Positions 1 through 64,000 of a stretch of 64,000 bases of DNA are shown piece after piece. The DNA is from an uncultured Bacilli bacterium. GTDB lineage: Bacteria > Bacillota_I > Bacilli_A > RF39 > UBA660. The notes below the pieces were generated by a model that saw only the letters and a list, made by a program, of their open reading frames with translations, was not told the DNA's origin and did not search any database. The number at the start of each line of letters is the position of its first letter. The first letter of the stretch is position 1. The DNA is taken from positions 262 to 64,261 of the forward strand of contig CALVOY010000014.1 in assembly GCA_944350415.1 (NCBI GenBank). The letters run 5' to 3'. Both the position numbers and the translations under genes were made by a program.

Positions 1-56
1 AATACTTTTTATAATTGCTTTGGAAAGTGAAATTTTAATTTTAGGAGTGATTTTAC

Positions 57-392
57 ATGAAAGACAAAGTTGGGTTTGAAGATATTTTTGATGTAAAAAG
101 CATAGAAAAAGTTTTTGAACAAACACTTGAATTAGATATCTTAAAACTTATGGAACAATGGGAAAAAGAAAAGAAAGAAAAAAAGACAGCAACTACTTTT
201 CACAAAGACGAGCAAGAGTTATACATTGAGAAAATAGTTCGTCAAGTATTGCAAGAAGAAATAAGAATAATGGCTCGTGGTAGTGGCTTGTTTGGGGAAA
301 GATTTTGTCGAGGTTTAGAAAGTCAAGGAGTAGAAAGAAATTGTATCGGTTGTATGTATGCTCAAAAAAATTATGGCACTTATGAAACATAA
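57..392 (+). CDS. hypothetical protein (111 aa)
   Basis: ORF track; preceded by aggagtg RBS-like; no recognisable motif. Confidence 0.35.
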   Translation: MKDKVGFEDIFDVKSIEKVFEQTLELDILKLMEQWEKEKKEKKTATTFHKDEQELYIEKIVRQVLQEEIRIMARGSGLFGERFCRGLESQGVERNCIGCMYAQKNYGTYET

Positions 393-550
393 AAGATAAG
401 GATAATAAGATATAAGATAGATAAACTCTAATTATTGCTTATTATCCCTTTGTTTAAGGAAAAAAATGATAATTTAATATAAGTAAATCTTGATATAAAT
501 TATCGTAAAATAGTAGTCATTTTTGACGGATATTAATAAAGAGGTATTTA

Positions 551-1083
551 TGTTAGCACAACCAAGAGAAATGCCATACGAGGGTTTTATTATTGATACA
601 AATGGTACAATATGCAAAGAAATAAATGCAGGGGATAAAGTTCGTATTATACGTGCTTCACAAATTGCTCATAATCAACAATATATGAACGTTAATAAAC
701 AATATACTTTTACAAAATTATTTTGTAAAGCAAGTGATATCCTTTCTGAAATAAGTTTTACACCAAGTGAAACAAAGTTTATTTTTTCAATGCTAAGTCA
801 TATTGGTTTTGGGGAGTTTAGTGGTTACTTAATCAAAATACACTGCAATATGTTTGCAGGTTTTCTAAATATCAATGAAATGGGTAAAATAGCCAATATA
901 AAAGGAAAAACTTTAGAACGTGTAATTGCAGGACTACAAGAAAAAGAAATCATACAATTAGAACAAGTAGGACGTGATAAGTATATTATAGTAAACCCAT
1001 TTATATTTATGAAAAAGAACGAGATAACTCGTTCCCAATATGAAAAATTTAAAAACTCAAAATATAATTTTTGGAACAAATAG
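551..1083 (+). CDS. winged-helix DNA-binding protein (replication/regulator-like), likely start at MLAQPREM
   Basis: RBS aaagagg upstream of ATG at 551; C-terminal wHTH-like segment LERVIAGLQEKEIIQLEQVGRDKYIIVNPFIF. Confidence 0.4.
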
Positions 1084-1126
1084 TTCCCCTCAATTATTAG
1101 TAGGTAAAAACAAAATGAGATAGATT

Positions 1127-1378
1127 TTATTCGTCTATCTCATTTTCCATAAAACTATAAAATATTTTAATTTGTACTGGGTTACGTGTTTGCAATTCAT
1201 TAGAAAACCATTTCATCAACTTATCAAAGTGTAGTTCAAGCAACTTTCTTTCTTGCCAAGTTAAATTATTCTCGTCAAGCAATTGCTTGGTTACAATTAT
1301 CTCAAGTAAAGTTTTCTTCATTTTCTTTGTTATTGTAAATTGCAAATTTCCAATACTTTCTTTTAATTTATTTTTCAC
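1127..1378 (-). CDS. hypothetical protein (83 aa)
   Basis: ORF track; 12-bp-periodic GTGCC repeats lie in its upstream region. Confidence 0.35.
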   Translation of the reverse strand: MKNKLKESIGNLQFTITKKMKKTLLEIIVTKQLLDENNLTWQERKLLELHFDKLMKWFSNELQTRNPVQIKIFYSFMENEIDE

Positions 1379-1482
1379 AATTTTAAAACTCCTTATCTTT
1401 TTTTTGTCCTATTAGCAAAATTCCTCGTCAAGTTTGCTCATATTTTATAATTTTTTATATAGATAATTATTATTTTTTACGA

Positions 1483-1520
1483 GGTGCCCAAAAAAGTGCC
1501 ATAATAGGTGCCAATAAAAA
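1483..1520. repeat. three direct repeats of a GTGCC(A/C)A..-type motif spaced exactly 12 bp (iteron/arm-site-like)
   Basis: ggtgcccaaaaaa/gtgccataatag/gtgccaataaaaa read directly; resembles the gttgccaat units at the prophage ends. Confidence 0.4.
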
Positions 1521-1604
1521 TATAGTTGTGATACTTTGTAACACTTTTAAAATATTAAAAAAAATCTCGTAAATGCTTTATTTACAAGATTTTAATACTC
1601 AAAA

Positions 1605-1681
1605 TGGTGTTCTCGGGCAGATTTGAACTGCCGACTTTCCCTTTAGGAGAGGGATACTCTATCCAACTGAGTTACGAGAAC
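1605..1681 (-). tRNA. tRNA-Arg (anticodon CCT)
   Basis: Reverse complement folds as cloverleaf: acceptor GTTCTCG/CGAGAAC, anticodon arm TCCCT-CTCCTAA-AGGGA, T-loop TTCAAAT, encoded CCA. Confidence 0.85.
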
Positions 1682-1736
1682 AGTTGTTGCCCATGTTATC
1701 GGGCTTGACAATGTGTCCTTAATCACAGCCCCTTAT

Positions 1737-1761
1737 TTAGGAGGCGATCGCTCTATCCTAC
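1737..1761. repeat. putative attL core: 25-bp exact copy of internal segment of the right-hand tRNA-Arg
   Basis: ttaggaggcgatcgctctatcctac identical at 1737-1761 and 32286-32310. Confidence 0.6.
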
Positions 1762-1801
1762 CGATATCAATATTATTGTAAAATAAGGATAAAATTAATA
1801 T

Positions 1802-1861
1802 TTTGTTGCCAATTTGTTGCCAATAATATTCATAATTTATTCACAACAAAATCAAGTTTTA
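1802..1861. repeat. ~60-bp direct repeat (left copy) containing two tandem 11-bp units ttgttgccaat; putative integrase arm-type sites
   Basis: First 24 bp exact and ~87% overall identity with 32108-32166. Confidence 0.55.
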
Positions 1862-2037
1862 TTCATAAATCGCAAGAGGTAATCACAATTCTTTTCTAAT
1901 AACCTATTATATTTTTCTAGATACTCTCTATTAAATTCAGTATCTTTTCCTTTTACATAGATTTCTTCTAGTAATTTATTTCTTTCTATTTCAATCTTTT
2001 TTATTAATTTGCAGTACTGCTCTACTATATTATTCAT
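1852..2037 (-). CDS. hypothetical phage protein (61 aa)
   Basis: ORF track; attL-proximal small gene. Confidence 0.3.
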   Translation of the reverse strand: MNNIVEQYCKLIKKIEIERNKLLEEIYVKGKDTEFNREYLEKYNRLLEKNCDYLLRFMNKT

Positions 2038-2061
2038 TGTATCACCATTAGTAGTATGTAC

Positions 2062-2229
2062 TTAAATAAATTCTTTTATTAAATCATAATTATGAATTTG
2101 AAATCTTATCAGTTCATCTATGATGATGAAATATTCTTTTTGTATTTCCTCTAGTGTAATACTAGAACATTTAATTTCAAATCTTTCTATAAATTTTTGT
2201 ACTTCTTTCTTATTTAATCTTTTCAACAT
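2062..2229 (-). CDS. hypothetical phage protein, likely start MLKRLNKK
   Basis: Strong RBS aaaggggag upstream of internal ATG. Confidence 0.35.
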   Translation of the reverse strand: MLKRLNKKEVQKFIERFEIKCSSITLEEIQKEYFIIIDELIRFQIHNYDLIKEFI

Positions 2230-2309
2230 AAAAACTCCCCTTTCTTGGCTGTATATAATAACATACAATCAAGAAAAAAGAGTTAGTTTTCGGTCGACAA
2301 ATTTCGACA

Positions 2310-2561
2310 TTATAGATAGTAATAATCATTCTCTTTTTCTTTTACTAAATCATCTACTGTTACTTCAAAAATATCAGTAATAATAAGTAACTTTTCCAAA
2401 GGTGGTACCCTTTTATTATTTTCGTAAAGACTAATAGTAGCTTTTGTTACATTTAATTGCACTGCTAATTCTTCTTGTGTCATTTCCTTTTTTAATCGAA
2501 GTTTCTTAATTCTTTCTCCCAAATGATTCATTTTGCTTCCCCTTCTTATTCTAACGCTCAT
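2310..2561 (-). CDS. XRE-family helix-turn-helix transcriptional regulator
   Basis: LRLKKEMTQEELAVQLNVTKATISLYENNKRVP classic Cro/CI-type HTH. Confidence 0.75.
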   Translation of the reverse strand: MSVRIRRGSKMNHLGERIKKLRLKKEMTQEELAVQLNVTKATISLYENNKRVPPLEKLLIITDIFEVTVDDLVKEKENDYYYL

Positions 2562-2632
2562 ATTATAACACTTTATTCAAAATAAAAAAAGCCTATCAAA
2601 TCCCCACAATCAGGAAAATGATAGGCTTTTAA

Positions 2633-3343
2633 TTAATTACATAAGTTTTTAATTTGTTCAATTTTAGAAGTCAATTCACTAATTACTGTATTTTTAGAAT
2701 TGATTTCATTTTTTAATTTTTCAATTTCTGAATTTAGAGATTCTATTTCACTTTCGTAGTTTCTTTCAATTGGTTTGTCTTTCCAAACTAAGCAGCCACC
2801 CCACGCTTCGGTAGTAAAATCTCTGTCTATATACATGACCTCTTCTGGTTTCATGCAATAGCCATTAGATACCCATTTACCATTAGAGTTTTGAATTAAA
2901 CCATTTCCGCAACCCCTATCTGCGTTTCCTACTACGATGTGTAAATGATTTGCTGTTGCACCATCTGTTCCTTCTTCACAAATAGGATTTCCTGCTTTTA
3001 CGATATCTCCTACTTTTAAATTAGATACATAGGGATCATTATCATTAAAATGAGTTAGCATAATGAATGGTGTCATTTCTCCACTTGGCGTATTACACTT
3101 TTCATTAGCCACTAACCAAATAGTATTAGTCATACTATTTCCTATTCCTTTGATTGCTACTACTTTCATATCTACTGTAGCATAGTAAATATCTCTATTA
3201 CCATCATTTCCGGCACAATCAATCGGATAATCTGCATAGTTCTTTGAACCATTCCAGTGACTTTTATGAGATGTGGTTCCATTGTAATTTTGTGTTATTC
3301 TCAACATTTTCATTCCAAATGTAAAATATTGCATTTTATTCAC
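2633..3343 (-). CDS. endolysin, M23 peptidase domain (lysostaphin-like) with C-terminal coiled coil
   Basis: LKVGDIVKAGNPICEEGTDGATANHLHIVVG matches the M23 VKxGDxVxxGxxIGxxGxTGxxTGxHLHFE signature; adjacent to holin. Confidence 0.6.
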   Translation of the reverse strand: MNKMQYFTFGMKMLRITQNYNGTTSHKSHWNGSKNYADYPIDCAGNDGNRDIYYATVDMKVVAIKGIGNSMTNTIWLVANEKCNTPSGEMTPFIMLTHFNDNDPYVSNLKVGDIVKAGNPICEEGTDGATANHLHIVVGNADRGCGNGLIQNSNGKWVSNGYCMKPEEVMYIDRDFTTEAWGGCLVWKDKPIERNYESEIESLNSEIEKLKNEINSKNTVISELTSKIEQIKNLCN

Positions 3344-3575
3344 TCTCTTTCTTATAATTATAATTTGATATTCCTGTAATTACACCTAAGAATGTAGCAA
3401 CAGCTGTTATAGTCAAAATGATAGTTTCTGTATCAAAACCATATATTTGACCGAGTGTACCTATTAATGTAGTAACAGCTGGTACAAATATCATTAATCC
3501 CCATTTTAAAATATTATAAATTTTATCATTTAATTTCATATTTTTATCTCTCCTTTTATTTATTAAAAATTTCAT
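3336..3575 (-). CDS. holin (two predicted TM helices)
   Basis: 79 aa, two hydrophobic segments, immediately upstream of endolysin. Confidence 0.5.
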   Translation of the reverse strand: MKFLINKRRDKNMKLNDKIYNILKWGLMIFVPAVTTLIGTLGQIYGFDTETIILTITAVATFLGVITGISNYNYKKESE

Positions 3576-3861
3576 TATATTTTTTCTTTATAAAGTTAAA
3601 TTCATTAGTTATGTAAGAATTCCATCCTAATTTATGATATTTATCATAAATTTCAAAAATGTGCTTATATTGAACCAATGATTTATTAATACCTTGCCTC
3701 AGATCCTCAGCAAAGTTTACGATTTCTCCTCGTATATCGTCACGAGTATTTACATCAATCTTTTTCTCTAATTTATCGATTTTCTTATTTAAATCCTCCA
3801 TCAAAAAATTTCTAATCATTTTAGGAACTTTTAACATGAATTTTTTTATTGATTCTTTCAT
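3556..3861 (-). CDS. hypothetical phage protein (101 aa)
   Basis: ORF track; between tail fibre and holin. Confidence 0.4.
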   Translation of the reverse strand: MKESIKKFMLKVPKMIRNFLMEDLNKKIDKLEKKIDVNTRDDIRGEIVNFAEDLRQGINKSLVQYKHIFEIYDKYHKLGWNSYITNEFNFIKKKYNEIFNK

Positions 3862-3880
3862 CTTTTTATCCTTTCTTTTT

Positions 3881-4469
3881 TTAATCTATAAACCAGTTGG
3901 TGTGAATTCTAAAAGCCAATTCATTAGGTATATATCCAACTCTTACGGTAGTATCTGCTGTATCGTTATATATTTCAACGCGACCAGTGTTTGTAATCCT
4001 TCCCATGACGATTCTTCCTAATCCACTAATAGGGCAAGTAAAATAACATAAAACATCATCATTATATCCGCTTGACAGGTAAATATTCACTTGATATAGC
4101 ACCAGAGTCATTATATAGCATTGAATAGCAACCAATTGCTGTGTTATCTCCTCCTGTTACATTATTACTTAATGCTTCATTTCCTACTCCTACATTATCT
4201 ATTCCAGAAGTATTTTGGTTCATAGCCAATGCCCCGACTGCTGTATTTTAAGATCCTACTACATTATTATTTAATGTCAGTGCGCCTATTGCTATATTTT
4301 TAAATCCTTTTGTATTTGCACTTAATGCTTTATCGCCTATCGCTGTGTTCTGTGTCCCATTTGATGGGCCAAAATTCATTAATACGTAATTACCAATTCT
4401 TGTGTTTGATGGTTCTTCTTCTGGAACGAACTCAACTATATTTTTTCCTTTGTCAAAACCGTATTTCAT
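3881..4469 (-). pseudogene. tail-fibre-like gene with Gly/Asn-rich repeats, interrupted by an in-frame TAA (4248-4250) and a frame change near 4060-4135
   Basis: Translation continues the ..NTAIGDKALSAN.. repeat through the stop as NTAVGALAMNQNTSGIDNVGVGNEALSNNVTGGDNTAI; ORF track splits it into two pieces. Confidence 0.45.
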
Positions 4470-4479
4470 ATTTACCTCC

Positions 4480-5667
4480 TTAATAATCTACCCACATTCT
4501 AGTAATTTTTATAGAACTATCGAAGCTATCAAATTTTATAGTATTTGATGTTATATCTGCATTAGGAATACAATGTATAGAACCAAATGCTTTATCGATT
4601 ATATTTACTATTGGTACATCGATATTGACAACACCTAGTGATTGGTTTAGAAAATTGCCGCCAGACATAATATCAAATGGGATAGTGACAGGTGTTACGC
4701 TATTATTCGTTTGATAGAATAGTTCCAAAATCAGATTTTTGAATTTCCCTAGTTCCTCCCATGTGGTATTAATTGTAATAGCTTCGGAAGGTCCTGCATT
4801 TCCTTCAAAAACTTTTATCCTAGTTCCTATCTTGTTTATTGACTCATTTAATTGTTTTAGTTCTTGTTTTACCACATGAATACTGGGCGCATTAGTTGTT
4901 GAACTACTATCTAAACTATCTACTACTTCCGCTAGTGTTGATGTAGTTTTAGATGCTTTAATGATAAAATTGATTGCTAAGGATGGTTGCATGATGTTGA
5001 ATGGTTGTCCTTCTCCGGCTGTGCCACTCAAACCACTTGCTCCATCAAACCCAGTTCTAGCATACCCGGCAGATTGTCCTTCAGTTACATATCCCTGTGT
5101 TAAACCATGAGCATGATTAGGCATTTCAGAGAGTGTCTGTGTATGTTCATATTCTCCGTACTCTGTTCCTAGTGTAAATGTATTAGATTTACTATTCGTA
5201 TCTTGATGTTCTCCTGCTCCGATTGGCACTAACCCTCTAAAATCAGGAACTTTAAATTGTTCTGCATTAATTTGATAATCAACACCTAAGGCATCGTACA
5301 AATCCGGATATGAATTTCTTCCATATTCTGAACCATCACAAATCAAATATCCAGTAGGAGCTGTACTGCCATGCCATATCATGACACTTCCAATTGGGGC
5401 ATTACCACCTCCACCACCAATTACACCACCTGAAAGAACATATTCTTCTAGATTCTTCAAGCCTTGCTCTAAGTGATTTAAATTAATAGCATTAATTGGT
5501 GCTTTACCGGAATATACTGGCATCGTTACTGCTCCAGTTTCTAAATTGGCACTTGCTGGAGTAACTAAGGTACCATTTTCAAATTCTATCATCTCATATG
5601 GTGTATAGACACTAGTATCTGTATCTTGTCCTGAATCTAGTACTTGAACATCATCATTCATTTGCAT
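4480..5667 (-). CDS. tail fibre protein with phage tail-collar domain
   Basis: GGGGGNAPIGSVMIWHGSTAPTGYLICDGSEY matches tail-collar fibre motif (IxxW.G..P.GWLxCDG). Confidence 0.7.
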   Translation of the reverse strand: MQMNDDVQVLDSGQDTDTSVYTPYEMIEFENGTLVTPASANLETGAVTMPVYSGKAPINAINLNHLEQGLKNLEEYVLSGGVIGGGGGNAPIGSVMIWHGSTAPTGYLICDGSEYGRNSYPDLYDALGVDYQINAEQFKVPDFRGLVPIGAGEHQDTNSKSNTFTLGTEYGEYEHTQTLSEMPNHAHGLTQGYVTEGQSAGYARTGFDGASGLSGTAGEGQPFNIMQPSLAINFIIKASKTTSTLAEVVDSLDSSSTTNAPSIHVVKQELKQLNESINKIGTRIKVFEGNAGPSEAITINTTWEELGKFKNLILELFYQTNNSVTPVTIPFDIMSGGNFLNQSLGVVNIDVPIVNIIDKAFGSIHCIPNADITSNTIKFDSFDSSIKITRMWVDY

Positions 5668-6898
5668 TCACCTTCTTTTCTAATTCGGAAATTCGAGATT
5701 CTAATTTCTGGCAATACTTTATTAAAGCATTCGTGATGTTTCCATAATTAATTGAATAGTAACCCTCTTTATTTTTATTTAAAAAATATTTCGAAAAATC
5801 TTTATCTAAATAATCTTGCGCTATAAGTCCTATTTGCTTTTTGTTAGGTGTATTTTTATATTCGTATTCTTTAATTTTCAAATCGTTTATCCAAGAAACA
5901 TTCACATTTTTAATTTTTTGTTTTAATCTTTTATCAGAGTCATAAGTTGGCTGATGAGACATAGATATAAAGCCATTTCCACCATATATACTAGTTCCGT
6001 TATTCGTACTTAATCGAAAATCATCTAGATTCGCGCGAAAAGTTTCAACGCTTGTATCATTTACTGCCGCACTAACACTAAAATCTCCTCGTACATTTAT
6101 AAATTCGCTGGTCATACTTAAAGCTTCTGCACTACCAACTACTGTTCTTCTTATGTTTGTATTATCACTAAAAATTATTTGTTTTCTGTAATAATAGCTG
6201 GGTTCTTGATTAGTTCCTATATATAAATCGTCCCCTATATAAGCACTTTTATTAGTATTAATATTTCCGTTGTTAAAATCAGCTCCTACGCAAGTTAGAT
6301 GCCCTTCCTTATCAACACTAAAATTATCACTTGTTATTGAAATATTTTTACTTGTAAGGTTGATTTCATTTCCAGCAATAATATTAATTACATCGTTAGC
6401 GGTTAATCCTAATTTATTAGCAAGAATTTGTATTTCTTCCGGAGACATATTGATTTTAGCGATAATTTCATTTTCATCTACTTTTTTGGCTACTTCTAAA
6501 TTAATTGAGTCAGCTGTCTGTTTAATACTTGAGTGCATTTCCATCTTTGTAGCAAAATACTTATTCATTTCTGCATTAGTCAAATACTCAAGTTTCATAT
6601 TTAGATTTGTGAATTCTTTGATATATACATAGTTAGTACCTTCAAATAACTCAATATCCGGTACATCCAGTTCCTGTATTTTTTCTTGCTCTAGCTTCTT
6701 CAAAACACCATATTTATCAATATAGCAGCGCCTTGTTATTTGACCTACAAGTTTATTTTCATCGTCAGTTGATATTTTTAATTCATCAAATACATCATCT
6801 ACACTTCTTAGAGGACAACCAATATCTATTACATATTCCTTTAGCTCTTCGCTAGGGCTTCCTCTATTTTGCTTATCAATACACAAAGTTATCTTCAC
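5654..6898 (-). CDS. tail/baseplate structural protein (BppU-like, receptor-binding candidate)
   Basis: Position after Tal; 414 aa; no definitive motif. Confidence 0.45.
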   Translation of the reverse strand: MKITLCIDKQNRGSPSEELKEYVIDIGCPLRSVDDVFDELKISTDDENKLVGQITRRCYIDKYGVLKKLEQEKIQELDVPDIELFEGTNYVYIKEFTNLNMKLEYLTNAEMNKYFATKMEMHSSIKQTADSINLEVAKKVDENEIIAKINMSPEEIQILANKLGLTANDVINIIAGNEINLTSKNISITSDNFSVDKEGHLTCVGADFNNGNINTNKSAYIGDDLYIGTNQEPSYYYRKQIIFSDNTNIRRTVVGSAEALSMTSEFINVRGDFSVSAAVNDTSVETFRANLDDFRLSTNNGTSIYGGNGFISMSHQPTYDSDKRLKQKIKNVNVSWINDLKIKEYEYKNTPNKKQIGLIAQDYLDKDFSKYFLNKNKEGYYSINYGNITNALIKYCQKLESRISELEKKVNANE

Positions 6899-8565
6899 TA
6901 TTCACAACTCCCTTCTATTAAGCCAATCGGATATAAATCGTCGCTTGGATATAAATTATCGCTAGGGTATAAATACTCTACTTTTCCAGAATTTCCTTCA
7001 ACACTAAAAGAGATAGGCTGGTATTCCAGACTATCTTCCGTTTGAATCTGATTAACTCCTTCTGTTTCTTTCAAAAAATCGTATTTGGCACTTACACTAG
7101 ATGATATGTTATTAATATCTATTTCTAATTTAGAGAATTTTTCATCTGTATCCTCTTCTAATGCTTTCTGTTCTTCTACAATCAATTCAAGTTTACCACT
7201 CAACCCTTCAATGCGCTCGATTGACATAGATCCAGTTGTAATAAAATTGGCAACAATTTGGCCATCTTGAGTCCAAGCGGTTTCATACGGACCAGAGATT
7301 CCTGTTTTTGAAAATCCGATACCTCCCAAACCAAATTTCCAAACATTTTGTGCCATGTTTATGTTCGGATTATCCATCAAATACATTTCTCCGATATCAC
7401 TTGAAATATAAATATACCCATTAAAAGGATGATTAATCATGTCGCTAGCTTGTTCTTTAGCTTGTTCAAGAATGGATGATGGATCAATTTTACTTATTGC
7501 ATTTCCTACTGATGTTTCTTTATCTTTTTGATCAGAAACATAGTCTGGGATAACAGAACCAAGTTCAAGTTCAACTATTCTCTGTTGCAAGCAATCATAA
7601 ACAGTTTTTACGATTCTTGTTTCATAATTAAGGTTTAGTTGTTTCAAGATAACTGTTACTGTATCCCCTAAATGAGCCGTTTCAAGCGATGAATAATTCT
7701 TATATTCCTCGGTTTTAGATAATTCAATAAAATCGACTGCCAATGAAATGGTTGGTCGATCTATCTCCTTATCAAATAATGCTTTGGCAGCATCTCTCAA
7801 TTGTTCGATGGCCTCCTCTTCGGGTGTTTCTTCGTCAACACCAATCTCAAACTCTTCTTTTTTATATAACGGTGCAAAATAATTGCTGAGGAGTGGCGAA
7901 TCTACAAATTTTTCTGGCAATAACAAACCATTTTTACCTTGTGGTAGAATTCGCGTTGCAACCGTAGAAAAATCAACCTGCAATTCTGCTCCTGATAAAT
8001 TTTTACGATGAATGATTGTCAGTCCATTATTAGAACCTCTCTTTTTATGAATTGTAATGCTGTATTCATCCAATTCTAATTCGCCACCAAAGCGTTTAAG
8101 TAAAGCATTATCGGCGGAATAAATTGCTTTGATTGGATCCATCCTTACATATCTTGCCGTCGTGATTGTATCACAATCTCCCGAAGCATCGAATAATGTC
8201 GGGTGTTCAGTATGTTCTAGTATCCAATTTAATGCTCCTTGCGCATTTGTATTTGTTGGAGCAGTATCTAATAAAAAATTTTTTTCCAAATCGAAAAAAA
8301 TATGTTTAGCCAATATTTTAATATTACCTTCGGTTGACTTTTGCACATTCCAAATGCGAAAAGGCTGGCCATCTGCTTTAATAATATTTTCTTCAACTAA
8401 ATATTCCGATAACCATCCATCAATGGCATATTCAAACTCCAAATTGTACTCCGCATTCAGTACTTCTGTAATTTTTGGATTCGTTGTGAAGTCTTTTAAG
8501 ACACCCAATCCTAGATTAGAAAAAGAGGTGGTATTCTTACTATAAATCGTAAGCATTATAACCAC
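6898..8565 (-). CDS. tail-associated lysin/tail endopeptidase-type protein (Tal, siphovirus minor structural protein)
   Basis: 555 aa directly downstream of Dit, typical Gram-positive siphovirus tail tip arrangement. Confidence 0.65.
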   Translation of the reverse strand: MVIMLTIYSKNTTSFSNLGLGVLKDFTTNPKITEVLNAEYNLEFEYAIDGWLSEYLVEENIIKADGQPFRIWNVQKSTEGNIKILAKHIFFDLEKNFLLDTAPTNTNAQGALNWILEHTEHPTLFDASGDCDTITTARYVRMDPIKAIYSADNALLKRFGGELELDEYSITIHKKRGSNNGLTIIHRKNLSGAELQVDFSTVATRILPQGKNGLLLPEKFVDSPLLSNYFAPLYKKEEFEIGVDEETPEEEAIEQLRDAAKALFDKEIDRPTISLAVDFIELSKTEEYKNYSSLETAHLGDTVTVILKQLNLNYETRIVKTVYDCLQQRIVELELGSVIPDYVSDQKDKETSVGNAISKIDPSSILEQAKEQASDMINHPFNGYIYISSDIGEMYLMDNPNINMAQNVWKFGLGGIGFSKTGISGPYETAWTQDGQIVANFITTGSMSIERIEGLSGKLELIVEEQKALEEDTDEKFSKLEIDINNISSSVSAKYDFLKETEGVNQIQTEDSLEYQPISFSVEGNSGKVEYLYPSDNLYPSDDLYPIGLIEGSCE

Positions 8566-9230
8566 CCCTCTTCATATTCAATTTCTAATTTTGTGATTCC
8601 TGTTAAAGTAATTGTATTTTGCCCTGGATTTAAGGACGGAAAGTCCATATTTACGAGTTCAACCTTATCTGCTTTATTTATGCCATTGTTTGTCACAGTC
8701 ATATTTTTGCAATCAATCGTTACTCCGCTTTCAGTCACAATTACCGAATTATGATTGATGGCAAAACTTCCAGTTCCAGTCACTTTTATGATGGGAAATG
8801 TATGTGCAGTTCCACCAACTATCACTTCTGTGTTACTTTCGGCAACAAATGTCTTTTTTTGGTTAGAAAAAGAAATTGGATCAACCTCGAATTGCAATGG
8901 TGCCTCACGCAATACTGAATAATACTTTGAAAAATCGACTTGATTCATGATTGTTGCGTTAAAATAACGATCTGGTAGTGTAGATAATATAAGTTTTCCT
9001 GTTCCTTGATATGTTTTTTTGATTTGATCTAATTTGGTGGAATCCATTAAAATGATTGAAATCGTCATTTCATAGGCCGAATAGGAACCCTTATCGATAT
9101 GCAATTGACGATCACTTCCAGTTACTTTTATCGACTCAATATCTCTAGGTGCAATGGTAATTGGTGGCATTTCTTTAACAACAATTCCAAAATCATCTGA
9201 ATGAACATCATTAAATTTAAACCACTCCAT
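8556..9230 (-). CDS. distal tail protein (Dit)
   Basis: 224 aa immediately after tape measure; conserved synteny. Confidence 0.6.
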   Translation of the reverse strand: MEWFKFNDVHSDDFGIVVKEMPPITIAPRDIESIKVTGSDRQLHIDKGSYSAYEMTISIILMDSTKLDQIKKTYQGTGKLILSTLPDRYFNATIMNQVDFSKYYSVLREAPLQFEVDPISFSNQKKTFVAESNTEVIVGGTAHTFPIIKVTGTGSFAINHNSVIVTESGVTIDCKNMTVTNNGINKADKVELVNMDFPSLNPGQNTITLTGITKLEIEYEEGWL

Positions 9231-10825
9231 TATGCCACCTTCTTCTTTTGTAGATACAATAATTCTTCTGCAATACGTTTGATGTCTGATTCTTTTCGAA
9301 CTTCTAATTTTTCGATTGTAATATTATTATAATAATTCACTGTATTTTCCTGTGCAGGATTGATCTCTTTTTCGCGATATTCTCGAGCTTCGTCTGCATC
9401 CAAAACGCGTTCGCCCTTGTGTAGTAATGCTGGCATATCATCATAAGGAACATAATCCATACCTATACGCAATTTTTTAATAGTAGGTATATTAAATCCT
9501 TTTCCACCTATACCTGGAACCCAATCAGGAATCTTTATTTTATTAATAGCTTTAATAAATGTATTAAGTCCATCAATAATAAAGTTTATTGGTGTCTTTA
9601 CAACATTAAATATTTGTCCAAATACATCTTGAAAAACTTTTAAAACTCCTTTTACGATTGGAGTTAAAAAGTTAATAGCTGTTACTAATCCATTCGAAAG
9701 TAGATTAATAATGTTACTTAAAATTGTAATAATAGGCATTAATATTGTATTTATAGCCCAAACAAGCAAATCAAGGATTGGTTGTAATAAAGGCAACAAT
9801 GCATTTAATATCTGCATCAATGGAGGTAATAAAACTTGAATAATCTCCATCAGTGGTGGTAGTAAAATCGTTATAAGCTGTACGAATATTGGTAAAATAG
9901 CTTCGATTATTTCTGAAATTATAGGTAATAATTGTGTAATCAAATCTAGAATAACTGGTAGAATCTGTTGTACCATGTCAACAAATATAGGTAAAATTTG
10001 TTGTAATGTTGAAACTAAAACAGGTGCTAAAGCATTTATTATATTTTGGATTAATGGCATATTATCTAAAACAAGTTTCATCACTTGATCTAAAATAGGC
10101 ATTAATTGAGAAGCAATTTGATTAAACATGCCACCTAAAGATGTTTTAATCCTGTCGATTGTATCACCAAAGTTAGCTCCAGCTTCAACACTTTCACTAC
10201 TCATTACTGCACCTAAATCTTCTGCTTCTTGTTTCCATGCAGCAATACCCTCACTACCTTCTTTTAATAAAGGTGTTAATTCTGCATATGATTTACCAAA
10301 AATATCATTTGCGATTGCATTTCTTTGTGTTTCATCTTCCATATCAGCAAGTTTTGCAATAACTTCATTGAAGGCATCACCACTATTGGATATATTACCA
10401 ATGTCAATTCCAAGTCTTTTATAAGCCTCAGACATACTTGAACTACCTTCTTTGGCATCAGCAAATGCTTTTTGTTGTTTTATCATAGCCTGTTCTAATG
10501 TTGAAACTTCCATACCACCAAGTTTAGCGGCATACGCCCATTTTTGATATTCTTCTGCTGTAGTTCCCACTTTCTTAGCACCATCATCAATAGCACCAGC
10601 AGTTTCTGCAGCACTCATAGCCATAGAAGATAATCCACCTACAACAGCAGTTGTTGCGCCAGCAATAGCAGTTCCAATCTTAACTGTATTTTTTGCAATA
10701 GAGCCTAATGATTTAGTCAAACTATTCTTACTACTCTCTGCATTATTTTTAGTCTCTTTTATTGATTTATTAGCACTAGAATTATCTACATAAATCTCAC
10801 CAAATAAAGAAAATATCTTAGCCAT
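9230..10825 (-). CDS. tape measure protein (short, 531 aa)
   Basis: N-terminal coiled coil, degenerate LLPxL/ILPxx repeats, position after G/GT. Confidence 0.8.
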   Translation of the reverse strand: MAKIFSLFGEIYVDNSSANKSIKETKNNAESSKNSLTKSLGSIAKNTVKIGTAIAGATTAVVGGLSSMAMSAAETAGAIDDGAKKVGTTAEEYQKWAYAAKLGGMEVSTLEQAMIKQQKAFADAKEGSSSMSEAYKRLGIDIGNISNSGDAFNEVIAKLADMEDETQRNAIANDIFGKSYAELTPLLKEGSEGIAAWKQEAEDLGAVMSSESVEAGANFGDTIDRIKTSLGGMFNQIASQLMPILDQVMKLVLDNMPLIQNIINALAPVLVSTLQQILPIFVDMVQQILPVILDLITQLLPIISEIIEAILPIFVQLITILLPPLMEIIQVLLPPLMQILNALLPLLQPILDLLVWAINTILMPIITILSNIINLLSNGLVTAINFLTPIVKGVLKVFQDVFGQIFNVVKTPINFIIDGLNTFIKAINKIKIPDWVPGIGGKGFNIPTIKKLRIGMDYVPYDDMPALLHKGERVLDADEAREYREKEINPAQENTVNYYNNITIEKLEVRKESDIKRIAEELLYLQKKKVA

Positions 10826-10827
10826 CT

Positions 10828-11094
10828 TTATTCACCTCCTAGTCCATAATCTTTCATTATTTCTTCTGCTGTCCTCATTTTTTTATTGATTGGATTCATG
10901 GAAGGTTTACCTAAAATCATATTAGCTATACTTTCTAACAATTTAGGAACTTCCATTTCTTTATCAATACCCCTCATCAAACATTTAGATAATAAAAAAA
11001 ATGGTTTATCTTCAAACCATTCAATTCCTCCATAATGTTTATATAAAATTCGTAGAACTTCAGGAGTACCAAGCCCTACTGTTGTTCTAAAAAA
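10828..11094 (-). CDS. tail assembly chaperone -1 frameshift extension (gpT-like part of G-T fusion)
   Basis: -1 frame from TTTTTTA gives open 85-codon extension FFRTTVGLGTPEVL...DYGLGGE* ending at TAA overlapping the TMP start. Confidence 0.5.
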   Translation of the reverse strand, partial: FFRTTVGLGTPEVLRILYKHYGGIEWFEDKPFFLLSKCLMRGIDKEMEVPKLLESIANMILGKPSMNPINKKMRTAEEIMKDYGLGGE

Positions 11095-11480
11095 TCAGAC
11101 ATTCCATCAATTTTTAATAATCCTTTAATAATAGATATAAAATCATACTTTTTAGCTTCTTCTAAAGCTAGTTTATAATTTTTTTCATATTCTTTCTTAT
11201 AAACTTCATCATAATTTTCAATGCTTTCATCAACTGTTGGTTCTTTAAATAAACCTACATAACTAATTACAAAATCGTATATTTCCTTTTCTGCTTTATA
11301 CAAATTTGTCATGAATAAAACTAATATTTCAGTTCCTAATTCTTCAGTTGTTGGTTTATCTATATTCTTTAGTTCATCGGCAATATTCATTTTATCTATT
11401 ATCGAAGTTAATTTAATTAATGTTTCTGTAGATATTTTTATATTATTTAAATCTATTTTCATGATATTCCTTCTTTCCAA
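11076..11480 (-). CDS. tail assembly chaperone (gpG-like)
   Basis: 134 aa acidic protein between major tail and tape measure; ends ..DFLEQQ* directly over a slippery heptamer. Confidence 0.6.
   Translation of the reverse strand: MERRNIMKIDLNNIKISTETLIKLTSIIDKMNIADELKNIDKPTTEELGTEILVLFMTNLYKAEKEIYDFVISYVGLFKEPTVDESIENYDEVYKKEYEKNYKLALEEAKKYDFISIIKGLLKIDGMSDFLEQQ
11088..11094 (-). other. slippery heptamer T_TTT_TTA for programmed -1 ribosomal frameshift
   Basis: minus-strand gaT TTT TTA gaa caa cag tag. Confidence 0.5.
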
Positions 11481-11550
11481 TGCTCCCTTTTTTAATAACT
11501 ACATTAAATATAATCATTAAAAAAGAGAGCATTTATATTTTTATACTCTC

Positions 11551-12102
11551 TTAAGCAAGTGGATTTTCTGTACTATCTTCAACTGACCAGATTTTTCCTT
11601 CAGTTAAAGGATCATAATGTCCTAAGAACTCTAAATTATGTTCATTTTCACTTTTTGGAGCTGCTTTAAATGTAAATGCACCTTCATGCATTGCATTCTT
11701 TACAATCAATATCTTATATGTACCATCTAACATTTTAGTTATAACAGCAACATTTTTAAGATATGAAGAATCTTTAATAACTCCAAAATCACCTTGTTCT
11801 ATTTTGCTAGAAGAACTATCTACAGTTGCATTTGGCATAGCTAAAGCAAGGTTTTGTTGACTACAACACAATATTATAATTTTTAAACTAACATCTTCAC
11901 CATCTTTTAATTGAAGACCTTTAGTTTTTCCTTTTCTTCCATCATATTCAATATCTCTGATACTTGGTGTTGCAACAAACTCAGCCCCTCCACGAGTTGG
12001 TCCAAGAATAACCTCATTATCTTCACCGAAGTCTGTTACTACTATACCTTCATCGATTTGAATTTTTTCAATATTACCTTGAGTTAATTTTACTAATCCC
12101 AT
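11551..12102 (-). CDS. major tail protein
   Basis: 183 aa, position immediately upstream of G/GT chaperones. Confidence 0.65.
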   Translation of the reverse strand: MGLVKLTQGNIEKIQIDEGIVVTDFGEDNEVILGPTRGGAEFVATPSIRDIEYDGRKGKTKGLQLKDGEDVSLKIIILCCSQQNLALAMPNATVDSSSSKIEQGDFGVIKDSSYLKNVAVITKMLDGTYKILIVKNAMHEGAFTFKAAPKSENEHNLEFLGHYDPLTEGKIWSVEDSTENPLA

Positions 12103-12103
12103 A

Positions 12104-12481
12104 TTATCCCTCCTTCTCTATTTCGAATACTCTTGACGCAAAACTTATTTTTCTTATACTTAGATCTTGCTCATTAACATTTGATATAGTTTGATTTTCA
12201 AAACTGCTATGAAATCCTATACCTTTTTCTTGATCTAAAATAGAAAAATTATCTAAATTGGTTCTTAAGGTATCACAAATCGTTTCTATACTTTCTTCAG
12301 ACAATTCATTTATATAAATAAATAGATCTGTTATGCATAAATAACCATTATTAAGAGGAGTTAATGTTATAGTCGGAATAACTATATAAGGAAATTTAAC
12401 CGTTGATGAAGCTTCTTCATAATAACAAGTATAGTATTCATTAATTTTATTAGTAAATAATTCAATAAACTTTTCTGTCAT
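12104..12481 (-). CDS. tail completion/neck protein (putative)
   Basis: Synteny only. Confidence 0.4.
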   Translation of the reverse strand: MTEKFIELFTNKINEYYTCYYEEASSTVKFPYIVIPTITLTPLNNGYLCITDLFIYINELSEESIETICDTLRTNLDNFSILDQEKGIGFHSSFENQTISNVNEQDLSIRKISFASRVFEIEKEG

Positions 12482-13008
12482 ACTTCATCTTCTCCTTCTT
12501 CATTAATTGATTGTCCTTTAAAAACCTCAATATTGTTTAATTCTTGTAAAAACTTTTCTTGTGCTGATCTAATTTCGGCTATATTAGCTTGTACGATATT
12601 ACTTAAGAAATTATTTATTTTCTGTCCTGGATGTTCTACAGAATAACCATAATAATTGCCATTTTCATCATATAAACCTTTTTGGCTAGTTATTCTATGT
12701 GGTTGTGTTCCTTTTTCCATCCAATACGGATTAATATAGTATTTAACTCCAAATTTCTTTTCCATTTCTTTACGATTTCTATATCCTATCAACAAAACAG
12801 GTCTATAACCGCTTTTTTTTGAAACCTCAACTTTACCATAAATAGCTTTTTTGAAAGCACCAGTTTTTACATGCTGAGCTAATGTTGGCTCTAGTTTATC
12901 TATTATAGTCTTCCCTGCTTCTTTTAAAGCTTTTCTTGATAATTGTTTCATCATCTTCATAGATTCTGTTGAAGTATCAATAAACTCTATTTTTACTTCA
13001 TTTTTCAT
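12478..13008 (-). CDS. phage protein, HK97 gp10 family (head-tail joining)
   Basis: HVKTGAFKKAIYGKVE resembles the gp10-family TGxLRxSI motif; synteny. Confidence 0.5.
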   Translation of the reverse strand: MKNEVKIEFIDTSTESMKMMKQLSRKALKEAGKTIIDKLEPTLAQHVKTGAFKKAIYGKVEVSKKSGYRPVLLIGYRNRKEMEKKFGVKYYINPYWMEKGTQPHRITSQKGLYDENGNYYGYSVEHPGQKINNFLSNIVQANIAEIRSAQEKFLQELNNIEVFKGQSINEEGEDEV

Positions 13009-13306
13009 TTTCTACAACCATCGAAGTTAATATAATTTCTGTGATGTCTTCTTTAGGATATAATCTTAATACTTTATAGATTTTATTATTTAATTTGAAA
13101 TGTGTAACATCTGCTAAATCGCAACATTTAACTTCAATCTTTATTTCTGGTTTTAATCCTGCAACTTGTGCTTGATAAAACTCTGATTGTGTAATTGATT
13201 TAATATTGCAAAATACTTTTGATTCAGTATAGCTAATTTTTGGCCTATGAAGTTTATCTGTTATTGATTCTTCTTTTAATAAATATCCAACATCCTTAAA
13301 ATACAT
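12998..13306 (-). CDS. head closure/head-tail adaptor protein
   Basis: ~100 aa, synteny. Confidence 0.45.
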   Translation of the reverse strand: MYFKDVGYLLKEESITDKLHRPKISYTESKVFCNIKSITQSEFYQAQVAGLKPEIKIEVKCCDLADVTHFKLNNKIYKVLRLYPKEDITEIILTSMVVENEK

Positions 13307-13641
13307 TAATTATCACCTACTGTTTCATCTTCTGTACTTTCTACTGTTTCTAATTCTTTATATTCATGATGTGAGATTGCTAACTTTTGTTTTTGCATCT
13401 CATAAGACTGTTGCAATCTTACTGCATCTTGATTATCATAACCAAAATTAGCTTTGCAGTAGGTAATAATTGCAGTTGTTATCATTGGACGATAATTGGT
13501 TTCTTTAAAATAAGAAGAAGCAATGCCAGAAGTTTTTAGATCCTCAATCGAAGTGTCTATCAATCTTTTAATTTCATCATCAAATTCTTTATGATTTAAT
13601 CTAAGATCACTTCTTATTTTATCAACTAATACACTTGGCAT
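13306..13641 (-). CDS. gp6-like head-tail connector protein
   Basis: 111 aa directly downstream of capsid; typical size/position. Confidence 0.55.
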   Translation of the reverse strand: MPSVLVDKIRSDLRLNHKEFDDEIKRLIDTSIEDLKTSGIASSYFKETNYRPMITTAIITYCKANFGYDNQDAVRLQQSYEMQKQKLAISHHEYKELETVESTEDETVGDN

Positions 13642-13655
13642 TGCTTACACCTCCA

Positions 13656-14825
13656 TTATTCTGTTGATTCAGTTACAGCTTTTGTAATTTTAACGAAAGC
13701 TTCACCTAAAGCTGGTTTACCATCGAACATAGCAGAACCTAAATATTCAAGAGTATTATTTTGTAGTTTTCTACCAGTTTCAACAGTAATATCTTCAGCT
13801 AAGTTACCTGCATACATTTTGAAATCACCTAGATAAGCATCATGAAGTGCTACTTCATCATCTAACATTACTGGGTAACCTTCTACATAATAAGTATTAC
13901 CATCTTTAACAAATACATTGTTTTTAGATTTATCTTGTAAAGGTCTATAATCTGCAAATAATGTTTTCTTGCTCATTAACCATTTAGCATTTGAATCATA
14001 TGCTCCAGGTAATAATGCAACTGTAGCAGTAACATCTGCTTCTTTTAAACTAGCATCTGCAGCAACTGTAACACTATTTGTTTCATCCCAAGTATTAGCT
14101 TGTTCTACACCAGTAGGTTGATTTTTACCTGTACCATTGATAATTAATTTAGTAATTTTTCTAGCAATTCTTTTAGAAATCATATTTACTAACCAATTTT
14201 CAAATGCATCTACTGACATTTTTGAAACTGATTTTGAAATAGTGATATATTTATTAATTTCATAAGAAGTTAATGTAACTGGAATTAATACATCCCCATC
14301 TTCATTGATTGTTGCACCTTCAATATGAACATTTGCTTCTGTAGCATCTGCTTCAACTGCAAAAGTAACATTTCCTTCAACTCTTAAAAGTTCAATTTCA
14401 CTTAAAAGTGGTGCTTGTTGGAATACTCTTTCAATAATTAAATCTTGTGTTGTTGTAGGAATAACTGCACCAACTGAATCAGCAGCAGTTGTTAAAGCTC
14501 TTTCCTCTGTATCTGTTAATTTTTTTCCTTGTAAATTTTTTAAGAATGCTGATCTATATTCTTTTTCAGCTAAAATACTTCTTTCTTCTTTCATTTTTTG
14601 ATTTTCCTTTCTTTCTTCAAAATTATCTTCTTTAGTTCTCATTTCTAATACTTTATTTAAAGTTTCTTGTCTTTTTTCAGCCTTAGTAATGATTTCTTTT
14701 CTTTCTTCTTCTAATGCACTTACTTCATCTGTTAAAATTTCAACTTCTTCAGTTGTGATGTCTTCTCTTTCAAGTTCTTTTTCGATTTCCTCACATCTTG
14801 TTTGAATTTCTTTTAAAGTCTTCAT
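13656..14825 (-). CDS. major capsid protein, HK97 family (with N-terminal coiled-coil delta domain)
   Basis: 389 aa following prohead protease; coiled-coil N-terminus typical of HK97-like MCP. Confidence 0.75.
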   Translation of the reverse strand: MKTLKEIQTRCEEIEKELEREDITTEEVEILTDEVSALEEERKEIITKAEKRQETLNKVLEMRTKEDNFEERKENQKMKEERSILAEKEYRSAFLKNLQGKKLTDTEERALTTAADSVGAVIPTTTQDLIIERVFQQAPLLSEIELLRVEGNVTFAVEADATEANVHIEGATINEDGDVLIPVTLTSYEINKYITISKSVSKMSVDAFENWLVNMISKRIARKITKLIINGTGKNQPTGVEQANTWDETNSVTVAADASLKEADVTATVALLPGAYDSNAKWLMSKKTLFADYRPLQDKSKNNVFVKDGNTYYVEGYPVMLDDEVALHDAYLGDFKMYAGNLAEDITVETGRKLQNNTLEYLGSAMFDGKPALGEAFVKITKAVTESTE

Positions 14826-15415
14826 ATTCTTTCTCCTTTCATTAATCTGACTTTTAATGCTAGTTTCTTCTTACGAAGTTCAGTATTAGTTCCTTTAACC
14901 AAATTTCTTTTTCCTTTGTTTAATGTATCTAATGCTCTAGCATATATTGAAGTTGTATCGTAAAACGGCATATCAACAACGCTTACATCATACAATCTAT
15001 CAATCCTAAGAATTCTTCTAGTATCAGTGTTATAATCCCATTTTTCTTCTGATACTGTAAATGCAAAACTCATTTTATCTAAAAGTCCTGCTCTTATAGA
15101 TTTATAAACATCTACATTGGAAGTAGTATCTATTAGTTCTGCTCTAATTTTTAATCCTTTATCATCAACTGTTAATGACATTGAATTATTTTTCGTACTT
15201 GCAATAATTAGATGGCTATCATCATGGTTGTACTTTAATGGCACAGATTTCATATCACATCCATTAAAAGCATTTCTATCAACGATTTCCGTGAATCCAT
15301 GTGTTGCAGGAGAATCAAAAACAACTGCATAACCTTCTACGATCATTTTTTCATCATTATCATTTCTAACCTCCAGATTTTGTGCAAGCATTCTAACCTC
15401 GGTTTTCTTTTCCAT
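14822..15415 (-). CDS. HK97-family prohead protease
   Basis: EGYAVVFD, NHD and SFAF motifs characteristic of the family. Confidence 0.85.
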   Translation of the reverse strand: MEKKTEVRMLAQNLEVRNDNDEKMIVEGYAVVFDSPATHGFTEIVDRNAFNGCDMKSVPLKYNHDDSHLIIASTKNNSMSLTVDDKGLKIRAELIDTTSNVDVYKSIRAGLLDKMSFAFTVSEEKWDYNTDTRRILRIDRLYDVSVVDMPFYDTTSIYARALDTLNKGKRNLVKGTNTELRKKKLALKVRLMKGERI

Positions 15416-15525
15416 TTACTCACCTCTTTTCAAAAGAAAAAAACTGTTACACTTTTTTGCCATCCGGCAAAACAAACATTACAGTTTCATTTTTATATTT
15501 CTTTTTTTGATTTTGAATCCAACGC

Positions 15526-16764
15526 TTAGTCTGATACTTTTGAAGTTTTATTTCCTTCGCCTTCTCCTGTTGTTTGGATTCCTGTGTCTGCTCCATTACT
15601 ATCACCTCCATTATTATCTAGATTTATAACTTCGGTATATTCTTTACGAATATAACGCTTGTTACCTCCTTCTTCATCTGGTACTTCTGGCAAATTCCAA
15701 ATTCTCATAACTTGATTTACTGTCATAATACCTCTATCAAATAATTGTTGAGAAACACTTAATTTAGTATTATTACTAGCAAATTGCAATTTTGAACTTT
15801 CTAAATGTATTACGCAACCATCTCTTATTTCTTTTTCTGTGAAAAACATACAAGTTAAAACTTGACTTAATTGAATAGAAATAGGTTCAATACACCCTTC
15901 ATAAAATGAATTCCACTCATCCTCGTTAGCTTTATTTTGTAATATTTCTTCACTAACATGGAAATAATCAAAAACATTTTTTCTAATTTGTTCTGATTGT
16001 TGAGGATCAACAATAAAAGGTTTAGATTCTATTGGTTGAACTTGCGAATATTTGGCATCGAAAATTAAAACACCACCATTGTTATCAGAAGAAAGATTTT
16101 CATCAGTTAAACGCTTTCTTTCTTTTGTTAAATCTTCCGGCATTAAAACATTAGCAAGTTTAGCAAGAAAACGAATGCAAGCACTGTTTTTTATTCCTTC
16201 AATTATTCCTTGGTTTTGAGTATTGATTAAATCAAGTGTAGGATCTAAGGCTGAATTGCTGCTTCCCCAACGCTCTTTTTCATAATAATGGCTTCGTAAA
16301 TGCCCACATCTCTCATACTCAATAGCATATTGCTCTGAATCTACATAATATTTCAAATATTCAACACCGTTATATGTAATAACACTAGCACCTTTGGCTC
16401 TAACTGGATATAAACCTGTTATTTGCTCTGAATATATATCTTCATACAAAGGAATAATAAAAGCATTATTTTCACATTTTAGAATCGTTATTAGTTTAGC
16501 TAAGAACTGTTGTGTCGTTTGGATTCTATTAGGTTTTATTTGCAACATTTTCTCGATTTTAATTCTTTTGCCTTTTGGTGCTATAACTACTGGATTTAGT
16601 TTAGAACATTGTATAGCTATTTGTTCTATACTACTTCTAATTAACTCCATTTCATATAAACCACCATTAAAAGTTGTAAAAGCAGGTGCATAGCCATTTA
16701 TAAGTTGGAATTGTTGCTGCAATTTTTTCATCTGTAATTTTTCTTTTCTTTTAAACACATTCAT
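15526..16764 (-). CDS. portal protein
   Basis: 412 aa between terminase and protease. Confidence 0.8.
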   Translation of the reverse strand: MNVFKRKEKLQMKKLQQQFQLINGYAPAFTTFNGGLYEMELIRSSIEQIAIQCSKLNPVVIAPKGKRIKIEKMLQIKPNRIQTTQQFLAKLITILKCENNAFIIPLYEDIYSEQITGLYPVRAKGASVITYNGVEYLKYYVDSEQYAIEYERCGHLRSHYYEKERWGSSNSALDPTLDLINTQNQGIIEGIKNSACIRFLAKLANVLMPEDLTKERKRLTDENLSSDNNGGVLIFDAKYSQVQPIESKPFIVDPQQSEQIRKNVFDYFHVSEEILQNKANEDEWNSFYEGCIEPISIQLSQVLTCMFFTEKEIRDGCVIHLESSKLQFASNNTKLSVSQQLFDRGIMTVNQVMRIWNLPEVPDEEGGNKRYIRKEYTEVINLDNNGGDSNGADTGIQTTGEGEGNKTSKVSD

Positions 16765-16779
16765 ATTTTTTCCTCCTTT

Positions 16780-18420
16780 CTATTTGCCACCTGTAAGATT
16801 TATATAATCTTCGTAGTGGTTTTGAAAAACAACATAGGCATCTATTAAAGATACTGTACCATCGATTCTTTGTTTTGAATTAGTACCTTTAACCGGTCTA
16901 ATGTTTTCATTTTTATCAACTTCAATTTGAGTATTAGTTAAACACCATTTTAGAATTGGATTATTATTATAATTAATAATTTTAGATTCTAGATCTGAAG
17001 CTAACAATTTCATAGGAGCTGACATTGTTCTTGCTCCTTGTATTACTTCTTCTAATTGAAATCCGTTGTTTTTCATTTCTTCTGTCCAATATTGAGCATT
17101 CCATTTATCATAACCGGTCCATAAAACATAGATTTCATACTTATCTCTCAATTCTTTAAACCAATTCGTAACATCTGTGTAATCAATTTTGTTGCCAATA
17201 GAATAATCAATATAACCTTTTTCTTTCCAAATTGAATATGGAACCTTGTCTTCAGTTTCTTTCTTTTCCGCTTTTTCACTCGGTATCCAATATTTTTGAA
17301 GAAGATAATACTTTTTATTTTTTCTAACTAAAACACTAGCACAAGTTAAATCACCTACAGATGACAAATCAACACCGCCTATTGCATAAGATTTTCTTAA
17401 ATCTTCAATATCAAATGTTTCAGTATTATTAATAGACTCGAAGCTTAACCATGAACCAACACCAGTTTCACGAATATTAAAATCTTTAGTTAATAATGTA
17501 GGTAAAAACTTAGAATCATCTTTACCTCGTTGCACATTTTCATTTAAGAATTCCAAAGATTTAATTGTGCCTAAACCTGGATTAGCTTTTTCCCAACATT
17601 CTGGAATGGTCCATTCACTTCTACTGTCTAATTCATAGATGAATGATAAGAATCTTTCATCATTTATAATACCGTTTAAAACATCATCAGCATATTCATA
17701 CATAGCATCGTAGATACATTCTCTAACAAAACCAGCAGTTGTTATCATAAATAATAGAGGTTGAGTTCTTGCACTCATCGATTGTTTAGAAACATCATAG
17801 ATATTTCTATCTTTTATTGAATGCAATTCATCAATAATACCACAGTGCATATTTAAACCATCTAGTGTATTTGAATCACTAGCTAATGGTTCAAATGTTG
17901 AAAATGTTAAAGGAACATATAAATCAGACTTTCTTTTCTTAATATGTTTTGATAATAATGGACTTTGCACTACCATATTCTTAGCTTCATTAAAGACAAT
18001 TTTAGCTTGTTCTTTTTTTGAAGCTACACAACATATTTGTGCTCCGCCTTCACGATCACCAAATAACATATATAAAGCAATGGCTGATAGTAAAGTGGAC
18101 TTACCGTTTTTACGTGCCACAACTATCAATAATTCTCTATATTTCCTATCACCATTATCATTTACAAAACCAAATATCGATTGTAATATGGCTTTTTGCC
18201 ATAAATCCAAAACTACAGGTTTCCCAGCCCACTTTCCTTTTGAATGTTTACAAAATCTTTCAACGAATTCAATTGGTCTATTCGCTTTATCTAAATCAAA
18301 GTGATATTTACCTGGATTTTCTAAATCAAAAACAAGTTTTTCAAATTGTTTTTTGACTTTTTTACTTACTTTTATTTTAGAATTTTGTATTAAATTGTAA
18401 TATTCTAATATATAATTCAT
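16780..18420 (-). CDS. terminase large subunit
   Basis: Walker A-like VVARKNGKST, 546 aa, synteny. Confidence 0.85.
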   Translation of the reverse strand: MNYILEYYNLIQNSKIKVSKKVKKQFEKLVFDLENPGKYHFDLDKANRPIEFVERFCKHSKGKWAGKPVVLDLWQKAILQSIFGFVNDNGDRKYRELLIVVARKNGKSTLLSAIALYMLFGDREGGAQICCVASKKEQAKIVFNEAKNMVVQSPLLSKHIKKRKSDLYVPLTFSTFEPLASDSNTLDGLNMHCGIIDELHSIKDRNIYDVSKQSMSARTQPLLFMITTAGFVRECIYDAMYEYADDVLNGIINDERFLSFIYELDSRSEWTIPECWEKANPGLGTIKSLEFLNENVQRGKDDSKFLPTLLTKDFNIRETGVGSWLSFESINNTETFDIEDLRKSYAIGGVDLSSVGDLTCASVLVRKNKKYYLLQKYWIPSEKAEKKETEDKVPYSIWKEKGYIDYSIGNKIDYTDVTNWFKELRDKYEIYVLWTGYDKWNAQYWTEEMKNNGFQLEEVIQGARTMSAPMKLLASDLESKIINYNNNPILKWCLTNTQIEVDKNENIRPVKGTNSKQRIDGTVSLIDAYVVFQNHYEDYINLTGGK

Positions 18421-18764
18421 TTAATAAAAGCTTCTAATTCATCAGGCTCACTTCTGTCGGAATGTTCACAACCTTTAACCAAATCATTCAATTGTTTAAT
18501 TACCGTTTGATAGGATTTAACAGTATCACGATATTCTTTAAATAATGGATTAGGTTTTGTGAATTCTTGACTTGCATTTACTGTAACTACAACGAAATTA
18601 TCAAGTTTCTTAATACTTGATTCTATATCTTGACTTAGGATCAATAAAAAAGAAGCTTTATTAATTAGCTCCTTAATTATTTCTTTTTTTGAGTCTGGAA
18701 TATCTTTATATAGTTTCTTTAATCTTTTAATTTCTTTATTTATTCTTTTTTCTCTCTCATCCAT
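18417..18764 (-). CDS. putative terminase small subunit
   Basis: 115 aa overlapping terL start; no motif. Confidence 0.35.
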   Translation of the reverse strand: MDEREKRINKEIKRLKKLYKDIPDSKKEIIKELINKASFLLILSQDIESSIKKLDNFVVVTVNASQEFTKPNPLFKEYRDTVKSYQTVIKQLNDLVKGCEHSDRSEPDELEAFIK

Positions 18765-18845
18765 CTGTTCCTCCTACCCCCCCTCATGTGAAAAATCCTA
18801 TTCTGGGGCTTAAAAAAGTCATACGCGCGGTTTATAGTATGTAGG

Positions 18846-19073
18846 TTATTTTTCTGAATAGGGGGGATTATTGTTAATATTATTTATGTTTTTTTCTTTA
18901 ATTTCTTCTATTGCTAATACATTTAAACAATTTAAAATGAAATTGTTTCCATTAGCTAGCTCAAACATAACTTGATTCTGTTCACCTAGTTCCTCACATA
19001 GTCTATTAATATCGAAGTCCTCTTTAGTTTCTTTATCAAGAAATGTTTCTGGTGAATATATTCTTAGCTTCAT
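18846..19073 (-). CDS. hypothetical phage protein (75 aa)
   Basis: ORF track. Confidence 0.35.
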   Translation of the reverse strand: MKLRIYSPETFLDKETKEDFDINRLCEELGEQNQVMFELANGNNFILNCLNVLAIEEIKEKNINNINNNPPYSEK

Positions 19074-19384
19074 TCATTAACACCTACCTCTACTATATCT
19101 CCATTAGAATTAAATACTATACCTTGCCTAGTGCTACTTGTACCCTCATGTTCTAAGTTATGGCATGTCCTACATAATAGCTCTAAATTATTCTTGCTCA
19201 ATGTTATATTAGGATCATTTATATTGTCTGGAGTAATGTATATCTTATGATGTACTATTTCACCAGGATTACTGCACCTTTCACACATACCAAGTTTCTC
19301 AATAAAAAAAGAGTTTCTTACATTAACCCATGCTTGAGAATTGTAAAAACTCTTTGCAAAATCTTTAGCCATTATACACCTCAA
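19070..19384 (-). CDS. HNH endonuclease
   Basis: CERCSNPG...VHHKIY...CRTCHNLEHE: HNH with Zn-ligand cysteines; typical next to terminase. Confidence 0.8.
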   Translation of the reverse strand: MRCIMAKDFAKSFYNSQAWVNVRNSFFIEKLGMCERCSNPGEIVHHKIYITPDNINDPNITLSKNNLELLCRTCHNLEHEGTSSTRQGIVFNSNGDIVEVGVNE

Positions 19385-19501
19385 TAAAAAAAGAGATACA
19401 TTAAATGCATCTCGATTTTAAAATAATTTCATTGTACACATTATAAAGTTAATTTTATCGAATGTAAATAGCACGAATAATCGGCAAATTATCGATTTTA
19501 A

Positions 19502-20086
19502 TTAATACCCTAACAATTCACCTATTAAATCATTAGGCAATAATAAAGGCCTTATTGACTCTATTAACCTATTTTTATTTAGTGCAATTGTCGATGTTGA
19601 AGTTGTTTCTTTTTTATGATTCTTCTTATCAAGATATTCAGCTATTTGTTCATGTGTTTTACCTTCAAAATATTTTAAATGAATAATATCAAAATATGGA
19701 TCATTTTTTAAACTGTTAATAACTGACTCTATATGTCTAATAATTACCTTTGTTTTAAAGATATGTTTTTTTAGACTATCAATTGAATCTTCAATAATAT
19801 CATCTTTATCTTTTCTAATTGTATCGTGAGATAGTCCTGTTATAGATTTTGATTTTTCCTGAGTACCATATTCTCTTAATTCTTTAATTTCTTTCTCTCT
19901 TTCATTTATAGATGCTTTTAATTTTGGATATTCATATAAAATTCGCTCCACATTTTTAAAAGTAGAATAATTATTTTTTATAAAACCGCGTGCCTCTAAT
20001 TCATCTAATACAATATTTGATATTTCTTTTTTTGAAACATCCATTTCTTTTGCAATTTTATTTAAAATAATTTCTTCATTTATCAT
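19502..20086 (-). CDS. putative late-gene transcriptional activator (sigma-70 region-4/ArpU-like HTH)
   Basis: C-terminal HLKYFEGKTHEQIAEYLD resembles sigma region 4; located before packaging genes. Confidence 0.45.
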   Translation of the reverse strand: MINEEIILNKIAKEMDVSKKEISNIVLDELEARGFIKNNYSTFKNVERILYEYPKLKASINEREKEIKELREYGTQEKSKSITGLSHDTIRKDKDDIIEDSIDSLKKHIFKTKVIIRHIESVINSLKNDPYFDIIHLKYFEGKTHEQIAEYLDKKNHKKETTSTSTIALNKNRLIESIRPLLLPNDLIGELLGY

Positions 20087-20400
20087 TATAATTCCACCTT
20101 CTTATTCTTCAAAAAATGATTTATAAACTTTTTAAACTTGCTTGGATTATCTTTTAAAACTATATTATTTAATTTTTTAATTTTAATAATACGATTTAGT
20201 TTATTAAGATAAATCCATTCTATCATAAAACTTCGATTAGTTCTTGTATATGTAAATGGGGATCGATTTCTTATCTTCAGCAAAATAGCTAACATCATTT
20301 TATTATTCGTAATTTTATTGCTATTGTAAATTTTTATAGTGTTTTTAGTTAATTCTACATCGTAATTTAAAACTTTAATTTTTTTAATATCAATATTCAT
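20086..20400 (-). CDS. hypothetical phage protein (104 aa, basic)
   Basis: ORF track. Confidence 0.4.
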   Translation of the reverse strand: MNIDIKKIKVLNYDVELTKNTIKIYNSNKITNNKMMLAILLKIRNRSPFTYTRTNRSFMIEWIYLNKLNRIIKIKKLNNIVLKDNPSKFKKFINHFLKNKKVEL

Positions 20401-20523
20401 AGAATTATCTACCTCTTTTTTCTATGATTTTTACATTTTTCTTTTCTTCTAATGCTTCTGCAATATTATATAACCCTGTATATACAATAATTGAAGCAAT
20501 AATTATACTAATTCCTAACCAAA

Positions 20524-20715
20524 TCATTTTTTCACCTCGGGAAGTCTAGTCCATAATATTTTTTGACAACCACAATTAGGGCAATCTATAGCATTATACA
20601 CATTAGAACCTGTTGTTAAACTTGATAATCCTTTATTTTCCGATACTTCTTTAACTTGATTTTTATCAATATAAAATCTATTATTACAAATATTACATTT
20701 AATTTTTTTAATCAT
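20524..20715 (-). CDS. zinc-ribbon protein (C4)
   Basis: KCNICNN...CPNCGC; AAGGAG RBS before internal ATG; the longer ORF-track N-terminus overlaps the repeat. Confidence 0.45.
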   Translation of the reverse strand: MIKKIKCNICNNRFYIDKNQVKEVSENKGLSSLTTGSNVYNAIDCPNCGCQKILWTRLPEVKK

Positions 20716-20721
20716 TTTTTT

Positions 20722-20856
20722 CTCCTTTTTCTCTCTAATATTCTGTGCAAGATAACTGTGAATTATATTGCACACTTCCAATCTCACTTTTAGCTATATA
20801 AAATAAGGCTAAAACTCATATTTTTTTATCTAAATAGTTTTTGTGATTTTCGATAC
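20722..20856. repeat. ~135-bp direct repeat, copy 1 (carries TGTGCAA-N17-TTGCACA palindrome and TATAAT)
   Basis: ~85% identical to 22114-22247; begins at the RBS of the zinc-ribbon gene. Confidence 0.75.
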
Positions 20857-20892
20857 CCTCTTTAGTGTTATAATTTTTCAAAAGGAGGATTA

Positions 20893-21057
20893 TAATGAAT
20901 ACCAAAGATATCGAAAAATTAGATGAATTAGCTATAAGTCTAGCTAATGAAATTATGGGATTGCTATCACACAAAAATATCAATGCTTCGACATATGATT
21001 ACTATAAAAAGCAAATTTATGAAATCATATTAGCTAGATTAACAAAATCTCTCTAAT
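20893..21057 (+). CDS. small hypothetical protein (54 aa), only plus-strand gene in the late region
   Basis: aaaggagg RBS 7 nt before ATG; MNTKDIEKLDELAISLANEIMG... Confidence 0.45.
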
Positions 21058-21219
21058 TTTTTATATGTTCTTCTAGAATTGGCGTTTCTAGAAGAATTTT
21101 TTTTATAGCTGTTATAATATCATCTTTAAAATCTATAATATTTTCTTGTTCTCTAATTTGGTATATTACAAATAGTAATTTTCCTAAATTTTGATATAAT
21201 AACCCAAATTCTTCTTTAT

Positions 21220-22095
21220 TCAAAATTTAATCATCTCCATTTTTTTCTTTTTTTCTTGCAAAGTAGTTCTTGTATAAATACTTGTCGTTTCCATTTTAGA
21301 ATGTCCTAAAATATCCATTAATTCTGTCATTGTAGAACCTGGTAATTGTAAATATGCTATTGCAAATAAATGCCTCCAGCCATGTGGATGAATGTGATCT
21401 AAATTTACTCTTGCTACTCCTCCGATTTTTTTCAAATGTCTCCAAATGGTTGATGGATTAATCATTCTGTTTGAATCTTGTTTTAAAATTGGATCTGGAC
21501 TTCTAAAAATAAATCCTTCTGTTATATTGTTATCTTTACAATATTTTTTTAATGATCTATGTAAATCTCCTATCAAGATAATTTGCCTTTCTTTACCTTT
21601 GCTGTAAATATCAATATATGGACCTTTTTGAATATTTTCAAATGTAAAATATTTTAATTCACTAATTCTAATTGCTGTTTGTGCAAATGTTTTAATAATC
21701 ATATACATTTCATACTCTTCGAGTTCTTTAGCTTTACGAAGCATTCTTTTATGTTCTTGATTAGACATTTGATTTTCTAACGATGATTTTTTTTGACTTC
21801 TAAAATGTTTTATTATTAAATCTTTATATCCTAGATATTTTAAAAATTTATTAAATATAACGACATATTTATTGATTGATGATACTTTAGCTTGTCCTGT
21901 CTTTAATTGTTGCTCTAAATATAACTTATATTTAATAGTAGAATCTTTTGAAAATGTAATATTATCCTCATTAATATAGTCATAGAATTTATTCAAGCAA
22001 TTTCTGTAATCAACTACTGTTTTAGTGGTCTTTTCATCAAGCCTCTCATTTTCACAAAATTCTTCTATTTTTTGTTTTAGTTCATCTTTAGTCAT
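21220..22095 (-). CDS. tyrosine site-specific recombinase (XerC/D-like, second integrase inside prophage)
   Basis: HPHGWRHLFA...LGHSKMETTSIYTRT catalytic R..HxxR..Y signature. Confidence 0.85.
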   Translation of the reverse strand: MTKDELKQKIEEFCENERLDEKTTKTVVDYRNCLNKFYDYINEDNITFSKDSTIKYKLYLEQQLKTGQAKVSSINKYVVIFNKFLKYLGYKDLIIKHFRSQKKSSLENQMSNQEHKRMLRKAKELEEYEMYMIIKTFAQTAIRISELKYFTFENIQKGPYIDIYSKGKERQIILIGDLHRSLKKYCKDNNITEGFIFRSPDPILKQDSNRMINPSTIWRHLKKIGGVARVNLDHIHPHGWRHLFAIAYLQLPGSTMTELMDILGHSKMETTSIYTRTTLQEKKKKMEMIKF

Positions 22096-22113
22096 AAAAT
22101 CACTCCATTCATC

Positions 22114-22247
22114 CCTCTTTTCTTCTTAATATTAGGTGCAAGATAACTGCATATTATATTGCACACTTTAAATCTTAATTTTGGCTTTATAAAATAAGGT
22201 TAAAAAACAATATTTTTTGTCAAAATAGTTTTTATCATTTTTGATAC
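22114..22247. repeat. ~135-bp direct repeat, copy 2, immediately upstream of the recombinase
   Basis: Aligned by eye to 20722-20856. Confidence 0.75.
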
Positions 22248-22321
22248 TGTTTATCAGATTTCCTCTTCTTCTTCAAAATATATTTCATCATCATCTATGA
22301 ATGTGTAGATACTAATCATTT

Positions 22322-22651
22322 TTAATACATATCTCTTATTCTAAATAAAACTTTGTATTCAGCTTTTGAAATAAAGTTATTGATATCACAACTTAATTTC
22401 TCAATATTTTCTACTCGCCATTCTTGACCATGATCATAACTTTGATTACACATTATCTCAGCTATCTGTGATATTATTTCTTTAGCTTCACCTTCCGAAA
22501 TAATATCATATAATTCAAAATTGTAGCCAAAAGATTCTTCTAATCTTTCATAATATACAGTTATATCTTTACCTTCATCTTTTTCGATAATTAATCTTAA
22601 TTTTGTTGGAATAATCTCCCTTTCTGGTATATAAAATTCTATTCTTTTCAT
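22322..22651 (-). CDS. hypothetical early phage protein
   Basis: ORF track. Confidence 0.4.
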   Translation of the reverse strand: MKRIEFYIPEREIIPTKLRLIIEKDEGKDITVYYERLEESFGYNFELYDIISEGEAKEIISQIAEIMCNQSYDHGQEWRVENIEKLSCDINNFISKAEYKVLFRIRDMY

Positions 22652-22653
22652 TC

Positions 22654-22851
22654 TTACTTACCTTCTTTCTCTATTTCTCTTTCGTCATATATGTCATTCA
22701 ATATGTGCATTTCGTTTCTATATACTCTTATGTGACTATCATTAATTTCAACTTTACACATTGAGTCATAATTTTCTAAAAGCCAATTTTGTATTGGTTT
22801 AACAAGCTCAATTAATTCTTTCATTTTTTTATCTATATTAGTTTCTGGCAT
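22654..22851 (-). CDS. hypothetical early phage protein
   Basis: ORF track. Confidence 0.35.
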   Translation of the reverse strand: MPETNIDKKMKELIELVKPIQNWLLENYDSMCKVEINDSHIRVYRNEMHILNDIYDEREIEKEGK

Positions 22852-23191
22852 CTCTATTACCTTCTTTCTTTAATTTATTTACTTCTCTTACTAATTCGTT
22901 GATTTTGTCCTGTATTTTTTTATCATTGATAGAAATTATATATGTTCCATTCGGTCTAACTTCTCTTAAATCTAACTCTTCTATCTCTTTTTTTTCTTCT
23001 AAGATTTCGAAATCACATAACGGATTAAACAACATCCCAGAAGTAAATATTCCTGATTCCCAAACAAAGTCATATCCATCAAATGTAATAGTTGTGATAT
23101 AATTATCGTCTTCATATACTTTTAATTTTGTTCCTGCCTTAATAGTTCCACTATTAATAAATTCATATAATGTTTCACTGTGCACTTTCAT
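22838..23191 (-). CDS. hypothetical early phage protein
   Basis: ORF track. Confidence 0.4.
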   Translation of the reverse strand: MKVHSETLYEFINSGTIKAGTKLKVYEDDNYITTITFDGYDFVWESGIFTSGMLFNPLCDFEILEEKKEIEELDLREVRPNGTYIISINDKKIQDKINELVREVNKLKKEGNRDARN

Positions 23192-23613
23192 TATTTCACC
23201 TCTTTATCAAATATGTTTCCTATTACCTCAATTCCATTTGGACTTACTAAATGTACTTGCTTTTTAGTATTAATAAACTCCGCATACCAACCAAATTGAT
23301 ATGTATTGCTAACATATTTTTCTTTCCAATCATCAGTTTTATATTTTCCATATTTAATAACAAACAAATTATCTTCATTACTATATTCATTACCTTGACA
23401 AATATCTCCCTCAAATATCTTCTTACCATTTTTATCTGTTAGTCCTGTATATTGCATCCAAATCAAATCATCTTCTGGAACTCTACCACATATTTCTGAA
23501 AGTGCATCATTATCAGACATAACTAGCCATCCATATTGAGGACATATATGTATATCTTCTAACATTCTTTTTTCTTTTTTATTCCATATTCTAAATAATA
23601 TTTTTCTATTCAT
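23191..23613 (-). CDS. YopX-family phage protein
   Basis: N-terminus MNRKILFRIWNKKEKRM resembles YopX (M.KFRaWdk..k.M). Confidence 0.5.
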   Translation of the reverse strand: MNRKILFRIWNKKEKRMLEDIHICPQYGWLVMSDNDALSEICGRVPEDDLIWMQYTGLTDKNGKKIFEGDICQGNEYSNEDNLFVIKYGKYKTDDWKEKYVSNTYQFGWYAEFINTKKQVHLVSPNGIEVIGNIFDKEVK

Positions 23614-23616
23614 CTC

Positions 23617-23964
23617 TTACTCCTTTGGCATTTCATAAACATAAGTATCTAATTTTATATAATCTACATTGGCTGTGTATTTTTGAAGTATTACACCATT
23701 TTCTACCCAACTATGACCATTTTCTTTTATTGATGATGTATCTATTTTAAATTTAGGAAATAATATATTTTGTATTTCATCTAATACTTCAATCGCTCTT
23801 TCTTCTGTTTCATAAGTTCCTAACAGCACATAATATTCTCCTTGATTTCCAATAAAATCTGGTTGATAATTACAAATAATTTGTTTTTTATTTTGATAAT
23901 TAATGTTTATACTATGCACATTTTCTAAATCCATTTTATTTTGGCTTCTAATCCATAAATCCAT
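23617..23964 (-). CDS. hypothetical early phage protein
   Basis: ORF track. Confidence 0.4.
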   Translation of the reverse strand: MDLWIRSQNKMDLENVHSININYQNKKQIICNYQPDFIGNQGEYYVLLGTYETEERAIEVLDEIQNILFPKFKIDTSSIKENGHSWVENGVILQKYTANVDYIKLDTYVYEMPKE

Positions 23965-23978
23965 CTATTTATCATCTC

Positions 23979-24164
23979 CTAACCAATGTCATAAGATCCG
24001 ACTAAAGAAGTCTTTTCAATATCTTCCACTATATTGAAGTTATCATAATCTAACTTATTTCCTTTTTCGTCTCTTACTTTAATTCTTCCAGCTCCATCTC
24101 CATCAATTCTGATTAGTATATTTCTACTAGCACCGATAACTCCTAAATATTCAATATGAGCCAA
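23979..24164 (-). CDS. hypothetical early phage protein
   Basis: ORF track. Confidence 0.3.
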   Translation of the reverse strand: MAHIEYLGVIGASRNILIRIDGDGAGRIKVRDEKGNKLDYDNFNIVEDIEKTSLVGSYDIG

Positions 24165-24233
24165 TACTTTTTCTAATACATCTAAATCTTATTTTCTTCC
24201 ACTTATTTGATATGTTCTTGTTTCCATTAATTA

Positions 24234-24488
24234 TCAACTCCTAATTTCATTTAACCATTTGTAAACATCTTCTAAGTCTTTTTTGTTTTCTACTCTAAAC
24301 GACCTGTCTTTGCCTGCGCTTCTAGTTTTAAAATAAAACACTATTCCATCTCTCGTATCTAATGTGAACCAAACTTTAAAATCTAAATATTTAGGTTGTT
24401 TTCTGTTACAATTGTAGTAACTCATTTCTTTCCAAGAATTGTTCTTCATTATATAATCAAGTAATTCTTTTAAATCATCAGTCGTCAT
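24234..24488 (-). CDS. hypothetical early phage protein
   Basis: ORF track. Confidence 0.4.
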   Translation of the reverse strand: MTTDDLKELLDYIMKNNSWKEMSYYNCNRKQPKYLDFKVWFTLDTRDGIVFYFKTRSAGKDRSFRVENKKDLEDVYKWLNEIRS

Positions 24489-24735
24489 TCTTCACCTCTT
24501 TGGTACTGGCATTAATGTCCTTACCAATTATCCCTCTATTGTTTGCGATTACTTTCGCATTTACTTCTAGCAACTCAAAGCTTTGTTCAGTTACTCCAAA
24601 ACTAAACATATATTTATCTTCAAACAATTTCATAATTTCCTCTTTATTATCACCAATTTTTATAAAGCCTCTTAAATCATCAAGCCAGTATTCTGCGATT
24701 AAATAAAAAGTTTTGTTTAAATCTATTTTTGACAT
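24478..24735 (-). CDS. hypothetical early phage protein
   Basis: ORF track. Confidence 0.4.
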   Translation of the reverse strand: MSKIDLNKTFYLIAEYWLDDLRGFIKIGDNKEEIMKLFEDKYMFSFGVTEQSFELLEVNAKVIANNRGIIGKDINASTKEVKNDD

Positions 24736-24736
24736 A

Positions 24737-25207
24737 TTATTTTCCTATTATTTCCTCATATAATTGCAAATGATTTTTAGCATAATGTTGCTGAGCACTT
24801 CCTGCTATACTGTCTATTATTTCTTTTTCTAGACACTCTATAAACTCTTTTTGTTGATTTAATAATTCAGTATTTCTATATGTCATATCAATAAATTCTT
24901 TGTCTTCTTTTGATACTTCTCCATTGTCTACTAAATTTTGTAACATATCTCTTTCAAATCTTAATTGATTAAAATATTCTCCACTTCTTAAATATTCAAG
25001 TTGTTTCTTTAATTCTTGATTTTCTTTTAATAATGTTTTTACAGTTTGGCAATCTTCTTTTTCTCCAACTAATGAATTAAAAATTATAACTGCTTCTTCA
25101 TTATTGATATCATTATGAACTGATTCACCACTTATACTATCTACGCTCAAACAAGCTATGTTTCCAGCTAAATATCTAAAATCTATTTTTAAATCTTTTT
25201 GTTTCAT
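24737..25207 (-). CDS. hypothetical early phage protein (coiled coil)
   Basis: ORF track. Confidence 0.4.
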   Translation of the reverse strand: MKQKDLKIDFRYLAGNIACLSVDSISGESVHNDINNEEAVIIFNSLVGEKEDCQTVKTLLKENQELKKQLEYLRSGEYFNQLRFERDMLQNLVDNGEVSKEDKEFIDMTYRNTELLNQQKEFIECLEKEIIDSIAGSAQQHYAKNHLQLYEEIIGK

Positions 25208-25402
25208 TTATTCCACCTCTTTTTTACAAGCAGTTAATTTCATCATGTCAATACAGTCAAATACTATTTCCTCTGGGTTTCCACCTTCGTTAGGACAATA
25301 CCACCCTATACTTAGTTGCTTATTATCTATCATTGATATTGGTAAATCTCCATATTCTTTTAAACTTTTTACTAATGTAATTATTAGCTCACTTGTTTTC
25401 AT
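25208..25402 (-). CDS. hypothetical early phage protein
   Basis: ORF track. Confidence 0.35.
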   Translation of the reverse strand: MKTSELIITLVKSLKEYGDLPISMIDNKQLSIGWYCPNEGGNPEEIVFDCIDMMKLTACKKEVE

Positions 25403-25407
25403 ATTAT

Positions 25408-25650
25408 CTATTCTCCTTTATCTATATCTAAAATATCTAAAACATCACTTTCCTCTATAAAATCAAATATTGTAGTTCTAATATCGTAATCTACAATAAA
25501 TGATTCTTCATAATATAAATTTGATTGTTCTCCTAAAATATGAAAACAATTAAATTCATTTATTTCATCAATAACTCCTATTCTTATACCATCTAGTATT
25601 CCATTTTTCTTCGTTGATACTTTATAAGCTACTAATTGTCCAATTTTCAT
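25408..25650 (-). CDS. hypothetical early phage protein
   Basis: ORF track. Confidence 0.35.
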   Translation of the reverse strand: MKIGQLVAYKVSTKKNGILDGIRIGVIDEINEFNCFHILGEQSNLYYEESFIVDYDIRTTIFDFIEESDVLDILDIDKGE

Positions 25651-25797
25651 TGACTCACCTCATTATAAAGAAAAAAACAGCCAAACTCATCCTCGCAAAC
25701 TCGCTGTTTTTATTTTTCTTTTTATTTTCTCAATTTTAAAGGAGTGTTTTATGAACAAAAATCATGAAATAAATATGAGGATTTTTAATTATAATAA

Positions 25798-26064
25798 TTA
25801 ATCTTGTTCTTTTAATTCTCTATAAGCTTTAAGAATCTCATCTTCAAAAATTTTTCTCGTTTTTGGATTAATAGGATGTACAATATCTCTATAATCCCCA
25901 GTAGGAGTTTTCTTACTAGGCATAGCAATAAATAATCCATTATCACCCTCAATTATTTTAATATCATGTACTGCAAAGCAATCATTTAATAATACAGATG
26001 CAATTGCCTTACACTTTGAATCTGTTGTATCTAGTTTTTTTATATTTACACTTGTTATTTTCAT
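25798..26064 (-). CDS. spoVG: SpoVG-family protein (phage-encoded homologue of the septation/sporulation regulator)
   Basis: MKITSVNIKKL..KAIASVLLNDCFAVHDIKIIEGDNGLFIAMPSKKTPTGDYRDIVHPIN closely matches the conserved SpoVG core. Confidence 0.75.
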   Translation of the reverse strand: MKITSVNIKKLDTTDSKCKAIASVLLNDCFAVHDIKIIEGDNGLFIAMPSKKTPTGDYRDIVHPINPKTRKIFEDEILKAYRELKEQD

Positions 26065-26065
26065 A

Positions 26066-26419
26066 TTAAATAAGCTCCTCTACTTCTTCATTGCTAAATA
26101 TAAATTTTATTTCATTAGGATTTTGTTCTATTTTAACTGTGCATCCAATATTTTTAAATTGACCTTCATACAATTTACTCTGAAGTTTATATCCTTCTAA
26201 TTCCCATATTTTATCCTCTAACTTTTGCATACAAATTTGTTCTCCAATTTTCATGTCAAAATTAGTAGGATCAACACAGCTAGAACTTTCTACGATTACA
26301 AATCCATTAGGAAGTGTAGCCATTAACACTGTCGTTTTATCTCCATACTTTTCTACTTTTATAAAAGTATTAGCTAATATTAAATCTATATCTTCTTTCG
26401 TAATTTTATTTTTCATCAT
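26066..26419 (-). CDS. hypothetical early phage protein
   Basis: ORF track. Confidence 0.4.
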   Translation of the reverse strand: MMKNKITKEDIDLILANTFIKVEKYGDKTTVLMATLPNGFVIVESSSCVDPTNFDMKIGEQICMQKLEDKIWELEGYKLQSKLYEGQFKNIGCTVKIEQNPNEIKFIFSNEEVEELI

Positions 26420-26687
26420 ATTCCTCCATTTTTATTAATTCTTCATAATCAGTCCAATTGTCATCATTCCATCTTTTATCTAAAATATGTATATCATTTC
26501 TAAATATCTTTTCCAATTTTGTTCCTTTATGAGTCGTTAAAATGTGATTATCTGTTACTTTTAATATTCTAATTGGTTCATTAGTATATGAATAATCATA
26601 ATTGTTTTCTTCTGTAATAAAATCTCTACCTAATTTAATAGGATTTGTTCTGATTGCTAATTTGCCTACTAATTCTATTGCTTTCAT
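26406..26687 (-). CDS. hypothetical early phage protein
   Basis: ORF track. Confidence 0.35.
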   Translation of the reverse strand: MKAIELVGKLAIRTNPIKLGRDFITEENNYDYSYTNEPIRILKVTDNHILTTHKGTKLEKIFRNDIHILDKRWNDDNWTDYEELIKMEEYDEK

Positions 26688-26689
26688 AA

Positions 26690-27325
26690 TTATCCTCTTT
26701 TCATTTTATTTTTTCTTATTTTTCTTTTGGCTTTTAAACTTTGTTTTGTTGGTTTAGGTAAACCATCATTTTCGTATTCAATTGTTTCATGTTCTATCTT
26801 TTGGCTTAATTCTTTTACTTTTTCTGCTTGAATTTGATTTTTATTTTCTGCTTTTTCTAATGCCATTTGATATTCCACAATTACTCTTTCTTTAGCATCA
26901 ATTGTATTTGCTAATTTTTCGTTTTCTCTCTGCTCTTCTTTCAGATCTTTTTTAGCCTGTTTTAAATGTTTTGAAATCTTATCTCTATTTGCTGTAACAG
27001 ACCAAAGGGATTTTTTTAATGTTGAAATGTCAATAATTAGTTTTTCTTTCTCATTTATGGTAATTTCTAAAGATTGATTTCTATTTGATAATGTTGTTGT
27101 TAGTTCTTCTATTTTTTGATTTAATTTTTTGATTTCTTTAGTTGAATTAACTTCAAACTCATTAAAATCTTTTTTTAATTGGTTATAAGATTTTTGAATT
27201 TGATTTTTTTCTCTATTTTCTCTAAGTGTTCCTTTTTCTCCTTGTACTATCTGATCTAGTAAATCATCGTAAGTATTTCTTGTTATAATTACAGGAATAT
27301 AACTTTTTAACTCATTTAATTTCAT
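26690..27325 (-). CDS. coiled-coil phage protein
   Basis: Heptad-rich, Lys/Glu-rich 211 aa. Confidence 0.45.
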   Translation of the reverse strand: MKLNELKSYIPVIITRNTYDDLLDQIVQGEKGTLRENREKNQIQKSYNQLKKDFNEFEVNSTKEIKKLNQKIEELTTTLSNRNQSLEITINEKEKLIIDISTLKKSLWSVTANRDKISKHLKQAKKDLKEEQRENEKLANTIDAKERVIVEYQMALEKAENKNQIQAEKVKELSQKIEHETIEYENDGLPKPTKQSLKAKRKIRKNKMKRG

Positions 27326-27552
27326 AATATCTCAATTCCTTCTTCTTTTTTTATTTTTAATAATTTATTTTTTAAATTAATTCTTTCTTGTTTTTCTTCT
27401 GATAGCTTATTTAGAAGTTCTATAATAATTTCAACCATAACCCCTCTCTGTCTAATCCCAGATAATAAATTAATAACTTCATTATCAGAATCGCACTCAA
27501 TTAGTGCATCTACTAAATTTCTTTTTTCTGTTTTAATTACAAAAATATTCAT
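27322..27552 (-). CDS. hypothetical early phage protein
   Basis: ORF track. Confidence 0.35.
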   Translation of the reverse strand: MNIFVIKTEKRNLVDALIECDSDNEVINLLSGIRQRGVMVEIIIELLNKLSEEKQERINLKNKLLKIKKEEGIEIL

Positions 27553-27797
27553 AATTTTCCTCCATTTCTTACAATAAAATAATTCTTATCTCTAGTAATT
27601 AAAAATTTCAAATATTCAACTTTGCCACATTTTTTGCAGCAGAAAGCATAATTAAACGACTGAGTATCAATATTCGGCTTTATTGCATATTCCAAGTATT
27701 TTTTAAAGTGATTTATTTCAAATGACTTATAATTGATAAAATAACCACATTTACAATTCCAAATGAACATTCCAAAATTTAAATTAATATTACTCAT
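27549..27797 (-). CDS. Cys-rich zinc-finger protein
   Basis: CKCGYF...CCKKCGKVEY. Confidence 0.4.
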   Translation of the reverse strand: MSNINLNFGMFIWNCKCGYFINYKSFEINHFKKYLEYAIKPNIDTQSFNYAFCCKKCGKVEYLKFLITRDKNYFIVRNGGKL

Positions 27798-28668
27798 GAA
27801 TACTACCTACAGCCTGACTAATAGAATCTAATAAATCATCCATCTCTTTTTTATCTTCATCTGTCATAGGCTCATTTTCTAATTCTTTGTTGAACCAATC
27901 CGGAAGTTCTGTTTCTGGCTCTTGCTTACTTTTACTTCTAAAATCATTTCGACTCCAATTTCGAATTGTGGCTTTCCAATTTTTCATATGATGTTTTCCA
28001 ACGAGCCAGCCATTTGATTCATAGTAATCAAAAAATTGTTCTGCAGAAAATGTTGGTATTTTTTTATGTTCATTTTTAGGTTTATTTTTGTTATGTTCAA
28101 ATATTTGATTTGTATATTCCTTGATATAATCAGCAATTTCTGGAATACTAGGCTTAGTAAATTTATCACTTTCTGCTGTTAGGTGTCCTCTTACACTTTC
28201 TCCAGGAGAATTAATCTTTTCTTTTTTTATATTTTTTTCTTTTAATTTATTATTTAATATTTTATTATTTAATATTTTATTATTGTACCAATTTTCCATA
28301 TCTTCATTTTCCATATCTTCATTTTTGGTACATGGAGTTAACTGTTCTGTTATTACATTTTTTTGAACCTGTGAAATTGACATTTCATAAATTATATACT
28401 CCCAATCATATATTTTTCCATTTTCATTTTTTATTGGTAATCTAATTAAATACCCAAATTTTTCTAGTTCTTGTAGTATAGAGTTAATTGTATTTTTTGT
28501 TTCTTTGTTAATAGCTGCTAAACCTCGAGAACTATAATCCCAATCCTCTCTAAGGCTCAGCATCTCAGATAATAATCCTTTTGCCTTTAATGACATATTC
28601 TTTTCTTTAAAATGATAATTTGATATTACTGAATAATTATCACTTCGCTCTATTCTAAATACTGCCAT
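27790..28668 (-). CDS. phage replication initiator (winged-helix N-terminus, DnaD-like C-terminal motif)
   Basis: C-terminal FFDYYESNGWLVGKHHMKNWKATIRNW matches the conserved phage Rep/DnaD-like motif; contains two perfect 15-bp in-frame tandem duplications. Confidence 0.55.
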   Translation of the reverse strand: MAVFRIERSDNYSVISNYHFKEKNMSLKAKGLLSEMLSLREDWDYSSRGLAAINKETKNTINSILQELEKFGYLIRLPIKNENGKIYDWEYIIYEMSISQVQKNVITEQLTPCTKNEDMENEDMENWYNNKILNNKILNNKLKEKNIKKEKINSPGESVRGHLTAESDKFTKPSIPEIADYIKEYTNQIFEHNKNKPKNEHKKIPTFSAEQFFDYYESNGWLVGKHHMKNWKATIRNWSRNDFRSKSKQEPETELPDWFNKELENEPMTDEDKKEMDDLLDSISQAVGSIHE

Positions 28669-28738
28669 TTAGCACCTCGATTGATTAAAATCAAGATCTG
28701 TGCTATAATAAAAGTGCTTTTTTAAGCAAAGAGGGTTT

Positions 28739-29017
28739 TTACTTGGTCGTTGAACTCTCTCTTTTTTTGTCCTTTTTTTCATCATATTCCTCCTTTTTAT
28801 CTTCAAAATAATCTATAAACCAAATTGCATAAAACAATTCGATTGCATTTATCAATAATCCTAGCCATGTAAAACTCACTAGATATTCTTGAATAAATGG
28901 ATTAATAATCATATAAATCCATGTAACAATAAAATGTAATGCTGATACTATAAACAGGGATAATAGCAATAATCTAATAATGAATAAATATTTATTTTTT
29001 GATTTTAATCGTCTCAC
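28739..29017 (-). CDS. small membrane protein (2 TM)
   Basis: Hydrophobic segments; lysogeny-module neighbour. Confidence 0.4.
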   Translation of the reverse strand: MRRLKSKNKYLFIIRLLLLSLFIVSALHFIVTWIYMIINPFIQEYLVSFTWLGLLINAIELFYAIWFIDYFEDKKEEYDEKKDKKRESSTTK

Positions 29018-29026
29018 ACTATCCTC

Positions 29027-29212
29027 CTACACATAAGACTCTAATAATTTTTTTGGTATATAATATGTCCATCTACCATTTTCATTTTGGATTGCCCATC
29101 CAAATGGAAATTTATCCTTTTGTAAGCCATTTCTTAGTACATTAGGATCAATACCTGTATATTTTGCTGTTTCTGCTATAGTTAAAAATTTTTCTTTTTT
29201 CTTTTTTGCCAT
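29027..29212 (-). CDS. excisionase/HTH DNA-binding protein (Xis-like)
   Basis: 61 aa basic protein, FLTIAETAKYTGIDPNVLRNGL HTH, located in the lysogeny module. Confidence 0.5.
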   Translation of the reverse strand: MAKKKKEKFLTIAETAKYTGIDPNVLRNGLQKDKFPFGWAIQNENGRWTYYIPKKLLESYV

Positions 29213-29256
29213 TTGTGTACCTTCTTTCTTTATTTTTCTATGTCTTGTCGGGACTT

Positions 29257-29523
29257 TTAATTAAATAAATTACTTATATTTAAAAATTGATCTGCAGAAA
29301 TTTCTGGAAATTGTTTTTTTAATTGAATTATTATTAATATAAACTCTTCTAACTTTAATGGTCTTTTATTTTGAAAAGATAAATATAACTTTTGCTGAGT
29401 CAACTTTTTTGCAAATATATCTTCGGAATTATCTTCTTTTAATTTTCTTACAAAGGATGCAATATTTATATTATTATCAGACATAAATTTTTGTATTTCT
29501 TGAGCATAGTTCATTTTTAACAC
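29257..29523 (-). CDS. first gene of the lytic (Cro-side) operon, function unknown
   Basis: Divergent from the CI-like repressor across the operator region. Confidence 0.35.
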   Translation of the reverse strand: MLKMNYAQEIQKFMSDNNINIASFVRKLKEDNSEDIFAKKLTQQKLYLSFQNKRPLKLEEFILIIIQLKKQFPEISADQFLNISNLFN

Positions 29524-29537
29524 CTCCTATTCTTTAT

Positions 29538-29624
29538 GTTAGTTTTGCTAACTTACAATTACAGTTTAAGTTATTTATACTAACTTGTCAACAGTTTTTT
29601 TATAAAAAAGTTATTTATGCTAAC
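29538..29624. promoter_or_regulatory. genetic-switch region with three 15-bp palindromic operators GTTAnTTTnnCTAAC
   Basis: gttagttttgctaac (29538-52), gttatttatactaac (29570-84), gttatttatgctaac (29610-24) between divergent regulators; TATAAT at 29661-66 and aaggaggg RBS before the repressor. Confidence 0.5.
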
Positions 29625-29681
29625 TTTTTTGTTGGTAAAATATTTAGAAAGTGGTATTATAATGATAAGGAGGGAGAAAAA

Positions 29682-30107
29682 TTGTTAAGGGATAATATCA
29701 AAACTGCAAGAATAAAAAAAGGATGGTCCCAACAAGATCTAGCTAATGAATATAATTTATTAGTTAAAAAAATTAATAAACAAAATAACTTAAATTTACA
29801 TACAATTGGTAGAACATCCATTACCCATTGGGAAACTGGCAGATATACACCAGAAGTTGAATCAATACCTGTTTTGTGTGAAATATTACAAATCAGTGCT
29901 GATAGTCTATTGGGTATTGATGAAATTATGAAAATTCAACAACATAGCCAATATGAAAAGAACATTTTACTAGATGATGGTACAAAAATTTCTATTCATA
30001 CAAATAAAAATTGGGAAGAATTAACTAAAGAAGAAAAAAAAGAAATAATGGATTCAATTATTGAAGAATCAGTAAAAATTAAAAAAGAAGAAAGTAAAAA
30101 AAACTAG
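29682..30107 (+). CDS. CI-like repressor, XRE-family HTH (TTG start)
   Basis: ARIKKGWSQQDLANEYNL...IGRTSITHWETGRYTPEVESIPVLCEILQISADSLLG. Confidence 0.8.
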   Translation: MLRDNIKTARIKKGWSQQDLANEYNLLVKKINKQNNLNLHTIGRTSITHWETGRYTPEVESIPVLCEILQISADSLLGIDEIMKIQQHSQYEKNILLDDGTKISIHTNKNWEELTKEEKKEIMDSIIEESVKIKKEESKKN

Positions 30108-30135
30108 CAGTATCGGTTTTTTACGAGGAGTTAAA

Positions 30136-30930
30136 GTGAAAAATAAATATTTAATATTATTATGCTGTATTTTTGGAGGATGGTTTGGTCTTCATTGCTT
30201 TATAGAAGGTAAAATTAAAAAAGGTATTTTATATTTATTTACAGCAGGTTTATTTTGTATTGGTTGGTTAGTTGATATAATTACTATTGCTTGTCAAAAT
30301 CAAGCAAAAACATTAGAAAATAAATCACAGAGTAAACATATTACATATAGATTTACGATTGATGAATGCGATAATAAAAAGAAAACATTGTATTCGCAAA
30401 CACGATCAAGAAAATATTATGATGATTATATTGTCTTTGATTTAGAAACTACTGGATTTAATCCAAAAGATGATGAAATTATTGAAATAGGTGCTTTAAA
30501 ATTTAAAAATGATAAATTAATTGATACATTTAATGTTTTAGTTAAACCAAAAGCTAGATTAACAAAAAATATTATTGAATTAACTGGAATTACAGAAAAT
30601 ATGCTTAAAAATTGTGATTCTATAGAGATAGCACTGCCCAAATTTATTGAATTTATTGAAAACTATCCTTTAGTAGCTCATAATAGTCCATTTGATTTAG
30701 GTTTTATAGAAGAAAATATAAAAAATTTAAATTTACCTATAATAAAAAATAAAAATATAGATACACTATATCTGTCTAGAATAAATATAAAGGATGTTCT
30801 AAATCATAAACTGGAAACACTAAAAATGCATTTTAATCTTAATTATTCTTCACATAGAGCAATTGAAGATTGTTATGTTACTAATTATATTTATCAATAT
30901 TGTAAAGACAAAAATACTGTTAAAAATTAA
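30136..30930 (+). CDS. TM2-domain membrane anchor fused to DEDDh (DnaQ/pol III epsilon-like) 3'-5' exonuclease; GTG start
   Basis: N-terminus LILLCCIFGGWFGLHCFIEGKIKKGILYLFTAGLFCIGWLVD = TM2 domain; exo motifs FDLETTG (I), AHNSPFDLGFI (II), HRAIEDCYVT (III). Confidence 0.75.
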   Translation: MKNKYLILLCCIFGGWFGLHCFIEGKIKKGILYLFTAGLFCIGWLVDIITIACQNQAKTLENKSQSKHITYRFTIDECDNKKKTLYSQTRSRKYYDDYIVFDLETTGFNPKDDEIIEIGALKFKNDKLIDTFNVLVKPKARLTKNIIELTGITENMLKNCDSIEIALPKFIEFIENYPLVAHNSPFDLGFIEENIKNLNLPIIKNKNIDTLYLSRINIKDVLNHKLETLKMHFNLNYSSHRAIEDCYVTNYIYQYCKDKNTVKN

Positions 30931-31075
30931 AAAAGAGCCTCTGCTGTAACAGAGACTCAACCAATAAAATTGGTACACAAATTAAATAAGAATGCCCGAC
31001 AAGACATCTATTCTTTTTGTGTACCCTAATTATAGCAAAATAAAATATTTTGTGCAATAAGGGGGAATTAAAAAA

Positions 31076-32107
31076 ATGGCAAAATATAAATCTAGAAAAT
31101 TACCTAATAGATACGGAACTATTAGCAAACTATCAGGTAATAGAAGAAAGCCTTATATTATTAAAGGATTTGAAGGCTATGATGATGACGGGAAAATAAT
31201 CAGGCCTATTATTGGATATGCTATAGACTATACAGAAGCTTTGGGTATATTATCTAATTATAATAAAGAACCTTATGATTTAGATTATGCAAATTTATCA
31301 ACTAAAGATTTATTTAATTTATGGTATGCTGATCTTTATAATAAAGTTAAAAGCAAAAAGCTAGGAGAAAAAAGGTATAAGGGATATAAAAGTACATTTG
31401 ATAAGTATTTTAAAACTATTCATAATCAAAAATATATATTATTAAAGACTAATGATATGCAAAAATGCTTTGATGAATGTATACATGGTTTTTCAACTAA
31501 AACTAATATGAAAATAATATTTAATGGACTTTTTGAAAAATCACAAGACCTTGAAATGCCAATCAAAAAAAATTTTGTTGAAAACTGCTATATTGGAGAA
31601 AAAGAAGATTCAGAAAAACATATTCCATTTTCTACACAAGAAATAAAAAAATTATGGAATAATATTGATAATACAGAAAATATAGATTTAATATTAATTA
31701 ATATTTATACAGGATGTAGACCAAATGAATTATTAGAACCTAATGAAATTCATTTTGAAGAAAGATATTTTATTGGTGGAAGTAAAACTGAAGCAGGTAG
31801 AAATAGAATAATTCCAATTCATGAAAAAATTGCTAATTTATTTAAAAAAAGATTTATTGATAGCGAGATTAATATCAACTATCGAAAATACTACAAATCC
31901 TTTCTTGCTGCAATGAATAAATTAGAAATGAATCACACGCCGTATGATTGCCGCCATACATTTGCAACAGAAGCCGATAATAGTAAACTAAATGACTTAT
32001 GTATCAAACTAATCATGGGGCATTCAGTACAAGATATTACAAAAGGAGTATATACTCATAAAACTCCACAACAATTAGTAGAAGAAGTGAATAAAATTGA
32101 CTTTTAA
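31076..32107 (+). CDS. int: phage tyrosine integrase
   Basis: TGCRPNEL...HTPYDCRHTFATEA...LIMGHSVQDITKGVYTH catalytic signature; adjacent to att repeats and tRNA. Confidence 0.9.
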   Translation: MAKYKSRKLPNRYGTISKLSGNRRKPYIIKGFEGYDDDGKIIRPIIGYAIDYTEALGILSNYNKEPYDLDYANLSTKDLFNLWYADLYNKVKSKKLGEKRYKGYKSTFDKYFKTIHNQKYILLKTNDMQKCFDECIHGFSTKTNMKIIFNGLFEKSQDLEMPIKKNFVENCYIGEKEDSEKHIPFSTQEIKKLWNNIDNTENIDLILINIYTGCRPNELLEPNEIHFEERYFIGGSKTEAGRNRIIPIHEKIANLFKKRFIDSEININYRKYYKSFLAAMNKLEMNHTPYDCRHTFATEADNSKLNDLCIKLIMGHSVQDITKGVYTHKTPQQLVEEVNKIDF

Positions 32108-32166
32108 TTTGTTGCCAATTTGTTGCCAATAGTATTCATAATCTAATCATAATAATATCAACTTTT
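32108..32166. repeat. ~60-bp direct repeat (right copy) with two tandem ttgttgccaat units; putative arm-type sites just after the int stop
   Basis: Matches 1802-1861. Confidence 0.55.
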
Positions 32167-32247
32167 ATAAAAATGAGTAAACTAAAAGAGTAATATTCAA
32201 TTACTCTTTTGCCATAAAACCCTTATAAAATAAAGGTAAAATCAACA

Positions 32248-32324
<77 letters not shown>

Positions 32325-32370
32325 AAATTCATTCTTATTATAGCGAACTTTATAAAAAAAAACAATCTAA

Positions 32371-32877
32371 TTATCTTAGATTGTTTACCAAAACCATGAT
32401 TAAAAAGCAACTAGCAGTAGATAATTGTCTACGCACAATGGTAGTTTTTTCATAAATAGAAGCGATATCATCAATAAAATCTACCATCCAACTTTCAAAA
32501 TACTTGGGAATATGAGATCCAACTGGAAACATATGGGACAGAATAATATCCTCTTCCATTGGAGATAAATCAAAATATTTTTTTGAATTTTCTAATGCGT
32601 ATTTTGGATGCTTTATCATTGTGATAGCTTTTTCCTTTTTTGTAAAGCTTTGATTATCTTCTAGAAAAAAATCATGAAGCAAAGCTGCTCTAGCTACCTG
32701 CGTTGCATTCAGCTTGAAAAACTTAGCCCATTTATAAGAATGATAGGAAACACGAATAGAGTGATCTAAACGATTTCCTTCATGATGAACAATATTCTCC
32801 ATTTTCTTGAATTCTTCATTTTCTAATATATCACAAACTTTACTAAGATATTCTTTATCTTCATAATATTTTTTCAT
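32371..32877 (-). CDS. HD-domain phosphohydrolase
   Basis: HHEGNRLDHSIRVS...LLHDF metal-binding H..HD..D pattern. Confidence 0.65.
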   Translation of the reverse strand: MKKYYEDKEYLSKVCDILENEEFKKMENIVHHEGNRLDHSIRVSYHSYKWAKFFKLNATQVARAALLHDFFLEDNQSFTKKEKAITMIKHPKYALENSKKYFDLSPMEEDIILSHMFPVGSHIPKYFESWMVDFIDDIASIYEKTTIVRRQLSTASCFLIMVLVNNLR

Positions 32878-33218
32878 TCTTAACTACACCTCAGTAATTT
32901 GTAAACTTATTTTGCTACTAGTTCATAATAACATAATTATAAGAATTATGCAAGTAGCAAAAAGAGGGACCCAGAATCCCCCTAATCTATATCAAAACGC
33001 TCCTAATAGCGTTCTAATATATATTATGGAGAATTTGTAAAAAATGTTACATTTTAATTCCACTTTATTCAAATTTCTTTAGGTATATTAATAAAAACAT
33101 AGTTGTATATAAATATGAATATCATTTACGGTTTAGAAGGTCCCCCTCCTTGCTCATTCAATTATTCTCCTGTAAATACTATGCTTTAGCTTTCTATATT
33201 ATTCATCTATACTCCTTT

Positions 33219-35327
33219 CTATGGTGTACATGTCTCTATTTCTAATTGATTATTTTTTATCTTAAGCATAATGCTCCCATCTATATCTGTTCTATAAATA
33301 ATAGAATTTTTTAGAATATCTAACACTTCTTTATTAGGATGATGATATCTATTATTTTTACCAACCGATATTATCGAGTATTTAGGATGAATTTCATCTA
33401 TCAACTTATTGGATGTGCTTGTTTTGCTACCATGATGCCCTACTTTTAAAATATCTATATTATTTAAATGATATTTTTTAATTATATCTTCTTCTACTTC
33501 TATTCCTGCATCTCCTGTTAATAACATCTTAATGCCATTAAACTCAAAATAAATTACATTTGAATTATCATTTTCATTATCATATAATTTATGATTCAAA
33601 AAAGATAACTTATTATTATTTAGAATCAATTCTTTTACATTCTTATAATACGGAATCCTTTTTTTATCTAATACTTCTACAAGTTCTTGTTCTAATGGAT
33701 TCAAAGAATCATGATTCAATATGACACTTTCCACTTTAAAATGATTGACTAAATTAATACTTTCTCCCATATGATCATAGTCCCCATGGCTAAGAACTAG
33801 ATAATCTAGTTTTCGAATTCCTAAGGATTTTAGTAATGGCAATAAAGTAGTATCTGACAAAGATTTGGTTTGTCTTTCTTGCCACGGTTCCTTTGAATAG
33901 CTAATTTTACCACCTGTATCTATTAGCATGGTTTGATTATGAGAATAAATCAACAAACTGTCTCCTTGACCAACATCAATCATTAGAAAAAAATTCTGAG
34001 GAAATAAACTTAAGTAAAAATATTGATAGCATAATAAAATTCCTATTCCTAAAAAGCCAATTTTTTTTCGATAACATAACCATAAGGTTAAACAACCATA
34101 ATATAAAATAATCCAACCTATATTAGGCTTCTTCCATATTGTATTCCAAACAATCGAATTAGAAAAAAAGATAGAAAGTTCTTCCATCAACTGCGTAATC
34201 CAAAAAAATACAGAATCTAAAAAAGGAAGCAGAAATGTTAATAAAGATAAAGGAAAGACTATAAAAGATACTAAAGGTACAAATATTAAATTCAATCCAA
34301 TACTAAATAAATTTATTTGGTAAAAATAGTAAATGGAAATAGGAAAACTCACTAAAAAACTAATCATCGATATTTGAAGTAACCCTTTGGCATAAGATTG
34401 AGTATTTTTTAATTTCTTTTGCATTAAAATTAAATAAAAGCTAATCATAAAAGAATATTGAAATCCAACTTCAAATAAAGAGTAAGGATTGGTAAGTACC
34501 AATATACAAAATGTCATAATAAACAAATATAAAGTTTTGATTTGCCATTTTAAAAGCTTGTTGATACTAAGTAAACCAAATAATACCACTGCTCTACTAA
34601 TAGACGGAGTACTTCCTGATAGAAACATATAAAAACTTAAAAATAGCATTGTTAACAGAAAACTTTTTTTCTCATTCAAGTGGAATTTTTTTAGAATAAA
34701 TAAGAGAATCCCACTAAAAAGAGAAACTTGTGCTCCTGAAATAGCTAGTAAATGACTAATACCATTATTTTGGTATGATACTACAGCCTGATTAGATAAA
34801 AGACTAGTATCTCCTAAAATAAAAGCTTTTAAATAAGCTTTACTTTGATAACTATCTATATGTTTTAATATAGAATTTTTTATTTGATAAAATAAATTTT
34901 GATTGTCCTCGACTTTTTCGATTGCGTCTATTTGCATTATATAATAAATACCTTTTCTTTTTAAATACTCTTTGTAATTAAAAAGATTAGGAACAGTATT
35001 ATTTTTAGGTAAGGAAAAAGTTCCTTTTAGCTGGATTTGATCCCCTAATTGATAGTTTTCTAAAAAATTATTTTTTTCTTCTTCACTTTGAAAAAAATAA
35101 GTTCCTAAAATATTTTCTTTTCCTCCTAATTCCAGAGTTAATAGGTCTCCCTCTACTTTCATTTCTAAGATAGTACCAAAATAATAATTATCTTGGGGAT
35201 TCAGTTTACTAAAATGTGGTAAACATAAATAAAATATACTATATATAATGGTGAGGAAGAGTAATCCAATATAAAAATATTTAGAGTGTAATATTGGCTT
35301 TAATTTTTTCAAAAATACTATCTCCAA
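33219..35327 (-). CDS. comEC: DNA internalisation competence protein ComEC/Rec2
   Basis: Polytopic competence domain plus C-terminal metallo-beta-lactamase motifs LSHGDYDHMGE, VGHHGSK. Confidence 0.85.
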   Translation of the reverse strand: MEIVFLKKLKPILHSKYFYIGLLFLTIIYSIFYLCLPHFSKLNPQDNYYFGTILEMKVEGDLLTLELGGKENILGTYFFQSEEEKNNFLENYQLGDQIQLKGTFSLPKNNTVPNLFNYKEYLKRKGIYYIMQIDAIEKVEDNQNLFYQIKNSILKHIDSYQSKAYLKAFILGDTSLLSNQAVVSYQNNGISHLLAISGAQVSLFSGILLFILKKFHLNEKKSFLLTMLFLSFYMFLSGSTPSISRAVVLFGLLSINKLLKWQIKTLYLFIMTFCILVLTNPYSLFEVGFQYSFMISFYLILMQKKLKNTQSYAKGLLQISMISFLVSFPISIYYFYQINLFSIGLNLIFVPLVSFIVFPLSLLTFLLPFLDSVFFWITQLMEELSIFFSNSIVWNTIWKKPNIGWIILYYGCLTLWLCYRKKIGFLGIGILLCYQYFYLSLFPQNFFLMIDVGQGDSLLIYSHNQTMLIDTGGKISYSKEPWQERQTKSLSDTTLLPLLKSLGIRKLDYLVLSHGDYDHMGESINLVNHFKVESVILNHDSLNPLEQELVEVLDKKRIPYYKNVKELILNNNKLSFLNHKLYDNENDNSNVIYFEFNGIKMLLTGDAGIEVEEDIIKKYHLNNIDILKVGHHGSKTSTSNKLIDEIHPKYSIISVGKNNRYHHPNKEVLDILKNSIIYRTDIDGSIMLKIKNNQLEIETCTP

Positions 35328-36075
35328 TACCCTTTATATTTTTGATTTCCTCAATACTTTGAAAATTTCCGTTTTCTTCTCGATAGCGAATAATTAATTC
35401 CGCTTTGCTTTCACCAATTCCTGGTAATTGCATTAATTCTTCTTTGGTAGCAGTATTTAAAGAAATAGAATTGTTAACAGGTGTATCTCCTATTTCATCT
35501 TCATTGCTTTGATTATTAGCATCTACTAAATCCTCTTCTGTAAGACAAGCACCATTGGTCATATTAGATTGATTCAGACAAGCTATTTCTACTTCTTTTT
35601 CTTTCTCTTTGCTAGTTATGAAGTTTGCTACTTGATCTTTAGAGTATACAATAATTACCATTTCATCCTCTATTTTTTTGCTGAGATTTAGAACCGAAGT
35701 ATCCGCATTTTCTGTGCTACCACCAGCTAAGTTAATCACATCTAAAATTCGACTACCGCATTCTAACTTATATAGTCCAGGATAGTAAACCTCTCCTTTA
35801 ATATCCACCATCAATTCACATACTTCCTCTTTCTCCACATTATCAGCTTCTTCTTTATTAGATGTTACATCTTCTAATGATAAGCTCTGCTGGGAAGGAG
35901 ATTTTGAATCTTCCATAACTTGATATAAGAAGTAACCCCCTATTCCTAATAGCATGATCACTATTACTATCAATACTATCGTTACATATTTGTGTTCTAT
36001 AATGAACCATTTTACATTTTCTAATTTATCCACAAAAAATAACCTCCTATAGAGATTATTTAAAAAATTTGACAA
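35281..36075 (-). CDS. comEA: competence protein ComEA (DNA receptor, helix-hairpin-helix)
   Basis: C-terminal tandem HhH LNTATKEELMQLPGIGESKA...IKGIGDSIFEKI; N-terminal TM. Confidence 0.8.
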   Translation of the reverse strand: MSNFLNNLYRRLFFVDKLENVKWFIIEHKYVTIVLIVIVIMLLGIGGYFLYQVMEDSKSPSQQSLSLEDVTSNKEEADNVEKEEVCELMVDIKGEVYYPGLYKLECGSRILDVINLAGGSTENADTSVLNLSKKIEDEMVIIVYSKDQVANFITSKEKEKEVEIACLNQSNMTNGACLTEEDLVDANNQSNEDEIGDTPVNNSISLNTATKEELMQLPGIGESKAELIIRYREENGNFQSIEEIKNIKGIGDSIFEKIKANITL

Positions 36076-36080
36076 AATAC

Positions 36081-37241
36081 TTACTTTTTTCTTAATTTTT
36101 TTAATTTTGTTTCTTTATAAAGCTGATTTTCCACATTGATTCGTTGTACAAAAGTAAGGGCAAAAACCAAACACATGGCAAAACTACCTCCATAACTCAT
36201 AAAAGGTAAAGGTACTCCTGTCATAGGGATTATACCAAAAATTCCGCCTAAGTTGACAAAAATATGCAGAATAATATAAACAGCAACTCCCATACAAATC
36301 AAAAATCCTCTAGTATTATAACTATCTCTACCGATTTTAATAATTCTTCCAATCAACAAATAATATAATACAAAGATAATAATCGCACCTAAATAGCCTA
36401 GCTCTTCCATAATGATTGCAAAGATAAAATCTGTATGAGCCTCTGGTAAATATAAATACTTTTGCGTACTATTTCCTAATCCTACCCCTAAAAAGCTACC
36501 ATTATTAATCGCAATATAGCCATTACAAACCTGATTTCCTGTACCATAGAATTTTTCTGTACTACAAGGATTCGAAAAATCAAATCTCTCTTTTTGTCCT
36601 TCTGTTAAAAGACTACTTCCTCCTCCAACTAAAACCAGGGCTGCCACTAAAATTCCACCTATAATAATCATCAGTACTTTATTTCTAATTTCTTTGGAAA
36701 TAGGTGCTATAAAAAAAATAGTAGCCACAATGAATGTATAAATAATAGTAGTTCCAAGATCTGGTTGGGCAAAAATAAGTCCTGCAATTACAGCAGCAAT
36801 TAAAATAGGATATAACACTGTAACATATTGATTGAGTCGATCCTTATGTTTATCATAATAACAAGATAACCATACAATCATAATAATTTTAGCAAACTCA
36901 CTGGGCTGAATTGAAAAGAAACCTAAATCAATCCAACTAATAGCTCTATTTCTAACAGATCCATATATTAGCAATAAAGCTAGAGTGACTGCAACTACAT
37001 AAACAGCGAAATTGGCAATAATATGATAACTCTTACTATGAAAGCGAATCAAAAAAATACTAGCTATAAAGCTTACCATTAAAAATAAACTTTGCTTGAA
37101 AAAATAACGATAAGGACTAGCATCATATTTCATAAAAGCCGTTACATTAGAGGCTGAAAATATCATAATTAACCCAAAAACAAATAGAATACAGGAAATA
37201 ATCAATAAAGGTTTATCAATATTCTTTAAAATCTTTCTCAT
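36081..37241 (-). CDS. SEDS-family peptidoglycan polymerase (FtsW/RodA/SpoVE)
   Basis: PDLGTT, SEFAKI, PEAHTDFIFA, GVPLPFMSYGGS motifs. Confidence 0.8.
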   Translation of the reverse strand: MRKILKNIDKPLLIISCILFVFGLIMIFSASNVTAFMKYDASPYRYFFKQSLFLMVSFIASIFLIRFHSKSYHIIANFAVYVVAVTLALLLIYGSVRNRAISWIDLGFFSIQPSEFAKIIMIVWLSCYYDKHKDRLNQYVTVLYPILIAAVIAGLIFAQPDLGTTIIYTFIVATIFFIAPISKEIRNKVLMIIIGGILVAALVLVGGGSSLLTEGQKERFDFSNPCSTEKFYGTGNQVCNGYIAINNGSFLGVGLGNSTQKYLYLPEAHTDFIFAIIMEELGYLGAIIIFVLYYLLIGRIIKIGRDSYNTRGFLICMGVAVYIILHIFVNLGGIFGIIPMTGVPLPFMSYGGSFAMCLVFALTFVQRINVENQLYKETKLKKLRKK

Positions 37242-37385
37242 GACTACCTCCTATTATTTTTTCTATTTTCATTATAACATAAATTCATTTTTTTTAATAG
37301 AAAAATCATGATACAAGACATTTGTAATAACATTATTTGGACTTTTGGAATACTTTATATTAGATAACGAAAAGGAGGGAAAGTT

Positions 37386-37565
37386 ATGTATAATTACGGA
37401 GGATCTTTTGGATCTAGCTGCGGATGTGGTGGATATTCTACTCCTGCATTTACTCCTTACTATCCATATAGTGGATGTGGATGCGGTAATAATTCCAATT
37501 ATGCAATTGTATTAGTTCTATTTATTTTATTAGTAATTGTGATTGGTTCTAGATTTACTCGCTAA
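37386..37565 (+). CDS. YjcZ-like small Gly/Cys-rich sporulation-family peptide (59 aa), absent from ORF track
   Basis: aaggaggg RBS; MYNYGGSFGSSCGCGGYS...AIVLVLFILLVIVIGSRFTR. Confidence 0.5.
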   Translation: MYNYGGSFGSSCGCGGYSTPAFTPYYPYSGCGCGNNSNYAIVLVLFILLVIVIGSRFTR

Positions 37566-37676
37566 TTTGATTTAAAGGATAGATAGGTCCACTATCTATC
37601 TTTTTTCTACTTCATATTTTTCTTCACAAAATGACTAAAAAATGATAAAATACTGAACAGAAGAAGTGGTGATATT

Positions 37677-38222
37677 ATGTTAAAAACAAAAGATATATTA
37701 GATGAAAAAGATAAACGCTTACGTTTGGTTAGTAAAGAAGTCACTTTTCCATTAAGCAAAGAGGATAAACAGAATATTGAATTAATGGAGGAATATTTGG
37801 TAAATAGCCAAATCGAAGAAAGAGCTGAAAAGTATCAGTTAAGACCTGGGATGGGAATGGCAGCTATCCAAATTGGAGTGGCAAAACGATATATTGTTAT
37901 TGTGCAAGAGGTAGAAGAAGGCTTTGATTCTTACATTATGATTAATCCTAAAATTGTATCGAATTCTACTGAAATGATTTATGTAGAAGATGGAGAGGGC
38001 TGCTTAAGTGTCAATCGTGAATGCGAAGGAATTGTCCCAAGATATGCTCGTGTTACTGTCGATGGATATGATATAGATGGCAACAAAATTCGCGTAAGGG
38101 CCCGAGAAGAGCTTGCAATTGCTTTTCAACATGAAATCGATCACTTAAATGGAATTTTATTTGTCGATAAAATAGATCCAAAAAATCCATATAAAAATAT
38201 CGATCAATATCGACCAATATAA
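37677..38222 (+). CDS. def: peptide deformylase
   Basis: GMGMAAIQIG, EGCLS, QHEIDHLNG catalytic motifs. Confidence 0.9.
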   Translation: MLKTKDILDEKDKRLRLVSKEVTFPLSKEDKQNIELMEEYLVNSQIEERAEKYQLRPGMGMAAIQIGVAKRYIVIVQEVEEGFDSYIMINPKIVSNSTEMIYVEDGEGCLSVNRECEGIVPRYARVTVDGYDIDGNKIRVRAREELAIAFQHEIDHLNGILFVDKIDPKNPYKNIDQYRPI

Positions 38223-38247
38223 AAGAAGCAACATTGCTTCTTTTTAA
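38223..38247 (+). terminator. intrinsic terminator hairpin after def (agaagcaa-cat-ttgcttct + T-run), also at the end of the convergent kinase gene
   Basis: Inverted repeat followed by ttttt. Confidence 0.5.
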
Positions 38248-39401
38248 AATGCCAAATAATTAGGGATAATGACTTTAGCTGTTGTTCCCTTACCCAAAAC
38301 AGAATCATAGCGGATCATTCCTTGGTGAAGTTTTATAATTTCTTTTGACATATTGATACCAATCCCACTTCCCTTTGCTTTGGTAGTATAAAACAACTGC
38401 CCTATTTTCTTTAATTCTTTTTCGCTCATTCCATCTCCATTATCTTTGACCGTAATTTCTACAGTGTCTTTCTTGAGAAAAACATTTAATATGATTTCTT
38501 TCGCATTTGCTTCATAAGCATTTTTAATTAAATTCACAAAAACTTGTTTTAACCTATCATAGTCACCATCTATTAAAACTTCCTCTTCTATTTTCGGTAA
38601 ATTTAAAACTACATTTTTATTGCTTAAAATAGAATCCATTGTAGCTCCTACATCTTCTAACAATAACATTAAATCCATAATATCTTTTCGTATACTTAAA
38701 CGTTTTAAATTTAAAAAATCATCCATGATCGTCAATGCTCTTCCCATTTCACTTCTAATAATCGGAATATACTTATTTACTTTGTCTTTCTTGTTAGTAT
38801 CTAACATATCTAAATATCCTTTGCAAACAGCAATTGGATTTTTTACTTCATGGGCAATCTGAAAGATAAGAGTATCCTCATTCTTTCTAGTCTCATAATC
38901 TCTTAGAAAACGATAAGTAATTTCTAACAAACTATAAAAATATAAGAAGATAAAAGCTAAATAGCCAATGGCCAAAGCACTATGCTCAAAATATATAAAA
39001 TATATAAAACTTGTAAAAAATGCTTTGCTAACTAAAAAATAATGAATGGAATCTTTTCGATGATTGGTAAGAATACAGTCTATTCCCAAATACCCAACAT
39101 AAATCAAATAATAATACCATGGAATGGTAAGCATCATACTACAATACACAATATTGATTATAGAAAGTAAAAATGCTTCTTTTCTTCTTTTGAGGAGATA
39201 TCCTAAAAAACAAGAAAAATCTAGAAAAATAATAAACATGTGGTTGTTACCAAATATAATAAACATAGCTTGAATAAATGCTAAATATAATAGAATTGCT
39301 GTTTTTTTATTCATATTTTTATTAGAAGAAATGAATTGGTATACCATAAAACTAGCCATAATTACTAGTAAGATGAAAAGAATTGATTGAAAAAAATACA
39401 T
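38244..39401 (-). CDS. membrane sensor histidine kinase, orphan (no adjacent response regulator)
   Basis: 5-6 N-terminal TM helices, H-box IAHEVKNPIAV, HATPase N/G boxes NLIKNAYEA, GSGIGINMSKE. Confidence 0.8.
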   Translation of the reverse strand: MYFFQSILFILLVIMASFMVYQFISSNKNMNKKTAILLYLAFIQAMFIIFGNNHMFIIFLDFSCFLGYLLKRRKEAFLLSIINIVYCSMMLTIPWYYYLIYVGYLGIDCILTNHRKDSIHYFLVSKAFFTSFIYFIYFEHSALAIGYLAFIFLYFYSLLEITYRFLRDYETRKNEDTLIFQIAHEVKNPIAVCKGYLDMLDTNKKDKVNKYIPIIRSEMGRALTIMDDFLNLKRLSIRKDIMDLMLLLEDVGATMDSILSNKNVVLNLPKIEEEVLIDGDYDRLKQVFVNLIKNAYEANAKEIILNVFLKKDTVEITVKDNGDGMSEKELKKIGQLFYTTKAKGSGIGINMSKEIIKLHQGMIRYDSVLGKGTTAKVIIPNYLAF

Positions 39402-39483
39402 ACAATAGCCCTCTTTCTGATACTATTATATGTATTTATCTTGTCGATAAATGTCGATTTTTGTAGATTCATCTCGATTTTTG

Positions 39484-39798
39484 TTATTTCAAGTTATCAA
39501 TATACTTCTTTAGCTGCTTACTTTCGGAACCTAAAACAATTTTTAGTTGATTATCTATCTCTACAATTCCTTTTGCCCCTAACTTCTGAATTGCTTCTTT
39601 GTTCACAATACTTACATCTTTTAAAGTAACCTTGAATCTAGATAGACTAGTTTCAGTAGCAATGATGTTATCCTTGCCTCCTAAGTATTCCACCAACTTA
39701 TTTAACTCCAAGTGAGCATCTTTTTTTGTAGATTTTAAAACGGCTAATAGGATTACTAAAAATACTAGTAAAATAATCCCATATTGTAAATAATTCAT
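39484..39798 (-). CDS. membrane-anchored PTS EIIB-like domain protein lacking the phosphorylatable Cys
   Basis: LVEYLGGKDNIIATETSLSRFKVTLKD aligns to glucose-type EIIB LGGKENI...CxTRLR with Cys replaced by Ser. Confidence 0.5.
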   Translation of the reverse strand: MNYLQYGIILLVFLVILLAVLKSTKKDAHLELNKLVEYLGGKDNIIATETSLSRFKVTLKDVSIVNKEAIQKLGAKGIVEIDNQLKIVLGSESKQLKKYIDNLK

Positions 39799-40026
39799 TT
39801 TTATCACCACTATCATTATACTATACAACTTTTTAAAAAGAAAGTGTTTCATGAAACTAGGTAATAATAATACACCAAAAAAATAATTTTGGAATATCTT
39901 ATATTAGATAATTATAAAGGAGTACATATTATTCTAGGATCATAGAATCAGTGCTTATGAACATGTATCTAAAACAAATGCCTGCCGGATGTAATTATCA
40001 ATCGTTTATGAAAGGAGGTATTTTCA

Positions 40027-40457
40027 TGTGTCCAGATAAAGATAACACTAACACAAACAATGAAAACTGTTGCTTAGCTAATATTCTAGAAGTAATCGTA
40101 AGACTACAAGACAGAAGTGAAAAATTTGATTGTTTGGGAGAAGGGTGTGACAGACCATTTTTAGGGCCTACTCCATCTACAGTATGTTTTAATACAAGAC
40201 CTGTTACTTTCTACCGTTGTTCTGATGGAGAACTATGGTCATTTCCTTTTACTTTGAATGGTGAAACAGGAACTAGTACTGTATTTAGATGTGAACACGT
40301 AGAAGGATGCTGTGCAACATGTCGTGTACTTGCTCCAAACCCTGATACTAGTAATACAACCGCACCTTATGTTCCAACAGATTCATTCTTTACTATCAAC
40401 TTAGAATGTGTTGGTGCTTTAAGATGCTTACCTGATACTTTTATCGCTTGTAGTTAA
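40027..40457 (+). CDS. CotY/CotZ/ExsY-like cysteine-rich spore coat/exosporium protein
   Basis: ENCCLANILEVIVRLQ and EGCCATCRVL match ENCVCDAVEKIL / CDCCATLSIL of the CotY/Z family; aaaggagg RBS. Confidence 0.55.
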
Positions 40458-40473
40458 TATGTATAAAAGATCG

Positions 40474-40818
40474 CTACAGGCGATCTTTTATTATGATATC
40501 ATTAATGGATGCGATTGGAATCACTTCTCCATCTACAGTAACTATGCTATTTTTTACTTTTCCAGCAATCTGTGTATGATAAATCTTCTTATCTGTTTTA
40601 ATTTCTACATTGATATTAAAAATATAGCGACTACTTTTTAGTAATTTCCTAATTTTTGCTTCTACCATCGTTAAAGTATCATCTATATTCATAGTATTGT
40701 TGCCATTAGTAACTTTCGTTTTACTCTTTTCATAGTCGGAAGCATAATAAATTTTTTTATTATTGCTGTGACTAGCATCTACATTTTTTTTAAAAATTTC
40801 CGGTAATTCTTTTTTCAT
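40474..40818 (-). CDS. hypothetical protein (114 aa)
   Basis: ORF track. Confidence 0.4.
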   Translation of the reverse strand: MKKELPEIFKKNVDASHSNNKKIYYASDYEKSKTKVTNGNNTMNIDDTLTMVEAKIRKLLKSSRYIFNINVEIKTDKKIYHTQIAGKVKNSIVTVDGEVIPIASINDIIIKDRL

Positions 40819-40883
40819 AACACTTTCCTTTCATTCTATTGTATTCTAAATAAATATTTTTAAAACTTTTTTCCATACTAATA

Positions 40884-42029
40884 GTGAGGGATACTATGAC
40901 ACATTTGAAACAATTTCAATTTCATAAATCATTGATTGCTTGTATTATACTTTTTATGATCATCAGTACAATGACCATTTATAGTGCCATGACTTATTTA
41001 CCAAGCGACTTAGGAAACTTAGCTTTAAAACAATTAGCATGGTATGGAATTGGATGGAGTGTTGTTATCATAATACTTTTTTTATCTAATCAAAAAATCT
41101 TCCAATATGTATGGTATATTTATATTACTAATATTATACTTTTATTACTATTATTAGTAATTGGGAAACCTATTAATGGTAGTAAATGTTGGTTTATCAT
41201 TCCAGGAGTTGGTTCTATTCAACCTAGTGAATTTATGAAAATTGCGATGATATTAATGTCCAGCATCATTACAGGAAATTGGGTCAAATCATTAAAAAAA
41301 CAACCAACCCTAAAGCAAGAACTTTTCTTTTTAGGAAAAATATTAGGAATTTGGCTAATTCCCTCTATTCTCACTTTCTTAGAACCGGATACGGGGGCTG
41401 TTTTTATTTATACCATTATCTTAATTTCTATTTTATGGACCTCCCCTTTAAGAAAGCGTTGGTTTTTAATCGGTGGAATTCTAATTATGATTCTATTAGG
41501 AATGTTTCTGGGGATTTATTTTTTAAAGCAAGAATTATTTGTAGAAATATTTGGAACTGATTTGTTCTATCGAATCGATAGATTATTAGATTGGAAAAAT
41601 GGAACAGGTATGCAACTTGAAAATTCTTTAACAGCAATTGGATCTAGCGGCATACTAGGGCATGGTTATAATCGCACACCTATTTATTTTCCAGAATCTG
41701 GAACTGATTTTATCTTTGCTGTTTATGCATCTAATTTTGGATTATTGGGTAGTTTACTTCTTCTTCTTTTGATTTTTTACTTTGACTTTCAAATTCTCCA
41801 AATGGCAAAGAACACCTCCAATATAACAGAAAAATTCGTAATAGCAGGTATTTTGGGGATGCTCGTTTATCAACAATTTCAAAATATTGGAATGACTCTA
41901 GGAATTCTTCCAATTACTGGAATTACCTTGCCCTTTATTAGCTATGGTGGTTCTTCCCTACTTTCCTATATGATTATAATAGGAATTTTACTCAATATTT
42001 ATCACGAAAGTCATAAAACTATCAATTAA
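40884..42029 (+). CDS. SEDS-family protein (SpoVE/FtsW-like), second copy
   Basis: GSIQPSEFMK, PESGTDFIFAV, LPITGITLPFISYGGSS. Confidence 0.8.
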   Translation: MRDTMTHLKQFQFHKSLIACIILFMIISTMTIYSAMTYLPSDLGNLALKQLAWYGIGWSVVIIILFLSNQKIFQYVWYIYITNIILLLLLLVIGKPINGSKCWFIIPGVGSIQPSEFMKIAMILMSSIITGNWVKSLKKQPTLKQELFFLGKILGIWLIPSILTFLEPDTGAVFIYTIILISILWTSPLRKRWFLIGGILIMILLGMFLGIYFLKQELFVEIFGTDLFYRIDRLLDWKNGTGMQLENSLTAIGSSGILGHGYNRTPIYFPESGTDFIFAVYASNFGLLGSLLLLLLIFYFDFQILQMAKNTSNITEKFVIAGILGMLVYQQFQNIGMTLGILPITGITLPFISYGGSSLLSYMIIIGILLNIYHESHKTIN

Positions 42030-42037
42030 AAAAAGTA

Positions 42038-43045
42038 CTATTTTTTTAGTACTTCTTGGTATACTTGTTTTAATTGCTTTGCAATATTCTTTTGGTCTCT
42101 TTCTTCAGCGATTGGATATGCGTTTTTAGCAACACTTTTTAATGTACCATTTAAAAAGTGTTTTATTTTGGTTTCAAATTCATCTACATCTTTGGCTTTA
42201 TAAACATTTTTTCCATCTTCTAACCAGCCTTCGAAAATAGGAATATCACGAATGATAGCATCTGTACCGCAAGAAATGGCTTCGATAATTGGAATTCCTT
42301 CTGTTTCTTCAAAAGTTGGGAATAAATATAAATTGCATCCATTCAAGGCAGCACGAATCATATCTCTTTCCACATAGCCTGCAAATATCAGATTATCTAA
42401 TTTTGTATTAACTGCTTTTCTAACAGGACTAGTTGCTGCCACAAGAGGACTATATCCAAACCAAATAAATTTGTATTCTGGCATTCTTTTAGCCAGCTCT
42501 ACAAAATCCACAATTCCTTTTCGTTCAATATATAAACCAATTCCGACAATTACTTTATCATCTTTGGTATATCCATATTTTTTACGAAACTCTTCTCCGT
42601 ATTTTTTATCTTTATGAAAGAAATCTAATTCCACTCCATTAGAAATAGCATAGATTTTTTTATTTTCTAACCCTTTATAACCCTCTAACAATTTTTTAGA
42701 ATAAGGGGTTGGCGTAATGATTACATCCCCTAAAGAATAGCATTTAATTAACCACCATTTCACAAATTTAGAAGTTTGTTTGGCTAGGATAAAGCCATTT
42801 TTATAATCTTCCTCGGTAGAATGAGCATGGTATACAATTTTTTTTCCTTTTCGTTTGGCTTTTCTCGCCATTAAATAAGATTTTAAAAACCATGTATTAA
42901 TGTGCAAAATATCATAATCATCTTTTGGATCTAAAGTATATTCTATATTCTCATCTTCTAATGCTTTCATTTGATGTCCTATCGCTTTTCCTAATCCACT
43001 TTTACCAATTGTTTTTAATCCTTCTGCATAAAGTAGTACTTTCAT
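42038..43045 (-). CDS. glycosyltransferase family 4 (GT-B)
   Basis: C-terminal EGIPIIEAISCGTDAIIRDIPIFEGW E-X7-E-type motif. Confidence 0.75.
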   Translation of the reverse strand: MKVLLYAEGLKTIGKSGLGKAIGHQMKALEDENIEYTLDPKDDYDILHINTWFLKSYLMARKAKRKGKKIVYHAHSTEEDYKNGFILAKQTSKFVKWWLIKCYSLGDVIITPTPYSKKLLEGYKGLENKKIYAISNGVELDFFHKDKKYGEEFRKKYGYTKDDKVIVGIGLYIERKGIVDFVELAKRMPEYKFIWFGYSPLVAATSPVRKAVNTKLDNLIFAGYVERDMIRAALNGCNLYLFPTFEETEGIPIIEAISCGTDAIIRDIPIFEGWLEDGKNVYKAKDVDEFETKIKHFLNGTLKSVAKNAYPIAEERDQKNIAKQLKQVYQEVLKK

Positions 43046-43068
43046 ATATTACCTCTTTCTAAAATAAA

Positions 43069-43593
43069 CTATTTTGTTTTGGCAAGATACGTTTCTATAT
43101 AATTTTGAAGGTATTCTAATCCGCCATCTGGAAAGACATATGGTGAGGTTTCCAAATACCCATTATCACATAATTCATGAGGGACTATATTAGAAATTAT
43201 AGTTAGACTTTCCCAAATAGCATCCGTTATTTGTTTTTGCTCTTTGGTAACTCTATTAGGAAGATAGAAGTTAGCATCAGTGGTAAATTCTTCTACGAAA
43301 GTTTCCCATGCATAATAAATCATAATACCTTCATTTACCAGTTGATTCCATAGTCTTACTTGTTCATTGGTATTTTCCACATCATAAGATTCTGTCATTC
43401 GAGCAAACTCAGGATAATTTTTCTGCATATTTTTTAAAATGATAAAATGATTACCAGGCTCAGCTAACTTTTGCCCTTTAAAAATAGTACCATCTGGCAA
43501 TATTATTAAAAAAGTATAATCTTGTAAATCTATTATAGTATCCATATCATCATCTCTTAAATAAATTATAGCAATTAAAAAGAAAAAACTCAA
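43069..43593 (-). CDS. hypothetical protein, paralogue of 43735-44229 (true start may be MDTIIDL at 43546)
   Basis: Shared DTIxxLxDYTFxIxLPDGTIF / FYLPxxVxKEQK / GGLxYLxNYIE blocks. Confidence 0.45.
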   Translation of the reverse strand: MSFFFLIAIIYLRDDDMDTIIDLQDYTFLIILPDGTIFKGQKLAEPGNHFIILKNMQKNYPEFARMTESYDVENTNEQVRLWNQLVNEGIMIYYAWETFVEEFTTDANFYLPNRVTKEQKQITDAIWESLTIISNIVPHELCDNGYLETSPYVFPDGGLEYLQNYIETYLAKTK

Positions 43594-43734
43594 TATAATC
43601 CATGTATAAATATAGCTCTTCTAAATACAAAAAGAAGTTTATATGAAACTTCCCGTCTAAATATACCAATATAAATATTACTTTATCTATCCATAATTTT
43701 CTTTCTAATGTTTATTCGAAATTTGTAGATAGCA

Positions 43735-44229
43735 TTATAAAGTCTTTTTCTTGATTACTAAATGTTCTTCTATATATTTCCTTAATAAAATTCCCCCATT
43801 TTTAAAGTCTTCTGGTTTTTTATAAATAGGATAAAAGTCATCCGCTTCTTCGTGGTAGGTTTCTAAGAAAACAGATTTTTTACTGTCGATTTCTGGCATA
43901 TAGATTTCTAATATTTCTTTTTGCTTTTCAGAAATTTGTATAGGCAAGTAAAACTGAATACTAGAGATCGTTTCTGAAGATAGAATTTTATGATTTTCAT
44001 ATACAATTGTGGAATCCAACACAAGATTGCGTATAAACCAAAGTTGAGGGATGTTATCATCTCTATCAAAGATTAATCCAAAAGAATGTCTTTTTAAATA
44101 ACTGTTTTGTTTAGAAAAATCCTGTAAATATTGATAATGAGAGGAATACTGATTGTTTCTAGCGATAGAAAAAATTTCTCCATCAGCAGTTATCACCGTA
44201 TAAATAGTATCATCTAACATATACCTCAC
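43735..44229 (-). CDS. hypothetical protein, paralogue of 43069-43593
   Basis: MLDDTIYTVITADGEIF, FYLPIQISEKQK, GGILLRKYIEEHL. Confidence 0.45.
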   Translation of the reverse strand: MRYMLDDTIYTVITADGEIFSIARNNQYSSHYQYLQDFSKQNSYLKRHSFGLIFDRDDNIPQLWFIRNLVLDSTIVYENHKILSSETISSIQFYLPIQISEKQKEILEIYMPEIDSKKSVFLETYHEEADDFYPIYKKPEDFKNGGILLRKYIEEHLVIKKKTL

Positions 44230-44279
44230 TCCATTTAGATATAGAAAAAACTGGAATTTTCCAGTATAAAATCAAAATA

Positions 44280-44356
44280 TGGTGATCTGTACGGGATTCG
44301 GACCCGTGAATGCCACCTTGAGAGGGTGGTGTGTTAAGCCACTTCACCAACAGACC
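44280..44356 (-). tRNA. tRNA-Glu-like (anticodon CUC) with unusual T-loop TCCGAAT
   Basis: Closely parallels canonical Firmicute tRNA-Glu but anticodon loop CTCTCAA and C at position 55. Confidence 0.55.
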
Positions 44357-44468
44357 AAACAGAAATCTTTTATAAGACTTCTTTAGTTTAACATAATTCA
44401 TATAAAAAAGGCAATATCATAAATTAATATTTTCTAGATTCATTCCATCTGTAAGGTTTCGTATGGAA

Positions 44469-44759
44469 TTATTTTTTCATTTCGTTTAATCTATTTCGAA
44501 CTAAAAGCGTTAATTCCATTGGTGCTTTAATTTTATTCAAAACCAAAAGTGCATCTTGTAATTTTGTTTTTAAAGGATTCTTCTCTACTTCTTGTGCTAT
44601 ATCTTGATAAGGAAAACTAGTAAGTGGATATTGTTGGATAAAGTCATGTATATAATTTTCAATGTCTTTTAAAACATATACTTTAAGATCATATTCATCC
44701 ATCTCATAAATACCATAATAGCCACTTACTAATAGTCTAAATTCTTCTTCTAAAGTCAT
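44469..44759 (-). CDS. hypothetical protein (96 aa)
   Basis: ORF track. Confidence 0.4.
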   Translation of the reverse strand: MTLEEEFRLLVSGYYGIYEMDEYDLKVYVLKDIENYIHDFIQQYPLTSFPYQDIAQEVEKNPLKTKLQDALLVLNKIKAPMELTLLVRNRLNEMKK

Positions 44760-44773
44760 ATTATAAAACTTCC

Positions 44774-45658
44774 TTAATCGATTGTAATCAATTCGTACTC
44801 ACGATTTCCTAATCCCAAATCATAAGCAGCTTCTACCGTGTGAATTCCATGTCTAGAATTCATTCTTTCTATCAAGGCTTTCTTTCCTTCGTCTTCAGAG
44901 TTTATTACGGCATCATAACAAGCTTGGTCAATCGCAACTGGATCTAGAGAAGCGAAAATACCAATGTCAGCCATTTCAGGTGCATGTGGATTAGAATCAC
45001 AATCACAGTCAACAGATAAGTTATTAGCTACATTAATATAAGCAAAATTTTCTTTTCCTTTATAATTCAATACTCCTTTGCAAGCATCTGCCATGCTTTC
45101 TAAAAAATCATCTTGTTTCGGTAGATTATCCCAGGTTTCTTTTTGATCTAATGATTTCCCTGCCGAATGAATATTTAATTTTCCTTTGGTAGAAGCAATT
45201 CCGATAGCCATATTTTTTAATGCCCCTCCAAAGCCACCCATCGCATGTCCTTTAAAATGAGATAACATTAAAATGGAATCATAGTTTTTAAAATGCTCTC
45301 CTACGATATCTTTATCTAAGTGATATCCTCCTTGAATAGGGATTTCAAACTCCTGAAATTCATCCATAATATCACATGGAGCGATGGCTTTAAATCCATG
45401 ATCTTCGATTGCCTTCCAGTGATCTTTTGGATCTTGTCTTTTTCCCCCATAAGCAGTACAGCATTCAATAATTGTACCATTTAAATATGTCACTAAATCC
45501 TTAATTAAGTTAGGATTTAGGAAATGGTGACCACCAGGTTCTCCTGTTGATATTTTAACACCAATTTTACCTTTCAATTCTACATCTAATGCTTGATAAA
45601 TCTTAATTAAATTCTCAGGTGTGATTGTTTTTATAAAATATACTTTTGATTTTTCCAT
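44774..45658 (-). CDS. uncharacterised conserved protein (DUF362-like)
   Basis: 294 aa; weak recollection of DUF362 family. Confidence 0.35.
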   Translation of the reverse strand: MEKSKVYFIKTITPENLIKIYQALDVELKGKIGVKISTGEPGGHHFLNPNLIKDLVTYLNGTIIECCTAYGGKRQDPKDHWKAIEDHGFKAIAPCDIMDEFQEFEIPIQGGYHLDKDIVGEHFKNYDSILMLSHFKGHAMGGFGGALKNMAIGIASTKGKLNIHSAGKSLDQKETWDNLPKQDDFLESMADACKGVLNYKGKENFAYINVANNLSVDCDCDSNPHAPEMADIGIFASLDPVAIDQACYDAVINSEDEGKKALIERMNSRHGIHTVEAAYDLGLGNREYELITID

Positions 45659-45723
45659 ATTATCCCTCCATTATTATTTTACCATAGTTTGAAAAATTTA
45701 AAAAAGAAAGTAATGACTTTCTT

Positions 45724-46332
45724 TTAATTGCATTCGGTACAAATATTACTTCCAGTATCTGCTATCATAGTTTCTAACTTTTCTTTTAAATCTTTTACTT
45801 CTGCTTCGCTCCAATATTCATCTGGATTAGAAAAGCCTTTGGTATCCCAGGAAGTTTCATCATCAAAGCCTACAATTTCGCCTTTTTTTACAGCGATTAC
45901 ACTAGGTACATAAATTCTTTTATTTCCTTCCTCATCGTTTTGTAAATAATCTTCTAGAATAGATACAATTTTCAAATATTTTTCTGTATTATTATTTCGA
46001 TCTTCGCGAATATTGTAATAATATATTTTCTCAAGTCCCATTTCCTTGGCCACTTCATTTAGATATTTTACATATCTTTGACACCATTGACATTCAGGAA
46101 ATCCTAAATAAACAATACCAGTTCCTTTTTCTAAAATATTGATAATTTCATCTATGCTGCGAAATACATAAACATTGTCTTGATCTAACTCCGTATACTC
46201 TTGACTAAATTTTTCTCCATCTGTTATTTCATTATGCTCTTCTTTTTTATTAATCATAAATACTATTCCAACAACAATTAAAATAATAATTAAAATAGAA
46301 ATGATTAATACGATTATATTGTTTTTTTTCAT
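45724..46332 (-). CDS. membrane-anchored thioredoxin-like thiol-disulfide oxidoreductase
   Basis: N-terminal TM, CxxC motif GFPECQWCQRY. Confidence 0.65.
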   Translation of the reverse strand: MKKNNIIVLIISILIIILIVVGIVFMINKKEEHNEITDGEKFSQEYTELDQDNVYVFRSIDEIINILEKGTGIVYLGFPECQWCQRYVKYLNEVAKEMGLEKIYYYNIREDRNNNTEKYLKIVSILEDYLQNDEEGNKRIYVPSVIAVKKGEIVGFDDETSWDTKGFSNPDEYWSEAEVKDLKEKLETMIADTGSNICTECN

Positions 46333-46411
46333 TTTTTACCTCCAATATCATCCTAACATTTTTTCTAGCAAAAGAAAATCAATGAAATGTTGTTTTGACT
46401 AAACTTTCCGT

Positions 46412-47152
46412 TTAGTTTGCTTTTACGCAGCTACTTTCTAATTCAATTGGAATATTATAAGTGACTGTTTCTTCTTGTTTATTCATTGCATTAATTTTTA
46501 AATACAGTTGGTTACATACTGGTACTTCACAAGAACAAGAGTAATTATCCACATTTAACTCAATATTTTCTAATAATTCGGATAAAGTAAAAGTTTGGTT
46601 TTCATCCTTACTATTTGGAGAATTGCAGGTCGAAATTCTTTTTTCTATATTCCCATTGACCTCATATAAGACACATTCTACATTTAAATATTCTTTTTCT
46701 TCTTCGTTTTCAGCATAATCTACTTTTGAGATATAAATCGATTTTTTATTGTTATTATAGGCAATAATTCCTTTGATTCGAAACAAATCGTTATCAGAAG
46801 CTAATTTCGAAACTTGAAAATCACCATTCGAAGATGAGGTTATAAAAATCATAATCATCATAGCCAATAATATTATCATGACAATGATCAAAAGAAGGAA
46901 TCCGATTTTTTTATTTTTTTCTTTTTTATAATTCTGTTTTTCTTTAATACTTCCTGTTAGTATTTCCGAAATATCTACTTTAAATATTTCACTTAGTTTT
47001 TGCAGCATTTCAATATCTGGTATGCCTCTACCATTTTCCCACTTAGAAATTGCTTGACTAGTTACTGATAATTTATCTGCTAATTCTTTTTGAGTTAAAT
47101 GATTTCTATTTCTTAATTCATATATTAGATTCCCTATCTTTTTAGAATCCAT
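46412..47152 (-). CDS. XRE-family HTH regulator with TM segment (membrane-anchored)
   Basis: LRNRNHLTQKELADKLSVTSQAISKWENGRGIP + hydrophobic stretch LLLIIVMIILLAMMIMIFI. Confidence 0.7.
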   Translation of the reverse strand: MDSKKIGNLIYELRNRNHLTQKELADKLSVTSQAISKWENGRGIPDIEMLQKLSEIFKVDISEILTGSIKEKQNYKKEKNKKIGFLLLIIVMIILLAMMIMIFITSSSNGDFQVSKLASDNDLFRIKGIIAYNNNKKSIYISKVDYAENEEEKEYLNVECVLYEVNGNIEKRISTCNSPNSKDENQTFTLSELLENIELNVDNYSCSCEVPVCNQLYLKINAMNKQEETVTYNIPIELESSCVKAN

Positions 47153-47172
47153 CTTACCACCACCAAGAATTA

Positions 47173-48300
47173 CTATATTTTTATTTTCTTTTTTTCTAAT
47201 TGTTCATTGGTTTCATTTCTTAAAACAGCATATAAAATAGATGCTAGCGGAAGCCCAATAATCATTCCTGTAATTCCTAACAGACTACCTCCTAAAATAA
47301 CAGCCATTAATGTCCACATAGAAGCAAGTCCTACTGATTTTCCTACGACTTTTGGATAAATAAAATTATTTTCAATTTGTTGAATAATTTGGAATACAAT
47401 AATAAATAAAATTGCTTGTAGTGGATTGGTAACAGCAATTAAAAGTGCTCCAATCATCATTGCGATCATAGCTCCAAACATTGGAATTAAAGCTGTCATA
47501 GTTGTTAATACAGAAATAATTACTGCATAAGGGAAACGAAGCACAGTTAGGCAAACAAAGAAAATCATTCCTAGAATTACTGCCTCTACACATTGTCCAG
47601 AAATAAATTTTGAAAAGGTTTTGTTTGCTAAATTAGCAAGTTCCATTATTTTGGTTACAGATTCTTTTTTCATATAAGCATACATCAATTTTTTGATACC
47701 GCGCTCCAAGTATTCCTTTTGACTTAACATATAAACTGCAAATACAATTGCTGTAAATATTGTAAAAACACTAGTAACCAAACTAGTAATAAAATTGAGA
47801 GAACCATTAATTACATAATTTAACACCGTTACCATAATATTATTCACACTAGTAGTATCTTTAAAGACTTCTTCTATCTGATTTTGTATTTCAGGATAAC
47901 TATCTACTAAATCTAGTACCCAAGCTTGTATATCACTGATAAAATCAGGGATATTTTTAATCAACAATTGAATATTTTCTATCAATTCTGGTATCAATAA
48001 AAAACAAATCAATAAAATAATTCCCACAAAAATAACTAGTGATAGCGTAATAGAAATCGTTCTAATAGGAATTTTTGTTTTTTTATTATTTTGCTTCTTC
48101 CTTAAAAAATTCTCTATTTTGGTCATCGGAATATTTAGTATAAATGCAATGATAGCTCCTAAAATAAACGGAAATAAAAGATGCAAAGCATGAGAAAAAA
48201 AAGCTAAAATATCCGATAAATTAGTAAGAGCCCAAAAAAGACCAATCCCAAAAGTAATTAATATCATTAATTTTTTCATATTTCTTTTACTTAAATCCAT
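47173..48300 (-). CDS. AI-2E family (UPF0118) transporter
   Basis: 8-TM permease profile typical of PF01594. Confidence 0.65.
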   Translation of the reverse strand: MDLSKRNMKKLMILITFGIGLFWALTNLSDILAFFSHALHLLFPFILGAIIAFILNIPMTKIENFLRKKQNNKKTKIPIRTISITLSLVIFVGIILLICFLLIPELIENIQLLIKNIPDFISDIQAWVLDLVDSYPEIQNQIEEVFKDTTSVNNIMVTVLNYVINGSLNFITSLVTSVFTIFTAIVFAVYMLSQKEYLERGIKKLMYAYMKKESVTKIMELANLANKTFSKFISGQCVEAVILGMIFFVCLTVLRFPYAVIISVLTTMTALIPMFGAMIAMMIGALLIAVTNPLQAILFIIVFQIIQQIENNFIYPKVVGKSVGLASMWTLMAVILGGSLLGITGMIIGLPLASILYAVLRNETNEQLEKKKIKI

Positions 48301-48385
48301 ATCTATTCACCTTTCTTTATAAAAATATTATATAATGTTTCTTCCTCTTTTAAAAGAAAAAAGAATCGAAACTACTCTTTTATAC

Positions 48386-50038
48386 TTACATAAAAGATTC
48401 AAATCTCTTTTCGATTCGTTCTTTTCCTAATAATCTTAAAATTTCATAAAGATCTGGTGTCATTGAGCTGGTAGTTGCTGCAACACGAATCACTGTAGAT
48501 ACATCCGCAACACTTCCTTTATAAGCGTCTGGATTTAGTTTATATTCCTTCATATCTCCACAGTATCCTAATTCGTTAGACAACTCCTTTATTTTATTGA
48601 ACCAAACTTCTTTATCATCGTTTTCATTAAAATATTTCGTAATATAAGTATTTAAAATTTCTTTGATATCTTCGCGATTATGAATTTTTCCAAAATCATA
48701 ATCTAAATCCCCATTAAAATATTCATCATACATATACCAAATATGTTTTTTGATAGAAGAAAAAGATTCAAAGTCTTTTCTTGGCTTTTTCTGCTCCCTT
48801 TCAATATTTAACACAGAAATAGAAAAATCTTTATATTTTTCTAAAATAGAAGCAAACTCTTGATCAAACTCTTTTGCCCAAACTAAGGCTTTTTCATATA
48901 GTTCATTTGCTTTTAGTCTACTAATATAGCTTCTAGAAATATTCTTTAATTTTTCTAAGTCAAATAAAGAACCACTTACGCTCATTTTTTTAAAATCAAA
49001 TTTAAAGTCATCAATGCCTAGAGTTGGATTTTGATCCCACCAACCTTCAAAATTAGAATTGGCAATCGTCATTAAATAAAGTTTAACAGCTTCTACAGGG
49101 ATACCTTGCTCATGATAAAAACTAACAGCAGCCTCAGGATCCTTTCTTTTAGAAAGTTTGCGTTTGGTTCCATCTTCATCTATTTTCATTACAACTCCAA
49201 GATGAGCATATTTAGGGGCTTTAAATCCTAATACTTGAAATAACTGTAAATGCACAGGAGTAGATGAAATCCACTCTTCTCCTCTTAGAATATGAGTTGT
49301 TCTCATTAAGTGATCATCAATTACATGGGCGAAATGATAAAGAGGTAGTCCATCACTCTTAATCAGAACAATATCCATATCATTTTCAGGAAATTCAATT
49401 TTCCCACGAACTAAATCATTTAAAACAATCTTTTTATTAAAATCACCAGGTGATTTTAATCTTAAAATATATGGTTCCCCTTTTTTTATTTTCTCTATTC
49501 TTTCCTCATTGGTTAAGAAGCGGCATTTGGCATAACTACCATAAATTCCAATTCGTTCTTTATTTAGTTCTTGCATTTTACGTGTTTCATCAATTTCTTC
49601 CTGAGAACAAAAGCATGGGTAAGCAAGACCCTGTTCTACAAGATATTTAGCATATGTGTGATAAATTTCTTTTCTTTCACTCTGAATATAAGGACCATAA
49701 GCACCTATTTGTTCTGTTTCTGATACTACTCCTTCATCAATATCTATTTCAAAGTTTTTTAAATCATCAATAATACCCTGAACGCCATTTTCCACTGTAC
49801 GCTTACCATCTGTATCTTCTATTCGTAAATAAAATACTCCTTCTGTTTCTTTAGGAACCTTACTGGCAATAAAAGCAGCAAGTAGGCTACCCATATGAAC
49901 AAATCCAGTTGGACTTGGAGCAAAGCGTGATACAACTGCTCCTTCTTTCAAATTTCTTTCTGGATATAAGTTTTCATAATATTCAGTATCATGTTTGACA
50001 TCCGGAAACATTAACTCAGCTAATTCTTTATCTGTCAT
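48386..50038 (-). CDS. gltX: glutamyl-tRNA synthetase family enzyme, atypically long (550 aa)
   Basis: RFAPSPTGFVHMGS (HIGH-class motif), RIEDTD, KLSKRK (KMSKS variant). Confidence 0.75.
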   Translation of the reverse strand: MTDKELAELMFPDVKHDTEYYENLYPERNLKEGAVVSRFAPSPTGFVHMGSLLAAFIASKVPKETEGVFYLRIEDTDGKRTVENGVQGIIDDLKNFEIDIDEGVVSETEQIGAYGPYIQSERKEIYHTYAKYLVEQGLAYPCFCSQEEIDETRKMQELNKERIGIYGSYAKCRFLTNEERIEKIKKGEPYILRLKSPGDFNKKIVLNDLVRGKIEFPENDMDIVLIKSDGLPLYHFAHVIDDHLMRTTHILRGEEWISSTPVHLQLFQVLGFKAPKYAHLGVVMKIDEDGTKRKLSKRKDPEAAVSFYHEQGIPVEAVKLYLMTIANSNFEGWWDQNPTLGIDDFKFDFKKMSVSGSLFDLEKLKNISRSYISRLKANELYEKALVWAKEFDQEFASILEKYKDFSISVLNIEREQKKPRKDFESFSSIKKHIWYMYDEYFNGDLDYDFGKIHNREDIKEILNTYITKYFNENDDKEVWFNKIKELSNELGYCGDMKEYKLNPDAYKGSVADVSTVIRVAATTSSMTPDLYEILRLLGKERIEKRFESFM

Positions 50039-50099
50039 CGTTCACACATCCTTTTTTTCTTATTTTATAATATTTCTATTAATAACACAATCCTTTTCA

Positions 50100-50130
50100 A
50101 AAAATAAAATCCTTGAAAACAAGGATTTAT
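50100..50130 (-). terminator. hairpin aaatccttg-tttt-caaggattt followed by T-run between tRNA-Gln and the GluRS gene
   Basis: Inverted repeat followed by TTTATTTTTT on the minus strand. Confidence 0.45.
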
Positions 50131-50136
50131 TGCATA

Positions 50137-50212
50137 TTGGCTGCCCCAGTTAGATTCGAACTAACGCAATAATAGATTCAGAGTCTACCGCCTTACCGCT
50201 TGGCTATGGGGC
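50137..50212 (-). tRNA. tRNA-Gln (anticodon CUG)
   Basis: Same architecture as the tRNA-Gln(UUG) at 58658-58732, with loop CTCTGAA. Confidence 0.7.
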
Positions 50213-50299
50213 AATTTACAATATTGATAATAGCATAAACTTAAAATTTTTTCAATTATTTTAGAAAGAAAAAAGACAAAATTCATTGTCTTAATTTTC

Positions 50300-52948
50300 C
50301 TATTTTTCTCGTATTAATTTTAATAAATGATTGTATACTCTCTCACAATTCTTTTTATCTATATATTTAAATGTTTTTTCGATATTTTTGATATAATCAT
50401 TTTCTAACTTAAATCCGTTATCAAAATAATCTAAAATACCTTTTTTTACATCTAAGTGTTTCGTAACAACTCTACCGAACCCATCTTTATCATAAGAAAA
50501 GTATCCTGGTTTATAATGCTTTTTGAAATACTCTTCTTGATCAAATTGATAAAATATAATTGGCTTTTTTAGATAAGCAACATCAAACATAATGCTCGAA
50601 TAATCTGTAATCATAAGTGATAATTTACTAAATATTTCACTATATATTATATCATCTGCATCTTTTATTTGAACTACATCGTTAGAAAAACTAATAAAAT
50701 AATTATGATAATTTTTAAATCCTGGATGAAGCAAAAACAATATTTTATAACCCGCTTTCCTACATTTATCCAAAATATCTTCATCTGATAAAATTTTCGT
50801 CCATTTAATAAAATATTCTGATTTATCGAAATTTTTAATCGGATCATGAAACCCATCTTTGTTAATGGGTCCAGATAAGAAAGTTCTCCAAGTAGGGGCA
50901 ATTAGTATCATCTTATCTGATTTATCTACCAGTTTATCAAATCGAGGTAATCCAGTAGTAATCACATGACTATTAGCATACATGTACTTTGAACTTAATA
51001 TTTCCATTCTTTCTTTTTCTGTACTAGTTACAAATATATCAATACCAGATTTTGGACGATTTAAAGGTTTATGAACATTATTAATAATTACTCCATGTTG
51101 CAAAAACAAAAATTTATATTCTAATATATCTCTATTTAGTTTAGTTTCCAACTCATTAAAAGGGTTATAAAAATTAGCATGAGAAGATATAATCGCTTTA
51201 CTATTTAAGAATAACTTTTTATGATTCTCACTACCAATATCTACAACATTTCCAATTTTCTCTAGCTTTTTATAATCTGGAGAGTTTTTTGAAATTGCAA
51301 AATAAGTTTTCTTAGCCATCTTTTTATGAAACTTATTAATATATTCAAATAAAGCTTGTCCATTATCATTGGCTACCATTGGTCTATCATTAATGATAAT
51401 ATATTTTTTCTTCTTTTTATTATATTCACGACAGCAATTAATATCGGGGTATTTTTCTTTGATATAATTGTTTTTTTGAATATTATAAAAAAATTCTGAT
51501 AATCTTTTTTTGTTTATAACTTTTAAACTGTAGTTGTCAACTTCTAATATTTTATGGCTACTAAATAAACAAAATGGCTCGTCTTCTTCAATATAACTAT
51601 TATAAATACTAAATTTATCGACAATAGAAAATTCCATTTTGATATCCATTCCTGCTATTTTGATATATGGTTTATATGTGGTATTTTTTATTGGTAATTC
51701 GCATTCAATTTTACAAGCTTTATTAAATATAAGGCCAAGTGTTTTGTTTAAATAATATTCATTATCTGTTTCACTGATTTTGATATCATAAGTTTTTAAT
51801 TCAGAGTCTTTAAAACGAAACAAAATGTTTTTATTATTAGGAATGATATCATTATATACTCCTTCCACTTTAATTTTATGATCATCAAAATTTAGTTTAG
51901 ATAATATCAAAGGAAATTGAGATATGATACCAACTTTTACGGAATTTACATAAAGTCTGTTATCGATGATTTTATATTCAATATGATTGGGATCCCAATC
52001 ATATTTTAAAGTTAGCAAAGCAACTTTAAATAAATGGTTAGAAGAATAATATTTTCTAATTGTTTCTTCATCAATATCATTCAATATCTTTTTACATAAA
52101 GTGTGCGATTCATTTAATTTTTCTGGAGTGGCTTTATTCAGTGCTTGATTTCGTTTTATAATTTCTCCTATCATAATATACTGTAAAAAGCTTGGCATTT
52201 TCATTTTTTTCTTTTTTAATATTGCAGTGAATTTTTCATATAGAAATGCCATAGTATCAATAAAATTATTAATATCACATCTATTTAGTCCTGTTAAAGA
52301 ATTGTTTGTTGGTCTAATTCTATAATTATATATAGCTTCATCCGAGGAGATTACTCCAAACACACTATTTTCTAAATAAATTTGGCAATTTAAGTACAAA
52401 TCTTCTGCTACTACGATACTAGTATCATATCTTAAATGTTCAAACAAGTTAACTCTATAAAATGTAGCTGCTGATGATAAAATATAGTTTTGTGGACTTT
52501 CTTCCAAGTCGACAATTACTGTTTCTTTTTCAAATTTTTTATATCTTGGATGAATACCTGTTTTATGATCAAAATATTGTACTACTAAACCAACCAAATT
52601 GATTTCGGAATTATTCAAAAAAAATTCATTTACTTTTTCTAGTGCTAGTTCACTTATCGTATCATCAGGATCTAAAAAATTAACATATTTTCCTTTTACA
52701 TAGTTCAATCCATAATTTCTGGCAGATGACAAACCACCATTTTCTTTTTCATGATATTCAATATTAGGATATAAACTAACATATTTTAAGCAAATGTCTT
52801 TACTATGATCTGTGGAACCATCGTTAACCAATATTAACTGAACTTTTTCAAAAGGAAAACTCTGTTTTATAACTGATTCGATTGCTTCTTCTATATAGTC
52901 TTCTACATTATAGATAGACATTATAATCGAAAACACATATTCTTGCAT
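50300..52948 (-). CDS. bifunctional GT2 glycosyltransferase / CDP-glycerol glycerophosphotransferase (TagF/TagB-like), teichoic-acid-type polymer synthesis
   Basis: N-terminus IIMSIYNVEDYIEEAIESVIKQSF...LVNDGSTD (GT2); C-terminus ITDYSSIMFDVAYLKKPIIFYQFD (TagF family). Confidence 0.75.
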   Translation of the reverse strand: MQEYVFSIIMSIYNVEDYIEEAIESVIKQSFPFEKVQLILVNDGSTDHSKDICLKYVSLYPNIEYHEKENGGLSSARNYGLNYVKGKYVNFLDPDDTISELALEKVNEFFLNNSEINLVGLVVQYFDHKTGIHPRYKKFEKETVIVDLEESPQNYILSSAATFYRVNLFEHLRYDTSIVVAEDLYLNCQIYLENSVFGVISSDEAIYNYRIRPTNNSLTGLNRCDINNFIDTMAFLYEKFTAILKKKKMKMPSFLQYIMIGEIIKRNQALNKATPEKLNESHTLCKKILNDIDEETIRKYYSSNHLFKVALLTLKYDWDPNHIEYKIIDNRLYVNSVKVGIISQFPLILSKLNFDDHKIKVEGVYNDIIPNNKNILFRFKDSELKTYDIKISETDNEYYLNKTLGLIFNKACKIECELPIKNTTYKPYIKIAGMDIKMEFSIVDKFSIYNSYIEEDEPFCLFSSHKILEVDNYSLKVINKKRLSEFFYNIQKNNYIKEKYPDINCCREYNKKKKKYIIINDRPMVANDNGQALFEYINKFHKKMAKKTYFAISKNSPDYKKLEKIGNVVDIGSENHKKLFLNSKAIISSHANFYNPFNELETKLNRDILEYKFLFLQHGVIINNVHKPLNRPKSGIDIFVTSTEKERMEILSSKYMYANSHVITTGLPRFDKLVDKSDKMILIAPTWRTFLSGPINKDGFHDPIKNFDKSEYFIKWTKILSDEDILDKCRKAGYKILFLLHPGFKNYHNYFISFSNDVVQIKDADDIIYSEIFSKLSLMITDYSSIMFDVAYLKKPIIFYQFDQEEYFKKHYKPGYFSYDKDGFGRVVTKHLDVKKGILDYFDNGFKLENDYIKNIEKTFKYIDKKNCERVYNHLLKLIREK

Positions 52949-53027
52949 AAAATCACTCCCCCAAAAATTATTAGTTACACGATTTTATTTTTCGGATGAT
53001 CAATATACTAGACTCATCTAATAAAAA

Positions 53028-53663
53028 TCAATTTAAAATTTTTTCTATATATTCTTTTATCTCAGATTCTTCGGCATGATTGAAAAAGAAATCTTTAAAA
53101 TTTGGGCGATTGATTGCCTCTTTTAAGAAATCTTGATCTATTTCTTTTAGAATCGTTAACATATCTTTATGAGTAATTTGTTTGATATCATCTAAAATTT
53201 TTTTATTTCTCTGTTCAGCTTCTCTTCTTTCTACTGGATAACCTCCACCAAAAGGAGTAGCAAACAGTTTTTCAAAAATATAAGTTAATGTCACTTCACT
53301 ACCCCAACCAAATCCTTTGGCAAAAGGTATGCTAATCGCATTCCCTGCATTTATCTGGCTAAATAAGTAAGCATCTGTAGGATCGGCAATTAAACCACAT
53401 TCTACATTTGGAAAACTATTTAATGCAAGCATTGCTCCTTCTCCGGTTCCACAACCAGTCACTACAAAATCAATTGCTTTTGTATTTAGTAATATTGCGG
53501 CTAACAGTCCATTCTGTACATAGGTTAGATTAGAATCTTCAGCGCTAGTCATTCCTAAATTATAAAGTTCATAGCCCTTCTGATCACAAACTGATTTTAA
53601 TGCATTATAAATGATTTCATTCTTACCTGCTTGACTATTTTCATTAATCAAAGCCACTTTCAT
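53028..53663 (-). CDS. RpiB/LacA/LacB-family sugar-phosphate isomerase
   Basis: VTGCGTGEGAMLALNSFPNVECGLIADPTDAYLFSQINAGNAISIP. Confidence 0.65.
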   Translation of the reverse strand: MKVALINENSQAGKNEIIYNALKSVCDQKGYELYNLGMTSAEDSNLTYVQNGLLAAILLNTKAIDFVVTGCGTGEGAMLALNSFPNVECGLIADPTDAYLFSQINAGNAISIPFAKGFGWGSEVTLTYIFEKLFATPFGGGYPVERREAEQRNKKILDDIKQITHKDMLTILKEIDQDFLKEAINRPNFKDFFFNHAEESEIKEYIEKILN

Positions 53664-53696
53664 ATTATCTCCTCCATGACTAGTCTATCATAAACT

Positions 53697-54833
53697 TTAT
53701 TTTAATGTAAAACTATTATTAATAATGGGAATGCTATATAAAAATAATACATCTAGATTTGGACTACTTAAATCAACCTCTTCTATACTTGAGAGAAGTT
53801 CACTACTTATATATCTTAAATCAATTAATGTAATTTTAGAATAATTGGAAATCAACAGTGGAGCGATACTACTTCCAAATGAATCACGAAATAATACTAA
53901 TTCTTTTCCATTGGTTTGATTTTCATTTTCAATTATTAATAAGGGCTTGGCTCCTCCTAAATAAATATCATAAGAATCTATATTCGTCAAATCTTTTTCT
54001 TCGTATACCTTTCTATATTCTTGTTTTTCATAATCAAAAACATTCGCATTCTTGATATCATCATTCATTACATAAGTTAATTGATCTGGTGGTAAGTTAT
54101 TCGCTATTCTTCCATATAAGGCTCCATAAAACTTGGAATAGTACTGTTTTTCATTCGGTATTTCTGTTTTTCTTAAATTCATAGCTTCTTCTATTTTCGC
54201 TACTGTACTAGCTAGACATTCTTGTTTCCAATGAATATCTGTTTTATAGTAAGAATCCAAATTTAAGGTATCCATCAAATTAATATACTCCATATTAGTT
54301 AATTCTTGATTTAATAGTAATTGCATTTTCTCATAATCTAATTTTGGAATTGTATCATCTAAAAAATAATTTTTATCCGGAATGATACCATAATAAACAT
54401 GGTCTGTTTTTAGATACTGATTTTGAACCTTATTTAGTAAATCGGTAAAATGAGCAATTGATTTTTCATTAATTGACTGATCTAATTGATAAATTGCTCC
54501 TTCATGTACAAAAACACCATCTTCATCTTTTTTTTGGAATAGATGATTAGAAACTACTCCTTTTAGCTTTCTAAACCAATCTCTAGCTGGAAATTGTTCT
54601 ACTAAATAGTGATTCAAGTCTTCAAAAAAATCACCATTCATTATCGTTTCTATTTGAATCTTAGGAAAACTAGCTAATTTTCTTCGTTCTGCAACAGAAA
54701 CGCTTTTATCAGGAAGAACAGTTCCTAAAAACATAATACCAAATATCACTATCAGAAATAAAATACTTAAAACTTTATTTTTCATAGTTCCTCCTTTAAA
54801 AACGAAAATATAAGAATGGATTAAATGACTCAT
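53697..54833 (-). CDS. AlgJ/AlgX/DltD-like periplasmic partner of the MBOAT acyltransferase
   Basis: N-terminal signal-anchor; directly downstream of and overlapping the MBOAT gene. Confidence 0.45.
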   Translation of the reverse strand: MSHLIHSYIFVFKGGTMKNKVLSILFLIVIFGIMFLGTVLPDKSVSVAERRKLASFPKIQIETIMNGDFFEDLNHYLVEQFPARDWFRKLKGVVSNHLFQKKDEDGVFVHEGAIYQLDQSINEKSIAHFTDLLNKVQNQYLKTDHVYYGIIPDKNYFLDDTIPKLDYEKMQLLLNQELTNMEYINLMDTLNLDSYYKTDIHWKQECLASTVAKIEEAMNLRKTEIPNEKQYYSKFYGALYGRIANNLPPDQLTYVMNDDIKNANVFDYEKQEYRKVYEEKDLTNIDSYDIYLGGAKPLLIIENENQTNGKELVLFRDSFGSSIAPLLISNYSKITLIDLRYISSELLSSIEEVDLSSPNLDVLFLYSIPIINNSFTLK

Positions 54834-56193
54834 CTACGATATAGGCTGTTACAATAATGAATAATCCAATATAAAAAACTGGTTCCATTATAGATAGCAC
54901 CTTTGCAGAAAAATTACCAAGCGACATCTTTTTCTTTACTATTTTTAACCATGGAATAGAAGCTATAATAGAAATGATTATAACTCCAGCATAGTTTTTA
55001 AGAAAGTAAATGGTTTCAATATTAGCAAAATGTAAATGATTGAATCCAAACATATTTTTTAGAAATAAAATAATGTTAGATATACTAGTTTCATTAAAAA
55101 TAATAAAACTAATTAATACTAAAAAAAGCGTATAAATATGACCTAGTACTTTATGCTTATCTAATATGGTCAATAGAAAAGCTTTCTCTATCATTAAAAA
55201 GATTGCGAAATAGATTCCCCATAAGATAAAATTCCAACTAGCTCCATGCCATAATCCTGTAATCATCCATACTATAAAAATGTTACGATATTTTTTATAA
55301 TTTGATACTCTACTTCCTCCTAAGGGGATATAAATATAATCTCGAAACCAACTTGATAGTGAAATATGCCATCTTCTCCAAAAGTCAGTAATACTTCTAG
55401 CAATCAATGGGTAGTTAAAATTTTCTAAAAAGTGGAATCCAAACATAAGACCCAAACCTATTGCCATGTCACTATAACCAGAGAAATCAAAATAGATTTG
55501 TAGGGTATTTGCCACTGCTTGTAACCAGTAAGAAAGAACGGATTGAGTGGTAAGATTTACTAAATTCTTGGTTAACTCTCCTAATACATTGGCTAGTAAT
55601 ACCTTTTTCGCTAAACCAATAATCAACCTTTTGATACCACTTGCAAATAAATCAAAATTTACTGTTCTGTTTTCTAACTCTTCACTTACTGTCTGATAAC
55701 GAACAATAGGTCCTGCTATCAATTGAGGGAAAAGAGATAAATAAGTAGCAAAGGTAAAAACATTTTTGGCACTTTTGACATCTCCTTTATAGATATCTAT
55801 TACATAACTAGTTGCTTGAAAGGTGAAAAAGCTAATTCCAATTGGCATAATAATACTAGTCCATGATAAATTAGTAGCAAATAGATAATTGATATTTTCC
55901 AAAAAAAAGTTAAAGTATTTGAAATAAAATAAAATTCCAAAGTTAATTACTAAATTAAGTACTAATAACTTTTTTTTGAAATTCGCAGGTGCTTTTTCTA
56001 AAGATTTGCCATAATAGTAATTAAAAACACACGAAAAAATAAGTACTAAAATATATCGTGGTTCTCCATAAAAGTAGAAAAATAAACTAGTAATTAACAG
56101 CACAAAATTTTTCGCTTTTTTGGGAACAATAACATATGAAAGCAATGTAATTGGTAAAAAATAATATAAAAATGAAACACTTGAAAACACCAT
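54796..56193 (-). CDS. MBOAT-family membrane O-acyltransferase (AlgI/DltB-like)
   Basis: WRRWHISLSSWFRDYIYIPLGG...LWHGASW with the invariant His. Confidence 0.85.
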   Translation of the reverse strand: MVFSSVSFLYYFLPITLLSYVIVPKKAKNFVLLITSLFFYFYGEPRYILVLIFSCVFNYYYGKSLEKAPANFKKKLLVLNLVINFGILFYFKYFNFFLENINYLFATNLSWTSIIMPIGISFFTFQATSYVIDIYKGDVKSAKNVFTFATYLSLFPQLIAGPIVRYQTVSEELENRTVNFDLFASGIKRLIIGLAKKVLLANVLGELTKNLVNLTTQSVLSYWLQAVANTLQIYFDFSGYSDMAIGLGLMFGFHFLENFNYPLIARSITDFWRRWHISLSSWFRDYIYIPLGGSRVSNYKKYRNIFIVWMITGLWHGASWNFILWGIYFAIFLMIEKAFLLTILDKHKVLGHIYTLFLVLISFIIFNETSISNIILFLKNMFGFNHLHFANIETIYFLKNYAGVIIISIIASIPWLKIVKKKMSLGNFSAKVLSIMEPVFYIGLFIIVTAYIVDESFNPFLYFRF

Positions 56194-56230
56194 AAAAGTC
56201 TCCTATGAAAAAAACTTTCAGTTAGAAAGT

Positions 56231-56704
56231 TTATTTAAGTTTTTCAAAATTGGTTTTTATTGTCTCTGCTTTGTCATCTGACATAATCAAAATAATTAAA
56301 TCTCCCTTACTTTCTACAAAGACATTTTCAGCTTCTACACATATCCATTTTCTAGGATTTGCATTTTCTTTAATTTTAGTTTTAGCCTCTTCAATTTCCT
56401 TTTCTGTAGCATCTTCTGTCATACGAATTAAGACAACAGAATGAGCAATCGATCCAACACCAGACTCAGATGCAAGAGCTTCTTTCCACTTGATATCTTT
56501 AGTACCAATATAAGATTCTATGTTTTCTTCCGTTAATTCAATATTTTGTAACATCATTGGAAGTTGGTCTTCACTAATTCCTTCATAAACTTTTGTCATT
56601 AAATCCTCAAGTGTTCCTTCTACATGTACTATCTTTTGTCCACAACCTGTGATAAACAATAAGGCTATTGTGAACACACTTAAAATGCTTACTATTTTTT
56701 TCAT
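56231..56704 (-). CDS. lipoprotein (lipobox ITGC)
   Basis: Signal peptide + LFITGCGQ. Confidence 0.55.
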   Translation of the reverse strand: MKKIVSILSVFTIALLFITGCGQKIVHVEGTLEDLMTKVYEGISEDQLPMMLQNIELTEENIESYIGTKDIKWKEALASESGVGSIAHSVVLIRMTEDATEKEIEEAKTKIKENANPRKWICVEAENVFVESKGDLIILIMSDDKAETIKTNFEKLK

Positions 56705-56760
56705 AATTTTTTCCTTCCTTTTCTATATTTCTTTTTTTCTATGAAAGAAAACTCTATGCT

Positions 56761-57099
56761 TTATTTTCTCATTACTTCTAAAAAACTATTTTGTTGCTTT
56801 CTTTCATAAAGTGAGATATCTTGTCTCCATAGACGATCGACTTCTAATTCTTCTACGGATTCTATATCTCTATTCATCACACTTGGTTGAACATTATCAT
56901 CGATGTTAGTAGATGAACTAGGTAAAATGGAAGAAATTATAACGATTGTTAATACTGAAATAGGAATTAAATAACGCTTTAACCGAACCATACTAGAATA
57001 TTTTGGTGATTCTATTCGATTTAGAATCTGTTGATAATTATCTTGCTCACTAAATTTTTGATTGAATAATTCTTTTAAATTCAATTTTATCAACTCCAC
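56761..57099 (-). CDS. putative anti-sigma factor (single TM)
   Basis: Overlaps ECF sigma stop; central TM helix. Confidence 0.45.
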   Translation of the reverse strand: MELIKLNLKELFNQKFSEQDNYQQILNRIESPKYSSMVRLKRYLIPISVLTIVIISSILPSSSTNIDDNVQPSVMNRDIESVEELEVDRLWRQDISLYERKQQNSFLEVMRK

Positions 57100-57632
57100 T
57101 TTTTTACATTTTCTTTTAGTTCTTTCAGAGTTCTATACAATATATTTTTTACCTTAGATTCACTTAAGTTTAATTCTTCAGCAATTTCTTTTATAGTGAT
57201 ATCTAACTGATAATATAAAGAAAATACTTTCATTGTAGTAGATCCTTTGCTTTTTAAGAATTCCCAAACTTTTTCTGCCATTAACTTTGAAAAAACAACA
57301 TCTTCAATTATTTCTTCTGAACAAATATTATCTAGTAATATAGTATCATGTGTTGTTTTTGCAAAAAGAGAAATAATTGGAATTCTTTTTAAAACCGTAT
57401 AGTACTTTTTTACTTTATGATTAGCAATTCCTATTAAGTAGGCTTCATTATTTTCAATCACTCTCATACTAACTAGATGTTTATAAAATTCTGTATATAC
57501 TTCTTGAATGATATCATTTACATCTTCTGTATTCGAACATTTACAAATAATATATTTCAATACTTTTGGATAAGTATCTTTATAGATTTGCTCAAACTGT
57601 TCTAATACAAGTTTTTCCTCCATTTGATTCAC
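57090..57632 (-). CDS. ECF-type RNA polymerase sigma-70 factor
   Basis: Region 2 IIQEVYTEFYKHL and region 4 ELNLSESKVKNILYRTLKELK. Confidence 0.8.
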   Translation of the reverse strand: MNQMEEKLVLEQFEQIYKDTYPKVLKYIICKCSNTEDVNDIIQEVYTEFYKHLVSMRVIENNEAYLIGIANHKVKKYYTVLKRIPIISLFAKTTHDTILLDNICSEEIIEDVVFSKLMAEKVWEFLKSKGSTTMKVFSLYYQLDITIKEIAEELNLSESKVKNILYRTLKELKENVKKWS

Positions 57633-57721
57633 CTACATTCTTATAGTGTCATTATTGTTATAAAAAGTTTCAAAAAATTTAAAAAATCTGAACCATAGTA
57701 GTCCAGATTTTATATTCCATA

Positions 57722-57797
57722 TGGTGGAGCATAACGGGATCGAACCGTTGACCTCCACGGTGCAAACGTGGCGCTCTCCCAGCTGAGCTAATGCCCC
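57722..57797 (-). tRNA. tRNA-Ala (TGC)
   Basis: GGGGCAT acceptor, anticodon loop TTTGCAC. Confidence 0.85.
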
Positions 57798-57945
57798 ATA
57801 TCATTACTTAATACAGTTCGATAGGCTTATAAACTGCATCAGTAAGTTAATCATATCATTAGTGGACTTTAAAAGTCAATATCTAAATGTTATGATTATA
57901 ATTTTATTATAAAACTCTTATGGTAATAAGAGTTTATAAACTAAA

Positions 57946-58022
57946 TGGTCGGGAAGACAGGATTTGAACCTGCAACCCCTTGGTCCCAAACCAAGTGCTC
58001 TACCAAGTTGAGCCACTTCCCG
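57946..58022 (-). tRNA. tRNA-Pro (TGG)
   Basis: CGGGAAG acceptor, loop TTTGGGA. Confidence 0.85.
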
Positions 58023-58024
58023 AA

Positions 58025-58101
58025 TGGTGCGCTCGAAGGGATTCGAACCCCTGACCTTTTGGTTCGTAGCCAAACACTCTATCCAGCTGAGCTACGAGCG
58101 C
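58025..58101 (-). tRNA. tRNA-Arg (ACG)
   Basis: GCGCTCG acceptor, loop CTACGAA. Confidence 0.85.
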
Positions 58102-58135
58102 ATGACCAGTTACCGGTCAGTTCTAAAAATAAATA

Positions 58136-58211
<76 letters not shown>

Positions 58212-58214
58212 ATA

Positions 58215-58291
58215 TGGCGGTCTCAACGGGACTCGAACCCGCGATCTTCTGCGTGACAGGCAGACGTGTTAACCAGCTGCACCATGAGACC
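58215..58291 (-). tRNA. tRNA-Asp (GTC)
   Basis: GGTCTCA acceptor, loop CTGTCAC. Confidence 0.85.
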
Positions 58292-58296
58292 AATTA

Positions 58297-58373
58297 TGGT
58301 TGCGGGAACAGGATTTGAACCTGTGACCTCTGGGTTATGAGCCCAACGAGCTACCAGACTGCTCTATCCCGCG
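58297..58373 (-). tRNA. initiator tRNA-fMet (CAT)
   Basis: CGCGGG 5' end with C1:A72 mismatch, GGG/CCC anticodon stem, loop CTCATAA. Confidence 0.8.
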
Positions 58374-58379
58374 ATATTG

Positions 58380-58472
58380 TGGCGGAGGAAAAGGGATTCG
58401 AACCCCTGCGCCGCTTGCACGACCTCCCGGTTTTCAAGACCGGTCCCTTCAACCAGACTTGGGTATTCCTCC
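58380..58472 (-). tRNA. tRNA-Ser (TGA)
   Basis: GGAGGAA acceptor, long variable arm, loop CTTGAAA. Confidence 0.8.
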
Positions 58473-58474
58473 GT

Positions 58475-58563
58475 TGGTGCCTAAGGTCGGACTTGAACCG
58501 ACACGAGTGTTGAAGCTCGCAGGATTTTAAGTCCTGTGCGTCTACCTATTCCGCCACTCAGGC
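58475..58563 (-). tRNA. tRNA-Leu (TAA)
   Basis: GCCTGAG acceptor, long variable arm, loop CTTAAAA. Confidence 0.8.
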
Positions 58564-58571
58564 ACAAATTA

Positions 58572-58647
58572 TGGTGTCCCGTTGGAGATTCGAACTCCAG
58601 ACCCTCTGATTAAAAGTCAGATGCTCTACCGACTGAGCTAACGGAAC
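58572..58647 (-). tRNA. tRNA-Lys (TTT)
   Basis: Loop CTTTTAA. Confidence 0.85.
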
Positions 58648-58657
58648 AAATCATAAA

Positions 58658-58732
58658 TGGCTGCCTCGGCTAGATTCGAACTAGCGCATGTCAGAGTCAA
58701 AGTCTGATGCCTTACCACTTGGCTACGAGGCA
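58658..58732 (-). tRNA. tRNA-Gln (TTG)
   Basis: TGCCTCG acceptor, loop CTTTGAC. Confidence 0.85.
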
Positions 58733-58737
58733 ATCTA

Positions 58738-58822
58738 GTGGTGGAGAGAGATGGATTCGAACCATCGAACCGTTAGGAACAGATTTACAGTCTGCCGCGT
58801 TTAGCCACTTCGCTACCTCTCA
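58738..58822 (-). tRNA. tRNA-Tyr (GTA)
   Basis: Loop CTGTAAA, long variable arm, TAGCGAAGTGGCTAAACGC D-arm typical of Tyr; 5' end boundary uncertain by 1 nt. Confidence 0.75.
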
Positions 58823-58833
58823 AAAAAACAAAT

Positions 58834-58908
58834 GGTGCCGAAAACAGGAATCGAACCCGTAACCTATTGATTACAAATCAATTGCTCTACCAATTGAGCT
58901 ATTTCGGC
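58834..58908 (-). tRNA. tRNA-Thr (TGT)
   Basis: GCCGAAA acceptor, loop TTTGTAA. Confidence 0.85.
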
Positions 58909-58915
58909 ACATAAA

Positions 58916-58992
58916 TGGTGGGCGATATAGGACTCGAACCTATGACCCCCTGCTTGTAAGGCAGGTGCTCTAACCAACTGAGCTAATCGCCC
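58916..58992 (-). tRNA. tRNA-Val (TAC)
   Basis: GGGCGAT acceptor, loop CTTACAA. Confidence 0.85.
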
Positions 58993-59107
58993 AAATATAA
59001 ATTGCTATGAACTAACGACTTGACAGTATCAAATATATCATTTCGAAATATATTTGTCAATATAATTAGATATTTTTTTTCAAGTTTTCGAAAAATTTAT
59101 ATATAAT

Positions 59108-59470
59108 CTATTCAAAATGTCCATTTATTTCTTCTAATTTTTTAGAAATCCATTTATCTAAATTTTCTTCTAATGGGCTAAAACCTCTAGAAACTTCTTT
59201 TAATTTAAAATCGGTTTTAGTAGGTAATCTATAATTCATATTCTTGATACTTAATTTTACATGGTATACTGCTTCATCTACTTCTATAATCTTTGCTTGG
59301 ATAGTTTCGCCAATATTAACATAGTCATTGATATCTTTTACAAAACTATCAGAAATTTCAGAAATATGAATCAAGCCACTATAAAACTCATCTAAACTAA
59401 CAAATATTCCATATTTTTCTATTCCTGTAACTTGCCCGGTTACAATCCTACCCTTTTCATATTTTAACAT
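59108..59470 (-). CDS. S1 RNA-binding domain protein (general stress protein 13/YabR-like)
   Basis: GRIVTGQVTGIEKYGIFVSL...GLIHISEIS S1 fold signature. Confidence 0.75.
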   Translation of the reverse strand: MLKYEKGRIVTGQVTGIEKYGIFVSLDEFYSGLIHISEISDSFVKDINDYVNIGETIQAKIIEVDEAVYHVKLSIKNMNYRLPTKTDFKLKEVSRGFSPLEENLDKWISKKLEEINGHFE

Positions 59471-59573
59471 AATAACACCTCATCACTAACTTTGATTATT
59501 ATAACAAAAGATGAGAACTTATTCAACTTCTGTTGCAATAAAATCCAATCCATCATATAATAATGCTGGTGAT

Positions 59574-59822
59574 ATTATGAAAGAAACAGAGCAAAAAATT
59601 ATCGATGTTATAGAAAAGATTAGGCCATTTTTAATTAGTGATGGCGGAGATATTGAATATGTTAAATTTGAAAACGGCATTGTATATGTAAAGATGATGG
59701 GTCACTGTAGCCATTGCCCTATGTTAGATGTCACTTTAAAAGAAAGTATTGAAATGGCAATCACTAGCGAAATACCAGAGGTAATTGAAGTACAAAATAT
59801 TGCAGATGATGAATCTATCTAA
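59574..59822 (+). CDS. NifU-like (Nfu) Fe-S cluster protein, start at MKETEQ
   Basis: IRPFLISDGGDIEYVKFENGIVYVKMMGHCSHCPML: CxxC NifU C-terminal domain. Confidence 0.7.
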   Translation: MMKETEQKIIDVIEKIRPFLISDGGDIEYVKFENGIVYVKMMGHCSHCPMLDVTLKESIEMAITSEIPEVIEVQNIADDESI

Positions 59823-59869
59823 TAAAAATATAGTATAAGGCGTATTATGATACGCTTTTTCTTTTTATG

Positions 59870-60784
59870 TTATGCTTTTTTTATAATCCAAGGAATCATT
59901 GGAATATGATAATTTTCTTGAAAAAATAATCCAATATCCTTTATAAATGTTTGAAATTCATCCGCTCTACTTTCTAAATATAAAAGATCGATATCTCTAT
60001 TGCTGGTAATCATTTCTTCTAAATAGTCAAAAAAGAAACTGGGAAATAAAATTCTAGCAAAAATCATTCTAATTCCATATCTAGAAAAATAATGATTTTC
60101 TAAATATTGTTTCACAAGATCTAGATCCCAAACTCTATGAAGAAACATTGATTTAATATACTCACTAATATCTCTACTAGCATGATCAATAATAATATTA
60201 GCAGGATCATAATAATCATACAATTCATAGTTAATTGTTACTCTATCATGTGAAATTACTAATTGATCACTGGGCTCCTTTTGCTCTTCTCTTTCACTTT
60301 CTTTTAGATATAATAGCGCATTTTCAGCAATACCAATAAAATAATGAAATAATGGGTATATTTTTTTATAACCATCTTGTTTGATAAATAACCACTCTTC
60401 AAAATAATCAATTTTATTTTCCCACAATCTTGTCCATGGAAATCTATTCAAAGTGGAAATTTTATTTCCGATGTCTAAAAACATATCATTTTTAATATCG
60501 AAAATACTAATTTTTTCATTTTCAATATTACTTAATTTCAAAAGGATATATGGTTTATTTTCAATCCAAGTTATATAATTGTTTTCACGATTTAAAATAA
60601 TAGAAAAAAAATAACGATATTTCTCTAATTGATAACTTAACTCTTGATAATAAATGGATATGCTAGAATTATAACAGGGTTTTAATACATATTTTGTTTG
60701 ATCATTATAAAAAAAATACTTTTCATTACTAAAGTATATATTATGAATATTAAAACCATAATAGTAATTAATAAAGTTTTTCAT
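59870..60784 (-). CDS. hypothetical protein (possibly CotS/YutH-like spore-coat-associated kinase fold)
   Basis: Weak N-terminal resemblance only. Confidence 0.3.
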   Translation of the reverse strand: MKNFINYYYGFNIHNIYFSNEKYFFYNDQTKYVLKPCYNSSISIYYQELSYQLEKYRYFFSIILNRENNYITWIENKPYILLKLSNIENEKISIFDIKNDMFLDIGNKISTLNRFPWTRLWENKIDYFEEWLFIKQDGYKKIYPLFHYFIGIAENALLYLKESEREEQKEPSDQLVISHDRVTINYELYDYYDPANIIIDHASRDISEYIKSMFLHRVWDLDLVKQYLENHYFSRYGIRMIFARILFPSFFFDYLEEMITSNRDIDLLYLESRADEFQTFIKDIGLFFQENYHIPMIPWIIKKA

Positions 60785-60847
60785 ATTATCTACCTATAAT
60801 AGGATATGAAAAAAACACTAAAAATATTAGTGTTTTGTTTCTTCTAA

Positions 60848-61897
60848 TTATGCAATTCTTTTTATTTTTTCTTCTTCTATATCGTTGGTAAATGAAGTCA
60901 TATTTTTATCTGTAAATCCTGTTTGTTGTAGTGCTGCAAGGATTTCCTGCTTTCTTGCAATGCTTTCATTCACATCTGTAAGATTTTCTCTAATATCATG
61001 AATTCTAGACTGAAATTGTAAGATTTTATTTTCATTTTCTTGTCTTCTAGTATCTGCTTCTTTAATTACGCCCTCATATTCTTGTCTAGCAAGCGCTAAT
61101 GTTCTGGTTTGACTTTCGTATGCTGCCATCAACTGTTGATCAAGCTCACTATTTTTTCTTTTTGCTTCTTCTTCTTGCTTTTCTAACTCACTTACTTCGA
61201 CACTAATTTTATTTAAATTTTCATCGGAAGCCATAGCTTTTTCTTGTGCTAAAGTTGCTTGTTTTTTGACATCTTTTACTAACTGTGTTTCTTCATCAAT
61301 TTTAGCAATATAGGCATTCATTGTTGTTACATTGCTTTCATTAAGATTCACTTGCTCATTAGTACTGATGAGATTATCTTCAGAAACTTGAGGTGCAGAC
61401 ATCATTTCGTTTTCCATAGTTGGGGCTTGGGTAGAAGTAGCTAATTCCTGCTCTATTTTTTCAGCATCTATTCCGTGATGAATATCATAAGAATCATTTG
61501 AGGTAGTTTCTGTCTGTACTGAATTCATTTCTTTCTCTACTTGCGATTGAACAGAAACATCTGATTTTGGTTTTAGATCTTTTTCTGGCTGAACTGTTTC
61601 TGAACTCAACATATCTGTATGTTTCCTCATATTTTTAATTCTATCTTCTTTAACATTAACAGCTCTTCCTGTTCCATTGGCTAACTCTATATATTTCTTA
61701 GGAAAAATATGTAGATTTTTTTGCTTTTCTGGCAAGTCAAAGTCAGCAGACTTTGTTTCTGAAGCCGCTACTACTTTATATGGAATGTTTTTGACATGTT
61801 CTAATAAATTGGTATGGCTCAATTTTCTCAATTTGATCTTTGATTCAATTTCTGGATTGGCTAAAATTTGATCTATTTTATATTGTGTAATTTCCAT
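60848..61897 (-). CDS. coiled-coil protein of unknown function
   Basis: Long Gln/Glu-rich heptad region. Confidence 0.4.
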   Translation of the reverse strand: MEITQYKIDQILANPEIESKIKLRKLSHTNLLEHVKNIPYKVVAASETKSADFDLPEKQKNLHIFPKKYIELANGTGRAVNVKEDRIKNMRKHTDMLSSETVQPEKDLKPKSDVSVQSQVEKEMNSVQTETTSNDSYDIHHGIDAEKIEQELATSTQAPTMENEMMSAPQVSEDNLISTNEQVNLNESNVTTMNAYIAKIDEETQLVKDVKKQATLAQEKAMASDENLNKISVEVSELEKQEEEAKRKNSELDQQLMAAYESQTRTLALARQEYEGVIKEADTRRQENENKILQFQSRIHDIRENLTDVNESIARKQEILAALQQTGFTDKNMTSFTNDIEEEKIKRIA

Positions 61898-61915
61898 TTA
61901 TAAATTACCACCTTT

Positions 61916-62191
61916 CTAGTCGTTTTTGGAAAGCTCTCTTAATACATCTTTAATTCTAGACCACTCTTCATCACTTTCAATCGCACCCATTTTTGGCATT
62001 TCTCCACTACGGTCTACACTTGATACATAAATAGTAATGTTTCCATTTTCATCTTTTTCATTACGAGTATATACAACATATTCTTTTTTGGTATCATTAA
62101 ATTCAAAACAAATTAATAATTCAACTTCTTCTGTCGTTCCATCTTCCTTCATGATAGAAAGTACTTTTTTATCCATTTCTTTGTTATCCAT
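61916..62191 (-). CDS. DUF1292/UPF0473-family small protein
   Basis: DGTTEEVELLICFEFNDTKKEYVVY pattern typical of the family. Confidence 0.55.
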   Translation of the reverse strand: MDNKEMDKKVLSIMKEDGTTEEVELLICFEFNDTKKEYVVYTRNEKDENGNITIYVSSVDRSGEMPKMGAIESDEEWSRIKDVLRELSKND

Positions 62192-62260
62192 ATTTTACAT
62201 ATCCTCCCTTTATTATCTATTGTATATTGTAGCATATTTCTATGAATCAGTTCAAGTCTT

Positions 62261-62548
62261 TTAACTTTTTTTCTCTTTTTTTTCTAATATATAATATCGA
62301 CATTCGTAACTACAAAATTCTTTTAAATAAACTTCTATTTTTTCATAGTCATTGTATTCTCTATAATTTTTATTCTTTTTCTTACAAAATCCTTTTAATC
62401 GCAGTTTATCATAGGAATAATCTCCTAAAATATAGTCATAGGCATCAAAATAATCCGTAAACTTTTCTATTAACTCATTTTCTTCAAAAGCATTTTTATA
62501 ATTTTTAATTAATTCATACTCTCTATCATTTAACACTATTTTTTTCAT
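62261..62548 (-). CDS. YutD-like (DUF1027) protein
   Basis: YELIKNYKNAFEENELIEKFTDYFDAYDYILGDYSYDKLRLKGF parallels YutD YELVxNYKNGFD...YDYIVGDWGYDQLRLKGF. Confidence 0.5.
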   Translation of the reverse strand: MKKIVLNDREYELIKNYKNAFEENELIEKFTDYFDAYDYILGDYSYDKLRLKGFCKKKNKNYREYNDYEKIEVYLKEFCSYECRYYILEKKEKKS

Positions 62549-62630
62549 TATATCCTCTTCTTCTATTCTTTATTCATAGGTTGTTTAGTCTAACGAGATT
62601 ATAGCAAAAAATATAGAAACTTGCAAACTA

Positions 62631-63392
62631 CTAATTTTCTAAAGGGATGGAATATAAAGAAGAATTTCTTACTAACCCACTTCCATAATAGTTAGGTACA
62701 CTTCCTTGGATCATCTTAATAGCTAAGGGAATATCACATTCTAAGATCATTTTATCTGTTAAAAAAGGTAAAATAATTTGAGCAGTCATTTTTAATTTTA
62801 CACCTATCTTTACCAAGGCATTATTGATTCCGTAGGGAGTAATTTCAGTAGTAATATTACTGGTTACATCACCCACATAGTGCATTCTTATTGGAATAGA
62901 AGGACCAATATTAGATAAAATAGAGTTTCCAGTCACTACACCAATGGGAATTTTAGCAATGATCCCTTTCTTCAAATCTTCTATCTTCTCTTCTGATAAA
63001 TCCATATCATATATCCCTGTCGTATCTAGATTTCCTTCTTCTAATGATTTTAAATTATTTTGAACAGCACTAGTAGCAATATTTAAAATTTGATTTACAA
63101 TCACGGGATTAAAGTCGATCGTTTGAATCTCTCCATTATCGTTTATAATGGTATCAAAAAGATCTTCTACATTAATTTCATTCTCTAGTACCTGAGAAAT
63201 AGCTTTATTGATTACAGTAGTAGAAATTTTATTAATTTCTAACTCTGCATTTTCTAATAAGATAGGTGTAAATCGACTATTCATGAAATTCAAAAAGAAT
63301 CCTACTACAACCAAACACAATAGGAAAGTTATCATTAAAATATTAATTTTTTTAAATTTCTTGCGCCTTTTTAAATGGATTCTTCGTTTCAT
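62631..63392 (-). CDS. YunB-like sporulation protein (N-terminal signal-anchor)
   Basis: Size, basic N-terminus + TM and organisation resemble YunB. Confidence 0.4.
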   Translation of the reverse strand: MKRRIHLKRRKKFKKINILMITFLLCLVVVGFFLNFMNSRFTPILLENAELEINKISTTVINKAISQVLENEINVEDLFDTIINDNGEIQTIDFNPVIVNQILNIATSAVQNNLKSLEEGNLDTTGIYDMDLSEEKIEDLKKGIIAKIPIGVVTGNSILSNIGPSIPIRMHYVGDVTSNITTEITPYGINNALVKIGVKLKMTAQIILPFLTDKMILECDIPLAIKMIQGSVPNYYGSGLVRNSSLYSIPLEN

Positions 63393-63506
63393 TTTTTATC
63401 CTTCTTTTCTACTTCATTATATGTAAAAGAAAAAAAAGTAGAAAAACTCTACTTAAAATAAACGATTTATTTCCTTTTATCTGTTTTAAGATTTTATATT
63501 TGATTT

Positions 63507-63992
63507 TTATATAAAACGATAGATGATGTATCCAATTACTCCAACTACAACTAATACAAAGAAGATAATGGCAAGCTTTTTGAATAAACTCATTTTGGTG
63601 TCTTCTAAAAAGGATTCATCTTCCTCATCGAACTCAAAATCTTTCCTTGATAATTCCATGGACTTTGTATAGAAAGATTGATCTATTTTCTGTTCACTCG
63701 TCTGGTCATCTTCTTCTTGGATAGTTGATTGTTTTTCAGTCTCTATATCTTCCAACATTTGCTTAGAAATCACTGTTTCAGATTCTTCAGAAGGAAGCAA
63801 ATCACTTAACAATTCATCATCAATCTTTTTTCTTAAACTATTAGAGGTGATGGTATGAATTAATTCTTCTAAATTTTCTTCCTCATCTTTTGTTAACTTC
63901 TGTTTTTTTTCATGGTATTCTTTTAATTTTTCTTGACTCAAATCCGATAAAATACTATATTCTACTGTTTTCAGATGTCTCTTTTTATCCAT
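63507..63992 (-). CDS. acidic protein with C-terminal TM anchor
   Basis: ORF track; C-terminal hydrophobic helix. Confidence 0.35.
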   Translation of the reverse strand: MDKKRHLKTVEYSILSDLSQEKLKEYHEKKQKLTKDEEENLEELIHTITSNSLRKKIDDELLSDLLPSEESETVISKQMLEDIETEKQSTIQEEDDQTSEQKIDQSFYTKSMELSRKDFEFDEEDESFLEDTKMSLFKKLAIIFFVLVVVGVIGYIIYRFI

Positions 63993-64000
63993 TTCATCCG

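What the first reader, a model, noticed from the sequence alone, without database searches (positions are those of the whole stretch)
20722..22247. Intra-prophage tyrosine recombinase cassette bracketed by ~135-bp direct repeats carrying a conserved palindrome over a TATAAT
Between the early region and the late regulator/packaging genes sits a second tyrosine recombinase (21220-22095) plus a small plus-strand gene. They are flanked by two ~135-bp direct repeats (20722-20856 and 22114-22247, ~85% identical). Each repeat starts exactly at the RBS of its downstream gene (the zinc-ribbon gene and the recombinase). Each carries TGTGCAA-N17-TTGCACA arms that enclose a perfect TATAAT on the coding strand. 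So the same operator/promoter leader is duplicated in front of two different genes, and the duplication also creates substrates for deletion of the 1.4-kb cassette. Possibilities: a co-regulated late or SOS-type promoter recognised by the adjacent ArpU/sigma-like regulator; a self-excising recombinase module comparable to the intervening elements of spore-formers; or the attL/attR scar of a mini integrative element inserted into the phage. An alternative reading is that 1.8-22.1 kb and 22.2-32.3 kb are tandem elements each with its own integrase (PICI-like plus helper). I find this less likely, because only the combination gives a complete phage gene set.
Basis: seen in the sequence. Interest (0 to 1): 0.65.

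Follow-up and report, generated by a model that had tools for sequence, protein, structure and literature searches.

The report
Phage Xer-like recombinase with paired sites
The repeats are real: they are two copies of a 29-bp palindromic site with a ~90-bp flanking arm that always travels with a small Xer-type recombinase, a module that many gut-bacterial phages carry between their early and late genes and whose role is still unknown.

Summary
Repeats at 20727-20856 (D) and 22118-22247 (U) are 80-81% identical and bracket a 291-aa tyrosine recombinase.

This is not a one-off insertion. The same layout (early genes, U, recombinase plus variable cargo, D, late regulator, terminase) recurs in many uncultured gut phage contigs. 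A derived clade keeps only one site, directly upstream of the recombinase.

The conserved unit is GTGCAATATAA-N7/8-TTATCTTGCA, plus an arm of A-tracts at fixed positions. A DNA-only scan for this core returned phage elements that, with one exception, all had a recombinase homologue within 2 kb. The recombinase is the only protein family shared by 21 of 21 representative loci. Its six catalytic residues are invariant in 118 homologues, and its closest solved relatives are XerA and XerD.

U and D have identical arms, but their central spacers differ in all 22 two-site phages, always in the left part. The flanks, by contrast, evolve in concert within each genome.

Best reading (about 0.5): these are the recombinase's own core sites, resembling dif or the Tn4430 resolution site, and U probably doubles as its promoter/operator. 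The two sites are heterospecific, so the cassette stays in place.

The sigma/ArpU-operator and tandem-element readings are not supported. No recombination product was seen.

The parts
22118..22247 (-). U element: upstream copy of the ~130-nt repeat. It holds an A-tract accessory arm, the core and a short leader, and ends just before the recombinase RBS.
22136..22164 (-). U core site: GTGCAATATAA-TATGCAG-TTATCTTGCAC (11-7-11). TATAAT spans the left-arm/spacer border.
21220..22095 (-). Xer-type tyrosine recombinase, 291 aa. Catalytic residues are R143, K168, H238, R241, H265 and Y274.
21053..21223 (-). 56-aa ORF overlapping the recombinase stop codon. This is lineage-specific cargo, and it is uncertain whether it is a real gene.
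20895..21056 (+). 53-aa convergent cargo gene. It has its own extended -10 (TGTTATAAT, 20866-20874) and an RBS.
21067..21097 (+). Terminator-like hairpin plus T-run that closes the plus-strand cargo gene.
20727..20856 (-). D element: downstream copy of the repeat, ending at the RBS of the Zn-ribbon gene.
20745..20773 (-). D core site: GTGCAATATAA-TTCACAG-TTATCTTGCAC. The arms are the same as in U; spacer positions 2-4 differ.
20524..20715 (-). Zn-ribbon-like small gene. It is the first gene of the operon downstream of D that leads to the late regulator.
19502..20086 (-). Sigma-70 region-4-like late regulator (context only). It is not conserved among phages that carry the element.

Best explanation
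U and D are two copies of the cognate site of the phage's own Xer-type tyrosine recombinase. Each site has a 29-30 bp core: two inverted 11-bp arms around a 7- or 8-bp central region, where strand exchange would occur. On one side of the core lies a ~85-100 bp accessory arm of A-tracts at fixed positions. This is the layout of dif, cer/psi and the Tn4430 internal resolution site.

The recombinase (inferred) binds the arms as a dimer. At U the left arm and first spacer base form the -10 box (TATAAT) of its own transcription unit, so binding probably also autoregulates the cassette.

The two sites share arms but have different central regions, differing in the left part and alike in the right part. 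Complete U x D exchange, which would delete the recombinase, is therefore disfavoured. Like sites on different genome copies or on related phages (U x U, D x D) remain compatible.

The likely outcome is site-specific recombination between phage genome copies at the early/late junction. That would mean forming or resolving multimers before cos packaging, and exchanging the variable cargo cassette or adjacent modules between related phages.

Shown here: the anatomy, the site-recombinase linkage, catalytic conservation, the spacer pattern and the mosaic breakpoints.

Inferred: binding, strand exchange at these sites, autoregulation and the biological role.
For: 1. Linkage found without using the protein. 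The core pattern was scanned in 2.9 M viral contigs and 241 M metagenome records. Every phage-type element with enough flank had a recombinase homologue (41-95% identity) no more than ~2 kb from a site. The only exceptions are two overlapping contigs of one arrangement, L062/L064.

2. The recombinase is the only protein family present in 21 of 21 representative loci. HNH is in 16 and TerL in 13; the late regulator is not shared.

3. R-K-H-R-H-Y is invariant in 118 homologues, so catalysis is under selection. The protein aligns over its full length to XerA (4a8e, 5hxy) and XerD (1a0p) and has no extra arm-binding domain.

4. The arms are invariant while TerL falls to 24% identity and the recombinase to 41-50%. 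The inner ATAA/TTAT and the 11-N-11 geometry resemble published dif sites.

5. U versus D: the left arm is identical in 22/22 and the right arm in 20/22 phages, while the spacer differs in 22/22. The difference is always at position 1 in the 8-nt clade and at positions 2-3 in the window clade. Meanwhile the accessory arms evolve in concert: within-phage U-D identity is 80-85%, against 67-75% between phages.

6. The spacer type is conserved across phages (U = TATGCAG in 8 of 9 window-clade phages).

7. Mosaic breakpoints fall at the elements. Homology between the window's D and that of L002 and L010 stops at the core's right end. L012 and L023 have 97-99% identical flanks but an 81% identical cassette, and the left break is about 20 nt after the U core.

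8. The two-site state occupies the basal lineages of the recombinase tree.

9. There are no other arm copies in the window.
Against: - No recombination product was seen: no U/D hybrid junction, no empty site and no cassette circle. The short contigs L059 and L060 end in sequence shared by U and D, so they are assembly breaks, not circles.
- The element also looks like an expression cassette. TATAAT is perfect in every U. A semi-conserved leader (AATAWTAGAG...GAGG) follows the core. In most elements examined, an ORF starts about 26-33 nt after the core, whatever the gene. A promoter/operator reading explains this more directly.
- The accessory arm contains no extra copies of the arm motif, unlike the Tn4430 site.
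- Mosaic breakpoints at a conserved island could come from homologous recombination. In L012/L023 the right breakpoint is 330 nt before D, not at D.
- The benefit to the phage is not established.
Confidence: 0.5

Rival explanations
1. Purely transcriptional element. U and D are duplicated promoter-operator-leader cassettes that start two transcription units: the recombinase/cargo unit and the late-regulator operon. The palindrome is an operator over the -10. It may be bound by the recombinase acting only as a repressor, and strand exchange happens elsewhere or rarely.
For: - TATAAT is invariant in all U copies.
- A leader and RBS follow the core, and the next start codon lies at a nearly fixed distance for unrelated downstream genes.
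- There are A-rich tracts upstream.
- In the single-site clade the site sits 53-72 nt before the recombinase ATG.
- In the window, D follows a convergent gene and terminator, so a fresh promoter would be needed there.
Against: - There is no conserved -35 and no TG extension. The generic scan does not call it a promoter.
- D copies in a whole clade read TATAAC, which lacks the key -7 T, yet keep perfect arms.
- The conserved A-tracts lie at about -68 to -95, beyond UP-element range.
- The catalytic residues of the only conserved partner protein are invariant, and no other candidate recombination site is conserved.
- There are no copies at the immunity region or ahead of the late genes.
Confidence: 0.25
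2. Active mini integrative element. The 1.4-kb (elsewhere 1.2-3.6 kb) cassette is a mobile element, with U and D as its attL and attR. It excises as a circle and re-inserts into the equivalent single site of other phages.
For: - Direct repeats flank a recombinase and variable cargo.
- Cassette phylogeny disagrees with the flanks: window versus L001 and L009, and L012 versus L023.
- One cargo gene is an Abi_2 abortive-infection gene.
- Xer-type enzymes can exchange one strand pair with one-sided spacer homology (own knowledge; the CTX phage precedent). Here the right spacer half of U and D matches.
Against: - attL and attR of one element should share the crossover sequence, but the spacers differ in 22/22.
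- No recombinase-free target site was found in relatives in two large collections.
- No circle was found.
- The two-site state is ancestral and stably inherited.
- Single-site phages keep the recombinase fixed in place.
Confidence: 0.12
3. Programmed excision switch. During lytic growth the recombinase deletes the cassette, with its convergent gene and terminator, and so fuses early transcription to the late-regulator operon, as intervening elements do in spore formers.
For: The cassette sits exactly between the early genes and the late regulator. In the window it contains a convergent transcription unit.
Against: - Progeny would lose the recombinase, yet every relative keeps it.
- No gene is split.
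- The spacers are heterologous.
- The single-site clade cannot excise anything.
Confidence: 0.05
4. Two tandem elements (satellite plus helper), each with its own integrase, or a chance or recent duplication with no function.
For: There are two tyrosine recombinases in one 30-kb prophage.
Against: - The same internal layout is found in many viral contigs and prophages, with early genes upstream and packaging genes downstream.
- The attachment sites are at the tRNA-Arg genes.
- The core is invariant over deep divergence.
Confidence: 0.01

Closest known systems
TnpI / internal resolution site (IRS) of Tn4430 and Tn5401 (Bacillus thuringiensis)
   Same: Both pair a small tyrosine recombinase with a ~116-130 bp site: a palindromic core plus accessory sequence on one side only, acting on direct repeats (PMC2847244). 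From my own knowledge, the Tn5401 site lies just upstream of the recombinase gene and overlaps its promoter, which gives autoregulation.
   Different: - The IRS accessory motifs DR1 and DR2 are extra copies of the recombinase-binding motif. Here the arm holds A-tracts and no arm copies.
- The IRS core is 14-4-14, against 11-7/8-11 here.
- The context is a transposon cointegrate, not a phage genome.
- Here there are two non-identical sites per genome.
Single-recombinase Xer modules (XerS/difSL, XerH/difH, archaeal XerA/dif)
   Same: - One Xer-type enzyme acts on a near-palindromic 11-N6-8-11 site that is genetically linked to its gene (PMC2731167).
- XerA and XerD are the closest solved structures.
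- The inner ATAA/TTAT matches.
   Different: - The phage module is not chromosomal and not at a replication terminus.
- The outer arm sequence is different.
- The spacer is 7-8 nt rather than 6.
- The sites have a long accessory arm, and many genomes carry two.
- FtsK dependence is unknown.
cer / psi plasmid multimer-resolution sites (XerCD plus accessory proteins)
   Same: Both have a core with a 6-8 bp central region and ~150-180 bp of accessory DNA on one side, which gives selectivity for direct repeats. One-sided strand exchange is possible.
   Different: Those systems use the host XerC and XerD together with PepA, ArgR or ArcA. Here the phage encodes a single recombinase, and any accessory factors are unknown.
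Cre/loxP of phage P1 and engineered heterospecific lox pairs (cassette exchange)
   Same: Both are phage-encoded tyrosine recombinases with a short palindromic site next to the gene. Sites with the same arms but different spacers do not recombine with each other, which is the principle of lox511 and lox2272 (own knowledge).
   Different: - loxP is 13-8-13 with no accessory arm.
- P1 is a plasmid prophage with one site.
- No close sequence similarity to Cre was seen.
- The heterospecific pair here is natural, and its function is unproven.
pdif modules of Acinetobacter plasmids
   Same: Both are gene cassettes bounded by Xer-type sites and are found in different backbones (PMC10132070).
   Different: Those sites use the host XerC/D, alternate in orientation and sit in plasmids. 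Here the sites are direct repeats and the recombinase lies inside the cassette.

Membership tests
Tyrosine recombinase superfamily (Pfam PF00589) | Catalytic R-K-H-R-H/W-Y residues and a profile match above the curated cutoff | tested here: met
   The Pfam score is 61.3 bits against a cutoff of 27.1. All six residues are invariant in 118 homologues.
Xer-type simple recombinases (XerC/D/A/S/H) | A two-domain protein of about 300 aa with no N-terminal arm-binding domain, and closest relatives that are Xer proteins | tested here: met
   The protein is 291 aa. Residues 9-287 align to XerA (4a8e at 7.6e-17, 5hxy) and XerD (1a0p). Some database sources name homologues XerD.
Xer-type simple recombinases (XerC/D/A/S/H) | The site is a single chromosomal dif near the replication terminus, with FtsK-coupled dimer resolution | tested here: not met
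   The sites lie inside phage genomes, often two per genome. FtsK dependence cannot be tested here.
dif-like core site | Two inverted ~11-bp arms with inner ATAA/TTAT around a 6-8 bp central region | tested here: met
   GTGCAATATAA-N7/8-TTATCTTGCA is present in all copies. It was compared with published dif tables.
Accessory-arm resolution sites (IRS, cer, psi, res) | Conserved accessory DNA of about 100 bp or more on one side of the core, with sites in direct repeat | tested here: met
   A-tracts and CTT hold fixed positions from -89 to -15 in 39 non-redundant elements. The repeats are direct.
Accessory-arm resolution sites (IRS type) | Accessory motifs are additional copies of the recombinase-binding motif | tested here: not met
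   There are no further arm-like motifs in the arm or elsewhere in the window beyond chance.
Integrative element attL/attR | An identical crossover (overlap) sequence in both flanking sites | tested here: not met
   The spacers differ in 22 of 22 two-site phages.
Integrative element attL/attR | Relatives with an unoccupied target site | tested here: not met
   Motif scans found no phage with a lone site and no recombinase. L062/L064 is a truncated or rearranged case joined to host genes.
Sigma-70-type promoter with operator | A -10 and a -35 hexamer at 16-18 bp spacing | tested here: inconclusive
   The -10 (TATAAT) is perfect in all U copies but reads TATAAC in the D copies of one clade. There is no conserved -35 (AAAA at that position) and no TG extension. 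The transcription start cannot be tested here.
Operator of the adjacent ArpU/sigma-like late regulator | Regulator and site co-occur, with sites ahead of late operons | tested here: not met
   A homologue of the regulator is found in only a few loci, whereas the site is invariant. There is no copy upstream of HNH or terS.
Structured RNA leader / known RNA family | An Rfam match or covarying helices | tested here: not met
   There is no relevant Rfam hit. RNAalifold predicts no pairs. The candidate hairpin is paired in only 54% of cells and is beaten by a slid control.
Phage satellite / tandem element | Own att sites and an independent gene set for each part | tested here: not met
   There is a single pair of tRNA-Arg att sites. 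The layout is conserved inside single phage genomes.

The most novel reading that the evidence does not exclude
This would be a natural recombinase-mediated cassette-exchange system. Two heterospecific sites (same arms, different central regions) bracket the recombinase and a hypervariable cargo slot that includes defence genes such as Abi_2. Related gut phages meeting in one cell could then swap the cassette, or the modules on either side, by U x U and D x D recombination, without the cassette ever deleting itself.
Probability: 0.2. Interest if true: 0.8.

Novelty: new variant of a known kind. Interest (0 to 1): 0.6.

Why it matters
If the sites are the recombinase's substrates, many temperate phages of gut Bacilli carry a second, dedicated site-specific recombination system at the boundary between their early and late genes. 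Its purpose is unexplained. It could prepare genome multimers for cos packaging in phages that lack homologous-recombination genes, or it could drive exchange of modules and cargo between phages.

It would also supply a compact (280-295 aa) Cre-like enzyme family with a 29-30 bp site and naturally occurring heterospecific spacer variants, which could be useful as genome-engineering tools.

I found no paper describing this module or its site sequence. The searches covered only the held open-access library.

Tried and rejected
- **Rfam:** a scan of the region and of the whole window gave only tRNAs and sub-threshold snoRNA noise.
- **RNA structure in the accessory arm:** RNAalifold found none. 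A hand-picked hairpin at -45 to -30 failed the pair count, with 54% of cells paired and a slid control scoring higher.
- **Excised circles:** the short recombinase contigs L059 (1721 nt) and L060 (1643 nt) have 29- and 21-nt terminal overlaps. These lie in accessory sequence shared by U and D, so they are assembly breaks.
- **Annotated phage collection:** there is no DNA relative. The best protein match, the second integrase of Erysipelothrix phage SE-1 (33% identity), sits elsewhere in its genome and has no comparable site.
- **Literature:** searches for the arm sequences returned only chance matches. Searches for second phage recombinases and phage Xer-like systems found nothing equivalent.
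- **The recombinase as chromosomal integrase with attP:** rejected, because in 270-640 kb contigs the site has phage early genes upstream.
- **cos site or replication origin:** rejected. There are two copies per genome, about 2 kb from terS and 5.5 kb from the replication initiator, and the element co-occurs with the recombinase rather than with those genes.
- **CI-type operator:** rejected, because there are no further half-sites in the window.
- **Second copies in single-site phages:** none found at low stringency.
Full report
**What is in the window.** All genes around the finding run on the minus strand. In the direction of transcription the order is:
- early genes, ending with a 109-aa ORF (22322-22651) and a 21-codon ORF;
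- repeat copy U (22247 down to 22118);
- a 291-aa ORF (22095-21220);
- a 56-aa ORF of doubtful status;
- a convergent plus-strand 53-aa gene (20895-21056) with its own TGTTATAAT promoter-like box and a terminator-like hairpin (21067-21097);
- repeat copy D (20856 down to 20727);
- a Zn-ribbon gene, two small ORFs, a sigma-70 region-4-like regulator (19502-20086), HNH, a small ORF at the position of the small terminase subunit, and the large terminase.

The prophage is bounded by two tRNA-Arg(CCT) genes (1605-1681 and 32248-32324). A canonical integrase lies at 31076-32107. GC content is 28% throughout.

The repeats are 130 nt long and 81% identical without gaps. The palindrome occurs only twice in 64 kb. 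Aligned on the coding strand, the conserved unit is GTGCAATATAA / 7 nt / TTATCTTGCAC. TATAAT is formed by the end of the left arm plus the first spacer base. The ORF is a tyrosine recombinase (Pfam 1.3e-16).

**It is a conserved module, not a local accident.** The recombinase has about 30 homologues at 72-95% identity and thousands at about 45-50%. In every context fetched, the gene lies at the end of the early region. It sits upstream of a small regulator (DUF1492 or Sigma70_r4-like), HNH and the terminase. All window-clade relatives have the two flanking repeats. So do more distant lineages: L011, L012, L022, L023, L036, L050 and L096 have 109-128-nt repeats 2.4-3.6 kb apart.

**Linkage of site and enzyme.** I scanned for the DNA core alone (GTGCAATATAA-N6-9-TATCTTGCA).
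- The scan returned 39 stretches from viral contigs and 44 from metagenome contigs.
- About ten are chance matches in unrelated, often GC-richer coding DNA, roughly the number expected for a 20-nt pattern.
- All others carry the A-tract arm. Wherever the flank is long enough, they have a recombinase homologue.
- The exception is L062 and its overlapping fragment L064. There the element is followed by an Abi_2 gene and then bacterial housekeeping genes (HtrA-like protease, RDD, YbaK-like). This is a truncated or rearranged prophage on a 3x-coverage contig.

In 21 representative loci the recombinase is the only protein family present in all of them. The late regulator next to D is not conserved among these phages, and large-terminase identity drops to 24%. 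The only plausible phage-encoded partner of the invariant palindrome is therefore the recombinase.

**The enzyme.** R143, K168, H238, R241, H265 and Y274 are invariant in 118 homologues. This argues against a protein reduced to DNA binding only. Its closest solved relatives are XerA and XerD, aligned end to end. There is no extra N-terminal arm-binding domain of the lambda-Int kind. In prophages on contigs of 270-640 kb, the site is preceded by phage early genes. The enzyme is therefore not the chromosomal integrase.

**The site.** The arms are invariant. The central region is 7 nt in the window clade and 8 nt elsewhere, and its sequence and length track the recombinase clades. The inner ATAA/TTAT and the 11-N-11 geometry match the general form of dif sites listed in PMC2731167, but the outer arms are different.

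Upstream of the core, 39 non-redundant elements share features at fixed distances:
- A5 at -78 to -74;
- AAAAA(G/C)TAT at -69 to -61;
- A6 at -53 to -48;
- CTT at -34 to -32;
- A4 at -18 to -15.

There is no -35-like hexamer, no Rfam family and no covarying RNA helix. Core plus one-sided arm is the layout of the 116-bp resolution site of Tn4430 (PMC2847244) and of cer/psi.

**U versus D.** In 22 distinct two-site phages the left arm is identical in all and the right arm in 20, while the spacer always differs.
- Window clade: U is TATGCAG (8 of 9 phages) and D is TTCACAG or a close variant. Positions 2-3 always differ.
- 8-nt clade: U starts with T and D with C in 7 of 7 phages, and the rest is largely shared.
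- The right part of the spacer changes in parallel in U and D. For example, L008 has TATA in both, where its relatives have GCAG and ACAG.

The accessory arms show concerted evolution. Within-phage U-D identity is 80% (window clade) and 85% (8-nt clade). Between phages, U-U, D-D and U-D identities are 73-75% and 67%, which are indistinguishable from each other. In L012-type phages the 20 nt after the core are also nearly identical between U and D.

The one to three left-hand spacer positions therefore keep a U or D identity while the sequence on both sides is homogenised. That points to selection for the difference. For tyrosine recombinases, identity of the central region between partner sites is normally required for complete exchange (established knowledge for lambda Int, Cre and FLP). 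The simplest reading is that U and D are kept heterospecific. That would explain why a recombinase flanked by direct repeats of its own site has not deleted itself.

One caveat comes from my own knowledge. Xer enzymes can carry out a single strand exchange with one-sided homology, as in CTX phage integration. U x D events are therefore not excluded.

**History and mosaicism.** On the recombinase tree the two-site state occupies the basal lineages. The single-site state, with the site 53-72 nt before the start codon in most members, forms one derived clade. No second copy was found in those phages, even at low stringency.

The interval between U and D ranges from 1.2 to 3.6 kb. It holds the recombinase plus one to eight small, mostly unknown ORFs that differ even between close relatives. 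One lineage carries a truncated Abi_2 gene that is intact in L062.

Similarity between phages breaks at the elements:
- The window's recombinase is closest to L001's (91% nt), but its late module is closest to L009's (85% over 4.7 kb).
- Homology of the window's D with L002 and L010 stops at the right end of the core.
- L012 and L023 share 97-99% identical flanks but an 81% identical cassette. The left break is about 20 nt after the U core, and the right break is 330 nt before D.

These patterns fit exchange at the sites. Homologous recombination within conserved islands would look much the same.

**The promoter question.** Several features fit a promoter-leader cassette. TATAAT is perfect in every U. 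A semi-conserved AATAWTAGAG...GAGG leader follows the core. In most elements an ORF starts about 26-33 nt after the core, whatever the gene.

Other features argue against a purely transcriptional role:
- There is no -35.
- D reads TATAAC across a whole clade.
- The conserved A-tracts lie too far upstream for an UP element.
- The partner enzyme keeps its catalytic residues.

I therefore think U is both the recombinase's site and the promoter/operator of its unit. From my own knowledge, resolvase/res and Tn5401 TnpI are arranged this way. Transcription start sites were not testable here.

**Function.** This part is inference. The phage has a DnaD-like replication initiator, and no recombination gene was detected among the ten larger early-region and lysogeny-module ORFs tested. 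Its HNH-terminase set is typical of cos packaging.

A site-specific recombinase expressed just before the late genes could interconvert monomer circles and multimers. Classical lambda genetics shows that cos packaging needs multimers, and that Int can supply them when general recombination is absent (own knowledge). Alternatively, or in addition, the pair of heterospecific sites would allow exchange of the cargo cassette or adjacent modules between related phages.

No product of any such reaction was observed. The two short recombinase contigs that might have been circles end in sequence shared by U and D, so they are assembly breaks.

**Verdict.**
- The ArpU/sigma operator idea and the tandem-element idea are not supported.
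- Active self-excision is weakened by the spacer heterology and by the long-term stability of the cassette.
- The module is a new variant of a known kind of system: a Xer-type or resolution-type recombinase with a core-plus-arm site.
- I found no description of it in the papers searched.

Noticed in passing
window 1605-1681 and 32248-32324; partial copy about 1735-1775: Two tRNA-Arg(CCT) genes, about 75% identical, flank the prophage. A ~30-nt fragment matching the right-hand tRNA lies just inside the left one. This looks like the att core of the canonical integrase at 31076-32107.
   Followed up: partly
L062 456-3923 (human gut contig OROD01006103, 6.5 kb, about 3x coverage); also L064: This is the only phage-type element without a recombinase nearby. 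The U site is followed by a 115-aa ORF and an intact Abi_2 gene, then directly by bacterial genes (HtrA-like protease, RDD, YbaK-like). It could be a truncated prophage, a junction made at the site, or a chimeric assembly. The same Abi_2 gene is truncated to 126 aa in the cassettes of L023 and L089.
   Followed up: partly
L076 6413-6439, L084 1862-1888, L093 2391-2417, L097 957-983, L104 2693-2719: Five environmental contigs (GC 35-52%) carry the same arms with a 6-nt spacer: GTGCAATATAA-N6-TTATCTTGCA. In L093 and L097 the site lies in the 3' end of a tilS-like gene, about 130-170 nt from a convergent ORF with a weak tyrosine-recombinase match (28% identity). This may be an unrelated integrase/att pair that uses the same arms.
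   Followed up: partly
window 19440-19468 (minus strand): A near-consensus sigma-70-type promoter (TTTACA-17-TATAAT, 11 of 12 positions) lies just upstream of the HNH/terminase genes. The late operon may therefore have its own promoter, unrelated to the repeated element.
   Followed up: no
L010 5001-6035: The recombinase ORF here is 344 aa because its N-terminal ~50 residues are duplicated in tandem (MNKEELQQKIEQFC... then ...LTKEELRHK...). This may be a scar of recombination next to the U site.
   Followed up: no
L012 7845-7894: Four tandem 10-nt units (TGGCCNCTTT) lie in the intergenic region downstream of the Sigma70_r4-like gene and ahead of the packaging genes. This could be a regulator-binding or cos-associated array in that phage.
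   Followed up: no
window 57725-58992: The host part of the window holds a cluster of about 14 tRNA genes on the minus strand.
   Followed up: no

Follow-up and report, generated by a model that had tools for sequence, protein, structure and literature searches.

The question raised by this locus is whether a temperate phage carries a genuine copy of the regulator SpoVG and, if so, what use would be made of it. SpoVG is a pleiotropic DNA- and RNA-binding regulator that is present in non-sporulating bacteria too, and in B. subtilis it is said, in work from 1999 attributed to Matsuno and Sonenshein, to restrain asymmetric septation. The gene considered here is located in a stretch of 64,000 nucleotides of an uncultured Bacilli bacterium (the window). 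Spore formation bears on how gut Firmicutes persist and spread and is also a refuge from phage, and if the phage SpoVG re-times or blocks development, it would provide a small, testable handle on the interference of temperate gut phages with dormancy.

Phage-borne spoVG genes are already catalogued as a class. Schwartz et al. (mBio 2023, PMC10294663) listed spoVG (K06412) as one of 31 homologues of sporulation genes that are enriched in gut phages infecting spore-formers and suggested, without experiments, a post-transcriptional regulatory role for it. The present case concerns the same gene in a gut phage of a predicted spore-former, with the same hypothesis of dormancy manipulation, but locus-level anatomy is absent from that catalogue. 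The contribution of this work is the anatomy of the locus and the selection acting on it, and no new principle; what is new at locus level is the conserved cassette formed by an Acb4-like gene and spoVG, its position at the end of the early operon together with a conserved downstream element, the chromosomal source locus, the purifying selection and the mosaicism.

The prophage, its attachment site and its host

The analysis of the window revealed a complete integrated temperate phage with spoVG inside it and an empty site in related strains, which bears out the claim of the preliminary description that the gene is phage-encoded. The main features of the prophage and one gene of the host flank are the following:

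1737..1761, no strand, attL core, TTAGGAGGCGATCGCTCTATCCTAC, exact 25-nt repeat with its junction in contigs L145 and L148
1762..32285, minus strand, whole prophage of about 30.5 kb with lysis/tail genes, virion genes, early block and lysogeny module
13656-14825, capsid gene
15526-16764, portal gene
16780-18420, TerL gene
19502-20086, late activator gene, sigma-r4-like
21220-22095, minus strand, second tyrosine recombinase gene (291 aa), mid-prophage
27790..28668, minus strand, replication initiator gene, DnaD-like/HTH_36 (phrog_428, phrog_186, PF13730), upstream of spoVG in the same operon
29257..29523, minus strand, first gene of the leftward early operon (Cro position) in the ORF map, divergent from the repressor gene
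29682..30107, plus strand, CI-like HTH repressor gene (PF01381, PF12844) of the lysogeny module
31076..32107, plus strand, tyrosine integrase gene (PF00589), adjoining attR and the tRNA-Arg gene
32286..32310, no strand, attR core, exact 25-nt repeat within tRNA-Arg(CCT) 32248-32324
62631-63392, host flank, YunB gene (Spore_YunB, 87 bits)

Genes for HNH, TerS, tape measure and tail proteins are also present in the prophage. The product of 29257..29523 gave no family match, and its role is assigned from position alone. No further homologues of sporulation regulators were found within the prophage.

Two metagenome contigs (L145 and L148) with a 99.9% identical flank join position 32286 straight to about 1764, which defines the prophage as a discrete and polymorphic insertion of about 30.5 kb, and three others (L142, L143 and L146) carry a different element at the same attachment site. 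In the prophage-free strains, tRNA-Arg(CCT) is present at this site as its 5' half only, which reaches as far as the anticodon loop and is continued by sequence that is not tRNA, and no tRNA was detected there by ARAGORN. The 3' half is supplied by the phage or by the element of L142, L143 and L146, so that the site has a full-length tRNA-Arg(CCT) only while one of these elements is inserted. A further full tRNA-Arg(CCT), distinct from this one, was observed at 1605-1681, about 55-65 nt from the attachment site.

Two other loci of the prophage deserve description. The second tyrosine recombinase gene is flanked by 130-nt direct repeats (20727-20856 and 22118-22247, 81% identical); an 85%-identical homologue occupies the equivalent place in another phage, L093, and shorter genes of the Phage_integrase family follow spoVG in L004 and L096. 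The repeat-flanked recombinase gene may belong to a nested module that is mobile or invertible, or may encode a regulator derived from a recombinase. Between the repressor and integrase genes, the plus-strand gene 30136-30930 encodes an N-terminal TM2 membrane domain fused to an RNase T/DEDDh exonuclease, a candidate for a superinfection-exclusion or defence gene of the prophage.

Concerning the host, the flank encodes YunB, a CotZ-like protein (Spore-coat_CotZ) and two FtsW/SpoVE paralogues. The YunB and CotZ-like genes make a spore-forming host plausible, in support of what had been proposed from the sequence, as a prediction. By its SpoVG identity and this predicted spore-forming host, the gene corresponds to a phage-carried sporulation gene in the sense of Schwartz et al. 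(2023).

The spoVG gene, its product and its place in the operon

The features of the spoVG locus are the following:

25667..25721, minus strand, terminator-like hairpin with U-run found by folding, outer stem ACAGC/GCUGU
25778..25788, minus strand, conserved non-coding motif TTAAAAATCCT, 10 nt past the spoVG stop codon, from the three-phage comparison
25798..26064, minus strand, phage spoVG (88 aa), full-length SpoVG domain
26005-26043, region holding the codons of the N-terminal hairpin substitutions (residues 8-20), from the alignment
26066..26419, minus strand, partner gene (117 aa), PF13876 (Phage_gp49_66; Acb4 anti-CBASS sponge family), phrog_322
26075..26080, minus strand, Shine-Dalgarno sequence GAGGAG read within the 3' end of the upstream gene

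In the ORF list of the window, spoVG is intact from ATG to TAA, with the GAGGAG 10 nt upstream of the ATG. The core peptide on which the preliminary description had based the assignment is present in the translation, and the protein is a full-length, bona fide SpoVG. It matched Pfam PF04026 over the complete profile (1-82 of 82) with an E value of 7.4e-34 and 116.2 bits (cutoff, 29.6 bits), and it scored 118.5 bits with the NCBIfam equivalog NF009749 'septation regulator SpoVG', above the cutoff of 108 bits. Residues 1-86 aligned with the PDB chains 2i9z, 2i9x and 2ia9 (S. epidermidis and B. subtilis) at E values of about 1e-25, the identity to these crystallised proteins being about 48-50%. 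An AF2 model (pLDDT 78.9) displayed the strands of the beta-core followed by a C-terminal helix (residues 67-87), and in a Foldseek search of the PDB its ten best matches were all SpoVG crystal structures (TM 0.74-0.84, and 0.80-0.84 to 2i9z/2ia9). All sequence and structure criteria tested place the 88-aa product in the SpoVG family.

Two other origins of the gene were rejected. A pseudogene or recent host fragment, which the preliminary description had named as a refutation (truncated core, no ribosome-binding site), was ruled out by the full length, the ribosome-binding site, the synteny in three phage lineages and dN/dS values of 0.21-0.32. A chromosomal contaminant misassembled beside phage genes was ruled out because three metagenome contigs, independent of one another, contain the identical gene and cassette, and because none of the chromosomal neighbours of spoVG is present.

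A conserved basic doublet (K50-R51 in S. aureus, R53-R54 in B. burgdorferi) is essential for DNA binding by SpoVG, and a six-residue stretch of the C-terminal helix (SDMRQE in S. aureus) sets its sequence specificity (Jutras et al., PMC3688583). Among the functional DETERMINANTS of the phage SpoVG, K51-K52 aligns with K50-R51 of S. aureus. The HPIN motif is kept as H63-P64-I65-N66, with H63, P64 and I65 invariant in the alignments; the conserved proline of SpoVG is noted as essential in PMC3362512. The specificity stretch reads PKTRKI in the phage protein and PETRKV in the nearest chromosomal copy among the matches listed, and the specificity helix is almost identical to those of chromosomal SpoVGs of related gut 'Bacilli'. 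The sequence gives no sign of a loss of nucleic-acid binding.

The phage protein thus shares length, fold, family, basic doublet, HPIN motif and C-terminal helix with the chromosomal SpoVGs of Firmicutes (B. subtilis, S. aureus/epidermidis, Listeria; 2IA9, 2I9Z, 2I9X). Unlike them, it has N-terminal hairpin substitutions, lacks the acidic C-terminal tail and is a mosaic of phage-type and chromosomal-type sequence, and its gene lies in a phage early operon beside an Acb4-family partner instead of in the yabG-veg-spoVG-yabP or yabJ-spoVG context. The SpoVGs of the window and L004 have nine N-terminal beta-hairpin substitutions in common (I8, K9, L11, D12, T13, T14, K17, C18 and A20); of the positions concerned, at least six (8, 9, 13, 17, 18 and 20) are conserved at 90% or more in 30 close homologues. 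The substitutions of this lineage could change interactions with partners or between subunits, which would go beyond simple mimicry.

The placement of spoVG in an early region was supported: the early (replication/host-takeover) block ends with this gene. A single nucleotide separates the spoVG start from the stop codon of the cistron before it (26066-26068), a spacing suggestive of translational coupling, and the hairpin behind the gene, being terminator-like, marks the end of the block. From this gene order alone, with spoVG coupled, last in the early operon and followed by the hairpin, the protein is most likely made upon infection or induction and silent in the quiescent lysogen.

The hairpin keeps its position and outer stem in L004 and L093; it was not called by a simple terminator scan, its loop or inner stem being too long. 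The motif TTAAAAATCCT is invariant in the three phages, with coding DNA that is only about 80% identical, and TTAAAAATCCY occurs as a single copy in the window, with no repeated regulatory motif found in the prophage. The 147-nt gap 3' of spoVG (25651-25797, minus strand) is conserved (2134-2290 in L004, 6259-6400 in L093) and has the same layout, with an invariant TTTAAAAATCC about 10 nt after the stop codon followed by a long imperfect hairpin between an A-run and a U-run. The element may act in termination or in processing, or may be a small RNA. An Rfam search for structured RNA near spoVG gave only tRNAs across the window, and the gap element is not in Rfam.

The partner gene, other phage copies and the chromosomal source

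The protein encoded immediately upstream of spoVG scored 84.8 bits with PF13876 (cutoff, 27), which is the Acb4 family of anti-CBASS cyclic-nucleotide sponges (bioRxiv 10.1101/2024.12.30.630793), and matched the Acb4 structure 9e4w weakly (E 0.02). When the cGAMP contacts of SPO1 Acb4 were mapped through this weak alignment, K36, F48, F62 and I66 were found kept and E49, Y57 and T70 replaced; since only about half of the contact residues are kept, the ligand of the Acb4-like protein may differ. The protein also has a C-terminal extension of about 30 aa.

The Acb4-like/SpoVG pair is found with the same 1-nt gap and the same hairpin in two other mosaic phages. In the L004-L006 group the Acb4-like protein is 89% and SpoVG 83-84% identical to those of the window, and in L093 (IMG/VR UViG_3300008268_000478) the values are 76% and 72%, with the remaining early genes of L004 and L093 only 30-48% identical or absent. 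Adjacency to PF13876 as a general rule was discarded, because a PF13876 gene lies within 5 kb of spoVG in only 2 of 42 SpoVG-carrying IMG/VR contigs, and the pairing is therefore lineage-specific. In the contig L095, spoVG lies amid genes for a clamp loader, ThyX, a sigma-like protein, RuvC and a PD-(D/E)XK nuclease, with a PF13876 gene 4 kb away.

These 42 contigs, out of 2.9 million, were retrieved by a pattern scan of IMG/VR with alignment, and together with 21 matches among 50,697 deposited phage records they answer the suggestion that spoVG be sought in other phages. The immediate neighbours in the IMG/VR contigs are genes for dUTPase, ThyA/ThyX, DnaD-like initiators, primase and RusA, and none of the 42 contains chromosomal spoVG neighbours; placement of phage spoVG in early modules is general across them. 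Identity stays below 57% in all 21 deposited records, which are mostly short gut fragments without annotation, entered as 'Bacteriophage sp.', and which include 2 Staphylococcus and 3 Listeria 'phage' entries. Some of the IMG/VR contigs (L094/L095, which equal L103/L104, L110, L113, L115, L118, L122 and L132) are 120-213 kb long and may be jumbo phages or phage-plasmids.

In PHROGs only the divergent phrog_27338 was matched, and weakly (E 6e-8, residues 1-61); it probably corresponds to the SpoVG-like proteins of virulent podoviruses of C. perfringens (Volozhantsev et al. 2012, PMC3362512). Those proteins are likewise phage-encoded, with a Pfam match to SpoVG and a spore-forming clostridial host, but they have 103 aa, are highly diverged and lack the conserved proline, whereas the protein described here is canonical and belongs to a temperate phage.

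The closest chromosomal SpoVGs among the matches listed (75-78% aa identity) belong to uncultured gut 'Bacilli' MAGs and are all encoded in yabG-veg-spoVG-yabP-yabQ-divIC loci; in the L007 group, cotJB and cotJC are close by. The chromosomal candidates P0005, P0007 and P0010 stem from samples or organisms other than that of the window, and a genome scan gave no 100%-identical chromosomal locus among the matches listed. Around the phage gene, yabG, veg, yabP, yabQ and divIC are absent and the neighbours are phage genes, so that the gene is a phage xenologue and not the housekeeping orthologue. Among the phage copies the dN/dS values given above were obtained at dS of 0.5-0.67, and these values and the conservation of the cassette indicate that purifying selection maintains spoVG in the phages.

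A single clean capture giving a monophyletic phage clade was not supported at the protein level, as monophyly was recovered in only 2.5% of bootstraps. In an NJ tree of the proteins, the copies of the window and L004 group together (98% bootstrap) next to one chromosomal group, and the L093 copy pairs with a different one; the conflict between this tree and the dS pattern is explained by mosaicism. The nucleotide identity between the window and L004 genes is 96% over codons 1-28 and drops to 68% in codons 61-83. In its 3' third the window gene is closest to chromosomal L007, whereas the 3' thirds of L004 and L093 resemble the L018 and L013 types. Maximum-chi-square permutation tests gave p <= 0.0005. 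These patterns are suggestive of recombination between phage-borne and chromosomal (or other phage) spoVG alleles, with the specificity helix included, and fall short of proof because the recombinant segments are short.

As a separate observation, the chromosomal spoVG of the P0010 type (L150-L152), from one related gut lineage, lies beside divIC without yabG, veg, yabP or yabQ, the genes that flank it in sister lineages; this hints at a lineage that has lost sporulation genes and kept spoVG.

Roles considered for the phage SpoVG

The reading that we favour, with confidence a little better than even, is that host-like SpoVG activity is delivered off-schedule during lytic development and acts on the host SpoVG's own targets. 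A spoVG of host lineage has become a fixed, selected gene of a temperate tailed phage of about 30.5 kb at tRNA-Arg(CCT); early-operon transcription after infection or induction would lead to synthesis of the phage SpoVG, which would bind by mimicry the DNA and RNA targets of the host protein; and SpoVG present off-schedule would re-tune, in favour of the phage, what the host does after exponential growth under SpoVG control (sporulation/asymmetric septation, envelope). The host-like, recombining specificity helix argues for shared host targets.

Sporulation or septation is a plausible output of the phage SpoVG. In B. cereus, spoVG mutants do not sporulate and show low spo0A transcription (PMC8186074), and in Listeria the protein is a global RNA-binding regulator (PMC4959528). 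The direction of an effect on sporulation cannot be predicted, because the sign of SpoVG action differs between species. Timing of expression, targets, and the sporulation effect with its direction are what we infer for this phage. A parallel is that of phage sporulation sigma factors (Schwartz et al. 2022, cited in PMC10294663), likewise host developmental regulators copied into phage and expressed in the course of infection, which belong to another protein class and were shown experimentally to cut spore yield, whereas the present SpoVG is known from sequence.

A bolder form of this reading, which we consider quite unlikely, treats the Acb4-like/SpoVG pair as a co-selected host-takeover cassette, in which SpoVG would be an anti-dormancy effector that blocks or delays asymmetric septation and sporulation, by which the host would escape infection into dormancy, its helix being repeatedly swapped with chromosomal alleles to match host targets or subunits, and the partner would neutralise cyclic-nucleotide immunity.

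A phage-directed regulator, acting mainly on phage DNA or RNA (for example in an early-to-late switch) and independent of a host SpoVG limited by growth phase, is possible, although we regard it as rather unlikely. In S. aureus, deletion of the host spoVG lowers both the activity of the phi13 late promoter P23 and the phage yield (PMC13123087), a dependence that makes such a role an equally direct alternative, but the phi13 effect may be indirect. The position of spoVG at the very end of the early block, just before the conserved hairpin and motif, its presence within replication and nucleotide-metabolism modules in other viral contigs, and the existence of a distinct late activator (19502-20086), whose activity a SpoVG-type factor could tune, are all consistent with it. 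Action on host targets is better suited to a specificity helix that is host-like and seemingly swapped with chromosomal alleles, and the prophage yielded no candidate binding motif in repeated copies.

The preliminary description had proposed lysogenic conversion or host takeover. In lysogenic conversion, expression from the resident prophage would change how the lysogen sporulates or septates for good, for example in favour of carriage in spores. This is improbable in view of the gene arrangement. Morons have their own transcription unit, expressed in the lysogen, and usually a peripheral position in the prophage, whereas spoVG is internal to the leftward early lytic operon that diverges from the repressor gene, 1 nt from the preceding cistron and with its ribosome-binding site inside it, away from the prophage ends; its GC content (0.27) is not distinct from that of the surroundings (0.25-0.28). 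In favour, phage-carried sporulation regulators have a precedent (PMC10294663), which joins the argument made in that description, the gene is followed by the terminator-like hairpin, and the upstream gene contains a promoter-like, AT-rich match (26158-26130). A scan for a promoter of spoVG gave nothing above chance, with 115 promoter-like matches found and 109 expected. An internal promoter may nevertheless exist, such matches occurring at chance frequency in this DNA of 27% GC.

The two-gene unit might also serve counter-defence, with SpoVG as a decoy or inhibitor, built on its fold, of a host immune or abortive pathway beside the Acb4-family protein; we give this a slim chance. Anti-defence genes tend to cluster, the 1-nt-coupled pair is conserved in three mosaic phages, and the N-terminal hairpin departs from almost invariant SpoVG residues. 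The partner family is a validated anti-CBASS sponge family (bioRxiv 10.1101/2024.12.30.630793). Against this stand the scarcity of PF13876 near spoVG in the IMG/VR contigs and the retention of all known nucleic-acid-binding determinants of SpoVG, and the literature searched yielded no precedent for an anti-defence protein with the SpoVG fold.

That spoVG is a functionless passenger, a recently acquired and decaying host fragment, is effectively refuted: its host origin is apparent from the identity to chromosomal copies, but the gene is complete with start, ribosome-binding site and stop, syntenic in three phage lineages and under purifying selection, and no flanking chromosomal genes were captured with it.

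If the phage SpoVG does re-time or block host development, the phage copies, which differ in the C-terminal helix, would also offer a natural variant series for dissecting SpoVG binding.

What the first reader, a model, noticed from the sequence alone, without database searches (positions are those of the whole stretch)
30136..30930. TM2-domain membrane anchor fused to a DEDDh 3'-5' exonuclease, placed between the repressor and integrase
Directly downstream of the CI-like repressor and on the same strand (lysogen-expressed position) is a 264-aa protein. Its N-terminal ~55 residues are a TM2-type two-helix membrane domain. Its C-terminal ~200 residues carry all three DnaQ/epsilon-like exonuclease motifs (FDLETTG, AHNSPFDLGFI, HRAIEDCYVT). 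The repressor-integrase gap is where temperate phages keep superinfection-exclusion and abortive-infection genes (established for lambda rex/sieB and lactococcal sie genes). A nuclease tethered to the inner face of the membrane could degrade incoming phage DNA at the entry point. I am not aware of a described defence system with this architecture.
Basis: partly seen in the sequence, partly recalled or inferred. Interest (0 to 1): 0.72.

Follow-up and report, generated by a model that had tools for sequence, protein, structure and literature searches.

The report
Membrane-anchored exonuclease in prophage lysogeny operon
A dormant virus in an uncultured gut bacterium carries, in the operon that stays switched on during dormancy, a DNA-trimming enzyme tied to the cell membrane; it most likely destroys foreign DNA as it enters the cell, a kind of defence shown so far only for one unrelated enzyme.

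Summary
ORF 30136-30930 (+) encodes a 264-aa protein with a Pfam TM2 hairpin (res 2-49, E 7.6e-12), a disordered linker, and a complete DnaQ/PolC-type DEDDh 3'-5' exonuclease (E 8e-34). It starts 29 nt after the CI-like repressor gene, behind a three-operator switch, and ends 146 nt before the integrase of a ~30.5-kb HK97-like prophage in tRNA-Arg. The placement is not a one-off. All 13 distinct membrane-anchored relatives I surveyed lie in a lysogeny module, against 8 of 41 unanchored short forms. The closest unanchored relatives (180 aa, ~60% identical) are housekeeping genes. At least five unrelated hydrophobic anchors, plus BRCT and zinc-ribbon modules, are fused to such exonucleases in this slot, on two separate DEDDh lineages. 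Three of these anchors have a clear positive-inside signal that puts the nuclease in the cytoplasm; the TM2 hairpin itself is ambiguous. Best reading (about 0.5): a lysogen-expressed exonuclease held at the entry point that degrades 3' ends of incoming DNA. This is analogous to SNIPE (Nature 2026) but built from unrelated domains. No activity, topology or phage phenotype has been shown. Main rivals are blocking natural transformation and an outward-facing nuclease. I rate it a new variant of a known kind.

The parts
29257..29523 (-). cro-like small gene (88 aa), divergent from the repressor
   Evidence: ORF list; no Pfam hit; assigned from its position opposite the repressor across the operator region
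29536..29626 (.). three 19-nt operator-like palindromes AAGTTAnTTnTnCTAACTT (29536-29554, 29568-29586, 29608-29626)
   Evidence: the repeat finder, direct-repeat family D1 and inverted pairs I1/I3; sequence
29632..29660 (+). promoter-like site TTGGTA-17-TATTAT with an extended -10 TG, upstream of the repressor/exonuclease operon
   Evidence: consensus scan; a consensus match only
29682..30107 (+). CI-like HTH_3 repressor (141 aa)
   Evidence: Pfam HTH_3/HTH_19; PHROG transcriptional repressor families phrog_8/3/4
30125..30130 (+). Shine-Dalgarno GAGGAG, 5 nt before the GTG start
   Evidence: sequence
30136..30930 (+). TM2-DEDDh exonuclease gene (264 aa)
30139..30282 (+). TM2 two-helix hairpin (residues 2-49)
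   Evidence: Pfam PF05154 E 7.6e-12; helices 4-23 and 27-56 in the model; invariant G15 G18 H20 F22 G30 Y33 G38 G43 W44 D47
30304..30387 (+). variable linker (residues 57-84), disordered; about half of the relatives carry a CxxC..CxxC zinc ribbon here
   Evidence: pLDDT below 50 for residues 57-78; alignment A1
30388..30924 (+). DnaQ/PolC-type DEDDh 3'-5' exonuclease domain (residues 85-263), with catalytic D102 E104 D187 H240 D245
   Evidence: Pfam RNase_T; PDB sequence hits 2p1j, 9qpc, 8h18, 8zef; Foldseek; invariant residues
30935..30958 (.). 10-bp hairpin after the stop codon; the T-run follows it only on the minus strand, so it is not a canonical + strand terminator
   Evidence: terminator scan; sequence
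31076..32107 (+). tyrosine integrase (343 aa)
   Evidence: Pfam Phage_integrase; phrog_1 E 6e-33
32105..32168 (.). arm-type repeat (TTGTTGCCAAT x2), 88% identical to 1799-1862 at the other end of the prophage
   Evidence: the repeat finder D2/D3
32248..32324 (-). tRNA-Arg(CCT) holding the attR core 32286-32310; the attL core is at 1737-1761
   Evidence: ARAGORN; exact 25-nt repeat with 0 expected by chance

Best explanation
This is a lysogen-expressed exonuclease positioned at the point where foreign DNA enters the cell. It is transcribed with the CI-like repressor from the maintenance promoter, so it is made in every lysogenic cell. The TM2 hairpin inserts in the cytoplasmic membrane with both ends inside. 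It holds a catalytically complete DnaQ/PolC-type 3'-5' DNA exonuclease on a flexible linker of about 30 residues at the inner face of the membrane. There the enzyme meets DNA that is crossing the membrane, chiefly the leading end of a superinfecting phage genome, and degrades its 3' end. For cos phages with 3' single-stranded cohesive ends, as expected for HNH-terminase phages like the resident one, removing that overhang would prevent circularisation and leave a linear genome open to host nucleases. Tethering serves to target the enzyme, not to prevent autoimmunity, because a 60%-identical free paralogue is a housekeeping gene. The integrated prophage has no free DNA ends, and its replicating DNA after induction should lie beyond the tethered enzyme's reach. 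Shown here: the domain architecture, the intact active site, the operon position, and the recurrence and convergence of that position. Inferred: expression in lysogens, N-in/C-in topology, DNA as the substrate, phage DNA as the target, and trimming of cos ends.
For: (1) Architecture and intact DEDDh site. (2) Operon with the repressor: a 29-nt gap, a strong RBS and no + strand terminator between the genes, behind a three-operator switch. In relatives the gene overlaps or abuts the upstream repressor or ImmA gene, at -10, -3, 0 or 18 nt. (3) Position is conserved in distinct prophages that differ in repressor (HTH_3, S24 or HTH+ImmA) and in recombinase (tyrosine or serine). (4) In the survey of fetched loci, 13/13 distinct anchored short forms lie in a lysogeny module against 8/41 unanchored short forms (Fisher p = 1.8e-7). 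The 180-aa and PolC forms never do, and the 180-aa form sits in a GTPase...rimP-nusA-infB neighbourhood. (5) At least five unrelated hydrophobic anchors are fused to the same kind of exonuclease in the same slot: TM2; the DUF4234-like 'KKRNIWFHIIVGY' helix; the P0109 type; the L111 type; and the Staphylococcus phage O1-69 type. A further two-helix anchor on P0025 was seen in sequence only. In a rough NJ tree the anchors are interspersed within one clade, and the L111 type lies on a separate DEDDh lineage near PolC. This points to selection for membrane tethering as such. (6) Topology: the L111 type has an uncharged N-tail, one TM helix, then DRSRKKKGK. The P0109 type has an acidic N-tail, a TM segment, then NNYKRNKVK. 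P0025 reads MKKVFKK-TM-TEDLFG-TM followed by a basic flank. All three place the exonuclease inside. TM2-anchored relatives carry zinc ribbons, BRCT or NUMOD-like modules on the same side as the exonuclease. (7) Precedents: SNIPE, a membrane-anchored nuclease, cleaves lambda DNA during injection, and its homologues pair a conserved nuclease with variable N-terminal anchors (PMC13190303). [quoted passage not shown] (8) The resident phage has HNH-TerS-TerL, the arrangement associated with cos packaging (own knowledge: HK97 gp74, staphylococcal cos phages).
Against: There is no functional data of any kind. Charge counting on the TM2 hairpin is ambiguous, because the loop EGKIKKG is as basic as the tails. 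Eukaryotic TM2D proteins are thought to have the loop in the cytosol and both termini outside (own knowledge), which would put the exonuclease outside the cell. DnaQ-type exonucleases prefer single-stranded or frayed 3' ends and may not process duplex phage DNA, so an effect may depend on the end structure of the incoming phage. Soluble DEDDh forms (exo-BRCT and others) occupy the same slot, so membrane tethering is not the only solution and the shared function could be something other than attack at the entry point. The survey is biased: the loci were gathered by homology, viral contigs are enriched for prophages, and the neighbour detectors were built from some of the same loci. The strongly conserved TM2 signature (H20 and D47 within the membrane) suggests the hairpin does more than anchor.
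Confidence: 0.5

Rival explanations
1. It blocks natural transformation. The tethered 3'-5' exonuclease degrades single-stranded DNA as it emerges from the ComEC channel, whose leading end is the 3' end (own knowledge). This protects the prophage from being deleted by recombination with incoming DNA.
For: The same anatomy fits: a membrane-tethered, ssDNA-preferring 3'-5' exonuclease expressed in lysogens. The host has comEC and comEA about 1 kb from attR. Mobile elements are known to encode nucleases that degrade transforming DNA (IdeA, SxnA, Dns), and prophages commonly interfere with competence (PMC12378983).
Against: The known examples are periplasmic or secreted endonucleases, not cytoplasmic-face exonucleases. 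The proximity of the com genes follows from the tRNA integration site and is not seen in the other loci. Competence of these uncultured hosts is unknown. This rival is not exclusive with phage exclusion.
Confidence: 0.15
2. It is an outward-facing surface nuclease. The TM2 hairpin has its loop in the cytoplasm and both termini outside, so the exonuclease is displayed on the cell surface. There it degrades extracellular DNA, either for nucleotide scavenging or to destroy DNA before uptake, as a lysogenic-conversion trait.
For: The TM2 loop is Lys-rich. Eukaryotic TM2D topology has the loop in the cytosol (own knowledge). Membrane-anchored external nucleases exist in Firmicutes, for example EndA.
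Against: Other anchors on the same exonuclease clade have a clear positive-inside signal for C-in. The soluble 180-aa, zinc-ribbon-only and coiled-coil-only relatives have no signal peptide. Partner modules on the same side are intracellular types such as BRCT, NUMOD and zinc ribbon. All structural neighbours are intracellular enzymes.
Confidence: 0.08
3. It plays a role in the prophage's own biology: a proofreading or replication accessory subunit (as the PHROG names suggest), or a modulator of induction that removes the 3' ssDNA that activates RecA.
For: PHROG annotations read 'DNA polymerase exonuclease subunit'. The nearest families are PolC/DnaQ. The gene sits next to S24 or ImmA-type switches in relatives.
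Against: No ORF in the prophage's early or replication region is long enough to encode a DNA polymerase, and the ORFs tested there are not polymerases. The gene lies in the lysogeny operon on the strand opposite to the replication genes. A membrane anchor makes little sense for either role. All NCBIfam epsilon/PolC equivalog scores are far below their cut-offs.
Confidence: 0.12
4. It is an abortive-infection or toxin module. The TM2 hairpin is the effector or sensor, forming a pore or responding to membrane perturbation on phage entry, and the nuclease degrades host or phage nucleic acid once released or activated.
For: The TM2 signature, including H20 and D47 within the membrane, is conserved far more than a passive anchor needs. 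Neighbouring cargo in relatives includes PemK-like and Abi_2 genes.
Against: The TM2 hairpin is freely replaced by unrelated anchors. No partner or antitoxin gene is conserved next to it. A 60%-identical free enzyme is a housekeeping gene, so the nuclease is not intrinsically toxic.
Confidence: 0.07

Closest known systems
SNIPE (TM helix - DUF4041 - GIY-YIG nuclease; Saxton et al., Nature 2026, PMC13190303)
   Same: Both have an N-terminal membrane anchor with the nuclease predicted on the cytoplasmic side. In both families the nuclease is conserved while the N-terminal anchors are highly variable. The proposed action, on DNA as it enters, is the same.
   Different: The domains are unrelated. 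SNIPE is a GIY-YIG endonuclease and needs DUF4041 for DNA and tape-measure binding. This protein is a DEDDh 3'-5' exonuclease with only a disordered linker or a zinc ribbon. SNIPE without its TM is toxic, whereas here a free paralogue is a housekeeping gene. SNIPE is experimentally proven; this protein is not.
Lactococcal/streptococcal prophage Sie proteins (Sie2009 and relatives)
   Same: Both are encoded in the lysogeny module between the repressor and integrase genes of Firmicute siphophages, and both are membrane-associated through a hydrophobic N-terminus (PMC7693887).
   Different: Sie proteins are small and have no enzymatic domain; they block DNA injection. This protein carries a full exonuclease.
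Housekeeping 180-aa DnaQ-like exonuclease of uncultured gut Bacilli, and the PolC proofreading domain
   Same: The exonuclease domain is 57-65% identical to the 180-aa proteins and 33-47% identical to PolC exonuclease domains, with the same fold and catalytic residues.
   Different: Those proteins have no membrane anchor and lie in chromosomal housekeeping contexts. All NCBIfam equivalog scores for this protein fall below their cut-offs.
TONDO / ISG20-like DEDDh exonucleases (bioRxiv 2026, PMC13344964)
   Same: Both are DEDDh exonucleases with variable auxiliary domains, encoded in prophages and other mobile elements. TONDO shows experimentally that end-trimming of a viral genome can be a defence mechanism.
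   Different: TONDOs are ISG20-like RNases that act on the 3' UTRs of RNA phages. The structural neighbours of this protein are DNA exonucleases. No membrane anchor came up in the passages I read.
Cas2-DEDDh / CRISPR-associated DnaQ domains
   Same: The best PADLOC hit (DEDDh, 3.5e-38) and the best structural hit (S. thermophilus DnaQ domain 8h18/8h2f) both belong here. These enzymes trim 3' overhangs of DNA.
   Different: They are fused to Cas2 and act in spacer acquisition. There is no CRISPR context here.
TREX1 (own knowledge)
   Same: It is a DEDDh 3'-5' DNA exonuclease tethered to a membrane by a TM segment with its catalytic domain in the cytosol, and it clears foreign or misplaced DNA.
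   Different: It is eukaryotic, anchored to the ER by a C-terminal tail, and only distantly related (a TREX1 homologue ranks 20th).
PADLOC candidate PDC-S48
   Same: The N-terminal DEDDh domain is similar (E 5e-19).
   Different: Only positions ~5-167 of the 411/512-position profiles match. The rest of PDC-S48 is absent, and PDC-S48 has no TM2.

Membership tests
DEDDh (DnaQ-like, RNase_T PF00929) 3'-5' exonuclease superfamily | Exo I (DxE), Exo II (D) and Exo III (Hx4D) motifs, all present | tested here: met
   D102/E104, D187 and H240/D245 are invariant in 27 sequences; PF00929 E 8.2e-34 over the full profile 1-164
DEDDh (DnaQ-like, RNase_T PF00929) 3'-5' exonuclease superfamily | RNase H-like exonuclease fold | tested here: met
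   The AF2 domain has pLDDT above 90; Foldseek TM-score 0.88 and rmsd 1.8 A to 8h2f, with PolC, DinG and epsilon following
DEDDh (DnaQ-like, RNase_T PF00929) 3'-5' exonuclease superfamily | Mg-dependent 3'-5' exonuclease activity | not testable with these tools
   Needs a biochemical assay
TM2 domain (PF05154) | HMM match above the gathering threshold | tested here: met
   45.7 bits against 27.9, profile positions 3-51 of 51
TM2 domain (PF05154) | Two transmembrane helices joined by a short loop | tested here: met
   Kyte-Doolittle peaks at 7-23 and 37-53; model helices 4-23 and 27-56. Membrane insertion and orientation were not tested
SNIPE | GIY-YIG nuclease domain | tested here: not met
   Pfam finds only RNase_T, RNase_H_2 and TM2
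SNIPE | DUF4041 domain | tested here: not met
   No Pfam hit; the linker is disordered or holds a zinc ribbon
SNIPE | N-terminal membrane anchor with the nuclease in the cytoplasm | tested here: inconclusive
   An anchor is present. C-in is supported by other anchors and by partner domains, but the TM2 hairpin is ambiguous by charge
SNIPE | Cleaves phage DNA during injection | not testable with these tools
   Needs labelled-phage injection assays
DNA polymerase III epsilon / PolC proofreading subunit | Score above the NCBIfam equivalog cut-off | tested here: not met
   NF005289 scores 196.8 against 335; PolC NF001688 scores 171 against 873; dnaQ_proteo scores 77 against 222.7. Only the domain-level model TIGR00573 passes, at 100.7 against 71.5
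DNA polymerase III epsilon / PolC proofreading subunit | Association with a polymerase gene or a replication module | tested here: not met
   The gene is in the lysogeny operon, and no ORF in the prophage's early region is long enough to encode a polymerase. Anchored relatives are never found in replication contexts
Prophage superinfection-exclusion (Sie) genes of Firmicute siphophages | Encoded between the repressor and integrase genes, on the lysogen-expressed strand | tested here: met
Prophage superinfection-exclusion (Sie) genes of Firmicute siphophages | Membrane-associated protein | tested here: met
   A predicted TM2 hairpin; prediction only
Prophage superinfection-exclusion (Sie) genes of Firmicute siphophages | Protects the lysogen against heterologous phages at the DNA-entry step | not testable with these tools
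   Needs plaque and injection assays
PADLOC PDC-S48 candidate | Full-length match to the 411/512-position profiles | tested here: not met
   Only profile positions 5-167 are matched
TONDO / ISG20-like RNA exonucleases | ISG20-like clade of DEDDh enzymes with RNA 3'-end trimming | tested here: inconclusive
   The top structural neighbours are DNA exonucleases, and ERI-type RNases rank 28th or lower. No TONDO sequences were available to compare

The most novel reading that the evidence does not exclude
DnaQ/PolC-type exonucleases captured from host housekeeping genes form a widespread class of prophage 'entry-point' immunity genes that has arisen convergently. They would disarm incoming linear DNA by trimming its 3' ends, for example the 3' cohesive ends of cos phages, so that the genome cannot circularise. 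Interchangeable targeting modules would deliver the enzyme either to the site of DNA entry (TM2 and other membrane anchors) or to DNA ends (BRCT). This would be an exonuclease-based, sequence-independent way of telling self from non-self, distinct from SNIPE.
Probability: 0.25. Interest if true: 0.8.

Novelty: new variant of a known kind. Interest (0 to 1): 0.62.

Why it matters
If the protein works as proposed, spatial self/non-self discrimination (attack whatever DNA is crossing the membrane) would extend from one Gram-negative endonuclease family, SNIPE, to a second, unrelated enzyme class in Gram-positive prophages. It would also show that the strategy evolved repeatedly by bolting different anchors onto a housekeeping exonuclease. 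It would give a concrete function to the bacterial TM2 domain, which has none assigned. It would explain a recurrent unannotated gene in gut-Firmicute prophages, which databases label 'DNA polymerase' or 'DNA polymerase III epsilon' when they label it at all. An exonuclease mechanism also predicts that sensitivity depends on the end structure of the phage genome (cos 3' overhang versus pac or protected ends). That prediction is testable and would be a new determinant of phage host range among lysogens.

Tried and rejected
(1) I suspected the window's own 180-aa ORF at 57090-57632 was the host housekeeping exonuclease. It is a sigma-70 family protein with no similarity to the exonuclease. (2) Simple Kyte-Doolittle and K/R counting to settle the TM2 topology gave ambiguous, noisy results. 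No dedicated topology predictor was available. (3) Literature searches for TM2 + prophage + exonuclease, superinfection exclusion + DnaQ, DEDDh + anti-phage, and TM2 domain + phage found no description of this architecture. Most 'TM2 domain' hits refer to the second TM segment of unrelated proteins. (4) The diDNases of Gram-positive genomic islands (PMC11706625) were considered and rejected. They are NrnC-like DEDDy dinucleotidases without anchors. (5) I searched for a + strand intrinsic terminator between the repressor and the exonuclease, or after the exonuclease. None was found; the only hairpin has its T-run on the minus strand. (6) Public names for the protein: none in any source. (7) Among deposited phage genomes, no TM2-exonuclease was found. 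There are only soluble relatives in C. difficile and C. tetani phages and one differently anchored form in Staphylococcus phage O1-69, which has no close relative among deposited phages. (8) I tested whether P0181 (TM2-exo-BRCT) represents a large family. It is a rare TM2 fusion onto an otherwise soluble exo-BRCT family.
Full report
**1. The observation**

The ORF reported at 30136-30930 (+) is real: 264 aa, a GTG start, and a GAGGAG Shine-Dalgarno 5 nt upstream.
- Pfam finds a TM2 domain (PF05154) at residues 2-49 (E 7.6e-12, 45.7 bits against a gathering score of 27.9). It also finds a full-length RNase_T/DEDDh exonuclease domain (PF00929) at residues 99-253 (E 8.2e-34).
- In an alignment of 27 family members, the five catalytic residues D102, E104, D187, H240 and D245 are invariant. 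So is the TM2 signature G15 G18 H20 F22 G30 Y33 G38 G43 W44 D47.
- An AlphaFold2 model built on that alignment (mean pLDDT 86) shows a helical hairpin at residues 4-56, a disordered linker at 57-78 (pLDDT below 50), and a confident exonuclease fold at 85-263.
- By sequence and by fold, the nearest solved structures are DNA 3'-5' exonucleases. They are the S. thermophilus DnaQ domain (TM-score 0.88, rmsd 1.8 A), PolC proofreading domains, the S. aureus DinG exonuclease, E. coli epsilon, ExoX and Cas2-DEDDh.

**2. Local context**

The gene belongs to a ~30.5-kb prophage.
- The prophage is bounded by an exact 25-nt att core at 1737-1761 and 32286-32310. The second copy lies inside tRNA-Arg(CCT) at 32248-32324. 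Arm-type repeats sit near both ends.
- It is a complete HK97-like siphovirus with HNH endonuclease, TerS, TerL, portal, protease, major head protein and tape measure.
- Upstream of the finding is a CI-like HTH_3 repressor at 29682-30107 (+). It faces a divergent cro-like gene across a 158-bp region that holds three 19-nt palindromic operator-like sites and divergent promoter-like sites.
- The exonuclease gene starts 29 nt after the repressor stop codon, with no + strand terminator between them. The integrase gene (31076-32107, +) follows 146 nt downstream.
- Co-transcription with the repressor, and so expression in lysogens, is inferred from this layout. It has not been measured.

**3. Relatives and their contexts**

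The homology search returned about 40 clusters with the same TM2 + exonuclease architecture at 43-76% identity. About half of them carry a CxxC..CxxC zinc ribbon in the linker. It also returned a large group of 180-aa standalone exonucleases about 60% identical to the C-terminal domain.
- Context look-ups for four divergent TM2-exonuclease proteins (P0008, P0007, P0013, P0020) all show the same placement: same strand, downstream of the repressor or its ImmA partner, upstream of the integrase. The repressors differ (HTH_3, LexA-like S24, HTH+M78). Other cargo is sometimes interposed, such as a PemK-like or a Bro-N gene.
- The 180-aa form is chromosomal, lying between a GTPase gene and rimP-nusA-infB.
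- A profile search of 1.84 billion representatives found 36 end-to-end TM2+exonuclease matches among the best 150 hits alone. Many of them have extra C-terminal modules such as BRCT or a NUMOD-like motif.

**4. Anchor diversity and convergence**

Several close relatives of the exonuclease have no TM2. Instead they carry unrelated hydrophobic N-termini:
- a 'KKRNIWFHIIVGY' helix that weakly resembles DUF4234 (P0024, P0079, P0087);
- a two-helix anchor plus coiled coil (P0025);
- a long hydrophobic segment (P0109, P0113).

Others have soluble zinc-ribbon or coiled-coil extensions. P0087 and P0109 also sit between a repressor and a recombinase, serine and tyrosine type respectively.

A scripted survey covered 127 fetched loci, using ORF calling and phmmer with repressor and recombinase queries.
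- All 13 distinct short exonucleases with a hydrophobic N-terminal extension lie in a lysogeny module, against 8 of 41 without one (Fisher p = 1.8e-7).
- No 180-aa or PolC form lies in a lysogeny module.
- The anchored set includes a distant group from viral contigs (L111, L112, L116; 35-39% identical). It has a single TM helix and sits directly upstream of a serine recombinase.
- In a rough neighbour-joining tree this group lies on a different DEDDh lineage, near PolC. The other anchors are interspersed within one prophage clade that is sister to the housekeeping clade.
- A TM2-exo-BRCT protein (P0181) lies between ImmA and a serine recombinase.
- A deposited genome, Staphylococcus phage O1-69, has S24 repressor, then a 265-aa protein with a hydrophobic N-terminus and a DEDDh exonuclease, then a tyrosine integrase.

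The survey is biased by how the loci were collected, and the tree has no support values. Even so, the pattern is consistent: membrane tethering of a DnaQ-type exonuclease in the lysogeny module has arisen more than once.

**5. Topology**

For the TM2 hairpin, K/R counting is ambiguous because the loop EGKIKKG is as basic as the tails. Eukaryotic TM2D proteins are believed to have the loop in the cytosol (own knowledge). Four lines of indirect evidence favour a cytoplasmic nuclease.
- Three other anchors follow the positive-inside rule clearly. The L111 type has an uncharged N-tail, a TM helix, then DRSRKKKGK. The P0109 type has an acidic N-tail, a TM segment, then NNYKRNKVK. P0025 reads MKKVFKK-TM-TEDLFG-TM followed by a basic flank.
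- The soluble relatives lack signal peptides.
- Zinc ribbons, BRCT and NUMOD-like modules lie on the same side of the membrane as the exonuclease in TM2-anchored proteins.
- All structural neighbours are intracellular enzymes.

This remains an inference until the topology is mapped.

**6. Mechanism**

The best-supported reading is a lysogen-expressed exonuclease that sits at the inner face of the membrane and attacks 3' ends of DNA as it enters. Because a 60%-identical free paralogue is a housekeeping gene, the anchor is better seen as a targeting device than as protection against autoimmunity.

The DNA ends that occur at the membrane belong to incoming phage genomes, or to transforming or conjugative DNA. 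DnaQ-type enzymes prefer single-stranded 3' ends. The resident phage has the HNH-terminase arrangement typical of cos phages with 3' overhangs (own knowledge for the end structure). A specific, testable version of the model is therefore that the enzyme trims the 3' cohesive end and so prevents circularisation.

Published precedents support parts of this reading.
- SNIPE is a membrane-anchored GIY-YIG nuclease that cleaves lambda DNA during injection. Its homologues also pair a conserved nuclease with variable anchors (PMC13190303).
- Lactococcal Sie proteins are membrane-associated and are encoded in this same slot (PMC7693887).
- TONDO/ISG20-like exonucleases show that trimming the end of a viral genome can be a defence (PMC13344964).

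I put this reading at about 0.5.

**7. Rivals**

- Blocking natural transformation (0.15). Mobile elements do encode nucleases that degrade transforming DNA (PMC12378983), and comEC/comEA lie beside the prophage.
- A role in the prophage's own replication or induction (0.12). This is weakened by the absence of any polymerase-sized ORF in the prophage's early region, by the strand and operon position, and by the anchor.
- An outward-facing surface nuclease (0.08).
- An abortive-infection or toxin module in which TM2 is the effector (0.07).

Soluble DEDDh forms in the same slot (exo-BRCT) show that tethering is not the only solution. The shared function may be 'attack incoming DNA ends' in general, with BRCT as an alternative way of finding ends. 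That last point is speculation.

**8. Comparison with known systems, and novelty**

The protein is a member of the DEDDh superfamily and of the Pfam TM2 family.
- It is not a SNIPE homologue, because it has no GIY-YIG and no DUF4041.
- It is not a Pol III epsilon or PolC equivalog, because all the equivalog scores fall below their cut-offs.
- It is not PDC-S48, because only that profile's exonuclease domain matches.
- No public source names it, and no paper in the searchable library describes the architecture.

In concept it is a new variant of a known kind: a membrane-anchored nuclease and prophage superinfection-exclusion gene built from different parts. Its function remains to be shown.

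Noticed in passing
window 21220-22095 (-), with repeats at 20727-20856 and 22118-22247: A second integrase-family gene (291 aa, phrog_1 E 3e-27) lies inside the prophage between the early and late genes, flanked by 130-nt direct repeats (81% identical). Related prophages carry similar 219-280-aa PF00589 genes at the equivalent place (L003, L010, L126). Its role is unknown; it could be a regulator, part of an invertible or excisable cassette, or a Xer-like resolvase.
   Followed up: partly
window 1605-1681, 1737-1761, 32248-32324: There are two tRNA-Arg(CCT) genes with different sequences, one at each end of the prophage. The att core is an exact 25-nt repeat that covers the D-arm-to-anticodon part of the right-hand tRNA, so integration is within the tRNA body and the phage supplies the 3' part.
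   Followed up: partly
window 1799-1862 and 32105-32168: 64-nt repeats (88% identical) just inside both prophage ends each contain TTGTTGCCAAT twice. These are probably arm-type integrase binding sites.
   Followed up: no
window 29536-29626: Three 19-nt palindromic operator-like sites (AAGTTAnTTnTnCTAACTT), spaced 32 and 40 nt apart, lie between the cro-like and repressor genes. This looks like a textbook three-operator switch in an uncultured gut Bacilli phage.
   Followed up: partly
window 33219-36075 (-): The competence genes comEC (702 aa) and comEA (264 aa) lie about 1 kb beyond attR. This is relevant to the anti-transformation rival but is probably a coincidence of the tRNA integration site.
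   Followed up: no
L113, L132/L133 (P0296), L114/L115, L117: Soluble DEDDh exonucleases with C-terminal BRCT or unknown domains (317-489 aa) occupy the same repressor-integrase slot in other prophages. DnaQ-type exonucleases seem to be general cargo of this slot.
   Followed up: partly
L136 3959-4756 (Staphylococcus phage O1-69, ON113345.1): A 265-aa protein with a different hydrophobic N-terminus and a DEDDh exonuclease lies between an S24 CI-like repressor and a tyrosine integrase. It has no close relative among deposited phages and the record is unannotated. It may be a tractable system for experiments.
   Followed up: partly
L135 3773-4915 (Clostridium phage phiCT9441A gp78); L134 3839-4561 (phiCD506): Cultured clostridial phages carry soluble relatives annotated as 'DNA polymerase' or 'Pol III epsilon'. 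One sits after the lysis genes, directly next to attR. The other is in a ParA-type plasmid-prophage near a DEAD-box helicase. Neither has a membrane anchor.
   Followed up: partly
P0123, P0138 and phiCT9441A gp78 (L135): By eye, these proteins share a C-terminal region of about 130 aa with no Pfam match ('..VKDxLxKNNxDTxxL..'), which follows the exonuclease in both TM2-anchored and soluble proteins.
   Followed up: no
L003 8911-9567; L010 6875-7711; L126 8700-9665: Relatives carry other cargo next to the exonuclease: a PemK-like 218-aa protein, a Bro-N protein, and an Abi_2 gene beyond the serine recombinase. This fits the slot being a hotspot for defence and accessory genes.
   Followed up: no
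window 28739-29017 (-): A 92-aa ORF with at least two strongly hydrophobic segments lies in the early lytic operon. It has no Pfam hit.
   Followed up: no
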